Shown: piece after piece, positions 1 through 64,000 of the stretch | Layout of the letters: every line of letters starts with the position of its first letter | How positions within the stretch are numbered: position 1 is the first letter of the stretch | NCBI GenBank assembly: GCA_965221865.1 | Contig: OZ244918.1 | Span: forward strand, 91,259-155,258 | Source: Candidatus Poriferisocius sp. | GTDB taxonomy: Bacteria > Actinomycetota > Acidimicrobiia > Acidimicrobiales > Bin134 | DNA length: 64,000 nucleotides | Direction: 5' to 3' | Position numbers and translations under genes: made by a program | The notes under the pieces: model-generated | What the model was told of the DNA's origin: nothing | Databases searched by the model: none | The model's input: the letters and a program-made list of their open reading frames with translations, nothing else

Positions 1-836
1 CTCAAGACCACGCTGAACTACTAGCTGCTTCGCATCATAGAGCACCTATGAGCACAGAAGAACAACTGAATTTGTTGACTTTAGGTGTGCAGCAAGACTG
101 TGATGTTTTCAAAAACACAGTGCTCAAATTAGAAACACAACGCCTTGCGGCACAAGGTTTGAACCCTACAGAACAACAACGAACACGTCGCAGCGCCAAA
201 ATATTCAACGGTGACAATGACATGGTTGTTTTACACGCTGAGTTAGATCAGCTAGCAGGCGAAAGAGTAAAAACCGCTATGGATGCTATGACAACACGAA
301 TGTTCAAACAAGATTACCGTGTCGGTAAAGATCGTAGTTTTGAACAACGCAACGCGGATGCACTAGTACACCTCATCACTGCAAACACTGAACCCTCAAC
401 AGCCAACGAAACCTGTGAACCACAACCTCAACAAACCACCATCATCCTCTCAGCAGACTATGACACCATCACCGGTCAACTACAAAGCGCCAGTCTTATC
501 GACGGCACTCCAATCGGAATAGACGAAATCCGCCGTCTAGCCTGTGAAGCCAACATTGTGCCAGCAATCTTCAACAACCAAGCACAACCCCTATATTTAG
601 GCCGCAGCAAACGAACACACACCAAAACCCAGCTACTAGCCTTATACAAACGCGACCAGCGTTGCACCAAATGCGGTATCCGCGCCACTAACTGCGAAGT
701 TCACCATATTGTGCCCTGGCAACAAGACGGCACAACCAACATAGACAACCTAACCCTCCTATGCCCCACATGCCACCACCAAACCCACAAACACACCCAC
801 CCCAAAAAACAACACAACCAACCACCCCAAGAATAA
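1..836 (+). CDS. DUF222/HNH endonuclease (REP13E12-like), 5'-truncated by the window edge
   Basis: The frame of ORF 48..836 stays open back to base 3. It has DUF222-like motifs (RSFEQRNADAL, IRRLACEANIVP, PLYLGRSKR) and an intact HNH motif RDQRCTKC..CEVHHIVPW..GTTNIDNLTLLCPTCHHQTH. Confidence 0.85.
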   Translation, partial: QDHAELLAASHHRAPMSTEEQLNLLTLGVQQDCDVFKNTVLKLETQRLAAQGLNPTEQQRTRRSAKIFNGDNDMVVLHAELDQLAGERVKTAMDAMTTRMFKQDYRVGKDRSFEQRNADALVHLITANTEPSTANETCEPQPQQTTIILSADYDTITGQLQSASLIDGTPIGIDEIRRLACEANIVPAIFNNQAQPLYLGRSKRTHTKTQLLALYKRDQRCTKCGIRATNCEVHHIVPWQQDGTTNIDNLTLLCPTCHHQTHKHTHPKKQHNQPPQE

Positions 837-904
837 GAAAAAGATGCATAAGAAAAAAATGAAAAAAGGTGGGAAGAACTCACACCGCACAACCCACCAA
901 CGCT

Positions 905-928
905 GCGTTAGCAACCAGTAGCTAACGC
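905..928. terminator. Possible bidirectional terminator hairpin between convergent genes
   Basis: GCGTTAGC-aaccagta-GCTAACGC forms a perfect 8-bp stem, but there is no clear U-tract. Confidence 0.3.
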
Positions 929-1404
929 TGGGTAAAGGCTACAGCTAGCCAACGATCGCGAAGAGGAAAGTTCACTAGCTGCGTCATCGCGTCTAATAAG
1001 AACACAAGCACCTCTTTTGGTTCCCGACCTTCAGACAGCTCATACACCAAACCACGTTTAATGTGATCTTGGCGACGATGCCATCCTTCGGGTTCCACAA
1101 CCCCACGTTCAGCTAGCAGCGCTGCTGCTTTAGCGCCTGCCCCGTGCTGTAAACCAACCGATGCCCGCTGCCACTTATCTCTTTTATGATGACCCGGCAC
1201 CCAAGTACCTAGCGGCACAGATGGCCCTTTAGCAGTAAAAAGCTTAAATATGGGCGACTCCACAGGGCGATGCTCATCGGCCACCATCGGCTGCACGTTC
1301 ACCCACCCCGACCCATCACCGCGAGCAGCAAGTGTCATCATCTCATGCACAACCAACTCAAGCTCTGTGCGATCAAAGCGGATGTAATTTTTATCTAAGG
1401 CCAC
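922..1404 (-). CDS. Hypothetical protein
   Basis: 160-aa ORF with natural composition filling the gap; no motif recognised. Confidence 0.75.
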   Translation of the reverse strand: MALDKNYIRFDRTELELVVHEMMTLAARGDGSGWVNVQPMVADEHRPVESPIFKLFTAKGPSVPLGTWVPGHHKRDKWQRASVGLQHGAGAKAAALLAERGVVEPEGWHRRQDHIKRGLVYELSEGREPKEVLVFLLDAMTQLVNFPLRDRWLAVAFTQR

Positions 1405-1503
1405 TGCTACTCAATGCTACTGTTGCCAAAAACGCGCTGAACGTCTAACTAAGGTCAAACTTAACGCAAAACTTCACCTGCCTAAGCGATAATCTCAACA
1501 AAT

Positions 1504-3438
1504 ATGGCTAACCAACCGCTATCTGTCAACAAACCCCAAACATCTCTAAAAGAACCACCTACTACTATCGCCCCAGATCGCCCGCTTCACATAGCAGTTC
1601 TAGCTAAGCAAATCCCGATGGTTGAAAACATGCAACTTGGCTCAGATGGCCGCCTGGTGCGTGACGGGGTAGAGATGCACATGAACGACTACTGCCGCAG
1701 AGCCGTAGCTAAAGGCACAGAGATCGCACAAACCAGCGGCGGAACAGTCACAGTGTTTACGCTCGGGCCCCCTCTGGCTGAAAACGTGTGCCGCGAAGCA
1801 ATCTTGTATGGAGCCAACAAGGGTATCCACATTTGCGACCCAGCTTTTGCAGGTTCTGATACATGGGCCACCGCAAAAGCTCTTGCTGCAGCCTTACAAA
1901 GGTTTGGGCCGTTTGATTTGGTGCTAATGGGACGCAACTCTGTAGATGCTGATACCGGCCAAGTGCCACCGCAACTAGCCCAAATGCTGGGGTTGCCTTT
2001 TTCTACCGGTGTGCGTTACTTCTCACTACACGGAGATCTAGCTGAACTCCGCTTAGAACACGACGACCAGTGGGTAGATGCAAACGTCAAACTGCCCGCA
2101 GTACTGTCATGTGCTGAACGCCTATGCGACCCTTGCAAAATCAAAGATCCACAGGCTTGGGCAACCGTTGACGCTGCACTAATCCAAACCGTGAGTGCCA
2201 CTGAGCTAGGCGCAGGGCCTTGGGGCCAAGCTGCTAGCCCCACAGCGGTTGGTCATGTGCATACCATAGATATACAACGTCAGCGCCGCATGCTTAGCGG
2301 CACTCTGGAACGTCAAGCAGAACAAGCCACAGCAATGCTTGTTGATTTAGGTGTGCTTGGCCATTCAGCTAACCCTGACACACGCCAAACACGGTGTTCA
2401 ACTCTCAACCCAGAGTTGAACACCGTAGCTAATGTAACCCCAGCAGCTTCACAGGCCAACGAAGCAACAATTGCGGTTCTTGTGGAACCAAGAAGAGATC
2501 GTGTTACAAAAGAACTTTTAGGCGCAGCAGCAGCTCTAGCCAAAAAAATTGATGGGCGGGTAGCAGCGCTTGGACCAAATCTTGAAGACACCAACCTAGA
2601 GCTAGGCTCGTGGGGTGCTGATCAACAAATCGCTATCGATAACACTGACAATAACAACAAGCCCAACAGCAACATTCCCCCACCTGTAGAAGAAGACATC
2701 GCCGCCGCTATCAGCGCATGGGCGCACACTACCCAGCCCTGGGCTGTGCTAGCGCCCGGCACAGCTTGGGGGCGTGAAGTGGCATCACGCATGTCTGCAA
2801 CACTCAACGCTGGGCTCACCGGCGATGCTGTAGAGCTAAAAGTAAACGAACACGGCAGGTTAATCGCTTTAAAACCAGCATTTGGAGGGTTACTGGTTGC
2901 CGAAATTCTCTGCTCCTCACCAATTCAGATGGCAACAGTGCGTCCTGGAGTGCTGCCATTGCTCTCCCCAAACCCCAACCGTCCTCAAGCTGTTCGCAAC
3001 AGTCTTACTAGCCCTCGTAACAGTCGTATAAAAATTATCGCAACCTATAAAGAAGACGATAGCGACGAATTAGCTAACGCTTCGGTGGTTATTGGCGTTG
3101 GACAAGGGGTAAACCCACAGGACTACCCCGTCTTAGAAAAACACCGTAACGTTATCGGGGCTGCTTTATGTGCTACTCGCAAAGTAACCGACTACGGTTG
3201 GATGCCACGCTCTCGTCAGGTGGGAATTACAGGACATAGCATTAGCCCTCAGCTTTATATCGCCATCGGTACAAGTGGAAAGTTCAACCACACCGTAGGC
3301 GTAAGAAATGCGGGCACTGTAATAGGCATTAATCCCGATCCTGATGCTCCTTTATGGGATGTGGCCGATATCGGCATTATAGGTGACTGGGTTGAAGTGT
3401 TTGACGTGCTTATTCCACGCCTAGCTAGCTATTGCTAG
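1504..3438 (+). CDS. Fused electron transfer flavoprotein beta+alpha (FixA-FixB type)
   Basis: The N-half has ETF-beta motifs (IAVLAKQIP, AFAGSDTWATA, DADTGQVPPQLA). The C-half has ETF-alpha motifs (KPAFGG, ATVRPG, QVGITG, LYIAIGTSGKFNH, INPDPDAP). Confidence 0.9.
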   Translation: MANQPLSVNKPQTSLKEPPTTIAPDRPLHIAVLAKQIPMVENMQLGSDGRLVRDGVEMHMNDYCRRAVAKGTEIAQTSGGTVTVFTLGPPLAENVCREAILYGANKGIHICDPAFAGSDTWATAKALAAALQRFGPFDLVLMGRNSVDADTGQVPPQLAQMLGLPFSTGVRYFSLHGDLAELRLEHDDQWVDANVKLPAVLSCAERLCDPCKIKDPQAWATVDAALIQTVSATELGAGPWGQAASPTAVGHVHTIDIQRQRRMLSGTLERQAEQATAMLVDLGVLGHSANPDTRQTRCSTLNPELNTVANVTPAASQANEATIAVLVEPRRDRVTKELLGAAAALAKKIDGRVAALGPNLEDTNLELGSWGADQQIAIDNTDNNNKPNSNIPPPVEEDIAAAISAWAHTTQPWAVLAPGTAWGREVASRMSATLNAGLTGDAVELKVNEHGRLIALKPAFGGLLVAEILCSSPIQMATVRPGVLPLLSPNPNRPQAVRNSLTSPRNSRIKIIATYKEDDSDELANASVVIGVGQGVNPQDYPVLEKHRNVIGAALCATRKVTDYGWMPRSRQVGITGHSISPQLYIAIGTSGKFNHTVGVRNAGTVIGINPDPDAPLWDVADIGIIGDWVEVFDVLIPRLASYC

Positions 3439-3505
3439 TGCATTGCCACGGCCCTAACTAAACATGACCTACTAGAAACAATCTTTATGATATGACCCGC
3501 CAGAG

Positions 3506-4855
3506 ATGATACGGCAAAAGCAAAATATGCGCTTCGCAATTCTGGTTTTGCTAACCCTTGGGGGCTTAGGTATAAGCGCATGCGGATCAGACTCAAGCAG
3601 CGATATTGCCCCCACAGCAACACTTCAACCTGTCGCAACCCCCACATCGAGTATCCCCGCACCTATTCCTAGTTTATTTATAACCCCGGTTTTTCAACCT
3701 AACGGCAACCGCCTAGCACAAGGTTCAGGTTTAGCAACAGGCTTCATTCAAGATGTTCCCACCAAAGATATAGAACTAGGCGGTACTCCTACATGGATAA
3801 CGGGTACTAGCACCCCTGAAGGCGATGTTTGGGTAGTAGCTCTAGATGATGGCTCTACGCAGGCATATCAAATACCCATTGGTGCTCCCCCTCGGCCACT
3901 AGAGATTGGCAGCAAGCGCTTAGAACCAGATCAACCGCCTGTCTTAGCGGTGCAAAGCAGTTCGGTTAACGTGGCCACTACGCCAGCAAACGCCTCGGCC
4001 AACAGCGTGCCTGTTCATCTAGCAGGCCAACGAATCGCCTACATCGATAACCTACAACGTCTCACCGTGTTAGAACCCGATGGCAGTTTGTGGCGGCCCG
4101 ACATAGAAGTACTGCCCGACAGCCGCCTCTTACAACTCAGCGAAGAGCAAATAATAGTATTGGCCAAACCCACTAGCCGCCATAGTTATTCTGCGTTGGG
4201 CGACGATTTGGAGTCCACAGCGTTAGTAGTTGTAACCGTAGGCAGCAACGAAGTGAGCACCATCTACACATCTGGTGAAGCTGTAATAGAATCTCTTGCG
4301 CCAGTACTAGCAGATATTAATGGTGATGACGTAGATGAGGTGTCGCTCACCGTGAGCGATGATACCAACAGTTGGTCGGTTGTGGTATCTACAGCTGGTG
4401 AAGGTGAGTTAGCACGAAGCCAACCAACTGATCGGCTTTTTGGCTGGCGCTATATCTTCGCTGTGGGCCCCTTAGGGCCCAACGGACAAACTCAGCTAGC
4501 AGAAATGCTCTACCCTAGCGGACAAGGCTCTTTGTCTTTTCTGCAACGACAGGGACAGAACCTTAACGTAGTAGCCTCTCTTAGGGGCTATCGTTCGCAT
4601 GAGTTTGGTTCCCGCAACCTAGAACAGGCTTTAGCAGCAGATGTTGATCGTGACGGTCTTATCGAAGTGATTGCGCCTACATTTGATCGCCAGCACATTG
4701 CTGGCATCGGTCATAGACCAGAAGGTGCAACCGAGATTTGGCGTCGCTCTATTGGAGGCACTCTGGCAACAAACATTGCAGTTATAGAACGTCTTGATGG
4801 CACCGTATCTTTAGCGGCAGCCACCAGCCAGGGTTCTTTGCGCATATGGCAGTAA
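3506..4855 (+). CDS. Putative lipoprotein with FG-GAP-like repeats
   Basis: Lipobox-like LGISAC, a P/T-rich linker, and DINGDDVDEV / DVDRDGLIEV Ca-binding-like motifs. Confidence 0.75.
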   Translation: MIRQKQNMRFAILVLLTLGGLGISACGSDSSSDIAPTATLQPVATPTSSIPAPIPSLFITPVFQPNGNRLAQGSGLATGFIQDVPTKDIELGGTPTWITGTSTPEGDVWVVALDDGSTQAYQIPIGAPPRPLEIGSKRLEPDQPPVLAVQSSSVNVATTPANASANSVPVHLAGQRIAYIDNLQRLTVLEPDGSLWRPDIEVLPDSRLLQLSEEQIIVLAKPTSRHSYSALGDDLESTALVVVTVGSNEVSTIYTSGEAVIESLAPVLADINGDDVDEVSLTVSDDTNSWSVVVSTAGEGELARSQPTDRLFGWRYIFAVGPLGPNGQTQLAEMLYPSGQGSLSFLQRQGQNLNVVASLRGYRSHEFGSRNLEQALAADVDRDGLIEVIAPTFDRQHIAGIGHRPEGATEIWRRSIGGTLATNIAVIERLDGTVSLAAATSQGSLRIWQ

Positions 4856-7251
4856 ACCCAGCAGTAAACCCAAGCGACATCTTGGCAGATACCACAGTTG
4901 ACCCACAACAGGGTCTGAGCCAAGAACAAGTCGCTAGCCGCATCGCCAACGGCCAAACCAATCAGGTGCCCGCCGCACCGGTAAGAACGCTAGCGCAGAT
5001 ATTACGTGCCAACGTGTTCTCACCAGTCAACGGCATCATGCTGGTGCTCTTCGCCGCTATTTTGGTGGCGGGGTATCCTCGCGATGGCCTCTTCGTGGGT
5101 GTGGTTTTGTCTAACGCTGTTATCGGTGTGGCTCAAGAAATCAGAGCTAAACGAGAGCTAGAACGCCTCGCAGTGCTAAGTGCTCCTAAAGCCAAAGTGG
5201 TTCGTGCAGGGCAAACACTTGAGCTACCTGTTAGTGAAGTTGTCGCCGATGAGGTGATGGAACTCCTAGCAGGAGATCAAGTGGTAGTAGACGGTCGGGT
5301 GTTGCGATCATTAGGTTTGGAAGCTGACGAATCGCTCCTTACTGGCGAGGCTGACCCCATAGAGAAACAAACAGGTGACGAACTGTTATCAGGCAGCTTT
5401 ATAGCTGCGGGTAGCGGCCGATTTCAAGCTACGCGTATTGGAGCAACCTCCTATGCCAGCTCGCTTGCGGAGGAAGCTCGTCGCTTTACGCTAGTTAACA
5501 GCGAACTACGTCTGGGTATCAATACCGTGCTGCGTTGGTTGATTGTAATCATCCCACCAGCTTCGGCGCTGCTCATAGTTATCTTGTTGGACATAGAACA
5601 GCGTTGGCAAGAAGCCCTACAGGGCACTGTAGCGGCTGCTGTAGCAATGGTGCCAGATGGTTTAGTGTTGCTTACTAGCTTGTCGTTCGTTGCAGGGGTG
5701 ATTGCTTTAGCACGTCGCCGCGCGCTAGCAAAAGAACTAGCTACCGTAGAGTTGCTTGCACGTACCGATGTGCTCTGCCTCGATAAAACAGGCACCATAA
5801 CAACCGGTCATATCAGCTTTGGGGAAGTAGAAATTTTAGGTGATGCTAATGCCACAACAACGGTTGCAGCACTAGCGGCCATGGCGCACACAGACGAAGC
5901 CCCCAACGCCACAATGTTGGCTATACGCGATTTTTATCCTAGCCCAACAAACCCTGATGAAACATGGGATCTTGTAAAAGCCATCGCATTTTCTAGCGCC
6001 CGCAAATGGTCTGCAATGGAGTTTGCTAAGCGCGGCACCTACTATTTCGGTGCCCCAGACGTGCTTGCTAGCCAACATCCTGAGATAATGCAAAAAGTAG
6101 CTGCTCATGCCGAAGCTGGCAGACGTGCCTTGTTATTTGCCCACACCGTGCAGTCTTTAGCGGACAACAAGCTGCCTGCAAACTACCAACCCATAGCAAT
6201 TGTGCTGCTTGAAGATACCATTCGCCCCGACGCTGCAGACATTTTAGCTTATTTTAAACGCCAAGGTGTCAATCTAAAAGTGATCTCAGGTGATCACACG
6301 GCAACAGTGGCTGCTGTAGCTAAACGTGCTGGTATCCCCCACGCTGAAACCAGCATGGACGCTCAGGACTTACCCGAAGGCCCCGAACAACTAGCTGAAG
6401 CACTAGCCACAAACACCGTGTTTGGTCGGGTGACACCGCAACAAAAACGTTCCATGGTTAATGCTTTGCAATCTAGAGGCCACACTGTAGCCATGACAGG
6501 TGATGGGGTGAACGATGTGCTAGCACTAAAAGATGCTGATATGGGCATTGCTATGGGCAGCGGCTCGGCCTCATCAAGGGCAGTAGCGCAACTGGTGCTT
6601 TTAGACAACTCTTTTGCAACCTTACCTGAAGTGTTAGCGCAAGGGCGTAAGGTGATCAACAATGTAGAAAGGGTAGCTAACCTTTTTGTTACTAAGGCTG
6701 CATATGCAGTGTTGCTGACCCTCTTGGTGAGCATCTTTGCAGTAGAGTATCCGTTTTTACCACGCCATTTAACCCTAGTTGGAACCTTTTCTATTGGTGT
6801 ACCAGGGCTTTTTTTAGCTCTTGCTCCTAGCACAGAACTAATCCGACCTGGATTTTTGCCACGCGTTCTGCAGTTCTCCATTCCTGCAGGAACGCTAGCT
6901 GCAAGTGCTGCTTTTTTTACCTATGAAATAGCCCGCCGTCACCAAGAGGTCACTTTGGCGCAAGCTCGTACTATCGCCACGCTCACCCTGCTAGGAGTAG
7001 GTTTGGTGATCTTGGTGGTTATCAGTCGCCCGCTACAACCGTGGAAAATTGGCCTAGCTGCAGCAATGGCCGGATCTTATCTGCTGGTGATGATATGGCC
7101 ATTTGCCCGTAACTTTTTCGAACTAGACCCTCCCCCAGCTTGGGTATGGGTGCCAACGTCTGCAGCGATAGCGATAGCAGGGGCTGGGGTTATACTCATT
7201 CCTAGAGCTTTGCAACGCTACCAAAACCAGACAAAACAACAGATTGGTTAA
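4846..7251 (+). CDS. Cation-translocating P-type ATPase, CtpE-like
   Basis: DKTGT phosphorylation motif, LTGEAD, MTGDGVNDVLALK and multiple TM helices. Confidence 0.93.
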   Translation: MAVNPAVNPSDILADTTVDPQQGLSQEQVASRIANGQTNQVPAAPVRTLAQILRANVFSPVNGIMLVLFAAILVAGYPRDGLFVGVVLSNAVIGVAQEIRAKRELERLAVLSAPKAKVVRAGQTLELPVSEVVADEVMELLAGDQVVVDGRVLRSLGLEADESLLTGEADPIEKQTGDELLSGSFIAAGSGRFQATRIGATSYASSLAEEARRFTLVNSELRLGINTVLRWLIVIIPPASALLIVILLDIEQRWQEALQGTVAAAVAMVPDGLVLLTSLSFVAGVIALARRRALAKELATVELLARTDVLCLDKTGTITTGHISFGEVEILGDANATTTVAALAAMAHTDEAPNATMLAIRDFYPSPTNPDETWDLVKAIAFSSARKWSAMEFAKRGTYYFGAPDVLASQHPEIMQKVAAHAEAGRRALLFAHTVQSLADNKLPANYQPIAIVLLEDTIRPDAADILAYFKRQGVNLKVISGDHTATVAAVAKRAGIPHAETSMDAQDLPEGPEQLAEALATNTVFGRVTPQQKRSMVNALQSRGHTVAMTGDGVNDVLALKDADMGIAMGSGSASSRAVAQLVLLDNSFATLPEVLAQGRKVINNVERVANLFVTKAAYAVLLTLLVSIFAVEYPFLPRHLTLVGTFSIGVPGLFLALAPSTELIRPGFLPRVLQFSIPAGTLAASAAFFTYEIARRHQEVTLAQARTIATLTLLGVGLVILVVISRPLQPWKIGLAAAMAGSYLLVMIWPFARNFFELDPPPAWVWVPTSAAIAIAGAGVILIPRALQRYQNQTKQQIG

Positions 7252-7256
7252 CTCCT

Positions 7257-8198
7257 ATGAAAGCAGTTGGTGTAAACACCTTTGGCGGGCCTGAGGCTCT
7301 AGAAATAGTAGATTTACCTACTCCTAACGCAGGTCCCGGTGAAGTGCGAATCCGTGTTCATGCCGCAGCAGTGAGCCCTACCGACACTCATGTGCGTGCA
7401 GGCAGCCGTGCTAGCCGCCAAGCCGAGGAAAGCCCACCGCCTTATGTGCCTGGTATGGATGCAGCTGGAGTGCTAGACCAAATTGGGGCGGGAACCCAAA
7501 CTGATTTGTCAGTAGGTGATCATGTGATGGCCGTTGTGGTTCCTAAGGGCCAACACGGCGCCTACTCGGAATATATAGTTCTACCAGCAGAGTCGGTAGC
7601 TAAAATACCTCAGGGAGCTTCGTTTGCCGAAGCTAGCACCTTACCTATGAACGGCTTAACCGCTAAGTACAGTTTAGAGCAGCTGGCATTGGTGCCAGGT
7701 CAAACGCTAGCCGTTACCGGTGCTGCGGGCTGCTACGGCGGCTATATGGTGGAGTTAGGAAAAGCCGCCGGCTTACAAGTAATTGCCGATGCCTCAGAAG
7801 CCGACGAAGAACTAGTTGCTGCTTTAGGTGCCGATGTTGTGGTGCGCCGTGGTGATGATGTTGCCGAGCGAATCCGCCAACATTTCCCGCAAGGAACAGA
7901 CGGACTAGCTGATGGCTCTGTACAAATGGACATGTTGGTAGCAGCAGTGCGAGACGGTGGGAGCTTTGCTTCGGTACGCGGTTGGACAGGCAACGCAGAG
8001 CGCAACATCACTTTTCATAAAACATGGGTGTTTGAGTATGCCAAAGAACAAGCTCAGCTTGACCGCTTACGCCAACAAGTCGAACAAGGGCAAGTAACGC
8101 TACGAGTAGCTGGTACGGTTCCCGCCGAGAACGCAGCCGAAGCTCACCGCCGTCTAGAAGCAGGCAGCACGCGTGGCCGCTGGGTGATTGAGTTTTAG
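7257..8198 (+). CDS. NADP-dependent oxidoreductase (MDR/quinone reductase family)
   Basis: GGPEAL..PGPGEVRIRVHAA, PGMDAAG and VTGAAGCYG nucleotide-binding motif. Confidence 0.9.
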   Translation: MKAVGVNTFGGPEALEIVDLPTPNAGPGEVRIRVHAAAVSPTDTHVRAGSRASRQAEESPPPYVPGMDAAGVLDQIGAGTQTDLSVGDHVMAVVVPKGQHGAYSEYIVLPAESVAKIPQGASFAEASTLPMNGLTAKYSLEQLALVPGQTLAVTGAAGCYGGYMVELGKAAGLQVIADASEADEELVAALGADVVVRRGDDVAERIRQHFPQGTDGLADGSVQMDMLVAAVRDGGSFASVRGWTGNAERNITFHKTWVFEYAKEQAQLDRLRQQVEQGQVTLRVAGTVPAENAAEAHRRLEAGSTRGRWVIEF

Positions 8199-9569
8199 CT
8201 AAGCGCTTGCCACAGCGGGCACTTCAGACAAGGCTTTGGCGATGGCCTCATCGCTGAGGTCTAGGTCTACTACTGAACCCGACAGGTAGCTTTCATAGGA
8301 AGCTAAATCTAAGTGTCCATGGCCGCACATAGCGGTGAGAATCACTTTACTTTCACCAGATTCTTTGCAGGCCAGAGCTTCACGTATAGCCGCAGCTATG
8401 GCATGGGTTGGTTCTGGTGCGGGCACGATTCCCTCAGTACGGGCAAACTGAAGTCCCGCAGCAAAGCACTCTTGTTGTGAGATTGCCACTGCCTCAACCA
8501 AGCCTTGTTCATATATGTGCGACACAAGCGGTGACATACCGTGATAGCGCAGTCCTCCAGCATGAATCGGATCGGGAATAAAGCTGTGCCCAAGAGTGTG
8601 CATTTTCAACAAGGGGGTCATCTGCGCGGTGTCTCCAAAATCGTAGCGGTACTCACCTTTAGTCAATGTTGGACAAGCCGCAGGTTCTACACAGCGGATC
8701 ACCGGGTTCATACGCCCAGTCAGCTTCTCCCTCAAAAACGGAAACGAAAGCCCACCAAAGTTGGAACCACCACCAGTGCAACCTACAAGCACATCAGGGG
8801 TTTCCTCTACCATTGCTAGTTGCTTGAGAGCTTCCTCACCAATAATGGTCTGGTGCAGCAAAACGTGGTTTAAAACGCTGCCTAGCGCGTAACGAGCATT
8901 CGGGTCTACCGCAGCTTCTGCTACAGCCTCACTAATAGCAATACCTAAAGAGCCATTGTGGTTGGGGTTTTCGGCTAACAGCTTACGACCGTAGGTGGTC
9001 ACCTCTGAGGGGCTGGAATACACTTTGGCACCCCAAACCTCCATCATGGTTTTGCGATATGGTTTTTGACGATAGGAAGCTGCTACCTGCCATACCTCAC
9101 AAGCCATGTTGTATTGAGCACAAGCAAAAGCCAGCGCGCTCCCCCATTGGCCTGCTCCTGTTTCTGTGGTAAGCCTTTGAACCCCCTCTTGATGGTTGTA
9201 ATATGCTTGCGGCACAGCAGTGTTAGGTTTATGCGATCCAGCAGGACTAACGCCTTCATACTTGTAAAAGATTTTGGCGGGAGTATCTAAGGCTTGTTCT
9301 AGGCGTCGCGCTCTAAAAAGCGGACTGGGCCTCCACAGCCGCAAAACATCTAAAACACCACCGGGAATATCTACATATGATTCGGGGGTAACCTCCTGCA
9401 TGATGAGTTCCATTGGAAAAAGCGGTGCTAAATCATCTGGCCCCACAGGCGCAAGCGTGCCAGGATGTAAAGGTGGGGGTGGCGGGGAAGGTAGGTCGCT
9501 AATAACGTTGTACCATTGAGTGGGTAACTCAGAATCAGGTAATACGACACGATAGTAATCGTCAACCAT
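8199..9569 (-). CDS. trpB2: TrpB-like PLP-dependent enzyme (tryptophan synthase beta, TrpB2 type)
   Basis: [11 protein letters not shown] lysine, [17 protein letters not shown] and HAGGLRYHG; AAGGAGA RBS upstream. Confidence 0.92.
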
Positions 9570-9642
9570 GTGCTATCTCCTTGTGTATTGAATAATTCAC
9601 AATGTAGGTATGCTGCATACAACCTAATGTTTCTAGCTGTGA

Positions 9643-9915
9643 TTATGAACCGTAGACAGAAACACCTTGAGCATGCTTGGCAGCAAACAGCTCTAGCACC
9701 TCACCTGGATTAGCGTGGCGGCCGGTTACATGTTTGGAGTAAAGCATCTCCCCGTTTACCTCCACATCAAAGATGCCTGAACCACCTGTTTGCAAGGTTA
9801 AGTTCTCAATGATGTGCTGATAGTTCTTGAGCAGGTCATTAGCAGTGCTCACGGCACGCTCTGAATAGTCTCAAGGTACGCAATAGGTGATTTGAATTGT
9901 TTGCTTTTGGTTCAT
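9643..9915 (-). CDS. Rdx family (SelT/SelW/SelH) selenoprotein, 90 aa, Sec at codon 15
   Basis: ATG at 9915 overlaps the upstream stop (ATGA). The frame reads MNQKQTIQITYCVP-TGA(9873-9871)-DYSERAVSTANDLL..GGSGIFDVEVNGEMLYSK, i.e. CxxU plus the Rdx GxFEV motif. The ORF track calls only the part after the TGA. Confidence 0.88.
9836..9864 (-). promoter_or_regulatory. Candidate bacterial SECIS hairpin
   Basis: mRNA after the UGA reads GACUAU UCA G AGC GUGC [CGUGA] GCAC U GCU AA UGA. This is a stem-loop with a bulged U and a G-containing apical loop; the upper stem begins about 11 nt after the UGA. Confidence 0.6.
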
Positions 9916-10871
9916 ATGGGCATATTAGCGCTTACACGCTCAAATTGGCGATGCAACCAATGCCGTTGATCGGCGAGATATCGTGTAGATACCTCAGCAG
10001 GGCGGAACAAATGGGCTCCATGTGGTGCCCCTGGGTAAACGTGCAGTTCTGTGGGAACGCCTGCTTCGTAAAGCCGCATGGCGTAGATGATGGACTCATC
10101 GCGAAACCCGTCGGCACCTCCCACACACACATAAGCCTCTGGCAGGCCACTAAGATCATCAACTCTAGCTACAGCTGCTATGGGGGGCACATTATCGGTA
10201 CCGTAAAGATCGCCTAAATAGCACTTCCAACCAAAAGTGTTGGAAGCCTTAGACCAAATCAGCAAATTATCGAGTTGGCTAGAAGAGGTAATTTGTCGAT
10301 CGTCAAGCATCGGGCATTCCAAGAGCTGAAACTGTATTGGAATCTCACCCCTATCGCGTGCCAAAAGCGCTACGGCCGCGCATAAGCCGCCCCCAGCACT
10401 AGAGCCAGCTATGCCGATCTTGTTGGGGTCTATGCCTAGTTCTCTAGCATTGTTATAAATCCACTTCAGACCGCTATAACAATCTTCTAGTGGGCCGGGG
10501 TAAGAGGTTTCTGGGGCAAGACGGTACTCCACAGATACCCCTACTATTGCGAACTTCTTACACCAGCTATCAAACTTATGATCGTCCATGTCACAGCTTC
10601 CCACCACGTAACCGCCACCGTGAATGGAATACAAACAACCCAAACCAGATGCTGCGGTTTCTGTATCAAACCCTAGCGGTCGATGCACCCTAACGGTTAC
10701 TTGCGTGGTTTCATCCACCACATAGTCGGTGCGTTCCACTTCGTCGCTTAGCTTTTTCTTAATCATTGGCATCGTTCTGCGATATTCATGCAAAGATTCA
10801 AGAGTAAGTTCAGGAAAATGCATCCTTTTCGCAAGCTCGGCGATTTCGGGCAACAAACTCACCGTTGCCAT
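9912..10871 (-). CDS. Alpha/beta hydrolase, HSL-family esterase
   Basis: HGGG oxyanion motif, YRLAPE, GSSAGG nucleophile and C-terminal HG. Confidence 0.92.
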   Translation of the reverse strand: MATVSLLPEIAELAKRMHFPELTLESLHEYRRTMPMIKKKLSDEVERTDYVVDETTQVTVRVHRPLGFDTETAASGLGCLYSIHGGGYVVGSCDMDDHKFDSWCKKFAIVGVSVEYRLAPETSYPGPLEDCYSGLKWIYNNARELGIDPNKIGIAGSSAGGGLCAAVALLARDRGEIPIQFQLLECPMLDDRQITSSSQLDNLLIWSKASNTFGWKCYLGDLYGTDNVPPIAAVARVDDLSGLPEAYVCVGGADGFRDESIIYAMRLYEAGVPTELHVYPGAPHGAHLFRPAEVSTRYLADQRHWLHRQFERVSANMPI

Positions 10872-10938
10872 AACGGTTCCCTCCTTGATGTGTCAAACAT
10901 GTCCTGTGGCAGCGCAAAATATTTTATGGTGGCAAATC

Positions 10939-12378
10939 CTACTCGGTGCTACTAAGCCCCAAGGTTGCTGATGCTGCTAGCTCCACCAGGTTATCTGTCT
11001 CACAATCCATGGTTCCTACAGTTGCAGGATAACGCCGGATCCAACCACTTGTTGTAGGTGTGACCAGCATAAAACAAGGTGACGGGAGCCCTTCAGCAGG
11101 ATTGGTCAAGCCATGTAAACCTTGCCCATCCCATTCGGTGATTGTACGCGCAGCTTCAATTACCAACTCGCGTGTCAACCCGCCACCGCTTAGGAACCTC
11201 GCACGGTTCACCGCCTCCTCAAACAATAAAGCTGATGCCCAACTAGATAACCCCACTAAGTTCAGTTCAGCATCTGCGTCTACCTGTTCGCGCAGCGACA
11301 AAACGTAGCGAACCAACTCAACATTGTCACCTGCTTCTTCGAAAGGTAACAAGTTGATCGCCACCCACACATTTTGACCCAACTCCCCTACCTGTTCTGC
11401 CCACTTTTGGGAGTAACAGTTAGCCCCGCAATGAAAAAAAAACTCTGCGGTTGCTAAATCAGTTTCTAGATTGTCAACAACATCTTCAGCTTGTGCAGCA
11501 CTGCTAAGACGCTCCCAAGCTTCTAGGAGTTGCAGCATACGTTCGCCGTCTGCTGTCCAAGTAATAGCGCGCGCGCCAATGCGTTGCAGCTCTTGGGCTA
11601 GCTCATCATAATCTTGATCTACCGCATCAGCAGTAGCACGATATAAGTAGTTATAACCAGCACTAGTGCCGGCTTCAATTTCTCGCTGAGCCTGATAAAA
11701 AGCCACCGGCATGTCCACTACCACGGTTGCTACCGCACTTGCAGACTCTGCAAACAACTCGCTTAGGTGTTGAGCGGGGCCAGCGTTAGCAATGCTGTTG
11801 GATGTGGGATTAGACACAAAGGTCACCGCGGACTCTCGCCGGTCAGGATTTAGTGCAGCTGCTGGAAAATCAGGTAAACGACAAGACTCAGCGTTGAGTA
11901 AATCCACCCCATTGCCATCTTGCAGTGCATACGAACCGACTAAAGCAAAAATATCACTTTCACACGCTCTACTAACAGCATCTGCGTGGCTAAAAACATT
12001 GGAATCAAACAACACCACCTCTACATTGCGACCACCTAAACCGCCTCTTTCGTTAACCGACCCGGCCCATGCTTTCATCGCAAACCATGCAGCCTCGCTG
12101 CCAGCAGTTACCGCATTGTTGTCGGTTATATCGGCTATGACCCCGAGGCGCATCACCTCTTGACTTAGCCCTGGAGTTGCAGGCTTAGCTATCTTATTAG
12201 GAGGTATATCTGCACGCTCAACTGCGTTAGGCGTAGCAGTTACCAACTCTGGCGATGACACGACTGGGCCTTGCAGGTTGGGCTTTTGACAAGCCCCACC
12301 CAATAACAAAAAGCCGAGTGCCACCGCCAGAGCGGGTCGTAAACTTCGTGCAGTAGATTGCAAACTACGCGTTTGCAT
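10939..12378 (-). CDS. ABC transporter substrate-binding lipoprotein (branched-chain amino acid-binding fold)
   Basis: Lipobox LLGGAC, RLGVIAD and VNERGGLGGRNVEVVLFD; no permease genes adjacent. Confidence 0.8.
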   Translation of the reverse strand: MQTRSLQSTARSLRPALAVALGFLLLGGACQKPNLQGPVVSSPELVTATPNAVERADIPPNKIAKPATPGLSQEVMRLGVIADITDNNAVTAGSEAAWFAMKAWAGSVNERGGLGGRNVEVVLFDSNVFSHADAVSRACESDIFALVGSYALQDGNGVDLLNAESCRLPDFPAAALNPDRRESAVTFVSNPTSNSIANAGPAQHLSELFAESASAVATVVVDMPVAFYQAQREIEAGTSAGYNYLYRATADAVDQDYDELAQELQRIGARAITWTADGERMLQLLEAWERLSSAAQAEDVVDNLETDLATAEFFFHCGANCYSQKWAEQVGELGQNVWVAINLLPFEEAGDNVELVRYVLSLREQVDADAELNLVGLSSWASALLFEEAVNRARFLSGGGLTRELVIEAARTITEWDGQGLHGLTNPAEGLPSPCFMLVTPTTSGWIRRYPATVGTMDCETDNLVELAASATLGLSSTE

Positions 12379-12424
12379 TACTAGGTAAAAATAGCACTAA
12401 ATAAACATAGCACTACATGGGCAG

Positions 12425-13738
12425 TTAGCCCCTGGCTGCTGCGAAGCCTTGTTCTAAGTCGGCGATGATATCTTCCACCGTTTCCAAGCCAACAGACAGG
12501 CGTACTAACCCAGGGTGTACCCCCGTACTAATCTGTTCATGTTCTGTTAGCTGTGAGTGTGTGGTAGAAGCAGGATGAATAACCAAACTGCGCACGTCGC
12601 CAATGTTGGCTACATGGCTGTGCAAGGTAAGGCCGTTCACAAACTTCTCTCCAGCTTCCCTTCCACCTTTGATGTGAAACGCTGGAACCGAGCCATATCC
12701 CTTGCCGTGAGCATAACGGTTGATGCGTTCATGCCACGGGCTAGAAACCAGCCCGCCAAACTGAACCGATTCTACCTGCTGGTGGTTATCTAAGTACTCT
12801 GCCACAGTTTGGGCATTAGCCAGGTGCCTCTCCATGCGTAAGCTGAGCGTTTCTAGCCCTTGCAGAAAATAGAAAGCATTTTGAGGTGACACAGCCGCAC
12901 CAATATCACGCAACAGCTGCACGCGCGCCTTGATGATGTAGGAACCGTGTCCTAGTGCAGGCCAATAAGCTAAACCGTGGTAGCTAGGGTCGGGTTCTGT
13001 GAAGTTGGGGAAACGGCCGCTAGCCCCAAAATCAAAACTGCCCCCATCTATAATAACGCCACCAATGGAATTGCCGTGCCCACCAATGAACTTAGTCAAA
13101 GAATGCACCACAACGTCAGCGCCATGCGCTAAAGGTTGAATCAGATACGGTGAAGGAACTGTGTTGTCCACAAGTAGCGGAATACCCGCGCTATGGGCAA
13201 CGTTAGCCACACCCTCAATATCTAAACAATCGTTTTTCGGATTGCCGATGGTCTCTGCGTAAAACGCTTTTGTGTTATCCTGAACAGCGTTTTTCCAAGC
13301 ATCCAAGTCGTCAGGGTCTTCTATGAACGACACCGTTATGCCCAGCTTAGGTAAGGTGTAGTGAAACAGGTTATAAGTCCCCCCGTATAAGGCAGCAGAA
13401 GAAACTATGTGATCACCTGATTCGGCTAGATTCAAGATCGCCAATGTTTCTGCTGCTTGTCCTGATGACAAAACCAAAGCACCCGGTATGCCAATGGCTG
13501 TTTCCGTGCCACCTTCTAACGCAGAGAGACGAGCTTCTAACACCATCTGCGTGGGGTTCATGATGCGGGTATAAATGTGGCCCACTTCAGCTAACCCAAA
13601 CAGGGCCGCCGCATGTTCGGTGTCGCGGAACACATAGGAGGTGGTTTGATGAATAGGAACAGCACGCGACCCGGTAGTCGGATCTGGTTCTTGTCCTGCG
13701 TGGATTTGCTTGGTTTCAAATCCCCAGCTATCGCTCAC
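12425..13738 (-). CDS. metY: O-acetylhomoserine aminocarboxypropyltransferase/sulfhydrylase
   Basis: FETKQIHAG, YTRIMNPT, HSLTKFIGGHG and ANIGDVRSLVIHPASTTH. Confidence 0.93.
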   Translation of the reverse strand: MSDSWGFETKQIHAGQEPDPTTGSRAVPIHQTTSYVFRDTEHAAALFGLAEVGHIYTRIMNPTQMVLEARLSALEGGTETAIGIPGALVLSSGQAAETLAILNLAESGDHIVSSAALYGGTYNLFHYTLPKLGITVSFIEDPDDLDAWKNAVQDNTKAFYAETIGNPKNDCLDIEGVANVAHSAGIPLLVDNTVPSPYLIQPLAHGADVVVHSLTKFIGGHGNSIGGVIIDGGSFDFGASGRFPNFTEPDPSYHGLAYWPALGHGSYIIKARVQLLRDIGAAVSPQNAFYFLQGLETLSLRMERHLANAQTVAEYLDNHQQVESVQFGGLVSSPWHERINRYAHGKGYGSVPAFHIKGGREAGEKFVNGLTLHSHVANIGDVRSLVIHPASTTHSQLTEHEQISTGVHPGLVRLSVGLETVEDIIADLEQGFAAARG

Positions 13739-13812
13739 TTGTACTACCTACTTTCGTTTGTTGGTCTAGAAATTGCAACCGTAGCAACAAGCAATTAAGC
13801 CTTGCAAAAGAA

Positions 13813-14844
13813 TTAATTTTGCCCACCAGAAACTGCTTGTACGCTTTGCCGACCCTCAGAAATCCACGGCATCATGGAACGCAGTTCAGCGCCGATATGT
13901 TCAATAAGATGTTTTTGGCCGGCAGCTTCCATAGCCAAAAAGTTGGCACGCCCGCTACGACTTTCAGCCATCCACTCGGTAGCGAATGCTCCGCTTTGAA
14001 TCTCGCCAAGAATCTTCTTCATCTCAGCGCGGGTAGCAGCATCAATAATGCGGTCACCACGGCTCAAGTCTCCATATTCGGCCGTATCAGAGATGGAATA
14101 ACGCATACCACCAATGCCTTCTTCGTACATAAGATCCACGATCAGCTTTAGCTCATGTAAGCATTCAAAGTAGGCCACCTCAGGCTGATAACCGGCTTCG
14201 CATAAAGTTTCAAACCCAGCGGTCACTAAAGAAGTGAGACCACCACAAAGCACAACCTGTTCGCCAAATAAATCAGTTTCGGTTTCCTCTGCAAAAGTAG
14301 TTTCTATTACCCCTGCACGCGCCCCTCCGATAGCATCAGCGTAAGCCAACGCTAAAGCAGCAGCATGACCTGATGCGTCTTGATCAACCGCTATCAAACA
14401 AGGCACTCCACCGCCTTCAACATAAGTGCGTCTCACTAAATGGCCAGGGCCTTTCGGAGCTACCATAGCCACATCCACTGCTTCGGGGGCAGTAATAAAC
14501 CCAAACCGCACATTAAAACCGTGTGCAAAAAACAGTGCATCGCCCGCTTGCATATGCGGTTCCACATAAGTTGTATAAATATCAGCTTGTTCGGTGTCGG
14601 GTAACAACATCATGATCAGATCGGCTTCAGCGCAAGCTTCGTCCAATACCAGCACTCGCAAGCCAGCTTCGGTAGCTTTAGCAGCAGATGCAGAACCCGC
14701 GCGTAGCCCTACCCGCACATCAATGCCTGACTCTTTAAGGTTTAAAGCGTGAGCGTGACCTTGTGAGCCGTAACCCAAGATTGCTACTTTGCGATTCGCT
14801 ATCTTTGAGCGGTCTGCATCTTTTTCATACAACACGGTTGCCAT
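13813..14844 (-). CDS. ilvC: Ketol-acid reductoisomerase
   Basis: [22 protein letters not shown] and [11 protein letters not shown]. Confidence 0.97.
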
Positions 14845-14891
14845 CAGTTATCCTTTTGTTAGTGACGGTTTTCTAGTAATTACAAGAAAGA

Positions 14892-15425
14892 TTAAGCAGA
14901 CGTTTTGAGTGTAGTTTTAGCAAGCTTAGGCAGTGCTACCTTGCCAGTACGCTGTACATCGACAATCCCATAAGGTCGCAACAGGTCTTCAAAATCATCC
15001 ACTCTGCTCAACGAACCTGTGAGAGACACCATTATCTCATTGTGCCCCACATTAAGCACTGTTGCCTGAAAAATCCTGACCAAATCTAAGATTTGCCCTC
15101 GAATTGCAGGATCGGCGCGCACAGTAGCCATCATCAACTCTCGTTCTACACTAAACGACGGGTTCAACTCTTGAATCTCCACCACGTTGACTAGCTTGTC
15201 TAGTTGCTTGACCACCTGTTCCATAGGTGCAGAGCTAACCCCTACAACAATGGTCAAACGGCTAAAAAGTTCATCATCTGTGGGTGCCACCGCTAAAGAC
15301 TCAATGTTAAAACCTCGTCTAGCAAACAGCCCAGCGACGCGCGCCAACACACCCGCTTTGTTCTCAACATGCACTACTAATGTTGTAGTTTCAACGCCCC
15401 TGTGACGGCTTACGCGACTGCTCAT
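14892..15425 (-). CDS. ilvN: Acetolactate synthase small subunit
   Basis: VENKAGVLARVAGLFARRGFNIESL ACT domain; overlaps the ilvB stop. Confidence 0.95.
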   Translation of the reverse strand: MSSRVSRHRGVETTTLVVHVENKAGVLARVAGLFARRGFNIESLAVAPTDDELFSRLTIVVGVSSAPMEQVVKQLDKLVNVVEIQELNPSFSVERELMMATVRADPAIRGQILDLVRIFQATVLNVGHNEIMVSLTGSLSRVDDFEDLLRPYGIVDVQRTGKVALPKLAKTTLKTSA

Positions 15426-17161
15426 CGCACTAAATGCTGTTGCGAAGGGTCTACTACAACCTGACTATTTGTCATACCTGATGGGACCATTGGAAACACA
15501 TTCTCTTCTGCTTCACAACGAAACTCCACCACAACAGGTCTGTCGTTTATCTCATTAGCCTGCTCAATAGCTGGCTGCACTTCTTCAGACGATTCCACCC
15601 GAATGCCCACGCAACCCAAAGCCTCAGCCCACTTCTTGTAATCAGGAACATCACGATCCAAATACACCTCAGAGTAACGCTCTTCGTAAAACATCTCTTG
15701 CCATTGTCGTACCATCCCCAAATAAGCATTGTTCATCAACGCCACTTTGATGGGAAAACCTTCAGAGGTAGCAGTAACGAGTTCTTGTGCAGTCATCTGA
15801 AAACACCCGTCACCATCTACTGCCCAGACCATGCGCTCAGGGCAACCAGCTTTAGCACCAATAGCGGCTGGAATCGCAAATCCCATGGTACCCAGCCCGC
15901 CAGAGTTAACCCAGGTGTAAGGGTGATTGAACTTCCAATACTGGCTAGTCCACATCTGATGCTGCCCAACGCCAGAAGCGACAATGGTGTCATCAGGAGT
16001 GGCAGCGTTTAGCTGCTCTAACACGTATTGCATTTTTAGCAACTCACCAGGTTTAGATGGCTCATAGGTTAAAGGAAAACGTTCTTGCCATCCGCTGATC
16101 TGCGAACGCCACAAGCTCCGGTCAGGCTGGGTTTCAACGCCGCCGTCAGCTTTGAGTACCTTCAGCAAGTCCTCAATCACCAAGCGACAGTCACCTTGGA
16201 TGGCCACATCGGGTTGGCGCACTTTACCCAGCTCGGCGCTGTCGATGTCTACATGAATAATCTTGGCTAGCGGCGCAAAACCGTCCACTTTGCCGGTTAC
16301 GCGATCGTCAAAACGTGCTCCAAGTGCTATTAGTAAGTCCGCTTCTTGCATGGCGGTTACAGCTGTGTAATTGCCATGCATACCAGGCATACCCAAACAC
16401 AGTGGGTGCTCATCGGGAAACCCACCACGATTCATTAGGGTGGTCACAACATGAATGCCGGTAAGTTCTGCTAGCTCACGCAAGACCTCTGCTGCCCGAG
16501 CTTTGAGTATGCCCCCGCCGGTGTAAAGCACAGGACGCTCTGCAGCACAGATCAACTTTGCAGCTTGGCTAATCTGGGTTGGATCGCCGCGCAGATTAGG
16601 GCGATACCCTGGCAAGTCATGACTGTTAGGCGTATACCAATCCAGCGCTGAACGCGGGTTATTGGGATCCACAATATCTTTAGGAATATCTACTAACACA
16701 GGGCCAGGTCTACCGCTTGTAGCAATGTGAAAAGCATCATGGATTATCTGCGGAATATCGGCAGCTTCTGTTACCAAATAGTTGTGCTTGGTAACGGCCA
16801 TTGTGATGCCAGTGGTGTCGCATTCTTGAAAAGCATCGGTTCCTATAGACGCATAAGGAACCTGCCCTGTGATTACAACCATAGGTATGGAGTCCATGTA
16901 GGCGTCACATAGTGGAGTCACGATGTTAGTAGCAGCTGGACCAGATGTGACCAGCGCCACTCCAGGCCGCCCTGTAGCATGTGCGTAACCTTCGGCCATG
17001 TGACCTGCGCCTTGTTCATGGCGTACCAGCACATGGCGTATAGAGGAATCTAACAACGGGTCGTACACCGGCAAAATGGCGCCACCAGGCAGCCCAAACA
17101 AAATATCCACTCCCTCGTTTTCGAGAGCTTTCATTAGGGCTTGTCCGCCGTTCATCTGCAT
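15422..17161 (-). CDS. ilvB: Acetolactate synthase large subunit
   Basis: RHEQGAGH, TSGPAATN, SGGLGTMG and GDGCFQM ThDP motif. Confidence 0.96.
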   Translation of the reverse strand: MQMNGGQALMKALENEGVDILFGLPGGAILPVYDPLLDSSIRHVLVRHEQGAGHMAEGYAHATGRPGVALVTSGPAATNIVTPLCDAYMDSIPMVVITGQVPYASIGTDAFQECDTTGITMAVTKHNYLVTEAADIPQIIHDAFHIATSGRPGPVLVDIPKDIVDPNNPRSALDWYTPNSHDLPGYRPNLRGDPTQISQAAKLICAAERPVLYTGGGILKARAAEVLRELAELTGIHVVTTLMNRGGFPDEHPLCLGMPGMHGNYTAVTAMQEADLLIALGARFDDRVTGKVDGFAPLAKIIHVDIDSAELGKVRQPDVAIQGDCRLVIEDLLKVLKADGGVETQPDRSLWRSQISGWQERFPLTYEPSKPGELLKMQYVLEQLNAATPDDTIVASGVGQHQMWTSQYWKFNHPYTWVNSGGLGTMGFAIPAAIGAKAGCPERMVWAVDGDGCFQMTAQELVTATSEGFPIKVALMNNAYLGMVRQWQEMFYEERYSEVYLDRDVPDYKKWAEALGCVGIRVESSEEVQPAIEQANEINDRPVVVEFRCEAEENVFPMVPSGMTNSQVVVDPSQQHLVR

Positions 17162-17177
17162 TTTGGCTCGACCTTCA

Positions 17178-18854
17178 TTAAGCCTCAGTTACGGCGCCTT
17201 TATCGGCACCTTGTGCTAAACGAGCGTACTTGGCCAACACACCCGTGGTATAACGGGGCAGCGGTGGTTTCCAGTTAGCTTTACGGTCTGTCATTTCTGC
17301 TGCGCTAACCAAAAGATCAATTGAATGGTCTCTAACGTTGATACGAATCTGATCGCCCTCTGCTACAAAAGCAATCGGACCGCCATCAGTAGCTTCTGGC
17401 GCTACATGGCCGATGCAAAATCCATGAGTGCCCCCAGAAAAACGCCCGTCAGTTATCAAAGCAGCATCTGCGCCTCGACCTGCTCCTTTCATAGCACCGG
17501 TTATCGCTAACATCTCTCTCATGCCGGGGCCGCCTTTAGGTCCTTCGTAGCGAATAACCACAACATCGCCCGGCGCTATTTGGCCTGCTAGCACAGCTGT
17601 CATGGCATCGTCTTCGCCGTCAAACACTCTGGCGGTGCCTTCAAATTGCTCAAAATCTAGTCCTGCTACCTTCACAACCGCGCCTTTGGGTGCTAAAGAG
17701 CCGGCAAGCACAGCAATGCCGCCTATGTCATGGATAGGATTACTGAAATGATGCACCACCTCACCGTCTGCGGCAGGTGGGTCTAGCAATGCCAGATTTT
17801 CAGACATGGTCTTACCTGTAACGGTGATCTCATCACCATGCAACAACCCCGCATCCAAAAGAATCTGTAACACTACAGGAATACCGCCAATGCGGTCTAT
17901 GTCCACCATGTGGTAGCGCCCGTGAGGTTTAGTATCAACAAGATGTGGAACCCGGGCGGCAACTTTGTTGAAGTCTTCTAGCAATAGCTCCACTTGGGCT
18001 TCATAAGCAATAGCCAAAAGATGTAGCACCGCGTTAGTGGAGCCGCCTAGTGCCATAGTGACAGCAATGGCGTTTTCAAAAGCTGCCTTCGTCATGATCG
18101 TGCGTGCGCTCATGTTGTTGCGTAACAAGTTGATTACTGCTTTACCGCTTCGGTAGCTGTAATCATCACGGCGCCGGTCAACTGCTGCAGCAGAGGCGCT
18201 GCCGGGCAGCGACATGCCCAACGCTTCGCCTATCGCAGCCATTGTGTTAGCGGTAAACATGCCTGCACATGAACCCTCTGTAGGACAAGCATTGCGCTCT
18301 ATGGCATCTAGTTGGGCATCGGTGATGTTGCCAACTGCATGCGCTCCAACCGCTTCAAACACGCTTACGATATCCAAAACCTCACCATTGTGTTGCCCAG
18401 GCAGAATGGATCCCCCATAAACAAACACAGACGGCAAGTTGAGGCGTGCCGCGGCCATCAGCATCCCTGGAAGCGATTTATCGCAGCCAGCAAAACTGAC
18501 AAACGCATCTAAGCGCTCGGCATGCATGACAGCTTCTATTGAATCAGCAATTATCTCACGACTAACCAAAGAGGCCCGCATGCCCTCATGTCCCATAGAA
18601 ATGCCATCAGAAACGGCAATGGTATTGAACTCGATGGGAAAACCGCCGGCATCGCGCACACCTTGTTTGGCACGCTTTGCTAGTCGATTTAGGGGCAAAT
18701 TGCATGGTGTCACCTCGTTCCAAGAAGAAGCGACACCCACTTGAGGCTTATCCCAATCCTCGTCTGTCATGCCCACTGCCCGCAACATGGCCCGAGCTGG
18801 TGCTCGAGCCGCACCAGAAGTCACCTCATGCGACCGCAGCTTCATGTCAGCCAT
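17178..18854 (-). CDS. ilvD: Dihydroxy-acid dehydratase
   Basis: [32 protein letters not shown] and TDGRFSG. Confidence 0.97.
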
Positions 18855-18902
18855 GTAGTTAAGTTTACCTGCACCCTAAACAAAATCTGAAAGCTAGCGA
18901 AG

Positions 18903-20441
18903 CTAGCTTTGAACAACGTTACCAAGTTTATAAATGCGTACTGTCTGATCTGTGGGTTCAACCAAAAAATCAACACGCTCAAACCCTCTACGTCGCAAAT
19001 CTAAATCGAAGCTCTCAACATCTAAAGAACTCCATTGGGGGGCAGATTCTGTGTCAAACACAATCCACTCAACCGCAGTCGTAGCGGCTATAGCAGTAGC
19101 ACTGGGGCTATCTAATGCTTGCAGCTCATAGAGCCTTGTACGATCTGACAGCAAAGGTAGAACTTGTTCAGAAGCTCTCACGGAAGCTTCAACAGGGATC
19201 ATATTAGCAGCATCATGCCTAGCAACATCTAAGGTATCTTGTTGACCCCAAGCCCAGGGCTGCTCATATAATGAACTAGGGGCATCTCGTAAAAAGAATA
19301 AGCTAGCTGTGAGAACCAATGCGGTAAGCAAGCGGCGATCTACGTTGACACGCTCCACTAGCACCCGTCCTGATCGGGCTAGAGCAAACACTACAGATAC
19401 AAACACAAACGGCAGCATCGGCACGGTTTGCGATACTTCGGCGGCTTGCCCATTTGGCACATCGGCTACTAAGTAGACAGCAAATAGAGGTAGAACCACC
19501 AGCAAATATCGTGGTGCTACTAAAGGTAAAAGCATCACCGGTGCCAACAAAAACACAATCATCTCAAAGTTGGCCTGCGAGAAGGCGTCAGCTAAAACTT
19601 GGTGAGGCGCTGAAATAAACCCCCATAAAACCGATCCAGGGTTACCCTCACCAAAATCTGCAAATGCTTCCATGTGAGGAAAGCTGCCAGCGTTGAAACG
19701 CGGTTGGATAACCGTTAGCGCCAACAAACCGTAAGCAGCTGCTACTACAGATATAGCCGCTCCTTGGCGTCTTTGCCCTTGCATGCACAACAACACCCCC
19801 AAGCCTGCAAACGCAAAAGCTAAATCGGAGCGACATAGCACCACTACTAAAGCCATGGTGCAAAAGAGCTTCCAACGTTGTTTCAAACACCACAACAGAG
19901 CCGCAAATAAAGCTGGAACAGCTAAAGCTTCAGGGTGAAAATCGGCGAGATTTAGTGTATGCACGGCTGGGTAAATGCAGTAAGCCAACACCACGGCGGT
20001 GGCTCCACCTGTTTTTAGGCACCCCACATCGCGCGCCAACCGCCACAAAGGAACCACAGCTAAACCCAGTGCTGAAGCCTGCAAGATCAACAAGGTGGGC
20101 TGCACTGGAAACAATGCAGTGAGCAAAGATAGCGGATACAAAATAAATGCCGCTTGTTCCCATAGCAGGTTGTGTCCCGCAACGCTAGAGAGAGGTTCAA
20201 AGCCTTCACCAATAAGCCAGAGCCCCTGAAGATAGCTAGACAACTCTAAACCAGCATCTAGTTGGCGGGCACGGGCTAACGAGAGACTTCCTAAAAGTCC
20301 TCCCAACAGCAATGCCACAACCCAGGGAATGGTTTGATCAAGCTGTTTTGTGTCAAAGCGAGCCTGCCAACGCAGTGAGGTTATCTCCATACGCCGGCGT
20401 AATTGCGACAGCTTGGCAGTCACGCTTACATTGCTAGTCAC
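18903..20441 (-). CDS. DUF2079-like multi-pass membrane protein
   Basis: Many TM helices with LLILQASALGLAVVPLW and DFHPEALAVP motifs. Confidence 0.75.
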   Translation of the reverse strand: MTSNVSVTAKLSQLRRRMEITSLRWQARFDTKQLDQTIPWVVALLLGGLLGSLSLARARQLDAGLELSSYLQGLWLIGEGFEPLSSVAGHNLLWEQAAFILYPLSLLTALFPVQPTLLILQASALGLAVVPLWRLARDVGCLKTGGATAVVLAYCIYPAVHTLNLADFHPEALAVPALFAALLWCLKQRWKLFCTMALVVVLCRSDLAFAFAGLGVLLCMQGQRRQGAAISVVAAAYGLLALTVIQPRFNAGSFPHMEAFADFGEGNPGSVLWGFISAPHQVLADAFSQANFEMIVFLLAPVMLLPLVAPRYLLVVLPLFAVYLVADVPNGQAAEVSQTVPMLPFVFVSVVFALARSGRVLVERVNVDRRLLTALVLTASLFFLRDAPSSLYEQPWAWGQQDTLDVARHDAANMIPVEASVRASEQVLPLLSDRTRLYELQALDSPSATAIAATTAVEWIVFDTESAPQWSSLDVESFDLDLRRRGFERVDFLVEPTDQTVRIYKLGNVVQS

Positions 20442-20592
20442 TGGATTTTGCCATGATGTTGGCTAACCTTCACTGCTCGCTGCACAAGCAACCCTGCTGC
20501 AAAAGGTTGGTGAGAAAAAAAACACATAAAATAGACTACTAAACCTCACTAGCACTCCAACTATGATCTATAACAAGTGGGCGTACCGCCTG

Positions 20593-20670
20593 CGGGCTGT
20601 GGCGCAGCTTGGTTAGCGCGTCGGTCTGGGGGACCGAAGGTCCCGGGTTCAAATCCCGGCAGCCCGACCA
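20593..20670 (+). tRNA. tRNA-Pro(GGG)
   Basis: CGGGCTG/CAGCCCG acceptor stem, TCGGT-CTGGGGG-ACCGA anticodon arm, GGTTCAAATCC T-arm and encoded CCA. Confidence 0.97.
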
Positions 20671-20692
20671 AATCTGGTTGACTACACAAAAG

Positions 20693-20908
20693 CTAAAACA
20701 AAAGTGCTATGCCGCCGATAGCACGCCAAGCTAAATAAACAACCGCAGCAGCTAAAAACAGCCAAAAATGCCATGGAGCGCCGGGTTGTTTGGCATCAGA
20801 GCGTTGCGGTTCGGGGTTATCCAAAACAGCTCCACAGCGCGGGCATTCACCGTCTAGCGTGAGAGTGCCAGGATTCCAGAATCGTTCGCACGGGTCACAC
20901 CAAGGCAT
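20693..20908 (-). CDS. Small zinc-ribbon protein with C-terminal TM helix
   Basis: MPWCDPC..ECPRCG plus PWHFWLFLAAAVVYLAWR; lies just downstream of the PP2C gene on the same strand. Confidence 0.75.
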   Translation of the reverse strand: MPWCDPCERFWNPGTLTLDGECPRCGAVLDNPEPQRSDAKQPGAPWHFWLFLAAAVVYLAWRAIGGIALLF

Positions 20909-20933
20909 TTTAGTTAACTCGTTGTCACAGCCT

Positions 20934-22043
20934 TCAGGTACGACGCACAGCCAGGATAGCTACGTCATCGCTAACCGTACCATCGGCAAAATCACGCGCT
21001 GCTTCTAGCAACGTTTTACATAAAACATCTGGCGACACGGTGGGATCGCGGCGCAGATGCTGCGCTATACGATCTTCACCAAATTGGGCATCCCCATAAC
21101 GCACCTCAGCTAAACCGTCGGTGTACATCAGCACAGTATCGCCCGCGTCTAAAGGAATTTCACGGCTGAAGTAAGTGCTAGAAGCATCCAACATCAAAAG
21201 TGGCCCAGTAGCTCGCAGCGGCTGCACCTCTTTTTCATGCCAGATCCAAGCTGCAGGGTGACCAGCTGAGGCATACCGCATAGCTTGGGCTTCAGCATCA
21301 AACACCACCAGCACCGCGGAGATGAACTCTTCAGAGCGTTCAATGGATGCCATCTGCGCGTTTAGTTCTTCTAGCGCTTGAGCTGGATCACGAAACTGCC
21401 CTAAGAAAACCCGCAGCAAGTACTTGGCCTGAAAAGCTGTAATAGAAGACTCAATCCCCCTGCCTGCTACGTCACCTACTAATGCAGCTACACGCGTTGG
21501 GCTAATGCGAAAGACATCAAAAAAATCACCTGCCATAACCCCTTCACCGGCTTGATACACCCTACCCACCTCATAACCTGCGAAATCAGGGAGGTCATCT
21601 GGGGCTAGACGATCTGCCCAAGCTACAGGAGCCAGATCACCTTGGCTGAGGGTTTGTTCGGCGCGACGTTCCCGCTCAAAACGTTCTTGCGTAAGTCGAG
21701 CTTCAGCTACCGCTCGCCTCCCCCACCAAAGAGGGAACATAGCGGGTATCACCACTAGTGCTAACACCGCTGCCACTACCCTAGAGTCCACAAATGCTGT
21801 GACCAGTGCCACTATGGTGATAGCCGCGTAGAGCAAAGCAGCATGAGCATCGCGACGAAAGCTGGACTGAGCTAAGGTGCGAACAGCCTCATAAGCACGC
21901 TCACCTTCTTCATCATAATCTTCACCTGCGTGAGTTAGTTCAACGCGGCGTAAGAACCTATAGCGGTGCTGAGCTGCACGTATAAAGACCTCTCCAGCGT
22001 ACACGCACACGCCCGCGGTGATTAGCAGGAACAAAAGCACCAT
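20934..22043 (-). CDS. Membrane-bound PP2C/SpoIIE (RsbU-like) serine phosphatase
   Basis: GDFFD, GDVAGRG, SAGHP, YTDGL and DDVAIL motifs; N-terminal TM helices. Confidence 0.9.
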   Translation of the reverse strand: MVLLFLLITAGVCVYAGEVFIRAAQHRYRFLRRVELTHAGEDYDEEGERAYEAVRTLAQSSFRRDAHAALLYAAITIVALVTAFVDSRVVAAVLALVVIPAMFPLWWGRRAVAEARLTQERFERERRAEQTLSQGDLAPVAWADRLAPDDLPDFAGYEVGRVYQAGEGVMAGDFFDVFRISPTRVAALVGDVAGRGIESSITAFQAKYLLRVFLGQFRDPAQALEELNAQMASIERSEEFISAVLVVFDAEAQAMRYASAGHPAAWIWHEKEVQPLRATGPLLMLDASSTYFSREIPLDAGDTVLMYTDGLAEVRYGDAQFGEDRIAQHLRRDPTVSPDVLCKTLLEAARDFADGTVSDDVAILAVRRT

Positions 22044-22052
22044 AAGGTAAGG

Positions 22053-23453
22053 TTACTCCCCTGAACGGCGCCGCACCCGCAACTTAATTGGTACTGCGCC
22101 AAGGTGAAAAGCTTCACGCAAGCTGCGTTCCAAGTAACGAAGATACGTGCGAGGCAAGGTGCGGTTAGCAAATAAGGTAAATGTTGGAGGATCAGATGCG
22201 CCCTGTGTGGCATACAAAACACGGGCACCATCAGGAGCCCGATGAGCGGCTTGGGCTTCTCGTAAAACTTTGTTAACTGCCTGAGTGGGAATGCGCCTGC
22301 GGTATTCGGCAATGATTTGGCGCAGTTCGGGCAACAGTCGGCTTAAACCTTTTCCTGATAGGGCGCTAGTTCGCAGTACAGCAGCTTCGCCTAAAAAATG
22401 TAGACGGCGGTCTATATTTGCAACTATTAGCCGGCGAGACTCAGCGTTGAGCAGATCCCACTTGTTTAGCAGCACCACAACAGGGCAACCAGCGCTGTCT
22501 GCGCGTTCAGCTAAACGCTGATCTTGATGGGTTATGCCAACTGTTGCATCGATTACCAACAGCACAACGTCACAACGGTCTACTGCTTGTAAGGCGCGCA
22601 ATACAGAGTAGTACTCGGTTGGTTCATCTATGCGGGTACGGCGGCGCATGCCAGCAGTGTCCACAAAACAGATGAGGCCTAATTCAGTTTTTACAACGGT
22701 GTCGATAGTGTCTCGGGTGGTGCCAGGTTGGTCATGAACCACAGACCGGTTTTCGCCTAATAAACGATTGAACAGAGTGGATTTACCAACATTTGGGCGG
22801 CCTACTATCGCCACCGACATCGTTGGGGTATCGCTAGCGTTGGGTTCTGTAACAGCAGCGTTTTGGCTTGCGTTGAGGTCTTGTGGCAAAGATTCAGGCA
22901 ACAACATCACAGAAGCGTCTAGAAGATCTCCTACCCCTGTACCATGCAAAGCGCTGATCGGAAAAGGATCTCCTAAGCCTAATCTGGTGAACTCCCAAAT
23001 TGCGCTTTGATGTTTCTCATCATCCACTTTATTTGCTGCTACAAAAACAGTGCCACGGCGCCCTCGTAGCTTGACAGCTACCCCCTCATCATCGCTGGTG
23101 ATACCCGTTTGGGAACATACCACCATAATCACCGCATCGGCATCAGTCATAGACTTCTCGCTTTGAGCCGATACTTTATCGTCCATTACACCGTTAGCAC
23201 CGCTACCAACGGGTACCCACCCACCTGTGTCTACCACCGTAAATTGTTGGCCTTGCCAGCTTGCTAACACCTCCTTACGGTCGCGGGTAACCCCGGGATG
23301 TTGTGCAACTATTGCCTCGCGCCGTCCTAAAATGCGGTTCAGCAACGTAGATTTACCCACGTTAGGGCGACCAACTATAGCGATTGTTGGTAGAACCAAC
23401 CGCGACGCAATGGTTGGTGCTGTGCCAGCAGACTTAGCAGCAACTTCACTCAT
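22053..23453 (-). CDS. der: Ribosome biogenesis GTPase Der
   Basis: Two GRPNVGKS G-domains with DTGG/DTAG and NKVD/NKWD. Confidence 0.96.
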   Translation of the reverse strand: MSEVAAKSAGTAPTIASRLVLPTIAIVGRPNVGKSTLLNRILGRREAIVAQHPGVTRDRKEVLASWQGQQFTVVDTGGWVPVGSGANGVMDDKVSAQSEKSMTDADAVIMVVCSQTGITSDDEGVAVKLRGRRGTVFVAANKVDDEKHQSAIWEFTRLGLGDPFPISALHGTGVGDLLDASVMLLPESLPQDLNASQNAAVTEPNASDTPTMSVAIVGRPNVGKSTLFNRLLGENRSVVHDQPGTTRDTIDTVVKTELGLICFVDTAGMRRRTRIDEPTEYYSVLRALQAVDRCDVVLLVIDATVGITHQDQRLAERADSAGCPVVVLLNKWDLLNAESRRLIVANIDRRLHFLGEAAVLRTSALSGKGLSRLLPELRQIIAEYRRRIPTQAVNKVLREAQAAHRAPDGARVLYATQGASDPPTFTLFANRTLPRTYLRYLERSLREAFHLGAVPIKLRVRRRSGE

Positions 23454-24804
23454 CTAAAGCTTGCCTTAGAGCAATGCCATCAGCTGGTAGCACTTCTATT
23501 GCGCGGGGCAAATCTGACGGTCTTGTACCATCTAAAAACATTCCTTTCGACAAGCACACGTCGGGCAGCAAGTAACGATGCCCTTGTGGTTCTTTTTCTA
23601 AAGTACGCGCAATGTCTGCTCCCACTAAAAGGCCAGCCACATCGGTGGTGCCCCCAAAAAAACGGTTCTCTACTGTTATCACCCGCACGTTGGTCTTGTT
23701 TAGTTGAGCCACTAGCGGTGCTAGCACTTTGGCTCCGTAACCTCCTGTAATGAGCCCTACTGGAGTATCTCTGCGCGATTGTAATTTTACTGGCTGATCT
23801 GTGACACGAGGGGTTCTGTATCCTTGTGGTGGGGCCCCGTCTACCCACGCAAAAAAACCGAGGCGAGTGCCAATAGCGTTTTGTCTTTCACCTAAGAACT
23901 CCATGCGAAAACTAACAGCCATACCAACACCGTCTTCATGCATGCTAAAGCCCTCATAGGCAGCAGGTGGGGGAAACTCTAAGTTAGCTAGCAGATAGTA
24001 TTCATCGGCAGCAAACACCACTCGGCGACCTAATGCTTGCAAGTTGAGCTGCTGCCATTGTTCTACTGTGTGTATAACATTTGCGGCTTCGAAGCGGGTG
24101 TGAGGGCGCAGACGTTCTTGTGTGGAATAGCGTGATACTCCTAAAGGCACCACACATACGCTAGCTATTTCGGGGTATTCATCGGTGATACCTGCCAGGG
24201 TGTCTTCTAAAACATCTTTGTCGTTCACATCTGGGCATACAACCACTTGTCCATGAACTTCTATACCATGATCTAACAAAGCCCTAAGCCAGCGCAGGCT
24301 GCTAGCACCACGAGGGTTTCGCAGCATTGCAGCTCGAACTTTTGGATTGGTTGCATGAATGCTCACATTTAGTGGTGAGAGCTTTTCGGTGATTACCCGC
24401 TCTAAATCTGCCTCTGTGAAACGCGTCAAGGTAGTGAAATTGCCGTACAGGAATGACAGACGGTAATCATCGTCTTTTAGATATAAGCTGCGCCGCAGTC
24501 CTGGTGGGAGTTGGTAGATAAAACAAAACTCACAGTGGTTGTCACATGTGCGTACTCTGTCAAACAATGCCGAATCAACCTGAACGCCGAGCGGTTGGCC
24601 TGGGTGTTTAGATACTTCTAGTTCTAATATTATGCCATCGCGCTGTAAATCTAAGCTCAGCTCTGCTTCGTCTATAAGCTGTTGATATTGGATAACGTCT
24701 TTAGGAACAACCCCGTTGATAGCTAGAAGCTCATCGCCAGCGCGAATGCCTATGCTGGCTGCAACCGATCCTTCGCTAACTGCTGTAACCCGAGGGGCTG
24801 ACAT
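23446..24804 (-). CDS. PDZ + radical-SAM-like DUF512 protein
   Basis: N-terminal PDZ-like segment, CDNHCEFC and KDDDYRLSFLYGNFTTLT; usual der neighbour. Confidence 0.88.
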   Translation of the reverse strand: MSAPRVTAVSEGSVAASIGIRAGDELLAINGVVPKDVIQYQQLIDEAELSLDLQRDGIILELEVSKHPGQPLGVQVDSALFDRVRTCDNHCEFCFIYQLPPGLRRSLYLKDDDYRLSFLYGNFTTLTRFTEADLERVITEKLSPLNVSIHATNPKVRAAMLRNPRGASSLRWLRALLDHGIEVHGQVVVCPDVNDKDVLEDTLAGITDEYPEIASVCVVPLGVSRYSTQERLRPHTRFEAANVIHTVEQWQQLNLQALGRRVVFAADEYYLLANLEFPPPAAYEGFSMHEDGVGMAVSFRMEFLGERQNAIGTRLGFFAWVDGAPPQGYRTPRVTDQPVKLQSRRDTPVGLITGGYGAKVLAPLVAQLNKTNVRVITVENRFFGGTTDVAGLLVGADIARTLEKEPQGHRYLLPDVCLSKGMFLDGTRPSDLPRAIEVLPADGIALRQALDE

Positions 24805-24852
24805 AGTTCTTAAGGATACGGCAGATACCTCTAGTGCGGTAGCTTGATAGCT

Positions 24853-25887
24853 GTGAATGTAGACAAGGTACTTTTGGCTGCCCCCCGAGGATTTTGCGCT
24901 GGGGTTGAAATGGCAATCAAAGCCCTCGCTTGGTTAGTGCGTACGTTTGACGGGCCGATTTACTGTTATCACGAGATCGTCCACAACAAACTAGTAGTAC
25001 ACCGCTTTGAAAAGCTAGGAGTGATTTTTGTAGACGACATTTCTAAGGTACCACCCGGATACCCCATCATGTTGTCAGCTCACGGCTCGGCTCCCGAAAT
25101 TGTGGCAGCAGCTACAAAACAAGCCAGCTACATGGTGGATGCAGTGTGCCCATTAGTTACAAAAGTGCATCATGAGGTAAAAGTACGGGCTAACAAAGGC
25201 TACCGGATCGTGTATGTGGGACATCAAGACCATGAGGAAGCTGTCGGTACTATGGCCGTAGCACCTGAATCGATTTATCCTGTTGCAAGCGTGGCCAATG
25301 TTGAAGCCCTGGCGCAATTTAGTGAACCGGTGGCACTCCTAGCGCAAACTACCTTATCTCACAAAGACTGGGAACAGATACAGCATGCGGCTCAAAACCG
25401 CTACCCAAACATGTGGGTACCAGGACGCAGCGACTTGTGTTTTGCCACCACCAACCGTCAAGCAGCGCTTACAGCTATCGCAAAAGATTGTGAAACAGTG
25501 ATCATCGTAGGTTCTGCTAACTCTTCTAATACACGCGCCTTAGAAAAACTGGCTATAGAGTTGGGATGTAACAACGTCTACAGGATTAACCAAGCCGCTG
25601 AGCTTCCTCAGAACCTCTCAGGAGTAGTAGGGCTCACAGCAGGAGCTTCAGCACCCGAAGAGTTAATTATGGAAGTGTTGGATTATCTTAACCCTGCACA
25701 GGGCACCGAGGAGATACCTATCACTGATGAGGATGAGTATTTTCCGCCTCCCCGTAAACTGCGTGAGCTGATTGCAGCTTCTGGGGCAATGGCTTCGTTC
25801 AGCCTTGGTGGAGCACCTGCTTGCACACCCATAGCAGATCGTCAAGTGTCTGCTAGCGCTGTATTAGACGGCTTAGCTAAAAGGTAA
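24853..25887 (+). CDS. ispH: 4-hydroxy-3-methylbut-2-enyl diphosphate reductase
   Basis: PRGFCAGV, HEIVHN, DAVCPLV and SANSSN. Start placed at GTG 24853, 7 nt after a TAGCTT -10 box. Confidence 0.95.
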   Translation: MNVDKVLLAAPRGFCAGVEMAIKALAWLVRTFDGPIYCYHEIVHNKLVVHRFEKLGVIFVDDISKVPPGYPIMLSAHGSAPEIVAAATKQASYMVDAVCPLVTKVHHEVKVRANKGYRIVYVGHQDHEEAVGTMAVAPESIYPVASVANVEALAQFSEPVALLAQTTLSHKDWEQIQHAAQNRYPNMWVPGRSDLCFATTNRQAALTAIAKDCETVIIVGSANSSNTRALEKLAIELGCNNVYRINQAAELPQNLSGVVGLTAGASAPEELIMEVLDYLNPAQGTEEIPITDEDEYFPPPRKLRELIAASGAMASFSLGGAPACTPIADRQVSASAVLDGLAKR

Positions 25888-25922
25888 AAGCTTACACATA
25901 CATCATCTAGCTAATCATCTAG

Positions 25923-26648
25923 CTAATCTGCCGCATCATGTGTGCTAACTTCCAAACCAAGTTCTTGTTGCACCTGATCAAACATTGTCTGTAACACCTC
26001 GCGCAGTTCGCTAGAGTGTTGCACAAGAACTTCTCTAGACAAACGCCCACGACTGTCCACTGCTGGCGGGCTAAGCGGCTTGCCCCAAACAATACGTACT
26101 TTATGAGGACGCGGCACACGCACCCCGATTCCCATAGCCCGCTCGGTACCCCCAATAGCAACCGGCACTACTGGTACTTGTGCTCTAGCCGAAAGCCAGA
26201 TCACCCCATCCATAAGAGGAAAAATACGCGGTCCTGACTTTCGCTCCCCCTCAGGGAACATCACAAGCGGCTGGGATGCTTGCAACACCGTTAACGCTGC
26301 TTTGAGGGCGCTGCGATCTATCTTGTCACGTCTTACTGGGAAAGCGCCCATAGCTACTAACAGCCAGGTGATAATAGGGCCACGAAACAAACCGCTTTTA
26401 GCGAAGTACCGCAGCGGACGTCCAGCAGATGCCCCCAACATCGGTGTATCTAAGTTTGAGCGATGGGTTGGTGCGATTATTACGCCACCTTGAGCAGGCA
26501 GATTGCTGCGGCCACGTGTGTAACACCGAAAGTACACGCCGAAGATTGCTCGTGAAAAACGTTGTGCAAATATGTGGAAAATAACCGCTGCAAACCGTCC
26601 TTTAGCTTCTAAGACATCGGGGCGTAGCTGATCGCCGTGTTCAGGCAC
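25923..26648 (-). CDS. plsC: Lysophospholipid (1-acyl-G3P) acyltransferase
   Basis: THRSNLD and FPEGER motifs. Start taken at the GTG overlapping the cmk stop; the ORF track start is 26693. Confidence 0.85.
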   Translation of the reverse strand: MPEHGDQLRPDVLEAKGRFAAVIFHIFAQRFSRAIFGVYFRCYTRGRSNLPAQGGVIIAPTHRSNLDTPMLGASAGRPLRYFAKSGLFRGPIITWLLVAMGAFPVRRDKIDRSALKAALTVLQASQPLVMFPEGERKSGPRIFPLMDGVIWLSARAQVPVVPVAIGGTERAMGIGVRVPRPHKVRIVWGKPLSPPAVDSRGRLSREVLVQHSSELREVLQTMFDQVQQELGLEVSTHDAAD

Positions 26649-27318
26649 AGCCCGCATCCAAGCAAGCCAAAAGTTTGTCGACCACCTCATCAATGGTAAA
26701 AAAAGTGGTGTCTAGGTGTAGCGCGTCAGGCGCTTGCGTTAGGGGATCGTGTTGTCGGGTGGAATCAGTAGCATCTCTTGCTGCAAGATCAGCCGCCACT
26801 GCCGCGTAATCTAAAGCGGACACTTCTTGCGCACGGCGTTTGGCTCTTACATTCACAGAGGCACTTAGGTACACCTTAAGTTGCGCATCAGGAAATACTG
26901 CAGTACCAATATCTCGGCCTTCAAGCACTCCCCCGCCGCGTTCTACTACCCAAGCTCTTTGCAGCACCCGCAGCACTTCTCTCACTCCAGAAACCGCGGC
27001 TACCGTGCTAACCGAACGAGTAACCTCAGGACCTCTAATCTGAGTAGTCACATCCATGCCATTTACCAAAACCACATCTTGTCCCACTTCTATATTGCTC
27101 TTTTTAGCCACCTCAACTATGGCATCACTATCGGCTAAATCAACCCCGCGCGCTAACACTGCAAATGCCACAGAACGATACATAGCACCTGTGTCCAAGT
27201 ATTCCAACCCCAAGCGCTCAGCTAGACGTTTAGCAACGGTTGACTTACCTGAACCTGCGGGCCCATCAATTGCAATAACCGTTAGGTCTTTTAACACCCG
27301 ATCTGTCAGATCGCTCAC
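26641..27318 (-). CDS. cmk: Cytidylate kinase
   Basis: IDGPAGSGKST, LDTGAMYR and EGRDIGT. Confidence 0.96.
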   Translation of the reverse strand: MSDLTDRVLKDLTVIAIDGPAGSGKSTVAKRLAERLGLEYLDTGAMYRSVAFAVLARGVDLADSDAIVEVAKKSNIEVGQDVVLVNGMDVTTQIRGPEVTRSVSTVAAVSGVREVLRVLQRAWVVERGGGVLEGRDIGTAVFPDAQLKVYLSASVNVRAKRRAQEVSALDYAAVAADLAARDATDSTRQHDPLTQAPDALHLDTTFFTIDEVVDKLLACLDAGCA

Positions 27319-28667
27319 CGGGCAACTCCATCAGGGTTTTGTGGGCTTTTGAAATTGTCTGTTGAAGTTGCTGCTACATCAATTGCGCTACCGGTGAGGG
27401 CAACCAAGTCGTCTGCAAAACCGGGATAGCTAGTAACTGTAGCATCAAACCCTTGCACTGTAGTTGACCCTAAACCTACTGCTCCTGCAATAGCTGCGGC
27501 CATGGCCATACGATGATCACCCCTTGAATGAATTGTTGCACTCTGCAAACTTTCTGTACTACCAAGCCCTAAGATTTCTAAGCGCTCTTGGGTGATGCGA
27601 TGCTCAACTCCTAAAGCGGTGAGAAGATCGCCAATAGCAGCTACCCGGTCGGTTTCTTTGTAACGCAACTCAGCAATGCCTTCAAAGATTGTCACCCCAT
27701 GTGCGACTGCGGCTGCTAAAGCCAGAATCGGCACCTCATCGATACATCCCGGCAACTCTGCTGAGGTAACTTGCGTGCCGGTTAGCTGGCTGCTGCGGGC
27801 TTGGATATTACCTGTTATGGGGTCTGCAATAATGTCTGCGCCCATACGCTGCAAGATTTCCACAAAACCGCATCTTGCTGGGCCCAAATAAACGCCTTCT
27901 GTGGTTACTTCACTGTCAGGGGCTAAACACGCAGCTACTAACCAAAAAGCTGCCTGAGATGGGTCGCCTGCCACGTTCATATCTGGTGGGTCTAATGCTC
28001 CAGGCCAGATTTTGATTACATTGCCTGTTCGCTTGAGCTTGGCTCCAGCTGCTAACAGCATTTCCTCAGTGTGGGTTCTACTAAGTTGTGGTTCTGTAAT
28101 TGTGGTTGGGCTTTTAGCGCGCAATGCTGCTAGCAACACAGCACTTTTTACCTGTGCTGATGCAACAGGCAAGACGTAATCAATGCCCTGCAGATTCCCT
28201 CCATGAACAACTAAAGGTGCTAGCGAAGCATCAGGGCCGCTACCAGCAACGAAAGCCCCCATAGCTGCTAAAGGGTGCATCACCCTCCCCATAGGGCGGC
28301 GGCGTATCGAAGCATCGCCATCAAGCGTTGTTGTAAAATTAAACCCTGCAACTATCCCTGCTAACAGGCGTATTCCAGTACCAGAATTGCCGAGATAGAT
28401 GACCTCAGAAGTACCCCTGATATTTCCACTGATCCGCAAAGCATTTTTGCTCAGAGGTGTACTGCGGGCACCTAAAGCCGAAAGAGCGCTCAAGGTGTGA
28501 GCAACATCTGCGCCGTCTGAGAGACCTCGAATCTCACAAGGCCGCTCTGCGAACGCAGCTATCATCAAAGCTCGGTGCGAGATTGATTTGTCACCAGGCA
28601 CCTTACAAAACCCGTTAAAACTACGCCCTCCTGTAACGGTGATTTGCGAAGACGCAGCTTTTGACAT
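27315..28667 (-). CDS. aroA: 3-phosphoshikimate 1-carboxyvinyltransferase
   Basis: PGDKSISHR, GNSGTGIRL, SAQVKSA, KETDR and DHRMAM. Confidence 0.96.
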   Translation of the reverse strand: MSKAASSQITVTGGRSFNGFCKVPGDKSISHRALMIAAFAERPCEIRGLSDGADVAHTLSALSALGARSTPLSKNALRISGNIRGTSEVIYLGNSGTGIRLLAGIVAGFNFTTTLDGDASIRRRPMGRVMHPLAAMGAFVAGSGPDASLAPLVVHGGNLQGIDYVLPVASAQVKSAVLLAALRAKSPTTITEPQLSRTHTEEMLLAAGAKLKRTGNVIKIWPGALDPPDMNVAGDPSQAAFWLVAACLAPDSEVTTEGVYLGPARCGFVEILQRMGADIIADPITGNIQARSSQLTGTQVTSAELPGCIDEVPILALAAAVAHGVTIFEGIAELRYKETDRVAAIGDLLTALGVEHRITQERLEILGLGSTESLQSATIHSRGDHRMAMAAAIAGAVGLGSTTVQGFDATVTSYPGFADDLVALTGSAIDVAATSTDNFKSPQNPDGVAR

Positions 28668-28670
28668 GGG

Positions 28671-29750
28671 TTATCTAGCTGCTAGTGCTCGCACAGAGGG
28701 GGCATAACCTTGTTCCCGCAGCGCTTCTACTAAACTTTGGGCTTGCTGGTCGTATACAACCAGTATGGCAACACCTTGTCCGCCCTCAACCGAGTGAGCA
28801 ATTTCTAGGTCGTAAATGTTTACACCAATATCAGTGGTCAAGCTGGTAATACGGGCTAGCTCCCCTGGTCGATCAAACACTGCTAGTCGCACCTCTACTA
28901 GTGATACATGACGCTCAAGACCATAAGGCAAATGCGAACGGGCAGAACGAGCTTGCTCTAAAAGCTTCAACAAACTGGCGTGATCACCTGCGGCCACTAG
29001 AGAACGTACTTTGCCTAAAGAAGCGATGAATCGGTCCAATGTGGCGCAAATAGCTTTGGAGTTCTCATCACAGATATCAGGCCATATTGCAGGATTTCCT
29101 GAGGCTATGCGAGTCATGTCCCGAAAACCTCCTGCAGCTAATCGCAACATTGCGCGGTGTTCTTCGGATCTGTCATCTGCTAAAGCCATCAAAGTAACCG
29201 CAGTGAGGTGCGGCACATGTGAGACTACAGCTACCAGTGCATCATGGCGTTCAGGAGCTAGTGAGATCACATCAGCGCCTAACGAAGCCACCACCGAACG
29301 AATTTGGACCAAAGAATTGTCTTCAGTTTGGTCGGTAGGGGTGAGCACCCATACTGCGTTGTGAAAAAGATCGGCGCGTGCCCCAGCAATGCCTTCTTGT
29401 TCGCTGCCTGCCATGGGATGGCCGCCAACAAAGCGCCCGTTGTTGACTTCGGCCACAATGGAAGCTTTAACACTGCCAACATCGCTGACTAACCCACTAG
29501 TAGAAGCTAGGACACGGCGGGCTTGGTTAGCTATTGCTCCAACCGGAGTAGCAATGAAGGTGATCTCTACATCGTCGGGAAAGCCAACCGCGTCGATAGC
29601 ACCGTTAGCTAGAGCTTGGGTTTCTGATTGCGGATTTTGGTCGCTGCCGCTTACCCACCAGCCTTGGGCGCGCAACGCTAACCCGATAGAGGTTCCTATT
29701 AGTCCTGTTCCTACTATTGCTGCACGGCGCTGTACTACAGGTGTGTTCAT
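28671..29750 (-). CDS. tyrA: Prephenate dehydrogenase with C-terminal ACT domain
   Basis: GTGLIG, DVGSVK, GGHPMAGSE, SHVPHL, GGFRDMTRIA and DRPGEL. Confidence 0.93.
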   Translation of the reverse strand: MNTPVVQRRAAIVGTGLIGTSIGLALRAQGWWVSGSDQNPQSETQALANGAIDAVGFPDDVEITFIATPVGAIANQARRVLASTSGLVSDVGSVKASIVAEVNNGRFVGGHPMAGSEQEGIAGARADLFHNAVWVLTPTDQTEDNSLVQIRSVVASLGADVISLAPERHDALVAVVSHVPHLTAVTLMALADDRSEEHRAMLRLAAGGFRDMTRIASGNPAIWPDICDENSKAICATLDRFIASLGKVRSLVAAGDHASLLKLLEQARSARSHLPYGLERHVSLVEVRLAVFDRPGELARITSLTTDIGVNIYDLEIAHSVEGGQGVAILVVYDQQAQSLVEALREQGYAPSVRALAAR

Positions 29751-30115
29751 TCGGGGAGATCGTCGCGCAAGCCCTTAGCACCCTCAAGATAAATGTGATG
29801 CAGCTCATGGCGTTGCCGTTCGGTATTGAGATGAATTAGCACGCGTAAACACCGTGGAGTGCTGGCGTTAATATCAAGTTCTTGAGCGCACAATAAAGGC
29901 ACATCACCGAGGCCAAAAACGCGTGCTGCTGCGGCAGGAAAACTCGCGTGAATATCGGGGGTAGCAGTGAAGATAATGCTAATCACATCTTCATGGTGAA
30001 TGTTGTTACGCTCAAACAGCTTTGTTAACAGCGCTATCATGCGCTCTTGGATCTGCTCAGGTGTGTCCGCATCTACGGTGGTAGCACCCCTCAAGGCACG
30101 CACTGCACTAGTCAC
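29747..30115 (-). CDS. aroH: Chorismate mutase, AroH type
   Basis: VRALRGAT, FPAAAAR and YLEGAKGLRDDL. Confidence 0.94.
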   Translation of the reverse strand: MTSAVRALRGATTVDADTPEQIQERMIALLTKLFERNNIHHEDVISIIFTATPDIHASFPAAAARVFGLGDVPLLCAQELDINASTPRCLRVLIHLNTERQRHELHHIYLEGAKGLRDDLPE

Positions 30116-30198
30116 GTCAAGATTTTACTGATTCAACACAGCATTTACGTTTCACTGTCTGAAATCACCCATCGACAATCTCCAAAAACTGTTGCCAC

Positions 30199-30966
30199 TC
30201 AACGATCTACAGGTTCACAAAAGCTATCTGTAGAGCTCTGGCTAACCCCTTCTAGCAGGCGTAACTCAGCCACAGTGAGTTCTCGCCAAGCACCTGGAGG
30301 CAAGTGAGGATCGGTGATGGGGCCGATACGGGTGCGAATCAGGCGCACCACCCGATAACCCACCGCTTCGCACATGCGTCGCACTAAACGGTTGCGTCCT
30401 TCGCTCACAACAATGCGCAGGATAGAGGTTTGCGGTAACGACACAGATATCGCTTGAGCTGGGCCATCGGCTAACTCCACCCCTTCACGTAACTGTCTCA
30501 GAGCACCGCGGCTAGGGTTTTTCTGCACATGCACCCAATACTCTTTTGCTACACCGTATGAAGGGTGTGTGAGACGTTGCGCTAAAGCACCGTTGTTGGT
30601 GAGGATCAACAGACCCTCGCTGTCGGTATCTAAACGGCCTACTGGAAATACCCTGGGAAATTTGGGCACCATTTCTACTACTGTTGGACGATCTTGAGGG
30701 TCTGCAGCAGTTGAAACCACACCGCGTGGTTTGTTAAGCAAATAATGTACTAGATCACTTCGGAGGCCAATATGGTTGCCGTCTACTGTTACCGTGTCGG
30801 TGCTGGGATCGACTTGTTGCCCGAGGATAGCTAGCTGACCGTTAACAGCGATACGGCCTTGCGTAATCATCTCTTCCACAGCGCGACGACTTGCAACCCC
30901 TGCTGCGGCTAATACCTTGTGAATGCGCCCCGGTTGAATATGCTGTAATGATAAGTTAGGTGACAT
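30199..30966 (-). CDS. rluB: rRNA pseudouridine synthase (RluB/RsuA family)
   Basis: S4 domain (GVASRR), VGRLD and EGRNRLVRRM; follows scpB. Confidence 0.9.
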   Translation of the reverse strand: MSPNLSLQHIQPGRIHKVLAAAGVASRRAVEEMITQGRIAVNGQLAILGQQVDPSTDTVTVDGNHIGLRSDLVHYLLNKPRGVVSTAADPQDRPTVVEMVPKFPRVFPVGRLDTDSEGLLILTNNGALAQRLTHPSYGVAKEYWVHVQKNPSRGALRQLREGVELADGPAQAISVSLPQTSILRIVVSEGRNRLVRRMCEAVGYRVVRLIRTRIGPITDPHLPPGAWRELTVAELRLLEGVSQSSTDSFCEPVDR

Positions 30967-31017
30967 GTTAATTGGATTATTGCAAATCGGGTTTAACCTG
31001 CGAAACTTGAGCTTGGT

Positions 31018-31617
31018 TCACTCTGTAGCTGTTCCTTCGGGGCGACTGTCCACCATCAAGCTGGTTTCTAAAGCTTCAATAACCCCCTCATCTGGAACGA
31101 AATCTACTAAGGGAGGAAGCTGTTCAAGCGACTCCAGCCCCAGACGCTCCAAAAAAGCAGTTGTTGTGCAAAACAACCTGGCATTACCAGGGCCGGGATC
31201 CCTGCTCACCTCTTGAACAAGACCCCGCTGCTCTAAGGTGCGTATCGCTCCTTCAGCGTTAACCCCACGAATGGCTGAAACCTGTGCTTTAGACAAAGGC
31301 TGTTTGTACGCCACGATAGCTAAAGTCTCTAGTGCAGCCGAAGATAAACGTTTGCTTTGACCGCTAACCACAAAACGTTTCACATGCGATTCAGCATCAG
31401 GATGACTACGATAGCGATAGCCACCCGCTACTTTTACCAACTCAAAACCACGTTTTTCTAGACGATATTCAGCAGCTAACTCTTCGCAGATCATTTCTAT
31501 CTGCTGCGTGGGTATCTCAATGAGCTGTGCCATGAGGCCAGCAGGCACCGGCTCATCAGCTACCATCACAATTGCCTCTACCGCTCTACGAGCCTCAAGA
31601 TTATGGTTATCCACCAT
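31018..31617 (-). CDS. scpB: SMC-Scp complex subunit ScpB
   Basis: LSSAALETLAIVAYKQP, IRGVN and FLERLGL. Confidence 0.95.
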   Translation of the reverse strand: MVDNHNLEARRAVEAIVMVADEPVPAGLMAQLIEIPTQQIEMICEELAAEYRLEKRGFELVKVAGGYRYRSHPDAESHVKRFVVSGQSKRLSSAALETLAIVAYKQPLSKAQVSAIRGVNAEGAIRTLEQRGLVQEVSRDPGPGNARLFCTTTAFLERLGLESLEQLPPLVDFVPDEGVIEALETSLMVDSRPEGTATE

Positions 31618-40402: not shown

Positions 40403-41761
40403 CTAGCCTCGGAGCTTAGCACGGGCATTGTGCAGGCGGCGGAGGACTTCTTCACGGGTGAGGTGCTGGGTTAGTGGCTCAAAAAGCGGGGGACCAACTA
40501 AACGTCCGGTTACTGCTACTCGCACGGGAGCCTGCGATTTGGAACGGTTCAGGCCGTGTGCCTCACCTACCGCAAATACAACCTGTTTAACCGCATCGGG
40601 TTCCCAAGCACAATCAGCCAAAGCCGCAATCACACCATCAAGAACCTCGCTTGAGGCTTTACCATTTACCATGGCTTTTTCCCATGATGTTTCATCTATT
40701 GGCACCTCGGCGCAAAACAGCCAGTCCAGATGTTTAACAATGTCGGACAAAACATGCAGCTTCTCTTGTACAAGCGGCACCATAGCTTTTACCACGTCAG
40801 GGCGGTAACGCTGAGCTGGCCAAGGTACTTGCTCAGCCTCTAGATGCGGAGCCAGCAAAACTCGTAACTCCTCGCTGTTAAGCCCACGCAGGTAAACCCC
40901 GTTGAAATGCTTCAGTTTGGTGATATCAAAAAACGCTGGAGCTTTGTTTACATCCTCCAACCTAAACTGCTTGATAATTTCAGTCATAGGTCTGATCTCT
41001 ATCTCGTCGCGTGGACCCCAACCCAAAAGTGCTAAATAGTTAGCCATAGCCGTTGGTAAATAACCTTGCTGACGGTAACTCTCTAAAGACACGTCGTCGC
41101 GGCGCTTAGATAACTTTTTACGTTGTTCATTTACCAGCAGAGGCAAATGAGCATATGTTGGCGCAGATGCACCCAACGCCTCAGCTACCAACACAGCGCG
41201 TGGGGCAGAAGAAAGCAGATCCTCGCCCCGAATAGCGTGGGTGATACCCATATCTAAATCATCTACTGCGTTGGCTAGCACAAATGTTGGCGAGCCATCA
41301 GAACGCCAAATCACAAAATCGCCTAACTGCGTGTGATCTACGGTCACATCACCGCGAACCACATCCTGGATCACTGTGGCCCCCGCGGGTGTGCGAAAAC
41401 GCACTGCCCGACCGATAGCCATCTGTGTGCCATCTAATTCTTGGTTATCACTATCACACAGATATGCCATACCTGCAGCAAGTAACTGCTGGACTACTGC
41501 GCGGTGGCGCTCTCTGCGCTCTGATTGAAAGTATGGGCCCTCGTCATAGTCAATTCCCAACCATTCCAAATACTCAAAAATAGCATCGGTTAGTTCTGGA
41601 CGGTTACGACTCTCATCGGTGTCCTCGATGCGCAGCACCATTGTTGCTCCAACAGAACGAGCATACAACCAGTTGAACAAAGCCGTTCGCGCACTGCCAA
41701 CATGCAAATAACCAGTGGGCGACGGTGCAAAACGCACCCGTGCAAGCGTATCTGCGCTCAT
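40403..41761 (-). CDS. gltX: Glutamate--tRNA ligase
   Basis: RFAPSPTGYLHVG, LRIEDTD, IRGEDL and KLSKR. Start placed at ATG 41761. Confidence 0.96.
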   Translation of the reverse strand: MSADTLARVRFAPSPTGYLHVGSARTALFNWLYARSVGATMVLRIEDTDESRNRPELTDAIFEYLEWLGIDYDEGPYFQSERRERHRAVVQQLLAAGMAYLCDSDNQELDGTQMAIGRAVRFRTPAGATVIQDVVRGDVTVDHTQLGDFVIWRSDGSPTFVLANAVDDLDMGITHAIRGEDLLSSAPRAVLVAEALGASAPTYAHLPLLVNEQRKKLSKRRDDVSLESYRQQGYLPTAMANYLALLGWGPRDEIEIRPMTEIIKQFRLEDVNKAPAFFDITKLKHFNGVYLRGLNSEELRVLLAPHLEAEQVPWPAQRYRPDVVKAMVPLVQEKLHVLSDIVKHLDWLFCAEVPIDETSWEKAMVNGKASSEVLDGVIAALADCAWEPDAVKQVVFAVGEAHGLNRSKSQAPVRVAVTGRLVGPPLFEPLTQHLTREEVLRRLHNARAKLRG

Positions 41762-41771
41762 CTCGCAGCAA

Positions 41772-42308
41772 TCAGACTTTGCTAGCTGCGCGCACAAACA
41801 GCTGCGAACGATCCGCTTCACAAGCTGCTTGTAGAGCTTCAGCAGTCATACACAGCACATCAACGCTTACCAAGTCCACCAAACGCCGCACATCAGCATA
41901 ATGGTGTTGGTGTCGTAAGCCCACAAACAACTCCTTGCGCCACTTTACTAAGGCGCTATCAGGTTTAGGTGGTAAGAAACCAAATAGCTGCAATGCCATC
42001 TCCACATCAACCAGAATCGGCGCCCGCCCAAAACTGCTAGCCCTCTTTAGCGCTACTGCCACACAGCCAGCAACAACATCAGCAGAGTTTTCGCCTGCAG
42101 CCAACAAAAGTTTGTGTTGCAAGCGCCGCGCCAAACCTAAGCAATAACCCTGATCAGGCCCAGGCGCCCCCAGTCCACTACCTGTTGGCTGTCTTCCCTG
42201 TAACTCGCCGGGGCGATCTGCTAACCACTGACCGTCGCGCCGAGGCGGTGAAACATAGTAACGTTGCCTTGCAGGAACTTCCACAGGCACATAGTTGGGA
42301 GCTGCCAT
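41772..42308 (-). CDS. Hypothetical protein
   Basis: 178-aa ORF in the cimA-gltX run (GPDQGY, ALKRASSFGRAP); function not recognised. Confidence 0.75.
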   Translation of the reverse strand: MAAPNYVPVEVPARQRYYVSPPRRDGQWLADRPGELQGRQPTGSGLGAPGPDQGYCLGLARRLQHKLLLAAGENSADVVAGCVAVALKRASSFGRAPILVDVEMALQLFGFLPPKPDSALVKWRKELFVGLRHQHHYADVRRLVDLVSVDVLCMTAEALQAACEADRSQLFVRAASKV

Positions 42309-42317
42309 GTACGATAC

Positions 42318-43952
42318 CTACCCCTGTTCTGCGTGCAGCAGCCCAAACACTAAGCTGTCAACTAAAGCCTGCCAGCTTGCTTCTACAATGTTGGTAGACA
42401 CACCGATGGTTGTCCAGATGCGATCTCCACAGGCCGAATCAATAATCACCCTAGTAACAGCTGCTGTACCTGAGGCTGTGTCTAGCACTCTTACTTTGTA
42501 GTCAACCAACGCAATAGAACCAAACGCTGGATAACGCTTGGCTAAAGCCACATTCAAAGCACAGTGCAAGGCATCAACCGGCCCATTGCCCTCTCCTGTA
42601 GCTACAATACGTTCACCTTGGACATGCAGCTTCACCGTAGCTTCAGTATCCATGTCTACAGCTACCTCATTCCAAGCTCTCGCTCCAGCACCTGCACGAT
42701 GGTCAGTAGACACACGAAATGACTCCAACTCAAAATAAGGCTGTTTCCAACCCGAAGCAGCTCTCATCAACAGTTCTAAAGAAGCATCAGCCACCTCAAA
42801 ATGGTAGCCAGCGTGCTCTAGTTTTTTGAGGGTGTCCACGATTTCGCCCACTGCGGCACCATCTAAATCCAAACCAATCTCAGCGGCTTTGAGTTCTACT
42901 GTGGAACGACCTGCCATCTCTGACACCACAAAACGAGCCCCATTACCCACTGCTTGAGGGTCAATGTGTTCATAGGCATCAGGACGACGTGCAATAGCGC
43001 TGGTATGCAGCCCTGCCTTATGGGCAAAAGCTGACGAACCCACATAAGGCTGTTGGGGGTCTGGGGTAAAGTTCACCAGTTCTGCTACATGATGCGATAC
43101 CGAGGTAAGACGCTCTAAGCGGTCTCCCGGTACTGTTTGAATGCCCATCTTCAAACTCAAATTAGCAATAATAGGCACTAGGTTGCAGTTACCGGTGCGT
43201 TCTCCATAGCCATTTATGGTGCCTTGCACCTGTGTAGCACCAGCTCTAACCCCTGCTAATGCGTTAGCTACGCCACAGCCAGTATCGTTATGTAAGTGTA
43301 CGCCTACTGGTGTATCAAGATAATCCACAACATCGGCAACGATTTGTTCCACGTGGACTGGCAGAGTTCCCCCATTAGTGTCACACAGCACTAAACGGTC
43401 GGCACCAGCGGTAGCTGCGGCTTCTAACACTGCAAGGCTGTAGCTAGGATTGTTTTGGTAACCATCAAAAAAGTGCTCGGCATCAAAAAAAACGCGCATA
43501 CCCTTAGCTTTGAGAAACTGCACCGAATCTGCAACCATCGCCACACCCTCATCCAAAGTGGTACGCAGTGCCTCTTGCACATGATAATCCCAGCACTTAC
43601 CTACTATGCAGGCCACCGTGGTGCCAGATGCAACTAGGTTAGCTAAAGTGAGATCTGAATCGGTTTTACCCTTAGCACGGCGTGTGGATCCAAAAGCCAC
43701 CAAGGTGCTGGTCTGCAAAGTGAGTTCGTCACGAGCCCGGGCAAAAAACTCATCGTCTTTAGGATTAGAACCCGGCCAACCACCCTCAATGTAGTGGACA
43801 CCTAGTTCATCTAGCAGCACAGCTATACGCAGTTTGTCCTGCGCTGTCAATGATATACCGCGCAGCTGACTTCCATCACGCAAGGTGGTGTCATATATCT
43901 CTACGACATCAGGCAATGGCCTATGCTGTGTTGTGTGCTTAGCTGTCGACAT
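42318..43952 (-). CDS. cimA: Citramalate synthase
   Basis: YDTTLRDG, IEGGWPGSNPKD, FDAEHFFDG, SAFAHKAGLH and NIVEASW. Start placed at ATG 43952. Confidence 0.92.
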   Translation of the reverse strand: MSTAKHTTQHRPLPDVVEIYDTTLRDGSQLRGISLTAQDKLRIAVLLDELGVHYIEGGWPGSNPKDDEFFARARDELTLQTSTLVAFGSTRRAKGKTDSDLTLANLVASGTTVACIVGKCWDYHVQEALRTTLDEGVAMVADSVQFLKAKGMRVFFDAEHFFDGYQNNPSYSLAVLEAAATAGADRLVLCDTNGGTLPVHVEQIVADVVDYLDTPVGVHLHNDTGCGVANALAGVRAGATQVQGTINGYGERTGNCNLVPIIANLSLKMGIQTVPGDRLERLTSVSHHVAELVNFTPDPQQPYVGSSAFAHKAGLHTSAIARRPDAYEHIDPQAVGNGARFVVSEMAGRSTVELKAAEIGLDLDGAAVGEIVDTLKKLEHAGYHFEVADASLELLMRAASGWKQPYFELESFRVSTDHRAGAGARAWNEVAVDMDTEATVKLHVQGERIVATGEGNGPVDALHCALNVALAKRYPAFGSIALVDYKVRVLDTASGTAAVTRVIIDSACGDRIWTTIGVSTNIVEASWQALVDSLVFGLLHAEQG

Positions 43953-44859
43953 ATTCGTTCCAGTGGCTGTACTGAGCGCAACGTCCTCGCACAGCATCTT
44001 GAAACACCTCTTGGATTTTGCGAGTAATAGGTCCTGGGTCGCCAATTTCGCGATCGTCCACCGAACGGATAGGCACCACCTCTGCGGCAGTGCCAGACAA
44101 AAATGCCTCGTCAGCTAGATATAGGTCGCTGCGTAACAAATTGTCGGTCACATAGCAGATACCCAAATCGGCTGCCATCTGGCTAATGGCATTTTGAGTT
44201 ATGCCAGCTAATGCGCCTACCGATGTAGGGGGTGTGATGATAGTACCTTCGCGCACCACAAAAAGGTTCTCTCCAGTACATTCGCTCACAAAACCTTGCG
44301 GGGATAACAGTACCGCCTCGTCATAACCTGCTTTAACGGCCTGCACTTTAGCGAGCTGGCTGTTGATGTAATGGCCGCATCCTTTGGCAGCAGTAGGCAT
44401 GGAATTCGGGTCGTGTCGCTGCCAGGAACTAACCATCAAGCGCACACCTCGTTGCACGCCTTCATCACCTAAATAAGCGCCCCACGGCCACACCGCAATC
44501 GCCACATTCACCTTACACGGAAGCGGATTAAGTCCCATCTCGCCATAGCCTAAATAGGCAAGAGGGCGCACATAACAACTAGAAAGTTTGTTTACACGCA
44601 CGGTTTCTTTTGTGGCTGCGACTAGTTCTTGTTGGGTGTATGGAATATCTATTTGCAAGATTTTGGCGCTCGCAAACAAACGACGAATATGCGGGGTAAG
44701 TCGAAAAATCGCAGCACCTTGATCAGTGCTGTAAGAGCGAATGCCCTCAAAAACACCGTTTCCGTAATGCAACGTGTGGGTCAGCACATGCACGGTGGCA
44801 TCTGCCCAATCCACTAGCTCGCCATCCATCCACACTTTTTCTGTGGTTTTGATTGGCAT
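43939..44859 (-). CDS. ilvE: Branched-chain amino acid aminotransferase
   Basis: LHYGNGVFEGIR, GENLF, LAGIT and GTAAEV. Start placed at ATG 44859. Confidence 0.95.
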   Translation of the reverse strand: MPIKTTEKVWMDGELVDWADATVHVLTHTLHYGNGVFEGIRSYSTDQGAAIFRLTPHIRRLFASAKILQIDIPYTQQELVAATKETVRVNKLSSCYVRPLAYLGYGEMGLNPLPCKVNVAIAVWPWGAYLGDEGVQRGVRLMVSSWQRHDPNSMPTAAKGCGHYINSQLAKVQAVKAGYDEAVLLSPQGFVSECTGENLFVVREGTIITPPTSVGALAGITQNAISQMAADLGICYVTDNLLRSDLYLADEAFLSGTAAEVVPIRSVDDREIGDPGPITRKIQEVFQDAVRGRCAQYSHWNEYVDS

Positions 44860-44971
44860 GTTGCTTTGTTCCTTTCTGAGTTTTCCTCTCAAAGTTTAAA
44901 TCTAAATTGGCTGATTATTAGAACATTTAGTTTAAAACATTGTACGCAACATCTTGTTTAAGCTTGCAGGC

Positions 44972-45967
44972 TCAAACCCGTTCAGCTATCAAATCGCCTA
45001 TCTCTGTTGTTGTGCCTCTTTGGGTGTCTACCTCCGCGCAGGCTCGCCGCATACGTTGCGCAGCAGAAGCCTCGCCCAAAAACTCGGCCATCATAGCGGC
45101 CGACAAAATTGCTGCGGTGGGGTTAGCTTTACCTGTGCCAACAATATCGGGTGCTGAGCCATGTACCGGTTCAAACATCGACGGACCAGTACGATCAGGA
45201 TTTAAGTTGGCTGAAGCTGCCATGCCAATACCGCCTGAAACTGCCCCACCTAAATCAGTGAGAATATCGCCAAATAAGTTGTCTGTAACGATGACATCGT
45301 AGCTTTTTGGGTCTTCCACAAAGTAAATGCAAGCTGCATCAACATGATTGTAAGCAGTTGCAACATCGGGGTATTCCAGTGCTACCTCATTAAAAGTGCG
45401 TTCCCACAAATCACCTGCAAACGTCAACACATTAGTCTTATGCACCAAAGTAAGGTGTCGCCCTTCACGGCTGCGGGCTAACTCAAAGGCATAACGCACA
45501 CAGCGTTCCACCCCAAAGCGAGTGTTCACCGAACCCTGTGTAGCTACCTCAGCTGGGGTGTGTTTGCGTAAAAAGCCTCCCTCCCCAACATAGCTGCCCT
45601 CGGTGTTTTCACGAATCACCTCAAAATCAAAACCGCTAGTACCGTTTGAGGATGGCTGTTTGATAAAAGGTCTGCGATTCACGTATAAATCCAGCTCAAA
45701 ACGCATCCGTAGTAAAAGTCCCCGCTCTATCACCCCCGGTGGCACTTCAGGTGTACCCACCGCCCCCAAATATAATGCGTCTAAACCTCGCCACTCCTCT
45801 AAAATATCTTCGGTAAGAACCGTGCCGTCACGCAAATAGCGGTTGCCGCCTAAATCGTAAGCAATGGGATCAACCTCGATCCCCGCTGCAGCAAGCACCT
45901 TGAGACCCTCCGTTACCACTGCAGGGCCGATGCCATCTCCACCTATAACGCCAATCATGTAAGTCAT
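44972..45967 (-). CDS. leuB: 3-isopropylmalate dehydrogenase
   Basis: GDGIG, RENTEG, HKTNVL, NLFGDILTD and EPVHGSAPDI. Confidence 0.94.
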   Translation of the reverse strand: MTYMIGVIGGDGIGPAVVTEGLKVLAAAGIEVDPIAYDLGGNRYLRDGTVLTEDILEEWRGLDALYLGAVGTPEVPPGVIERGLLLRMRFELDLYVNRRPFIKQPSSNGTSGFDFEVIRENTEGSYVGEGGFLRKHTPAEVATQGSVNTRFGVERCVRYAFELARSREGRHLTLVHKTNVLTFAGDLWERTFNEVALEYPDVATAYNHVDAACIYFVEDPKSYDVIVTDNLFGDILTDLGGAVSGGIGMAASANLNPDRTGPSMFEPVHGSAPDIVGTGKANPTAAILSAAMMAEFLGEASAAQRMRRACAEVDTQRGTTTEIGDLIAERV

Positions 45968-46022
45968 CGTCCTTTAGGATACGAATGTTAGAGGCGTAGA
46001 TGCGAACACTAAGCTTAATGGT

Positions 46023-46496
46023 ATGGCTGAGGTACATGAGCTATCGCAAGCAGCGCACGATCGTCTGCAAGCTGAGTTTGAACATTTAACCACTGTGGGG
46101 CGCGTGGAAATAGCTCGCAAAATTGAATCTGCACGTGAGCTAGGCGACCTGAGTGAAAACGGCGACTATCATGCCGCTAAAGACGAACAGGGAAAAATGG
46201 AAACTCGAATCGCGCAGTTAGGCGCTTTGTTACGCAACTCGCGCATCGTACAAACAGGCGATGTGAATACTGTGGCTGTAGGTGCGGTAGTTACAGTAGC
46301 TTTTGACAACAACATGAACGACCAGGAAAAGTACCTAGTGGGATCAATTGAAGAAAGACACGAAGGGTTAGATGTGATATCTCCCACATCGCCTATGGGT
46401 TCTGCCATCATCGGAGCCACTGTGGGCGACACCGTGTCGTATGAGAATCCCGCAGGGGAGCTCCTGAGCATCACAATAGTTTCTCTTGAGCAATAG
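46023..46496 (+). CDS. greA: Transcription elongation factor GreA
   Basis: GDLSENGDYHAAK and ISPTSPMG. Confidence 0.95.
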   Translation: MAEVHELSQAAHDRLQAEFEHLTTVGRVEIARKIESARELGDLSENGDYHAAKDEQGKMETRIAQLGALLRNSRIVQTGDVNTVAVGAVVTVAFDNNMNDQEKYLVGSIEERHEGLDVISPTSPMGSAIIGATVGDTVSYENPAGELLSITIVSLEQ

Positions 46497-47358
46497 CGGG
46501 AGTCCTATCGGACCTGCGCTGCCACCGGGCGAGTGGATCACTTTGCCCAAAAGAGGAAAAGTATTTGTACGTCGTATCGCAGGCCCATCTGCATCGCCCA
46601 CGGTACTGCTGTTGCATGGCTGGACTGTTACTGCCGACTTGAATTGGTATCCCACTTACACACCTTTGGCGCAAAGAGCCTCTGTTGTAGCGTTTGATCA
46701 CGCTGGTCATGGTACAGGGCTCACCACCAAACGCTTCAGCTTTTTGGAATGTGCAAACGATGTTTTAGCAATAGCCGATGCTTTAGAAATTGAGCAGTTC
46801 ATTTGTGTGGGTTACTCAATGGGTGGAGCCATAGCACAGCTGTTAGCCCGCCAAGCACCAGAGCGAATCACCGGATTAGTCTTAGGTGCTACGGCTACAA
46901 ATTTTCGGGGCAGAGGGCTGAGATCGCTACGGTTTTCGCTGCTTCCAGTGCTAGCTGGCGTCTCCCGATTAACCCCAACAAGCTTGCGCTTGTGGAGTTG
47001 GCGGCAAACCGTTTTCAACATTATTGGCAGCAATTTTGGTCGCTGGGCACAAGCTGAAGTGCTCAAAGGCGATCCTCAAGCCATGTTAGATGCTGGCTGT
47101 GAGTTGTTTAACTTCAACTCACAGCTGTGGATCGGGGAACTAACTATGCCCGTTGCCCAAATCCATACTCAAGGCGATAACGTAGTGCCCGACTACCTCC
47201 AACAGGAGTTGTCGCAGTCGCTTGCTAACATAGCAGTGTTCGCATATCGGGGTGGGCACGCCTCGGTGGTAACAGATTTTGATAGTTTCTGGCACTGCTT
47301 AAGCGGTGCGCTAGATCATCTAGGGGTACAAAAAGCGCCTAGCGCAACCCCAAAGTAA
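46486..47358 (+). CDS. Alpha/beta fold hydrolase
   Basis: LLLHGW, DHAGHG, GYSMGG and GGH. Confidence 0.9.
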
Positions 47359-47380
47359 ACGAACACACCTAGGAGCCCTT

Positions 47381-48781
47381 ATGGGTCAAACACTCAGCGA
47401 GAAGATTTGGGAGCGACATCTGGTTCACCGCGGCAACGGTGAACCAGATTTGTTGTACATCGACCTGCATCTCATTCATGAGGTGACATCCCCACAAGCC
47501 TTTGATGGACTCCGACTCAAGCAGCGCAGCGTGCGACGCCCTGATCTAACGTTGGCAACCGAAGATCATAACGTGCCAACCGACAGTGTAGCTTGGCCTA
47601 TTGCCGATCCCATCTCACATCAACAAGTAGAAACGCTGCGAGCCAACTGCGCCGAATTCGGTATCACCCTTTACCCAATGGGGAGCACCCATCAAGGAAT
47701 CGTACATGTTATTGGCCCAGAAATGGGACTAACTCAGCCCGCCATGACAATAGTTTGCGGCGACAGCCACACCTCCACCCACGGTGCCTTTGGAGCGTTA
47801 GCGTTTGGAATTGGTACTAGTGAGGTAGAACATGTGCTAGGTACCCAAACACTGCCGCAGCAACGTCCAAACACAATGTCAGTAACGGTGCAAGGCGAGT
47901 TGCCATCAAGTTGCACTGCTAAAGATGTGATATTAGCCATCATTGGCCATATCGGCACCGGTGGTGGTATCGGTTCGGTGATTGAGTACCGCGGCCCGAT
48001 TATTCGCGCGCTTTCTATGGAAGGGCGGATGACGGTTTGCAACATGTCCATTGAAGCTGGAGCTAAAGCAGGTTTAATTGCTCCCGACGAAACCACTTTT
48101 GAATACCTGCGAGACCGACCACATGCTCCTAAAGGCACAAACTGGGATATAGCACTTCAAGACTGGCAAGACTTGCACAGCGACCCTGATGCAACATTTG
48201 ACACAGAGGTGCTGATTGACGGCTCTGAGCTGGTGCCACACATTTCTTGGGGTACTAACCCGTCTCAAGTAGTTCCTATAGATGGAACTGTGCCCGAACC
48301 AGACAGTTTTGCTGATATGAGTGGACGAGAAGCTGCAATGCGGGCCCTAGATTATATGGGTCTTAAGCCTGGAACCTTGCTAAAAGATATCGCTGTAGAC
48401 ACCGTGTTTATCGGCTCTTGCACCAACAGCCGTATTGAAGATCTACGGGCTGCAGCCGAAGTTGTAGAAGGGCGCCAAGTAAGCCCAGGAATGCGTACTT
48501 TTGTAGTACCAGGTTCTGGAACTGTAAAGGCACAAGCTGAAGCAGAGGGGCTTCACAAAGTGTTTTTAGCCGCTGGGTTTGATTGGCGAGAACCAGGCTG
48601 TTCTATGTGTTTAGCCATGAATCCCGACAAACTATCTCCACAAGAGCGCTGTGCTAGCACATCTAACCGTAACTTTGAAGGTCGACAAGGTAAAGGGGGT
48701 CGCACACATCTGGTTTCACCAGCGGTTGCTGCTGCCACCGCAATAGCTGGCACATTTGCTACTCCGGGGGATTTATCATGA
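47381..48781 (+). CDS. leuC: 3-isopropylmalate dehydratase large subunit
   Basis: [29 protein letters not shown] and NRNFEGRQG. Confidence 0.97.
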
Positions 48782-49371
48782 AAGCGGTCCGTAGCATCAC
48801 AGCAAAAGCTCTACCACTAGATCGCAGTGATGTAGATACTGATCAGATCATCCCAAGCGACTGGCTTAAGCGGGTAGAAAGAACTGGTTTTGAAAAAGGA
48901 CTGTTTTCAGAGTGGCGCGAAGATCCAAACTTTGTGCTAAACAATCCTCGCTACAATGAAGCTCGCATTTTGCTAGCTGGGCCTAACTTTGGTACTGGTT
49001 CTTCGCGCGAACATGCAGTTTGGGCTATTCAGCAATACGGATTTGAAGCGGTTATTTCTCCTCGCTTTGGCGATATTTTTCGCAACAACTCCACGAAAAA
49101 TGGTTTAGTGCCAGTGCAGGTTAGCAATGAGGTGGGGCGCAATCTGCTCAATGCGGTGACAGCAGACCCCTCAATTCAGATCACTATAGATGTTACACGT
49201 CTCACCGTGTCAGTGCCTGTTTTAGATGTGCAAACTAATTTCGTTTTAGATGAGGCTGTGCAAAGACGCTTGTTAGAAGGTTTAGACGATATTGGTATAA
49301 CCCTGGCCCACTCTGAGTTGATTCGTGATTTTGAAGCGCGCCGCTGTATCTGGCTGCCGTCAGTGACATAG
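48778..49371 (+). CDS. leuD: 3-isopropylmalate dehydratase small subunit
   Basis: [18 protein letters not shown] and FGDIFRNN. Confidence 0.97.
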
Positions 49372-49557
49372 TAAAGCGACTTTGCAAACGCACTAGCAGT
49401 GGCCAAACTTGACCACTTGGGCCGCAGCACCATATAGCTGTCCTCGTCGGCTGCTATGTGATGGCATACCCTGTGTACCTGCCGCAGGCTGACAGCCTGT
49501 CACGCTTGCGCTGTTTGGTGGTAGTGTATAGCCTGTTGCTGCAAAGGAGACCACCTA

Positions 49558-50205
49558 ATGATCACCACTAAACGCACCACAGCGGCTGTAGTAACGCTGC
49601 TAACAGCGCTAGCACTAACCACCATTACCACTGCTGCACCGCAGCGCAGCACACAGCGTGAAGGCGTACCAGCAGGCGATCTCACCTACACCATTACAGG
49701 CACACTCGATCCCAACACCATTCCTAACATGCATGAGCCCAAAACAGCCACAGCAGTAAAAGTGAATCTGCACGACCTGCGTTTGCGGCCGGGTGTGTAC
49801 AGGTGGCACTTTGTGACTAACGCTAGCAACGGCAAGACCACGTCTACACACACGCTTTGGTGGCTTGGCGACCTTGCCACCTACGACACCTATTGGCTGC
49901 ACGAATGGGCCCGTCATCACGGGACGCCTCACTACTTAGAGAATATGATCACCAGCGGCCAGCTGTGCGCCACCAACAACAACCAAACGGGCGCTGCTAA
50001 TCCCACATTTACCGTTGAGCGTGGCACCGGTTACACAATGGTACCACAACACTTTGGCCTGTTTGCCGCAGGCACACATTACGGTGCACCGGGTGATGGT
50101 GTGTGTACAGGCGCCGTGCAGGTGATGGTGGTCAACCTTGGCCACGACCACACCATTGCGCCGCTGCGGTACACGCTAGTCCTCGAGCGTATAGCCGCAC
50201 CATAG
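49558..50205 (+). CDS. Hypothetical secreted protein
   Basis: AAAGGAGA RBS and a signal-peptide-like N-terminus; no family recognised. Confidence 0.7.
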   Translation: MITTKRTTAAVVTLLTALALTTITTAAPQRSTQREGVPAGDLTYTITGTLDPNTIPNMHEPKTATAVKVNLHDLRLRPGVYRWHFVTNASNGKTTSTHTLWWLGDLATYDTYWLHEWARHHGTPHYLENMITSGQLCATNNNQTGAANPTFTVERGTGYTMVPQHFGLFAAGTHYGAPGDGVCTGAVQVMVVNLGHDHTIAPLRYTLVLERIAAP

Positions 50206-50281
50206 CCGCACCAGCAGCGCAGGCGCACCTTCGAGGCTCGAATTGGTTATTTGAGTGCTGGTATAAAGGCGTTTTAGCAAT

Positions 50282-52681
50282 ATGCAAAGTTTGCGGTATT
50301 TCGGTAACTGGTTTGTAAACAAAGCACCTGCGATAGCAATCTTGGTGATCTTAGCCGTGTTAGCTGGGGCTTGTTTGCCAAACAATTCCAATTCGCCTGC
50401 GATTAGTGGAAACAGCAGCAACAAAAACGACAGCAACGAACCGCTAGAAACGGTGTCGCTAGATGATACTGAGCCGCTTGCAGCGCTGCGTTCTTTTGAT
50501 AACTGTTCTACTTTATTAGATTATTTGCGAACTGAAACCGTAAAACGGGTTGGCCCTTACGGACTCGCTGACGGGCGTTACGAACTAGACGTAGTTGCAG
50601 CAGATTCGGCTGCTAGACGTGATGCACCCGACACCGCTACTGAAGAATCCGCTTCTTCAGACAGTTTTAGAGCTTTTGCACAGGCAGAAAGCGAGGTAAA
50701 CAGTTTTTCTGAGACCAATGTGCAAGTGGCAGGCGTAGATGAACCCGACATTGTTAAAACTGATGGCAAGCGCATCTTGGCTATAGCTAATGGGCGCTTA
50801 CACTATGTGGATCTCACAGCGCCAATGCCTGCGTATCAGGGCAATGTAAAGCTTAAGACGCAAGGCTGGGGTGAAGAGATTCTCATGCATGGAGATAGAG
50901 CATTAGTCTTCACCAACAGCTACCTACGCTCTCCGGTGACGCCAAACCCCGACGTGGCACAAGACGACACATCAACCGCTACCACTGTAGACGAATCCTT
51001 CGCGTTTGAGGGAAATGCTGTAGCTCTCATACAAGAAATAGACCTCTCCACCCCTACAGATATGACCGTGGTTTCTGAGTTGCGCGTAGAGGGGCACTAC
51101 CTAAGTACACGTGCAGTAGATGGCACTGTGTGGGTATCATTATCAAGCAACCCGTTGCAATTTCAATTTGTGTATCCCAGCGGGCCTTCGGCTTTAGATG
51201 TAGCCGAAAGAGTTAACAAAGAGATTGCCGCCAACGCCGAGCTAAACGCTTGGCTGCCCTCCTATCGCTTAACAAACTCACAAGGCACGCAGACAGGTTT
51301 GCTGCCAGACTGCAAACACTTATACACCCCGCCAGACTTTTCAGGCTTTACTGTGCTGTCGGCACTCACCTTGAATATGGAAAAACCGCTCACCCCCAAA
51401 GATACAGCAGCGGTACTTGCTGGCGGTCACACTTTCTATAGCTCAGCACAAGCCATGTATCTAGCAGAAAGTAAATACCAACAACTAGACGAACCTGCTC
51501 CAGCCGAACCTGCAGACGCCAACTCAGATACTAAAGATGTGCCCACCTTTGATATCGGCCAGTGGCGTAGTGAGTGGCTTACAACTGTTCATAAGTTCTC
51601 AATTTCACAATCAGGGCCTGCCCGCTATGAAGCAAGCGGCGAAGTTTATGGTCATCTGCTTAATCAGTTCTCTATGGACGAACACAACGGCTACTTCCGA
51701 ATTGCAACTACCATCGGCGAACCATGGAACACTGAAAACTCCCAAAGCCAAGTGGTAGTGCTGCAACAACAAGGCCGCCGTCTAGCCATTGTTGGCAGTG
51801 TTGGTGGTTTAGGCAAAGGCGAGCGCATCTACTCTGTGCGCTATGCCGGCGATGTTGGTTATGTGGTTACCTTCCGGGAGGTAGATCCTCTCTATGTGAT
51901 CGATTTGTCCAATCCGATGAGCCCTTCGGTAAAAGGCGAACTCAAGATTCCCGGGTTCTCTACGTATCTGCATCCGCTAGGAGATGGTTTGCTTGCCGGT
52001 ATCGGCCAGCAAACCGACAATCGGGGACAAACTCAAGGAACAAAAGTGTCACTGTTTGACGTGAGTAGCCCAGCTGAACCCACCGAATTGGATTTCTTAG
52101 TGTTTGCTGATGCCCACAGCGAAGCCGAGTGGGATCACAGGGCATTTTTGCACTGGCCTAAAGATGAGCTTTTAGTGCTGCCGCTAAATCAACAACCCAA
52201 CTCTCCTGAAATATCTGAACGCGAAAGTTCTGCAACAACACAAAGTTCTTTTAGCCCAACAAGCCGTTCATTTATTGGAGCAGTGTTGCTGCAAGCAAAC
52301 CGCGACGGCATAGCTGAAATTGGGCGTATCACTCACCGCCGTCCGCAAACTAACTTTGCGGGGTGTCGGCCTGCCAAAAAAGCGTCTCTAACAGATTGGC
52401 TCACAGAAGCCAATGAAATCCACATATGCCCTTCGGCACTTAAAGTGACACATCCAGGCTTTCACTGTGACACATGGAATAGCACCTCAGCTGCTAAGCA
52501 ATGGCCTGAACTACGAGTCTCACCTACTGAGAAACTGTACGCATGCTGGCTGCGGACTCCATCTATCCAACGTCTTTTGATAACAAACGATGCTCTGTGG
52601 TCGATGACCCACCAAGCTATTCAAGCAAACGACTTAAAAACGTTGGACTATGAAACCCAATTTTATTTTCGCACTAACTAA
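50282..52681 (+). CDS. Beta-propeller domain lipoprotein (Beta_propel family)
   Basis: Lipobox LAGAC, FSETNVQVAGVDEPDIVKTDG, LLNQFSMDE, VTFREVDPL and GELKIPGFSTYLHP. Confidence 0.9.
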   Translation: MQSLRYFGNWFVNKAPAIAILVILAVLAGACLPNNSNSPAISGNSSNKNDSNEPLETVSLDDTEPLAALRSFDNCSTLLDYLRTETVKRVGPYGLADGRYELDVVAADSAARRDAPDTATEESASSDSFRAFAQAESEVNSFSETNVQVAGVDEPDIVKTDGKRILAIANGRLHYVDLTAPMPAYQGNVKLKTQGWGEEILMHGDRALVFTNSYLRSPVTPNPDVAQDDTSTATTVDESFAFEGNAVALIQEIDLSTPTDMTVVSELRVEGHYLSTRAVDGTVWVSLSSNPLQFQFVYPSGPSALDVAERVNKEIAANAELNAWLPSYRLTNSQGTQTGLLPDCKHLYTPPDFSGFTVLSALTLNMEKPLTPKDTAAVLAGGHTFYSSAQAMYLAESKYQQLDEPAPAEPADANSDTKDVPTFDIGQWRSEWLTTVHKFSISQSGPARYEASGEVYGHLLNQFSMDEHNGYFRIATTIGEPWNTENSQSQVVVLQQQGRRLAIVGSVGGLGKGERIYSVRYAGDVGYVVTFREVDPLYVIDLSNPMSPSVKGELKIPGFSTYLHPLGDGLLAGIGQQTDNRGQTQGTKVSLFDVSSPAEPTELDFLVFADAHSEAEWDHRAFLHWPKDELLVLPLNQQPNSPEISERESSATTQSSFSPTSRSFIGAVLLQANRDGIAEIGRITHRRPQTNFAGCRPAKKASLTDWLTEANEIHICPSALKVTHPGFHCDTWNSTSAAKQWPELRVSPTEKLYACWLRTPSIQRLLITNDALWSMTHQAIQANDLKTLDYETQFYFRTN

Positions 52682-52715
52682 AATATCCGAAATATCGCTT
52701 TAAGCCTGCTGACCC

Positions 52716-54419
52716 TCAACCAAGTCCAACTTGGGACCGGTTAAGAGCGCTTACAATGGCGCGCATAGAGGCAGTGGTAATATCAGTGTGAATGCCGCAT
52801 CCCCACAGCTCACTACCATCTATTAGCAACTCGATATAGGCAACAGCTTCAGCATCGGTACCGCTGCCACGTGAATGTTCATGGTAGGCCGCCACCGCAA
52901 TAGGGGTTTCAATTATCTGATTTAGACCACTCACAAAGGCATCTAGCGAGCCCTTACCTTCACCGTGAACAACTACCTGATCGTTGTTTTTGCTAAGTCG
53001 GGCAGTTACCACAGTACGATCAGCGCCCTTCGCGTTTTGAGCTGACTCGTAACCATTTAACCGATATGGCTCATCTAAATCTAAATAAGCAGTAGCGAAT
53101 TCGCTGTGAATCTGATCAGCACTAATTTCTTCGCCAGTTTCATCAGCAATTTTTTGAATCACTTGACTAAACTCAATCTGCATGCGGCGCGGCAAATCTA
53201 GCTGGCTCTTGCTTTGCAGCAGATACGCAATGCCTCCTTTACCCGATTGACTGTTCACGCGTACCACATCTTGATAGGAACGCCCTAAATCCTTAGGATC
53301 AACAGGGATGTAGGGCACCTCGAAAAGTTCCTGACCTGTGCTTTCCATAGCTGCAAAGCCTTTTTTAATGGCATCTTGATGCGATCCTGAAAACGCTGTG
53401 TACACCAGATCGCCTACATAAGGATGACGCGGATGAACCGGCAGCTGGTTGCACTCTTCAGCTATGCGGCGTAAAGCATTAATGTCTGAGATTTTTAGCT
53501 CTGGGTCTACGCCTTGGCTAAACAAGTTCATGGCTAGGTTCACCACATCCACATTGCCGGTGCGCTCCCCGTTGCCAAACAAGGTGCCCTCAACTCTGTC
53601 GGCGCCAGCCATCAACCCAAACTCTGCTGCAGCTACTGCAGTGCCCCTGTCGTTGTGGGGATGCAAACTCAAAACGATGCGTTCCCGTTGCGCTAGATTG
53701 CGATGCATCCACTCAATCATGTCCCCGTAAATGTTGGCTGTGGACATCTCTACCGTGGCTGGAAGATTGATGATTACCGGCCTTTGGTTGCCTGCAACCA
53801 AAATTTCTACCACCTCATCGCAAACTTGCTTCGCAAACAACAACTCTGTGCCAGTAAAAGACTCAGGAGAGTACTCGTAAAACACCGCGGTGCCCGCTAC
53901 CTGTGCTTCTAACTCACGACATAGCTGCGCGGCTTGTGTGGCAATTTTGGTTATCCCAGTGGTATCCAAATTAAACACCACCCGTCGCTGCACAACAGAG
54001 GTGGAATTGTAAAAGTGAACAATAGCGTCTGTAGCGCCTGCGATGGACTCATAGGTACGCTCTAAGAGGTCGCTGCGACACTGGGTGAGCACTTGTATGC
54101 GCACATCTTCGGGAATGGCTTTTTGCTCGATTATCTCGCGCACAAACCGAAAATCGGCTGCAGAAGCCGACGGAAACCCTACCTCTATCTCTTTAAAACC
54201 AGCCTCAACCAAAGTAGTGAACATCTTCCATTTACGGTCGGGATTCATGGGCTCAATTAGAGCTTGATTGCCGTCACGCAAATCCACCGAACACCATCTA
54301 GGCGCCGATCTCAAAACAGCATCAGGCCAGCTACGATCGGTTAAACCAATAGGCTCAAATGCCCGATACTTGTGTATAGGCATTCCTGAAGGTTGCTGAG
54401 GATGCAAGCTAGCTATCAT
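52716..54419 (-). CDS. leuA: 2-isopropylmalate synthase (actinobacterial/yeast type)
   Basis: WCSVDLRDGNQAL, YSPESF, NLPATVE, HPHNDRG and SGSHQDAIKKG. Confidence 0.96.
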   Translation of the reverse strand: MIASLHPQQPSGMPIHKYRAFEPIGLTDRSWPDAVLRSAPRWCSVDLRDGNQALIEPMNPDRKWKMFTTLVEAGFKEIEVGFPSASAADFRFVREIIEQKAIPEDVRIQVLTQCRSDLLERTYESIAGATDAIVHFYNSTSVVQRRVVFNLDTTGITKIATQAAQLCRELEAQVAGTAVFYEYSPESFTGTELLFAKQVCDEVVEILVAGNQRPVIINLPATVEMSTANIYGDMIEWMHRNLAQRERIVLSLHPHNDRGTAVAAAEFGLMAGADRVEGTLFGNGERTGNVDVVNLAMNLFSQGVDPELKISDINALRRIAEECNQLPVHPRHPYVGDLVYTAFSGSHQDAIKKGFAAMESTGQELFEVPYIPVDPKDLGRSYQDVVRVNSQSGKGGIAYLLQSKSQLDLPRRMQIEFSQVIQKIADETGEEISADQIHSEFATAYLDLDEPYRLNGYESAQNAKGADRTVVTARLSKNNDQVVVHGEGKGSLDAFVSGLNQIIETPIAVAAYHEHSRGSGTDAEAVAYIELLIDGSELWGCGIHTDITTASMRAIVSALNRSQVGLG

Positions 54420-54429
54420 CGCTACAAGG

Positions 54430-56043
54430 TTATTCCTGTGTCCCAGCTAAGCCCATGTAACGAGCTGCTGTGACGCCTGCTAAGGCTTCTAGCTGATCTG
54501 CCACCTGCTTTGGTAAAGGCTGTGCTGTGGCAATAATCATAGAAGCACCTTCGCCGGAAGGTGAGCGACCTACATTCATATCTTTAATGTTAATACCAGC
54601 ATCGCCTAACAAGGTACCCACCAATCCAATCATGCCAGGTCGGTCATCATTAGACAGAAATATCATATGTTCGGCAGGCGGCATATGTAAGGTGTGACCA
54701 TTAGCCGACACCAGCACTGGTTCTTGCTGCAAACCATCTAAGCGCCCTCCAAGGCTGTGTCCTCCACCTCGCACCGTCAACAAATTCACATGATCTTTGG
54801 CGGTGGGGTTGTTGTTGCCGTGTACCTCCATCCCACGTTCTTTAGCCATTTGCAAAGCATTCACATAGCTAACATGAGCATCTGTTATAGCACTCAACAA
54901 ACCCCGCACCACTGACATTACCAGCACAGTGTTATCAAACTTACCTATCTCACCGCTCAAATCTATTTCTAAGCTTTCAGGCAGACGGTCACATAAAGTA
55001 CCAAACAAACGCCCTAGCTGCTCCCCTAACGGCAAAAACGGGCGCAGCGCGTCGGGTACACCCCTAGCAGGCACATTGACAGCAGCAGGCACAAACTCTC
55101 CTGCTAACCCCAAAATCACCTGCTCAGCAATAGCATCGCCTGCTTTGCTTTGAGCTTCGGTGGTGCTAGCCCCTAAATGAGGTGTTACCACCACCGAGTC
55201 CAGATCGAACAAAGGTGATTCTGTGATGGGCTCGTTGTCAAAAACATCTAATGCTGCGCCTGCGATACGCTTAGACGCTATAGCTTCAACCAAATCTGCT
55301 TCATCCACAATGCCCCCTCTAGAAACATTGATGATGCGCAGATTAGGTTTAGCAAGCTGTAATACCTGAGCATTGATAAGCCCAATTGTGTCGGGTGTGC
55401 GTGCCACATGGATGGTGATGAAATCGGATTGGGCTACAAGTTCTTCTACCGACACCAAGGCCATCACACTGCGTAAAGCCACTTCTTCAGAAACATAAGG
55501 GTCGCTAGCAATTACTCGCAGCGCGAAACCTAAGGCACGTTCTGCCACAAGCCTACCAATACGTCCAAGACCAATAATGCCCAAAGTTTTGCCGCTCAAC
55601 TCAATGCCCTGCCAGCGCGAACGCTCCCAACGACCTTGCGTTAGCGCGCCGTGGGCTTGGGGAACATTGCGGGCTTGTGCCAAAAGCAGCGCCATAGTGT
55701 GCTCGGCGGCGGAAATGATATTAGACAGTGTGTCGTTTACCACCAATACGCCGCGTTCAGTAGCTGATGCTACGTCTACATTATCTAAGCCGACCCCAGC
55801 TCTACCCACGATTACCAAGTTTTTTCCAGCTTCAAGCACTTCAGCAGTTACCTGAGTAGCCGAACGCACGATCAAAGCGTGAGCCCCTGACACTGCTTCC
55901 AAGAGTTCCGAAGGCGACATTTCTGTACGCACCTCAACGTTATGACCCGCATGGCGCAGCTTAGCTAAACCGATATCGGCAATTTTTTCTGCTACTAAAA
56001 CCTTACTAGCAGGCAAAGTTGGAGACTCAGGTGGTGTAGACAC
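54430..56043 (-). CDS. serA: D-3-phosphoglycerate dehydrogenase
   Basis: GRAGVGLDNVD, GLGRIG, TPHLGAST and a C-terminal ACT domain (DRPGMIG). Confidence 0.95.
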   Translation of the reverse strand: MSTPPESPTLPASKVLVAEKIADIGLAKLRHAGHNVEVRTEMSPSELLEAVSGAHALIVRSATQVTAEVLEAGKNLVIVGRAGVGLDNVDVASATERGVLVVNDTLSNIISAAEHTMALLLAQARNVPQAHGALTQGRWERSRWQGIELSGKTLGIIGLGRIGRLVAERALGFALRVIASDPYVSEEVALRSVMALVSVEELVAQSDFITIHVARTPDTIGLINAQVLQLAKPNLRIINVSRGGIVDEADLVEAIASKRIAGAALDVFDNEPITESPLFDLDSVVVTPHLGASTTEAQSKAGDAIAEQVILGLAGEFVPAAVNVPARGVPDALRPFLPLGEQLGRLFGTLCDRLPESLEIDLSGEIGKFDNTVLVMSVVRGLLSAITDAHVSYVNALQMAKERGMEVHGNNNPTAKDHVNLLTVRGGGHSLGGRLDGLQQEPVLVSANGHTLHMPPAEHMIFLSNDDRPGMIGLVGTLLGDAGINIKDMNVGRSPSGEGASMIIATAQPLPKQVADQLEALAGVTAARYMGLAGTQE

Positions 56044-56052
56044 TGCCTTTTA

Positions 56053-56120
56053 GATTAGACCATGTTTTGGGTTAGACCATACTCTCGGTTGGACCATATT
56101 GTCGGTTAAACCATGTTGTC
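56053..56120. repeat. Four 17-bp tandem repeats just upstream of serA
   Basis: GATTAGACCATGTTTTG / GGTTAGACCATACTCTC / GGTTGGACCATATTGTC / GGTTAAACCATGTTGTC. Confidence 0.85.
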
Positions 56121-57998
56121 GTTTAGGCTAAACCCTAATATATCAGCAAAAAATGCCAGTTCTGCTTCGAGAGCAGCCACAATGTTTTCTGCTTTACGAA
56201 AGCCATGCTGCTCCCCTGCAAACAGCAGATACGATACAGGTATTGAGCGCTTCTGAAGCGCATCTACGATCATCTCAGCCTGATTAGGTGGCACCACTGG
56301 ATCGTCTGCGCCTTGCAATATGATCATGGGAGCTTCAAAGTCGTCAACGAAATACAACGGTGAACGAGCCTCATACACCTCGCTAGCTTCGGGATATGGC
56401 CCCACCAAACGATCCATATAACGTGCTTCAAACTTGTGCGTATCTACTGCTAATGCAGCTAAATCGGCAATACCGTAACGACTAGCTCCAGCGGCAAATA
56501 CTTTGTGAAATGCCAGCGCACACAACGTTGTGTACCCGCCCGCGCTGGCACCTTTAATAACAAGCCGATCTCCATCGGCTTGTCCGCTACGCACCAGATG
56601 CAACGCAGCGGCCACACAATCATCAACATCGCTAATTCCCCATTGACCCTCCAGCATCTTGCGGTAGACAGTGCCATATCCAGTGCTACCCCGATAGTTG
56701 ACATCGACTACCGCTATACCGCGACTTGTCCAGTACTGGATACCAAGTTGCAGCCCGCTGCGAGCAGCTCCAGTAGGCCCGCCGTGGCTCAGTACTAACA
56801 GTGGTGGTAGCTCGTCTGCGTGTCCCTTTGCTACAGGATTGGTCGGGCGATAGTACAACGCATGAGCCTCTGTGCCATTAGTAGTTGCAAAGCTAATAGC
56901 CTCTGGCACAGATAGGTAGCTAGTAGCAACAGGGGTAGGCGCAGATGCTCGAATCTCTTCATAAGACCCATCAGCCACATCAACGCGCACCACAGTGGGT
57001 GCTTGAGTAGGCGATGCCGCAATAGCGCACACAGTGTGGCTGCCAGCTGCACGCACGCTGCTATACGATGTCCACGGCAGATCTAACATCGCTGGCTCAG
57101 CGCCGTTAGGGGGAACTACCCAAAGCTCTGCTAACGAACCGCGCATAGCTACTGCTACCACTGTGTTGTCATCACAAACAGCGTAACTAGGGTCGTCAAA
57201 TACCCAAGCGGGCCGATGTGTTTCGGCATCCATCTCCAAAACAGGCCACAAGGTGTCATCTGTGACGCGGTAAAGGTTCCACCAGCCTTTATGGTCGCTC
57301 ACCACATATAGGCTGCCATCAGCGCCCCACTGTGGCTCCACCACTGAGCCCTGACCCGAAATGACGCACTTGTTGTCTACCCATAGCTCAGTTTGGTCCC
57401 ATGGCATATTGGGATGGTTCCACTGGATCCAAGCTAGATGTTGCCCATCTGGACTAAGGCGTGGGGAAGCATAAAAATCTGCCCCAGAAGCAAGCACTTC
57501 TAATTCTGACACTTCTAGTTCTGATCCGCTGTCAGCTAGCCGAACAATTTGATTAACCTCTTCGCCGTTTGCATGGTGATCCTCACGCACGCATACCAGC
57601 TGCATTTGCTGAGCCCTACCATCGGCGTACCGCCAAGCGTACTCAAATGCTCCAGACGGCGTTACCGGATATGGCTGTTTATCTGCTGGTAGGTGCCATA
57701 AGCGACCATCTGAGTCGTCGCAGGCATAAACCCCGTCTACCCCATCAGGCCACCAAGCTCCTCCACCGTAGCTATGTACACGTGTACGTATCGACACATC
57801 GCTCCACACGTCCACGCCATCGCACACTAAAGCGTTGCGCCCTGCTTGTTTGGGACGCGATTCTGTCCACCACATGCGGCCCTGTTGCTGCCATACGCTC
57901 AAAGGTGTAGCTGCATTAGCTATCAGCGATACAGCAGTAATCGGAGAAGGCCAGCTGCCATAAGGCATAACCTGTTTGCTCAGATTCGCTCTGCTCAA
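56106..57998 (-). CDS. S9 family (prolyl oligopeptidase-like) peptidase
   Basis: PYGSWPSPI, HGGPT, GASAGG, QGADD and EQHGF; alternative start at ATG 57968. Confidence 0.92.
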   Translation of the reverse strand: MSRANLSKQVMPYGSWPSPITAVSLIANAATPLSVWQQQGRMWWTESRPKQAGRNALVCDGVDVWSDVSIRTRVHSYGGGAWWPDGVDGVYACDDSDGRLWHLPADKQPYPVTPSGAFEYAWRYADGRAQQMQLVCVREDHHANGEEVNQIVRLADSGSELEVSELEVLASGADFYASPRLSPDGQHLAWIQWNHPNMPWDQTELWVDNKCVISGQGSVVEPQWGADGSLYVVSDHKGWWNLYRVTDDTLWPVLEMDAETHRPAWVFDDPSYAVCDDNTVVAVAMRGSLAELWVVPPNGAEPAMLDLPWTSYSSVRAAGSHTVCAIAASPTQAPTVVRVDVADGSYEEIRASAPTPVATSYLSVPEAISFATTNGTEAHALYYRPTNPVAKGHADELPPLLVLSHGGPTGAARSGLQLGIQYWTSRGIAVVDVNYRGSTGYGTVYRKMLEGQWGISDVDDCVAAALHLVRSGQADGDRLVIKGASAGGYTTLCALAFHKVFAAGASRYGIADLAALAVDTHKFEARYMDRLVGPYPEASEVYEARSPLYFVDDFEAPMIILQGADDPVVPPNQAEMIVDALQKRSIPVSYLLFAGEQHGFRKAENIVAALEAELAFFADILGFSLNDNMV

Positions 57999-58033
57999 AT
58001 TGCTCCGTTCACGTCAGTCAGCTGCCCAACAAA

Positions 58034-59215
58034 CTAGCCCAGCAAACTACCAATACGGGCAATGCCTTCTGCTAGGTCTTCGTCACCTAATGCAAAAGAA
58101 AGCCGCGCATAACCAGGGCCTGCAAAAGCCTCCCCAGGCACGATAGCCACTTGTGCCTCATCTAGCAGCCAACCTGCTAAATCAACAGTGTTTTTAGGCA
58201 TTCCATTTTGTCCTAACACACCTTCAAAGGATGGGAACGCATAAAACGCTCCTTGCGGCATCAAGCAGCTCACTCCCTCAATAGCGTTTAGCAACTTATA
58301 CATGGTTTGACCTCTGCGCTCAAATGCTGTTCGCATCTCAAGCACAGCATCTAGTGAGCCGCTAACGGCTGTCAGCGCTGCTCTTTGAGCCACGTTAGAA
58401 ACGTTAGATGTCTGATGAGATTGCAAGCTCACCGCAGCTTTAATCACATCTTCAGGCCCAATCATCCACCCTACTCGCCAGCCGGTCATAGCATAGGTTT
58501 TCGCCACGCCGTTTAACACCACACAACGATCTGCTAGCTCTGGCACCAGCACTGCCATGGAGGTGAACTTGTTGGCGCCGTAGGTGAGATGTTCGTATAT
58601 CTCATCTGTTACAACCCACACATCGTTTTCAGCTGCCCAGCGGCCAATGGCTTCTACTTGTTCTTGCGGATAAACCGCGCCGGTCGGGTTAGATGGCGAC
58701 ACAAACACCAAAACCTTTGTGCGGGCGGTACGGGCAGCTTCTAGTTGCTCCACGCTCACCATAAAGCCATTTGCCGCTGTGGTAGGCACCTCGACTGCTA
58801 TTCCGCCAGCTAATGAGATAGCTTCGGGGTAGGTAGTCCAGTAAGGGGCAGGCAAAAGTACCTCATCACCCGGGTCCAACAGCACAGCAAACCCATTGTA
58901 GACGGCGTGCTTGCCTCCGTTAGTTACTACAACCTGCGATGCTGGCACCTCTAAGCCAGAATCTCGTTTTGTTTTTTGGGCGATTGCTTCGCGCAACTCT
59001 GGCAACCCTGCTGCTGGGGAATAACGGTGATTACGCGGATCGCCTACCGCTGCCCGAGCCGCCTCCAAGATGGGTTCTGGAGTTGCAAAATCTGGTTCCC
59101 CAGCGCCAAAACTGATCACTGGAGCGCCTTGAGCTTTCAATGCTTTGGCTTTGGCATCTACCGCTAGAGTTGCCGAAGGTTTAATTGCGCTAACACGCTT
59201 AGATATACGAGCCAT
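58034..59215 (-). CDS. PLP-dependent aminotransferase class I (aspartate aminotransferase-like)
   Basis: GAGEPDF, SPSNPTG, DEIYE and [12 protein letters not shown]. Start placed at ATG 59215. Confidence 0.93.
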
Positions 59216-59238
59216 GTTTGCAGAGTAATATGTGAAGG
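59216..59238. promoter_or_regulatory. Overlapping divergent -10 boxes (bidirectional leaderless promoter)
   Basis: Plus-strand TAATAT (59226-59231) lies 7 nt before the serC GTG; minus-strand TACTCT (59227-59222) lies 6 nt before the aminotransferase ATG. Confidence 0.6.
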
Positions 59239-60363
59239 GTGAACAACCCCGCGTCAAACTCCAACATAACCATTCCTTGTGACCTTTTACCCGACGATGG
59301 CCGCTTTGGAAGCGGGCCGTCGCGGGTGCGTCCAGAAGCGGTTACAGCGCTAGCTGAGATAGCTACAGATTTTCTGGGAACAAGCCACCGTAAGTCCACT
59401 GTCAAAGATGTGGTGCATCGTCTTAGGGTTGGGGTAGCCGAGTTGCTACGTCTACCTGACGGCTATGAGGTGTTACTTGGTAACGGTGGTAGCACCGGGT
59501 TTTGGGATGCCGCCATATTTAGCTTGATAGAACAACGCAGCGAGCATCTCAGCTTTGGTGCTTTTTCGACTAAGTTTGCCAACGGTGTGGCTGCTGCCCC
59601 GCATTTGCGCGATCCGGTAATCATCACCTCAGAACCCGGTACTCATCCTTTAGCGATAGCCGACCCGTCGGTGGATGCTTATGCTTTGACCCATAACGAA
59701 ACCTCCACTGGGGTATCGATGGAACTGCACCGTCCCAGCGATCATGGTTTGGTGCTGGTAGATGCCACTTCTGCAGCGGGCGGTTTGCTGTTTGAGCCAA
59801 CAGAAACCGATGTCTACTACTTCGCTCCGCAAAAATGTTTGGCAGCAGACGGTGGGCTTTGGCTGGCCTGCTGTTCGCCTGCTGCTATTGAACGGATTGA
59901 GCGCCTTGGTGCTGCTGAACGGTGGATACCGCCGTTTTTAGATTTATCTATTGCGCTTCAAAGCTCTCGCAAAGATGAAACCTATAACACTCCAGCGTTA
60001 GCCACGATTTTTCTAACGGTGCATCAGGTGGAGTGGATTAATGAAAACGGTGGGTTAGTGTGGGCTGCTAACCGCTGCGCTGAGTCCGCCAAGATTATCT
60101 ACTCTTGGGCTGAGAACTGCAGCTTCACCACCCCGTTTGTGTCCGATCTGACTATGCGCAGCAATGTGGTAGCTACCATTGACCTAGACGGTTTTCAAGC
60201 AGATGATATTGCCCAAGCCTTGCGGGCAAATGGGATTGTGGATGTAGAGTCCTACCGTGCGCTGGGCCGCAACCAACTTCGCATAGCGCTGTTTCCTGCT
60301 ACTCCCCCCTCTGACATAGCTGCACTATGCGCCTGCATCGACTACGTGACAGAACACCTGTAG
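59239..60363 (+). CDS. serC: Phosphoserine aminotransferase (actinobacterial type)
   Basis: [36 protein letters not shown] and [10 protein letters not shown]. Confidence 0.94.
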
Positions 60364-60447
60364 CACCCTGCGCGCACGCTGCTAAGGAGCGGGCTAAAAG
60401 CGAGACAAGAAATTTATGTCTGCATCTGATGTGTGTATAGTAGGCGG

Positions 60448-60705
60448 ATGCCAAGAATGCAGGTCTACTTACCAACCGAACTCTACGATCAAGTCAAAAC
60501 CCGAAAGATGCCCGCATCAGAATTGCTGCAAGCCGCTATAAGAGACGAATTAGAACATGCACGTCTACTTGCTGCTACCGACAAGTATCTTGCAGAACTG
60601 TCCGCTGAGATTGGCAACCCTTCATGTGAAGAGATGGTTAGAGCCGAGGCGCTAGCCGACCAAATTTTAAGCGAATCCGATATAGAGCCAAGACTCGCTC
60701 GGTGA
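60448..60705 (+). CDS. Putative antitoxin (RHH, VapB/CcdA-like)
   Basis: MPRMQVYLPTELY..SELLQAAI; ATG lies 6 nt after TATAGT; GTGA overlap with the PIN gene. Confidence 0.8.
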   Translation: MPRMQVYLPTELYDQVKTRKMPASELLQAAIRDELEHARLLAATDKYLAELSAEIGNPSCEEMVRAEALADQILSESDIEPRLAR

Positions 60706-61088
60706 AACAACTCATCTTAGATTCGGGAGGTTTAAGCTATTTGGCTCGCAAGCGTACTGGTTCTTTATCTATAATTAGCGCATTCAAAACTAAAGGTCTC
60801 TGGCCTCCCGTGGTTCCCACAGTGGTGCTTGCCGAGTCGCTTTCTAGGCGTCCGCAAACCGACGCTGTCATTAATCGACTCCTAAAAATCTGCGACATCA
60901 ATGAACAAATAACCAAGCCAGTGGCAGTAAGAGCTGGCCAGCTTCGAGCTTTGGCTCAAAAAGGTTCAGCAGTTGATGCCATTGTAGTTGCTCTAGCAGA
61001 ACCCGGTGGAGCTGTGCTCACCAGCGACTTAGCCGACATGCAAGCCCTTGCCGTCTACGCTGACAATGTCCACATCTACCGCTCATGA
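60702..61088 (+). CDS. PIN-domain toxin (VapC-like)
   Basis: Acidic PIN residues in LILDSG, VVLAES, SAVDAIVV and LTSDLAD. Confidence 0.85.
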   Translation: MKQLILDSGGLSYLARKRTGSLSIISAFKTKGLWPPVVPTVVLAESLSRRPQTDAVINRLLKICDINEQITKPVAVRAGQLRALAQKGSAVDAIVVALAEPGGAVLTSDLADMQALAVYADNVHIYRS

Positions 61089-61188
61089 ATGAGTCTCAAC
61101 TTCAATCTTGTCTGCTTTTCCCGCACCTGCCACAAATCATAAGCCAAAGAGCTTCTTTAAAAACATTATTTAGCTTCAGCGAGGTAAT

Positions 61189-61222
61189 TAAGTGAGAAAA
61201 AATATCCTAATTTTCTCACTTA
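61189..61222. repeat. 34-bp palindromic site, copy 1
   Basis: TAAGTGAGAAAA-AATATCCTAA-TTTTCTCACTTA, with perfect 12-bp arms. Confidence 0.9.
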
Positions 61223-61243
61223 GCACAAGAGTAAGCTGTTGAC

Positions 61244-62455
61244 ATGGGCCGTTATACGATCCATCAAGTTGCCACTAGCGCACTAGCACCCCTATCTAGA
61301 ACTGCTGCCCGAAAACTTGCACTTCCTGCTGGAAGCTTCGCAGCGTACCATCCTGACCTACTACTAAATCCTGGGTTTAACCTCCCCCCGCGCTGGCTGG
61401 TCACTGCTAAAACAGCAGCAAAAACACTCGACAACTTTGAGCGCAGCTACGGTAGAGCAGCGGACAAGCTGGACTGGGTGCTACAGCGTTGCGAAAGTGT
61501 CGGGTCTAGTACTATTGAAGATGTAACTCCATCGCTGCGCCGCGTGGCGCGAGCTGAGGTTGTAGTCCGCGACGGCAGCAATCCCTATGATGCTACAGCA
61601 CTAGAAGCGATTGGAAATGTAAAAGCAACCCGTTTAGCTCTAGAAATAGGCGACCGACAAGGTCCGGTTACCTTAGCAAACATCTGTGCTATACACACTG
61701 CACTTATGCAATCCACCCCAACGCCTTCACTAAGCGGGCGACTAAGAACAAGCTGGGTACGGATTGGCGGGGTGCTTGGCGGATATCCGCCACCAGCCTA
61801 TGTGGCACCACCTGCAGATGAGGTTGAGCCGCTTCTCCAAGACCTGCTCGCGTATGTCAACACCACCTCACATCCGCCTATCGTTGCTGCTGCAGTTGCC
61901 CACGCTCAGTTTGAATCAATCCACCCTTTCCCCGATGGCAATGGAAGAACTGGGCGAGCGCTAATACAGACTGTTCTGCGTAAAAAGCAAGCAACGCGAC
62001 TGTGGACACCACCGATCAGCGCTATTTTGGCTCTCTCCCAAGACGCATACATTAGAGCGCTCACCAACAGTCGATACGAGGGTCCACCGGGAACTGCGCA
62101 AGCTCAAGCGCTAGATGAATGGGTTGTGCTTTTTGCTGCTATAACCGAGGCGTCTTGCGATCACGCCAAAGGTCTCATGACCCAGGTCAGAGAAATATCT
62201 GCTAGCTGGGAGCAAAAGCTAAAAGTTCGTAGCGGATCAGCTGCAGAACGGATTCTTTCCAAACTGCCAGAAACTCCAGTATTCACAGTGCAGCTAATGA
62301 CAGAAACAGCAGAACTACCTCTATCATCAACCTATAGGGTGGTTAGCACGCTCACTGCTGAAGGGATAATCACACCTGTCAAAGGTAAGTACAAAGGTCG
62401 CGGATTATACGAAGTACCAGCCATTTTGGACTTGTTCTCTCCAGAACATAGCTGA
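61244..62455 (+). CDS. Fic family protein with C-terminal HTH-like region
   Basis: HPFPDGNGRTGR catalytic motif, SSTIED N-terminal segment and LPLSSTYRVVSTL. Confidence 0.93.
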   Translation: MGRYTIHQVATSALAPLSRTAARKLALPAGSFAAYHPDLLLNPGFNLPPRWLVTAKTAAKTLDNFERSYGRAADKLDWVLQRCESVGSSTIEDVTPSLRRVARAEVVVRDGSNPYDATALEAIGNVKATRLALEIGDRQGPVTLANICAIHTALMQSTPTPSLSGRLRTSWVRIGGVLGGYPPPAYVAPPADEVEPLLQDLLAYVNTTSHPPIVAAAVAHAQFESIHPFPDGNGRTGRALIQTVLRKKQATRLWTPPISAILALSQDAYIRALTNSRYEGPPGTAQAQALDEWVVLFAAITEASCDHAKGLMTQVREISASWEQKLKVRSGSAAERILSKLPETPVFTVQLMTETAELPLSSTYRVVSTLTAEGIITPVKGKYKGRGLYEVPAILDLFSPEHS

Positions 62456-62659
62456 CGCACACTGACAGCTGACAGAAAGGCTCATTGAATTAACTAAAGA
62501 ACTCGACGGCAAGATGTTTGACCGCCGCGCCGCGATCATAAAGTTAGCGTACTCCGACAAATTTAAAACCTCTCCTTCAACAAACTTACCCGCACTAGCC
62601 AGCAAATCCACACCCCAAAATACTTCTGTGAGAACAGTTTTAGATATCAACTAGCCACT

Positions 62660-62693
62660 TAAGTGAGAAAAAATACCGCAATTTTCTCACTTA
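62660..62693. repeat. 34-bp palindromic site, copy 2
   Basis: TAAGTGAGAAAA-AATACCGCAA-TTTTCTCACTTA; arms identical to copy 1, spacer 7/10 identical, same orientation. Confidence 0.9.
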
Positions 62694-63898
62694 GCGCAGG
62701 AACTGCTGCGTGACCTTACCTGCAATATATTATCGACTATTTGCAATATGTCATCAGCAGTATAAATCGTGTTTGGTGATTGTTCATTTGTAGTCACAAT
62801 CCCACATTCTTGCAGCTCTGCCACACAGCGATCTACTGTCTGTTTAGGGAGACCTGTTTGGTCTTGCAGCACATCAATGGTGAACACTGGAATCCGTAAC
62901 AATTCTTCTAACACTTGTCGACTAGCAGGTTGTTGGCGAGAATCCGCTAGCTTGTTTTGCCAATCTCGCATCGTAGCTTCAATTGCAGAGGCAGCTTCGC
63001 GCATCTGAGCAGCTGCTAAATGCGTCGAATCTGCCATAAGCAACACAATCCCCTCCAAAGCATAAGATCGTTCAAGGGCATCTTCTGCGCCTGTAAAACG
63101 TTGATAACGTAACAACGAGTTGTAATAACCCTGACGATTCTGCAACAAGGCGTGGCTAATGGGTAAAGTCGCCCCCTTAGTCACACCACTCCTACCCAAA
63201 GACACTAAAATAAGGGCGCGCCCTACCCTACCGTTACCATCAGAAAAAGGGTGTATCGTTTCAAACTGGGTATGCACTAGAGATGCTTTACAGAGGGGTT
63301 GCAACCCAGAATAGTTGATCATCGCTACCAAATCGTCTAGCAAATCATCAATCAAATAGGCAGGCGGTGGAACATAGCGAGCTCGCAACGGACCTTGTGA
63401 ATGATGTTGTTGTTGACCTACCCAACCAGGCCCTTGTCTGAGTTGCCCAGCAATCTGAGGATTGTCGCTCTTAATCATCAATATCTCATGCAGTTCTTTG
63501 ATGTCAGCAACCCTGAAAGGTTGATAATCATGAGCCATATCTGCTGCAGCGTCTAACATTTCCCAATTACCTAATGCCGTCCGATCAAACATATCCTGCT
63601 TTTCGGGACGAGCAACCAAACCTTCCAAACTGGAGTACACGCCTTCAATAGCACTTGAGTTCAAACTCTCGCTTTGCAACATCAAATAATCAGTAGCCCA
63701 TCTATAGCTAGACACACTCGCAGCATTCTCCACGGCATCGACAAGATCCTTTTCCGCAGCTTCAAGCCGATATTGAGCACGGTGACTCAACTCAGGCTGC
63801 CACCCCTCAATCAAATGCGGAACATAAGCTTGATAGCTTTCCCCATCTGTCTCAGACGTTGCTGGAGGCCAATATTGCGTAACGTAATGCCCCATCAT
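62687..63898 (-). CDS. Fic family protein with C-terminal HTH-like region
   Basis: HPFSDGNGRVGR catalytic motif and SSAIEG inhibitory motif. Confidence 0.93.
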   Translation of the reverse strand: MMGHYVTQYWPPATSETDGESYQAYVPHLIEGWQPELSHRAQYRLEAAEKDLVDAVENAASVSSYRWATDYLMLQSESLNSSAIEGVYSSLEGLVARPEKQDMFDRTALGNWEMLDAAADMAHDYQPFRVADIKELHEILMIKSDNPQIAGQLRQGPGWVGQQQHHSQGPLRARYVPPPAYLIDDLLDDLVAMINYSGLQPLCKASLVHTQFETIHPFSDGNGRVGRALILVSLGRSGVTKGATLPISHALLQNRQGYYNSLLRYQRFTGAEDALERSYALEGIVLLMADSTHLAAAQMREAASAIEATMRDWQNKLADSRQQPASRQVLEELLRIPVFTIDVLQDQTGLPKQTVDRCVAELQECGIVTTNEQSPNTIYTADDILQIVDNILQVRSRSSSCAK

Positions 63899-63939
63899 CT
63901 CTCATATTCGTTGATAGCTATATTCCCGACTGTGCAAAG

Positions 63940-64000
63940 TGCCCGGAGAGGGACTCGAACCCTCACTCCCTTTCGAGAACCGGATTTTGAGTCCGGCGCG
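63940..64000 (-). tRNA. tRNA-Leu(CAA), 5' end outside the window
   Basis: Reverse complement is ..CGCGCCGGA-CTCAAAA-TCCGG-TTCTCGAAAGGGAGT-GAGGGTTCGAGTCCCTC-TCCGGGCA, with a long variable arm; CCA is not encoded. Confidence 0.93.

Follow-up and report, generated by a model that had tools for sequence, protein, structure and literature searches.

Gene organization at the locus

Here we analysed a 64,000-nt stretch of DNA from the marine actinobacterium Candidatus Poriferisocius sp. (the window, meaning this whole stretch) and determined the structure of a short gene that begins on the stop codon of an esterase gene. The features of the locus, from the lowest coordinate to the highest, are as follows.

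8199–9569, minus strand: gene for a TrpB-like PLP enzyme (TrpB2), 456 aa
9643–9915, minus strand: gene for the SelW-like (Rdx-family) selenoprotein; 90 codons, one of them an in-frame UGA, followed by a TAA stop
9826–9875, minus strand: predicted extended SECIS structure, in which a lower stem (CUUGAG 9875-9870 with CUCAAG 9831-9826) encloses the UGA
9841–9860, minus strand: predicted SECIS upper stem-loop, supported by the fold, the bacterial SECIS model, the apical pairs and silent-site conservation
9850–9852, minus strand: GTG start of the called 69-aa ORF; encodes Val22 and lies within the SECIS apical loop
9871–9873, minus strand: TGA codon of the predicted Sec15; TGA is conserved in relatives, with Cys in P0003, 2LJK and 3DEX
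9880–9882, minus strand: TGC codon of Cys12, with which the CxxU redox motif begins
9913–9915, minus strand: ATG start, overlapping the esterase TGA stop at 9914-9912 (ATGA, 9915-9912)
9912–10871, minus strand: gene for an HSL-type alpha/beta hydrolase (esterase), 319 aa, upstream of the selenoprotein gene; Pfam Abhydrolase_3, 186.6 bits

Translation of the minus strand with TGA read as U gives a frame of 90 residues from ATG 9915-9913 to TAA 9645-9643, with U15 encoded at 9873-9871. The product begins MNQKQTIQITYCVPU-DYSERAV... and continues as STAN..., and its redox motif is C12-V-P-U15. The called 69-aa ORF (9643..9852, GTG start) is the same frame 3' of the TGA. The initial annotation had read a frame from the ATG on the esterase stop through the TGA into this ORF, and our translation confirmed it at its full length. 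The esterase ORF ends ...AAT ATG CCC ATA TGA, and the first two bases of this stop are also the last two of ATG 9915-9913. Since the frame is open from just 3 codons upstream of this ATG, it is the sole start available 5' of the UGA. No Shine-Dalgarno-like sequence is visible before ATG 9915-9913. The 4-base ATGA overlap suggests that translation of the selenoprotein may be coupled to that of the esterase in this genome. The gene is the only Rdx gene in the genome of the window. A search for sequencing runs that contain this DNA gave 12 from 6 studies, none of them RNA; of four compared with positions 9600-10000, X1, X5 and X6 yielded no match, and X10 yielded one contig spanning 9600-9784, a range that does not reach the TGA at 9873-9871.

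Protein family and predicted fold

The readthrough product matches the Pfam Rdx family (PF10262) with 61.7 bits against a cut-off of 22.6, its residues 6-76 covering positions 1-71 of the 74 in the profile. The 69-aa ORF alone also scores above the Pfam cut-off, at 34.5 bits, and covers profile positions 20-71. The proposed Rdx/SelW identity with a CxxU motif is borne out by the longer product, which also passes TIGR02174 (CXXU_selWTH; 45.5 bits, cut-off 34.2). Among NCBIfam equivalogs the nearest is NF041051 (SelTWH_Campy), at 66.7 bits and below its cut-off of 88; the protein is outside this narrow equivalog and belongs only to the wider subfamily.

An AlphaFold2 model computed with 26 aligned sequences has a mean pLDDT of 95.1. 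Its elements are, in order, a strand at residues 5-11, a helix at 18-35, strands at 36-43, 49-53 and 56-60, and a helix at 72-81, and C12-V-P-U15 falls in the loop between strand 5-11 and helix 18-35. The predicted structure is a thioredoxin-like beta1-alpha1-beta2-beta3-beta4-alpha2 fold with the motif at the junction of strand 1 and helix 1. The top six Foldseek matches to the model are experimentally determined structures of bacterial SelW-related proteins, 3DEX, 2OKA, 2OBK, 2FA8, 2P0G and 2OJL (TM 0.75-0.81, rmsd 1.3-1.5 Å), followed by MIEN1, mouse SelW (2NPB) and then thioredoxins. A sequence search of the PDB returned seven Rdx-family chains, which are the same six and 2LJK. The two alignments displayed by that search place YCEPC of 2LJK and YCTQC of 3DEX on the motif of the window protein.

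The Cys-form Rdx structures SAV_2001 (3DEX), Atu0228 (2FA8), 2OKA, 2OBK, 2OJL and 2P0G share the predicted fold at a sequence identity of 20-29%, with E-values of 7e-6 to 2e-3. In 3DEX, the one member of this group with an alignment displayed, a Cys stands where the window protein has its predicted Sec. Mammalian selenoprotein W (2NPB) and MIEN1/C17orf37 (2LJK) also have the Rdx fold, and the YCEPC of MIEN1 aligns with the motif, but both are more distant (TM 0.64-0.67, 15-22% identity). Eukaryotic Sec decoding relies on a SECIS in the 3'-UTR and not on a hairpin in the coding region.

Compared with the bacterial SelW-like selenoproteins of PF10262/TIGR02174, the window protein belongs to the same HMM family, has CxxU at the same strand 1-helix 1 junction and is similarly small. 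Nothing essential sets it apart from them; the copy described here is found in Acidimicrobiia, overlaps an esterase gene and is shortened in public gene calls. It is a real SelW-like selenoprotein gene of a common and well-known bacterial family, and its occurrence will not surprise a specialist on selenoproteins. In the GOS ocean survey, SelW-like proteins are the family with the most selenoprotein sequences, Table 2 of that study giving 427 Sec and 56 Cys forms (PMC2398784, Table 2).

Conservation of the in-frame UGA

With the readthrough product as query, 39 of 61 genomes gave a match, namely the window's own, 34 of 36 from the same genus and four of 24 from other families of the order. All 39 carry an in-frame TGA, and the U codon is TGA in each of the 30 loci read among them. 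We also searched named public genomes with patterns derived from the query; these records carry titles such as Acidimicrobiia, Ilumatobacteraceae and Candidatus Poriferisocius, and some of them are the same genomes as those in the first set. Among 181 pattern matches, 55 further loci were confirmed. Their U codon is TGA in 55 of 55, and no Cys was seen at this codon in any of the 55. The window and the 84 other loci together reduce to 78 distinct 207-nt sequences.

In the protein databases, 57 of 58 relatives are 62-74 aa long. The four short ones that we read all begin past the U, three of them with M and one (74 aa) in mid-sequence. The relative P0003 (88 aa, 71% identical) is a full-length Cys form with CAPC in place of the CxxU. 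As anticipated in the initial annotation, homologues therefore have either Sec or Cys at position 15, with TGA in every locus read and Cys in P0003, 2LJK and 3DEX. Where database names are given, NCBI uses "hypothetical protein" and JGI "selenoprotein W-related" or "predicted Rdx family selenoprotein".

These data bear on whether the gene could be a pseudogene, that is, an Rdx gene that is no longer made after mutation of its Cys15 codon to TGA. By default a TGA terminates translation, and one relative (L037, present again as named record L067) has an extra TAA just 5' of the motif and may be dead. However, the TGA occupies the same codon in 84 of 84 other loci read, which come from several families of this order, and the protein is conserved on both sides of it, with 19 invariant columns among 26 aligned protein sequences. 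The Sec machinery of the genome, described below, is also complete. We consider a nonsense-mutated pseudogene to be vanishingly improbable and continue with a gene that is read through its UGA.

Of the 36 same-genus genomes, 35 have SelA, as do 37 of the 38 relatives with the TGA-bearing gene, the exception being a genome that is 93% complete. Within the order, SelA occurs in 16 of the 25 genera sampled, including all four genomes outside the genus that have the TGA-bearing gene. Across the phylum, we sampled 301 genomes of at least 90% completeness and counted TGAs anywhere within the match, irrespective of position. By this count an Rdx match is present in 68 of 301 genomes and contains an in-frame TGA in 57 of the 68. 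Leaving out nine genomes flagged as unpublished, the numbers are 50 of 59 Rdx holders among 292 genomes. The 11 Rdx holders with no in-frame TGA include the six largest genomes (7.5-9.9 Mb). Sec use had been called patchy in actinobacteria, which is a fair description of the phylum but fits the order less well, given its 16 of 25 genera with SelA.

A predicted SECIS element downstream of the UGA

The initial annotation had also pointed to a bulged hairpin at 9864-9836, and the minimum-free-energy fold reproduces it exactly. In this fold AGCGUGC (9860-9854) pairs with GCAC (9848-9845) and GCU (9843-9841), leaving U9844 bulged and CGUGA (9853-9849) as the loop, and UCA (9864-9862) pairs with UGA (9838-9836) around the upper stem-loop. 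The apical loop begins 17 nt past the UGA. The extended 50-nt structure has an energy of -16.1 kcal/mol (z -2.53, with 5 of 200 shuffles as good), the 29-nt hairpin has z -1.57 (18 of 200 shuffles as good) and the 65-nt stretch from the UGA has z -0.31. Folding energy by itself exceeds chance only modestly. The hairpin stands out from chance because it is conserved in relatives, not because of its energy.

In the published consensus model, a bacterial SECIS has an apical loop of 3-9 nt on a stem of 4-16 bp (PMC13188914, Fig. 2 legend). The model as given there also places a G in the first two loop positions, followed mostly by G or U, and sets the spacing between UGA and loop at 16-37 nt and the energy at -7.5 kcal/mol or lower (PMC13188914). 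The window hairpin has a 5-nt loop whose second and third positions are G and U, a stem of 4+3 bp interrupted by a single bulge, and an energy of -8.5 kcal/mol, and it agrees with all four constraints of this bSECISearch-type model (PMC13188914), as the proposal of a SECIS at this position would predict. It differs from the consensus in having its bulge on the 3' side, and its CGUGA loop and closing pairs (GCCGUGAGC) are almost fixed across the lineage of the window.

This fixation extends to silent positions. The codons GAG19, GCC21 and GTG22 are invariant among the 78 distinct sequences, with zero synonymous entropy, and AGC23 is present in 99% of them (entropy of 0.10 for S23). The other invariant residues with four- or six-fold degenerate codons, V13, S18, G44, G47, V51 and S60, vary in codon use with entropies of 1.45-1.82 bits. 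This conservation of nucleotides at silent positions is the strongest evidence that the hairpin is likely to be functional. All 70 distinct aligned sequences can form the three apical pairs. Pair 30:40 is CG in 64 of these, UA in 4 (the window included) and UG in 2, and is unpaired in none; the U-A pair arises from two changes, CGC to CGU, which is silent, and one on the opposite arm that replaces Ala by Thr. Pair 29:41 is unpaired in 19 of the 70.

Below these pairs the stem takes different registers in different relatives, of which two were counted, and the enclosing lower stem (CUUGAG/CUCAAG) is not conserved in position among relatives. RNAalifold retains 3 pairs only, the apical ones. Covariation in the bulged structure was not significant, since the observed share of paired cells was reached by 48 of 500 shuffles and the covariation score by 81 of 500, and neither of the two stem registers rose convincingly above shuffles. 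Covariation is statistically weak here because the element hardly varies. The hairpin is a predicted SECIS, supported by conservation and by its fit to the model, not by covariation. A search of positions 9000-11000 against Rfam in E-value mode gave no match.

The position of the loop also accounts for the public gene calls, in which the UGA is taken as a stop and the GTG in the SECIS loop as a new start, so that the first 21 codons are lost. One could instead take the 69-aa ORF from GTG 9852 as the real product and the upstream 21 codons as an untranslated leader. This agrees with the public calls and with the lengths of the database relatives noted above, and the shorter ORF still exceeds the Pfam cut-off. 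Such a product, however, would have neither strand 1 nor any of the redox motif, and would match profile positions 20-71 only. The upstream codons are moreover conserved as protein in every relative, the Cys form P0003 is full length, and the invariance of the GTG (78 of 78) is due to its place in the SECIS loop. A 69-aa product is in our view barely credible, and we retain the 90-residue product. With only about 69 aa of the product left in public calls, its redox motif and the Sec trait are invisible in those proteomes.

Selenocysteine machinery and other UGA-containing genes

The genome examined is a single 2.93-Mb contig, 95% complete. We searched it for the Sec-decoding machinery, as the initial annotation had proposed, and found tRNA-Sec, selA, selB and selD all in this one contig and over family cut-offs. 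The tRNA-Sec, for which ARAGORN gives the anticodon tca, reaches 67.1 bits (cut-off 47). The selA gene (332 bits, over its family cut-off) is on the same contig and is directly followed by selB (601 aa), which is matched at the N- and C-terminal ends of the model. The selD gene (357 bits) itself contains one in-frame TGA, in ...SHGAGUAGK..., and we take this U to be at the catalytic Cys position of E. coli SelD.

Two further genes have a Pfam domain that spans the U. One is of the Redoxin/AhpC-TSA type and carries WAPHUPTC (G000:C1:82774-83709), and the other is of the ArsC family and carries NPGU (C1:1746161-1746511). The selD, Redoxin-like and ArsC-like genes each have a hairpin 14-24 nt past the UGA, with a G in the first two loop positions. 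Our genome-wide scan for coding-like frames spanning a UGA was noisy, with thresholds that lost the SelW-like gene and selD, and it is not an inventory; it listed 14 candidates, of which 2 are protein-like, both confirmed by Pfam. Three tandem frames at G000:C1:500918-501742, with "...CPU...GTGC" contexts, look spurious or antisense and were set aside. Judged by its gene content, the genome is that of a Sec user, with at least four predicted UGA-containing genes (SelW-like, selD, Redoxin-like and ArsC-like).

Could the UGA be read through as something other than Sec? A suppressor or near-cognate tRNA that inserts Trp, Cys or Gly would look no different at the level of sequence, where the inserted residue is indistinguishable. 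TGA is still an ordinary stop in this genome, however; it ends the esterase gene 42 nt upstream, which argues against any general reassignment. A dedicated tRNA-Sec, selA, selB and selD are present, the codon is at the catalytic Cys/Sec position of a family named for CxxU, and a SECIS-type hairpin follows at the right distance. We regard readthrough as an ordinary residue as very improbable. That the organism recodes UGA as Sec, as first proposed from the window, is supported by the machinery, the conservation of the UGA and the SECIS-type hairpin.

We conclude that positions 9915-9643 of the minus strand very probably are a functional gene for a 90-residue SelW-like (Rdx-family) protein with a predicted Sec15. 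The ribosome would probably reach the ATG through coupling to termination of the esterase at the ATGA overlap. At codon 15, the UGA would then be read by Sec-tRNA(Sec) delivered by SelB, with SelB presumably tethered to the message through the SECIS hairpin, which lies inside the codons for E19-A25 and has its CGUGA loop beginning 17 nt downstream. The predicted product most likely cycles between a selenol/thiol and a selenenylsulfide form and may act as a small thiol-dependent oxidoreductase.

Gene neighbourhood

The esterase scores below the cut-offs of all NCBIfam HSL-type models, and TrpB2 is over the cut-offs of both NF009057 (719.7 bits) and TIGR01415 (618.5 bits). The trpB2 gene begins 73 nt past the stop of the selenoprotein gene. 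We found no promoter-like site in positions 8000-11200 and no terminator-like site between the esterase, the selenoprotein gene and trpB2. Because no such site separates the three genes, their co-transcription in the window is plausible.

This arrangement is rare among relatives. An esterase gene is directly upstream in 2 of 84 other loci (L020 and L084) and at a distance of 1 kb in L054 and of 2.9 kb in L066, and trpB2 is directly downstream in 1 of 84 (L020). The closest relative, L020, keeps all three genes. Pfam matches at two representative loci showed other neighbours. In L055 the selenoprotein gene lies between genes for a nitroreductase and a cytochrome P450; in L062 it has rpsD-rpoA-rplQ upstream and PhoU-like and PHO4 genes downstream. 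We met no conserved esterase-SelW-trpB2 operon among the 84 other loci. Given this rarity, the link to the esterase is peculiar to this species and the relative closest to it and does not characterize the family. The initial annotation had the redox protein co-translated with an esterase directly upstream of trpB2. The 4-base overlap that it relied on is real in this genome, but the association does not extend to the other loci.

The overlap, the shared strand, the lack of promoter-like or terminator-like sites between the genes and the retention of all three in L020 could signify a dedicated functional unit, in which the selenoprotein is, for example, a redox partner of the esterase or of TrpB2. 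The counts for the 84 other loci speak against this, as do the different contexts seen elsewhere, such as those of L055 and L062, and we consider a dedicated unit unlikely.

CxxU and UxxU forms within the genus

The window gene has TGC at codon 12 and hence encodes one Sec. In its congeners this codon is frequently TGA as well, giving Y-U-V-P-U in 23 of the 30 loci read in the matching genomes and in 3 of the 55 named loci. All UxxU loci fall within the same-genus clade, which also contains Candidatus Poriferisocius records. Among the 34 matching congeners, two TGAs were counted in 27 and one in 7; G008, G013, G017, G020, G021, G022 and G025 contribute a TGA count only, with no sequence read. 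The UxxU genes are orthologous to the window gene and share with it both the top of the SECIS and the protein sequence that follows. Their UGAs are 26 and 17 nt from the loop, 9 nt apart, and both spacings are within the model range of 16-37 nt.

In the tables of PMC9312934 and PMC13188914, the SELENOW-like family is entered as CxxU with one Sec, and UxxU is entered only for Prx-like, mercuric-reductase-like and FmdB-like proteins. Our searches of the openly accessible literature found no paper on a UxxU SelW-like protein or on the Poriferisocius selenoproteome. The window gene is the single-Sec counterpart of its congeners' two-Sec orthologues, and UxxU is the more interesting phenomenon of the two.

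The Rdx gene tree does not resolve whether the CxxU form reverted from UxxU. We placed the window with a SelA tree of 40 rows, 35 of the genus and 5 outgroups; it leaves out G020, in which SelA gave no match, G036, whose SelA is split in two, the second G009 copy and the remaining outgroup genomes. The outgroups separate at 100/100. G005 and G030 are the closest companions of the window (100/100). This group joins a polytomy near the base of the genus that includes two further CxxU genomes, and the window is outside a 30-row clade (support 92/75) that contains all 25 UxxU rows. Because the window falls outside this UxxU-rich clade, its CxxU is most simply read as ancestral. On the basis of one gene and a moderately supported branch, CxxU in the window is probably the ancestral state. 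We also considered it as a reversion from UxxU, which we rate as unlikely given the position of the window clade in the SelA tree.

For the genus as a whole, we lean towards a history in which the CxxU of the window is ancestral and most congeners turned the partner Cys codon into a second UGA, giving a UxxU motif that could form a diselenide, with one SECIS serving both UGAs. If so, the genus offers natural pairs of CxxU and UxxU orthologues in which to test the benefit of a second selenocysteine, and the same pairs could test the reach of one bacterial SECIS.

A predicted SelW-like protein with two selenocysteines

In most relatives of the same genus, the SelW-like gene encodes a Y-U-V-P-U motif, with TGA at both motif codons (UxxU), 9 nt apart. 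The TGA pair lies 5' of the same SECIS top, the conserved apical part of the downstream hairpin, as in the single-Sec genes. Judged by sequence, the UxxU gene of these congeners is a predicted two-selenocysteine form of the SelW-like protein. In the tables of two reviews, the SelW-like family appears with CxxU only (PMC9312934, PMC13188914).

SelW-like loci of relatives with UxxU
L023-L041, L044, L045, L047, L048, L055, L056, L067
Example: L023:1669-1740, minus strand, TGA at both motif codons

In one UxxU relative (L037:1669-1740, minus strand), the Tyr codon just 5' of the first TGA is replaced by TAA, and the named record L067 carries the same change. That species probably carries a dead copy of the gene, or the TAA is a sequencing error.

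The gene neighbourhood of Ilumatobacteraceae-type loci is quite different from that in the window. There (L062:971-4951), the SelW-like gene directly follows rpsD-rpoA-rplQ and is itself followed by PhoU-like/PHO4 genes.

Other UGA-containing genes of the genome

In-frame TGA codons in the window's own genome (G000:C1)
G000:C1:82774-83709 (L104), Redoxin/AhpC-TSA-type protein, 311 aa, Pfam domain across the TGA
G000:C1:1746161-1746511 (L105), minus strand, ArsC-family protein, 116 aa, IYHNPGU, Pfam ArsC across the TGA
L017:1531-1533 (G000:C1), selD, TGA within the N-terminal Gly-rich loop

The Redoxin-type gene lies approximately 7.5 kb ahead of the window start. The N-terminus of its protein is signal/lipoprotein-like, and the chain also contains a long linker rich in Pro and Thr and the motif WAPHUPTC. 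Because Pfam domains span the in-frame TGA in both cases, this product is probably a second thiol-oxidoreductase selenoprotein, and L105 a probable ArsC-like selenoprotein. A double hairpin, very stable at -28.1 kcal/mol (z -4.15), lies 3' of the selD TGA.

At G000:C1:155199-155281 (minus strand), a tRNA-like match scored 41.8 bits against the tRNA-Sec model, below the cut-off. It covers window positions of about 63941-64000, where the window end interrupts it, and is probably an ordinary long-arm tRNA.

The genome-wide TGA scan also returned three tandem frames of approximately 83 codons each (G000:C1:500918-501742). Each contains a TGA in frame, within a '...CPU...GTGC' context, and a hairpin 3' of it; they appear to be spurious or antisense frames that belong to a repeat. 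Identical TGA contexts occurred in pairs around 2744 and 2724428, 932066 and 935603, and 2708395 and 2923890 of the same contig, which suggests that the genome contains repeated elements.
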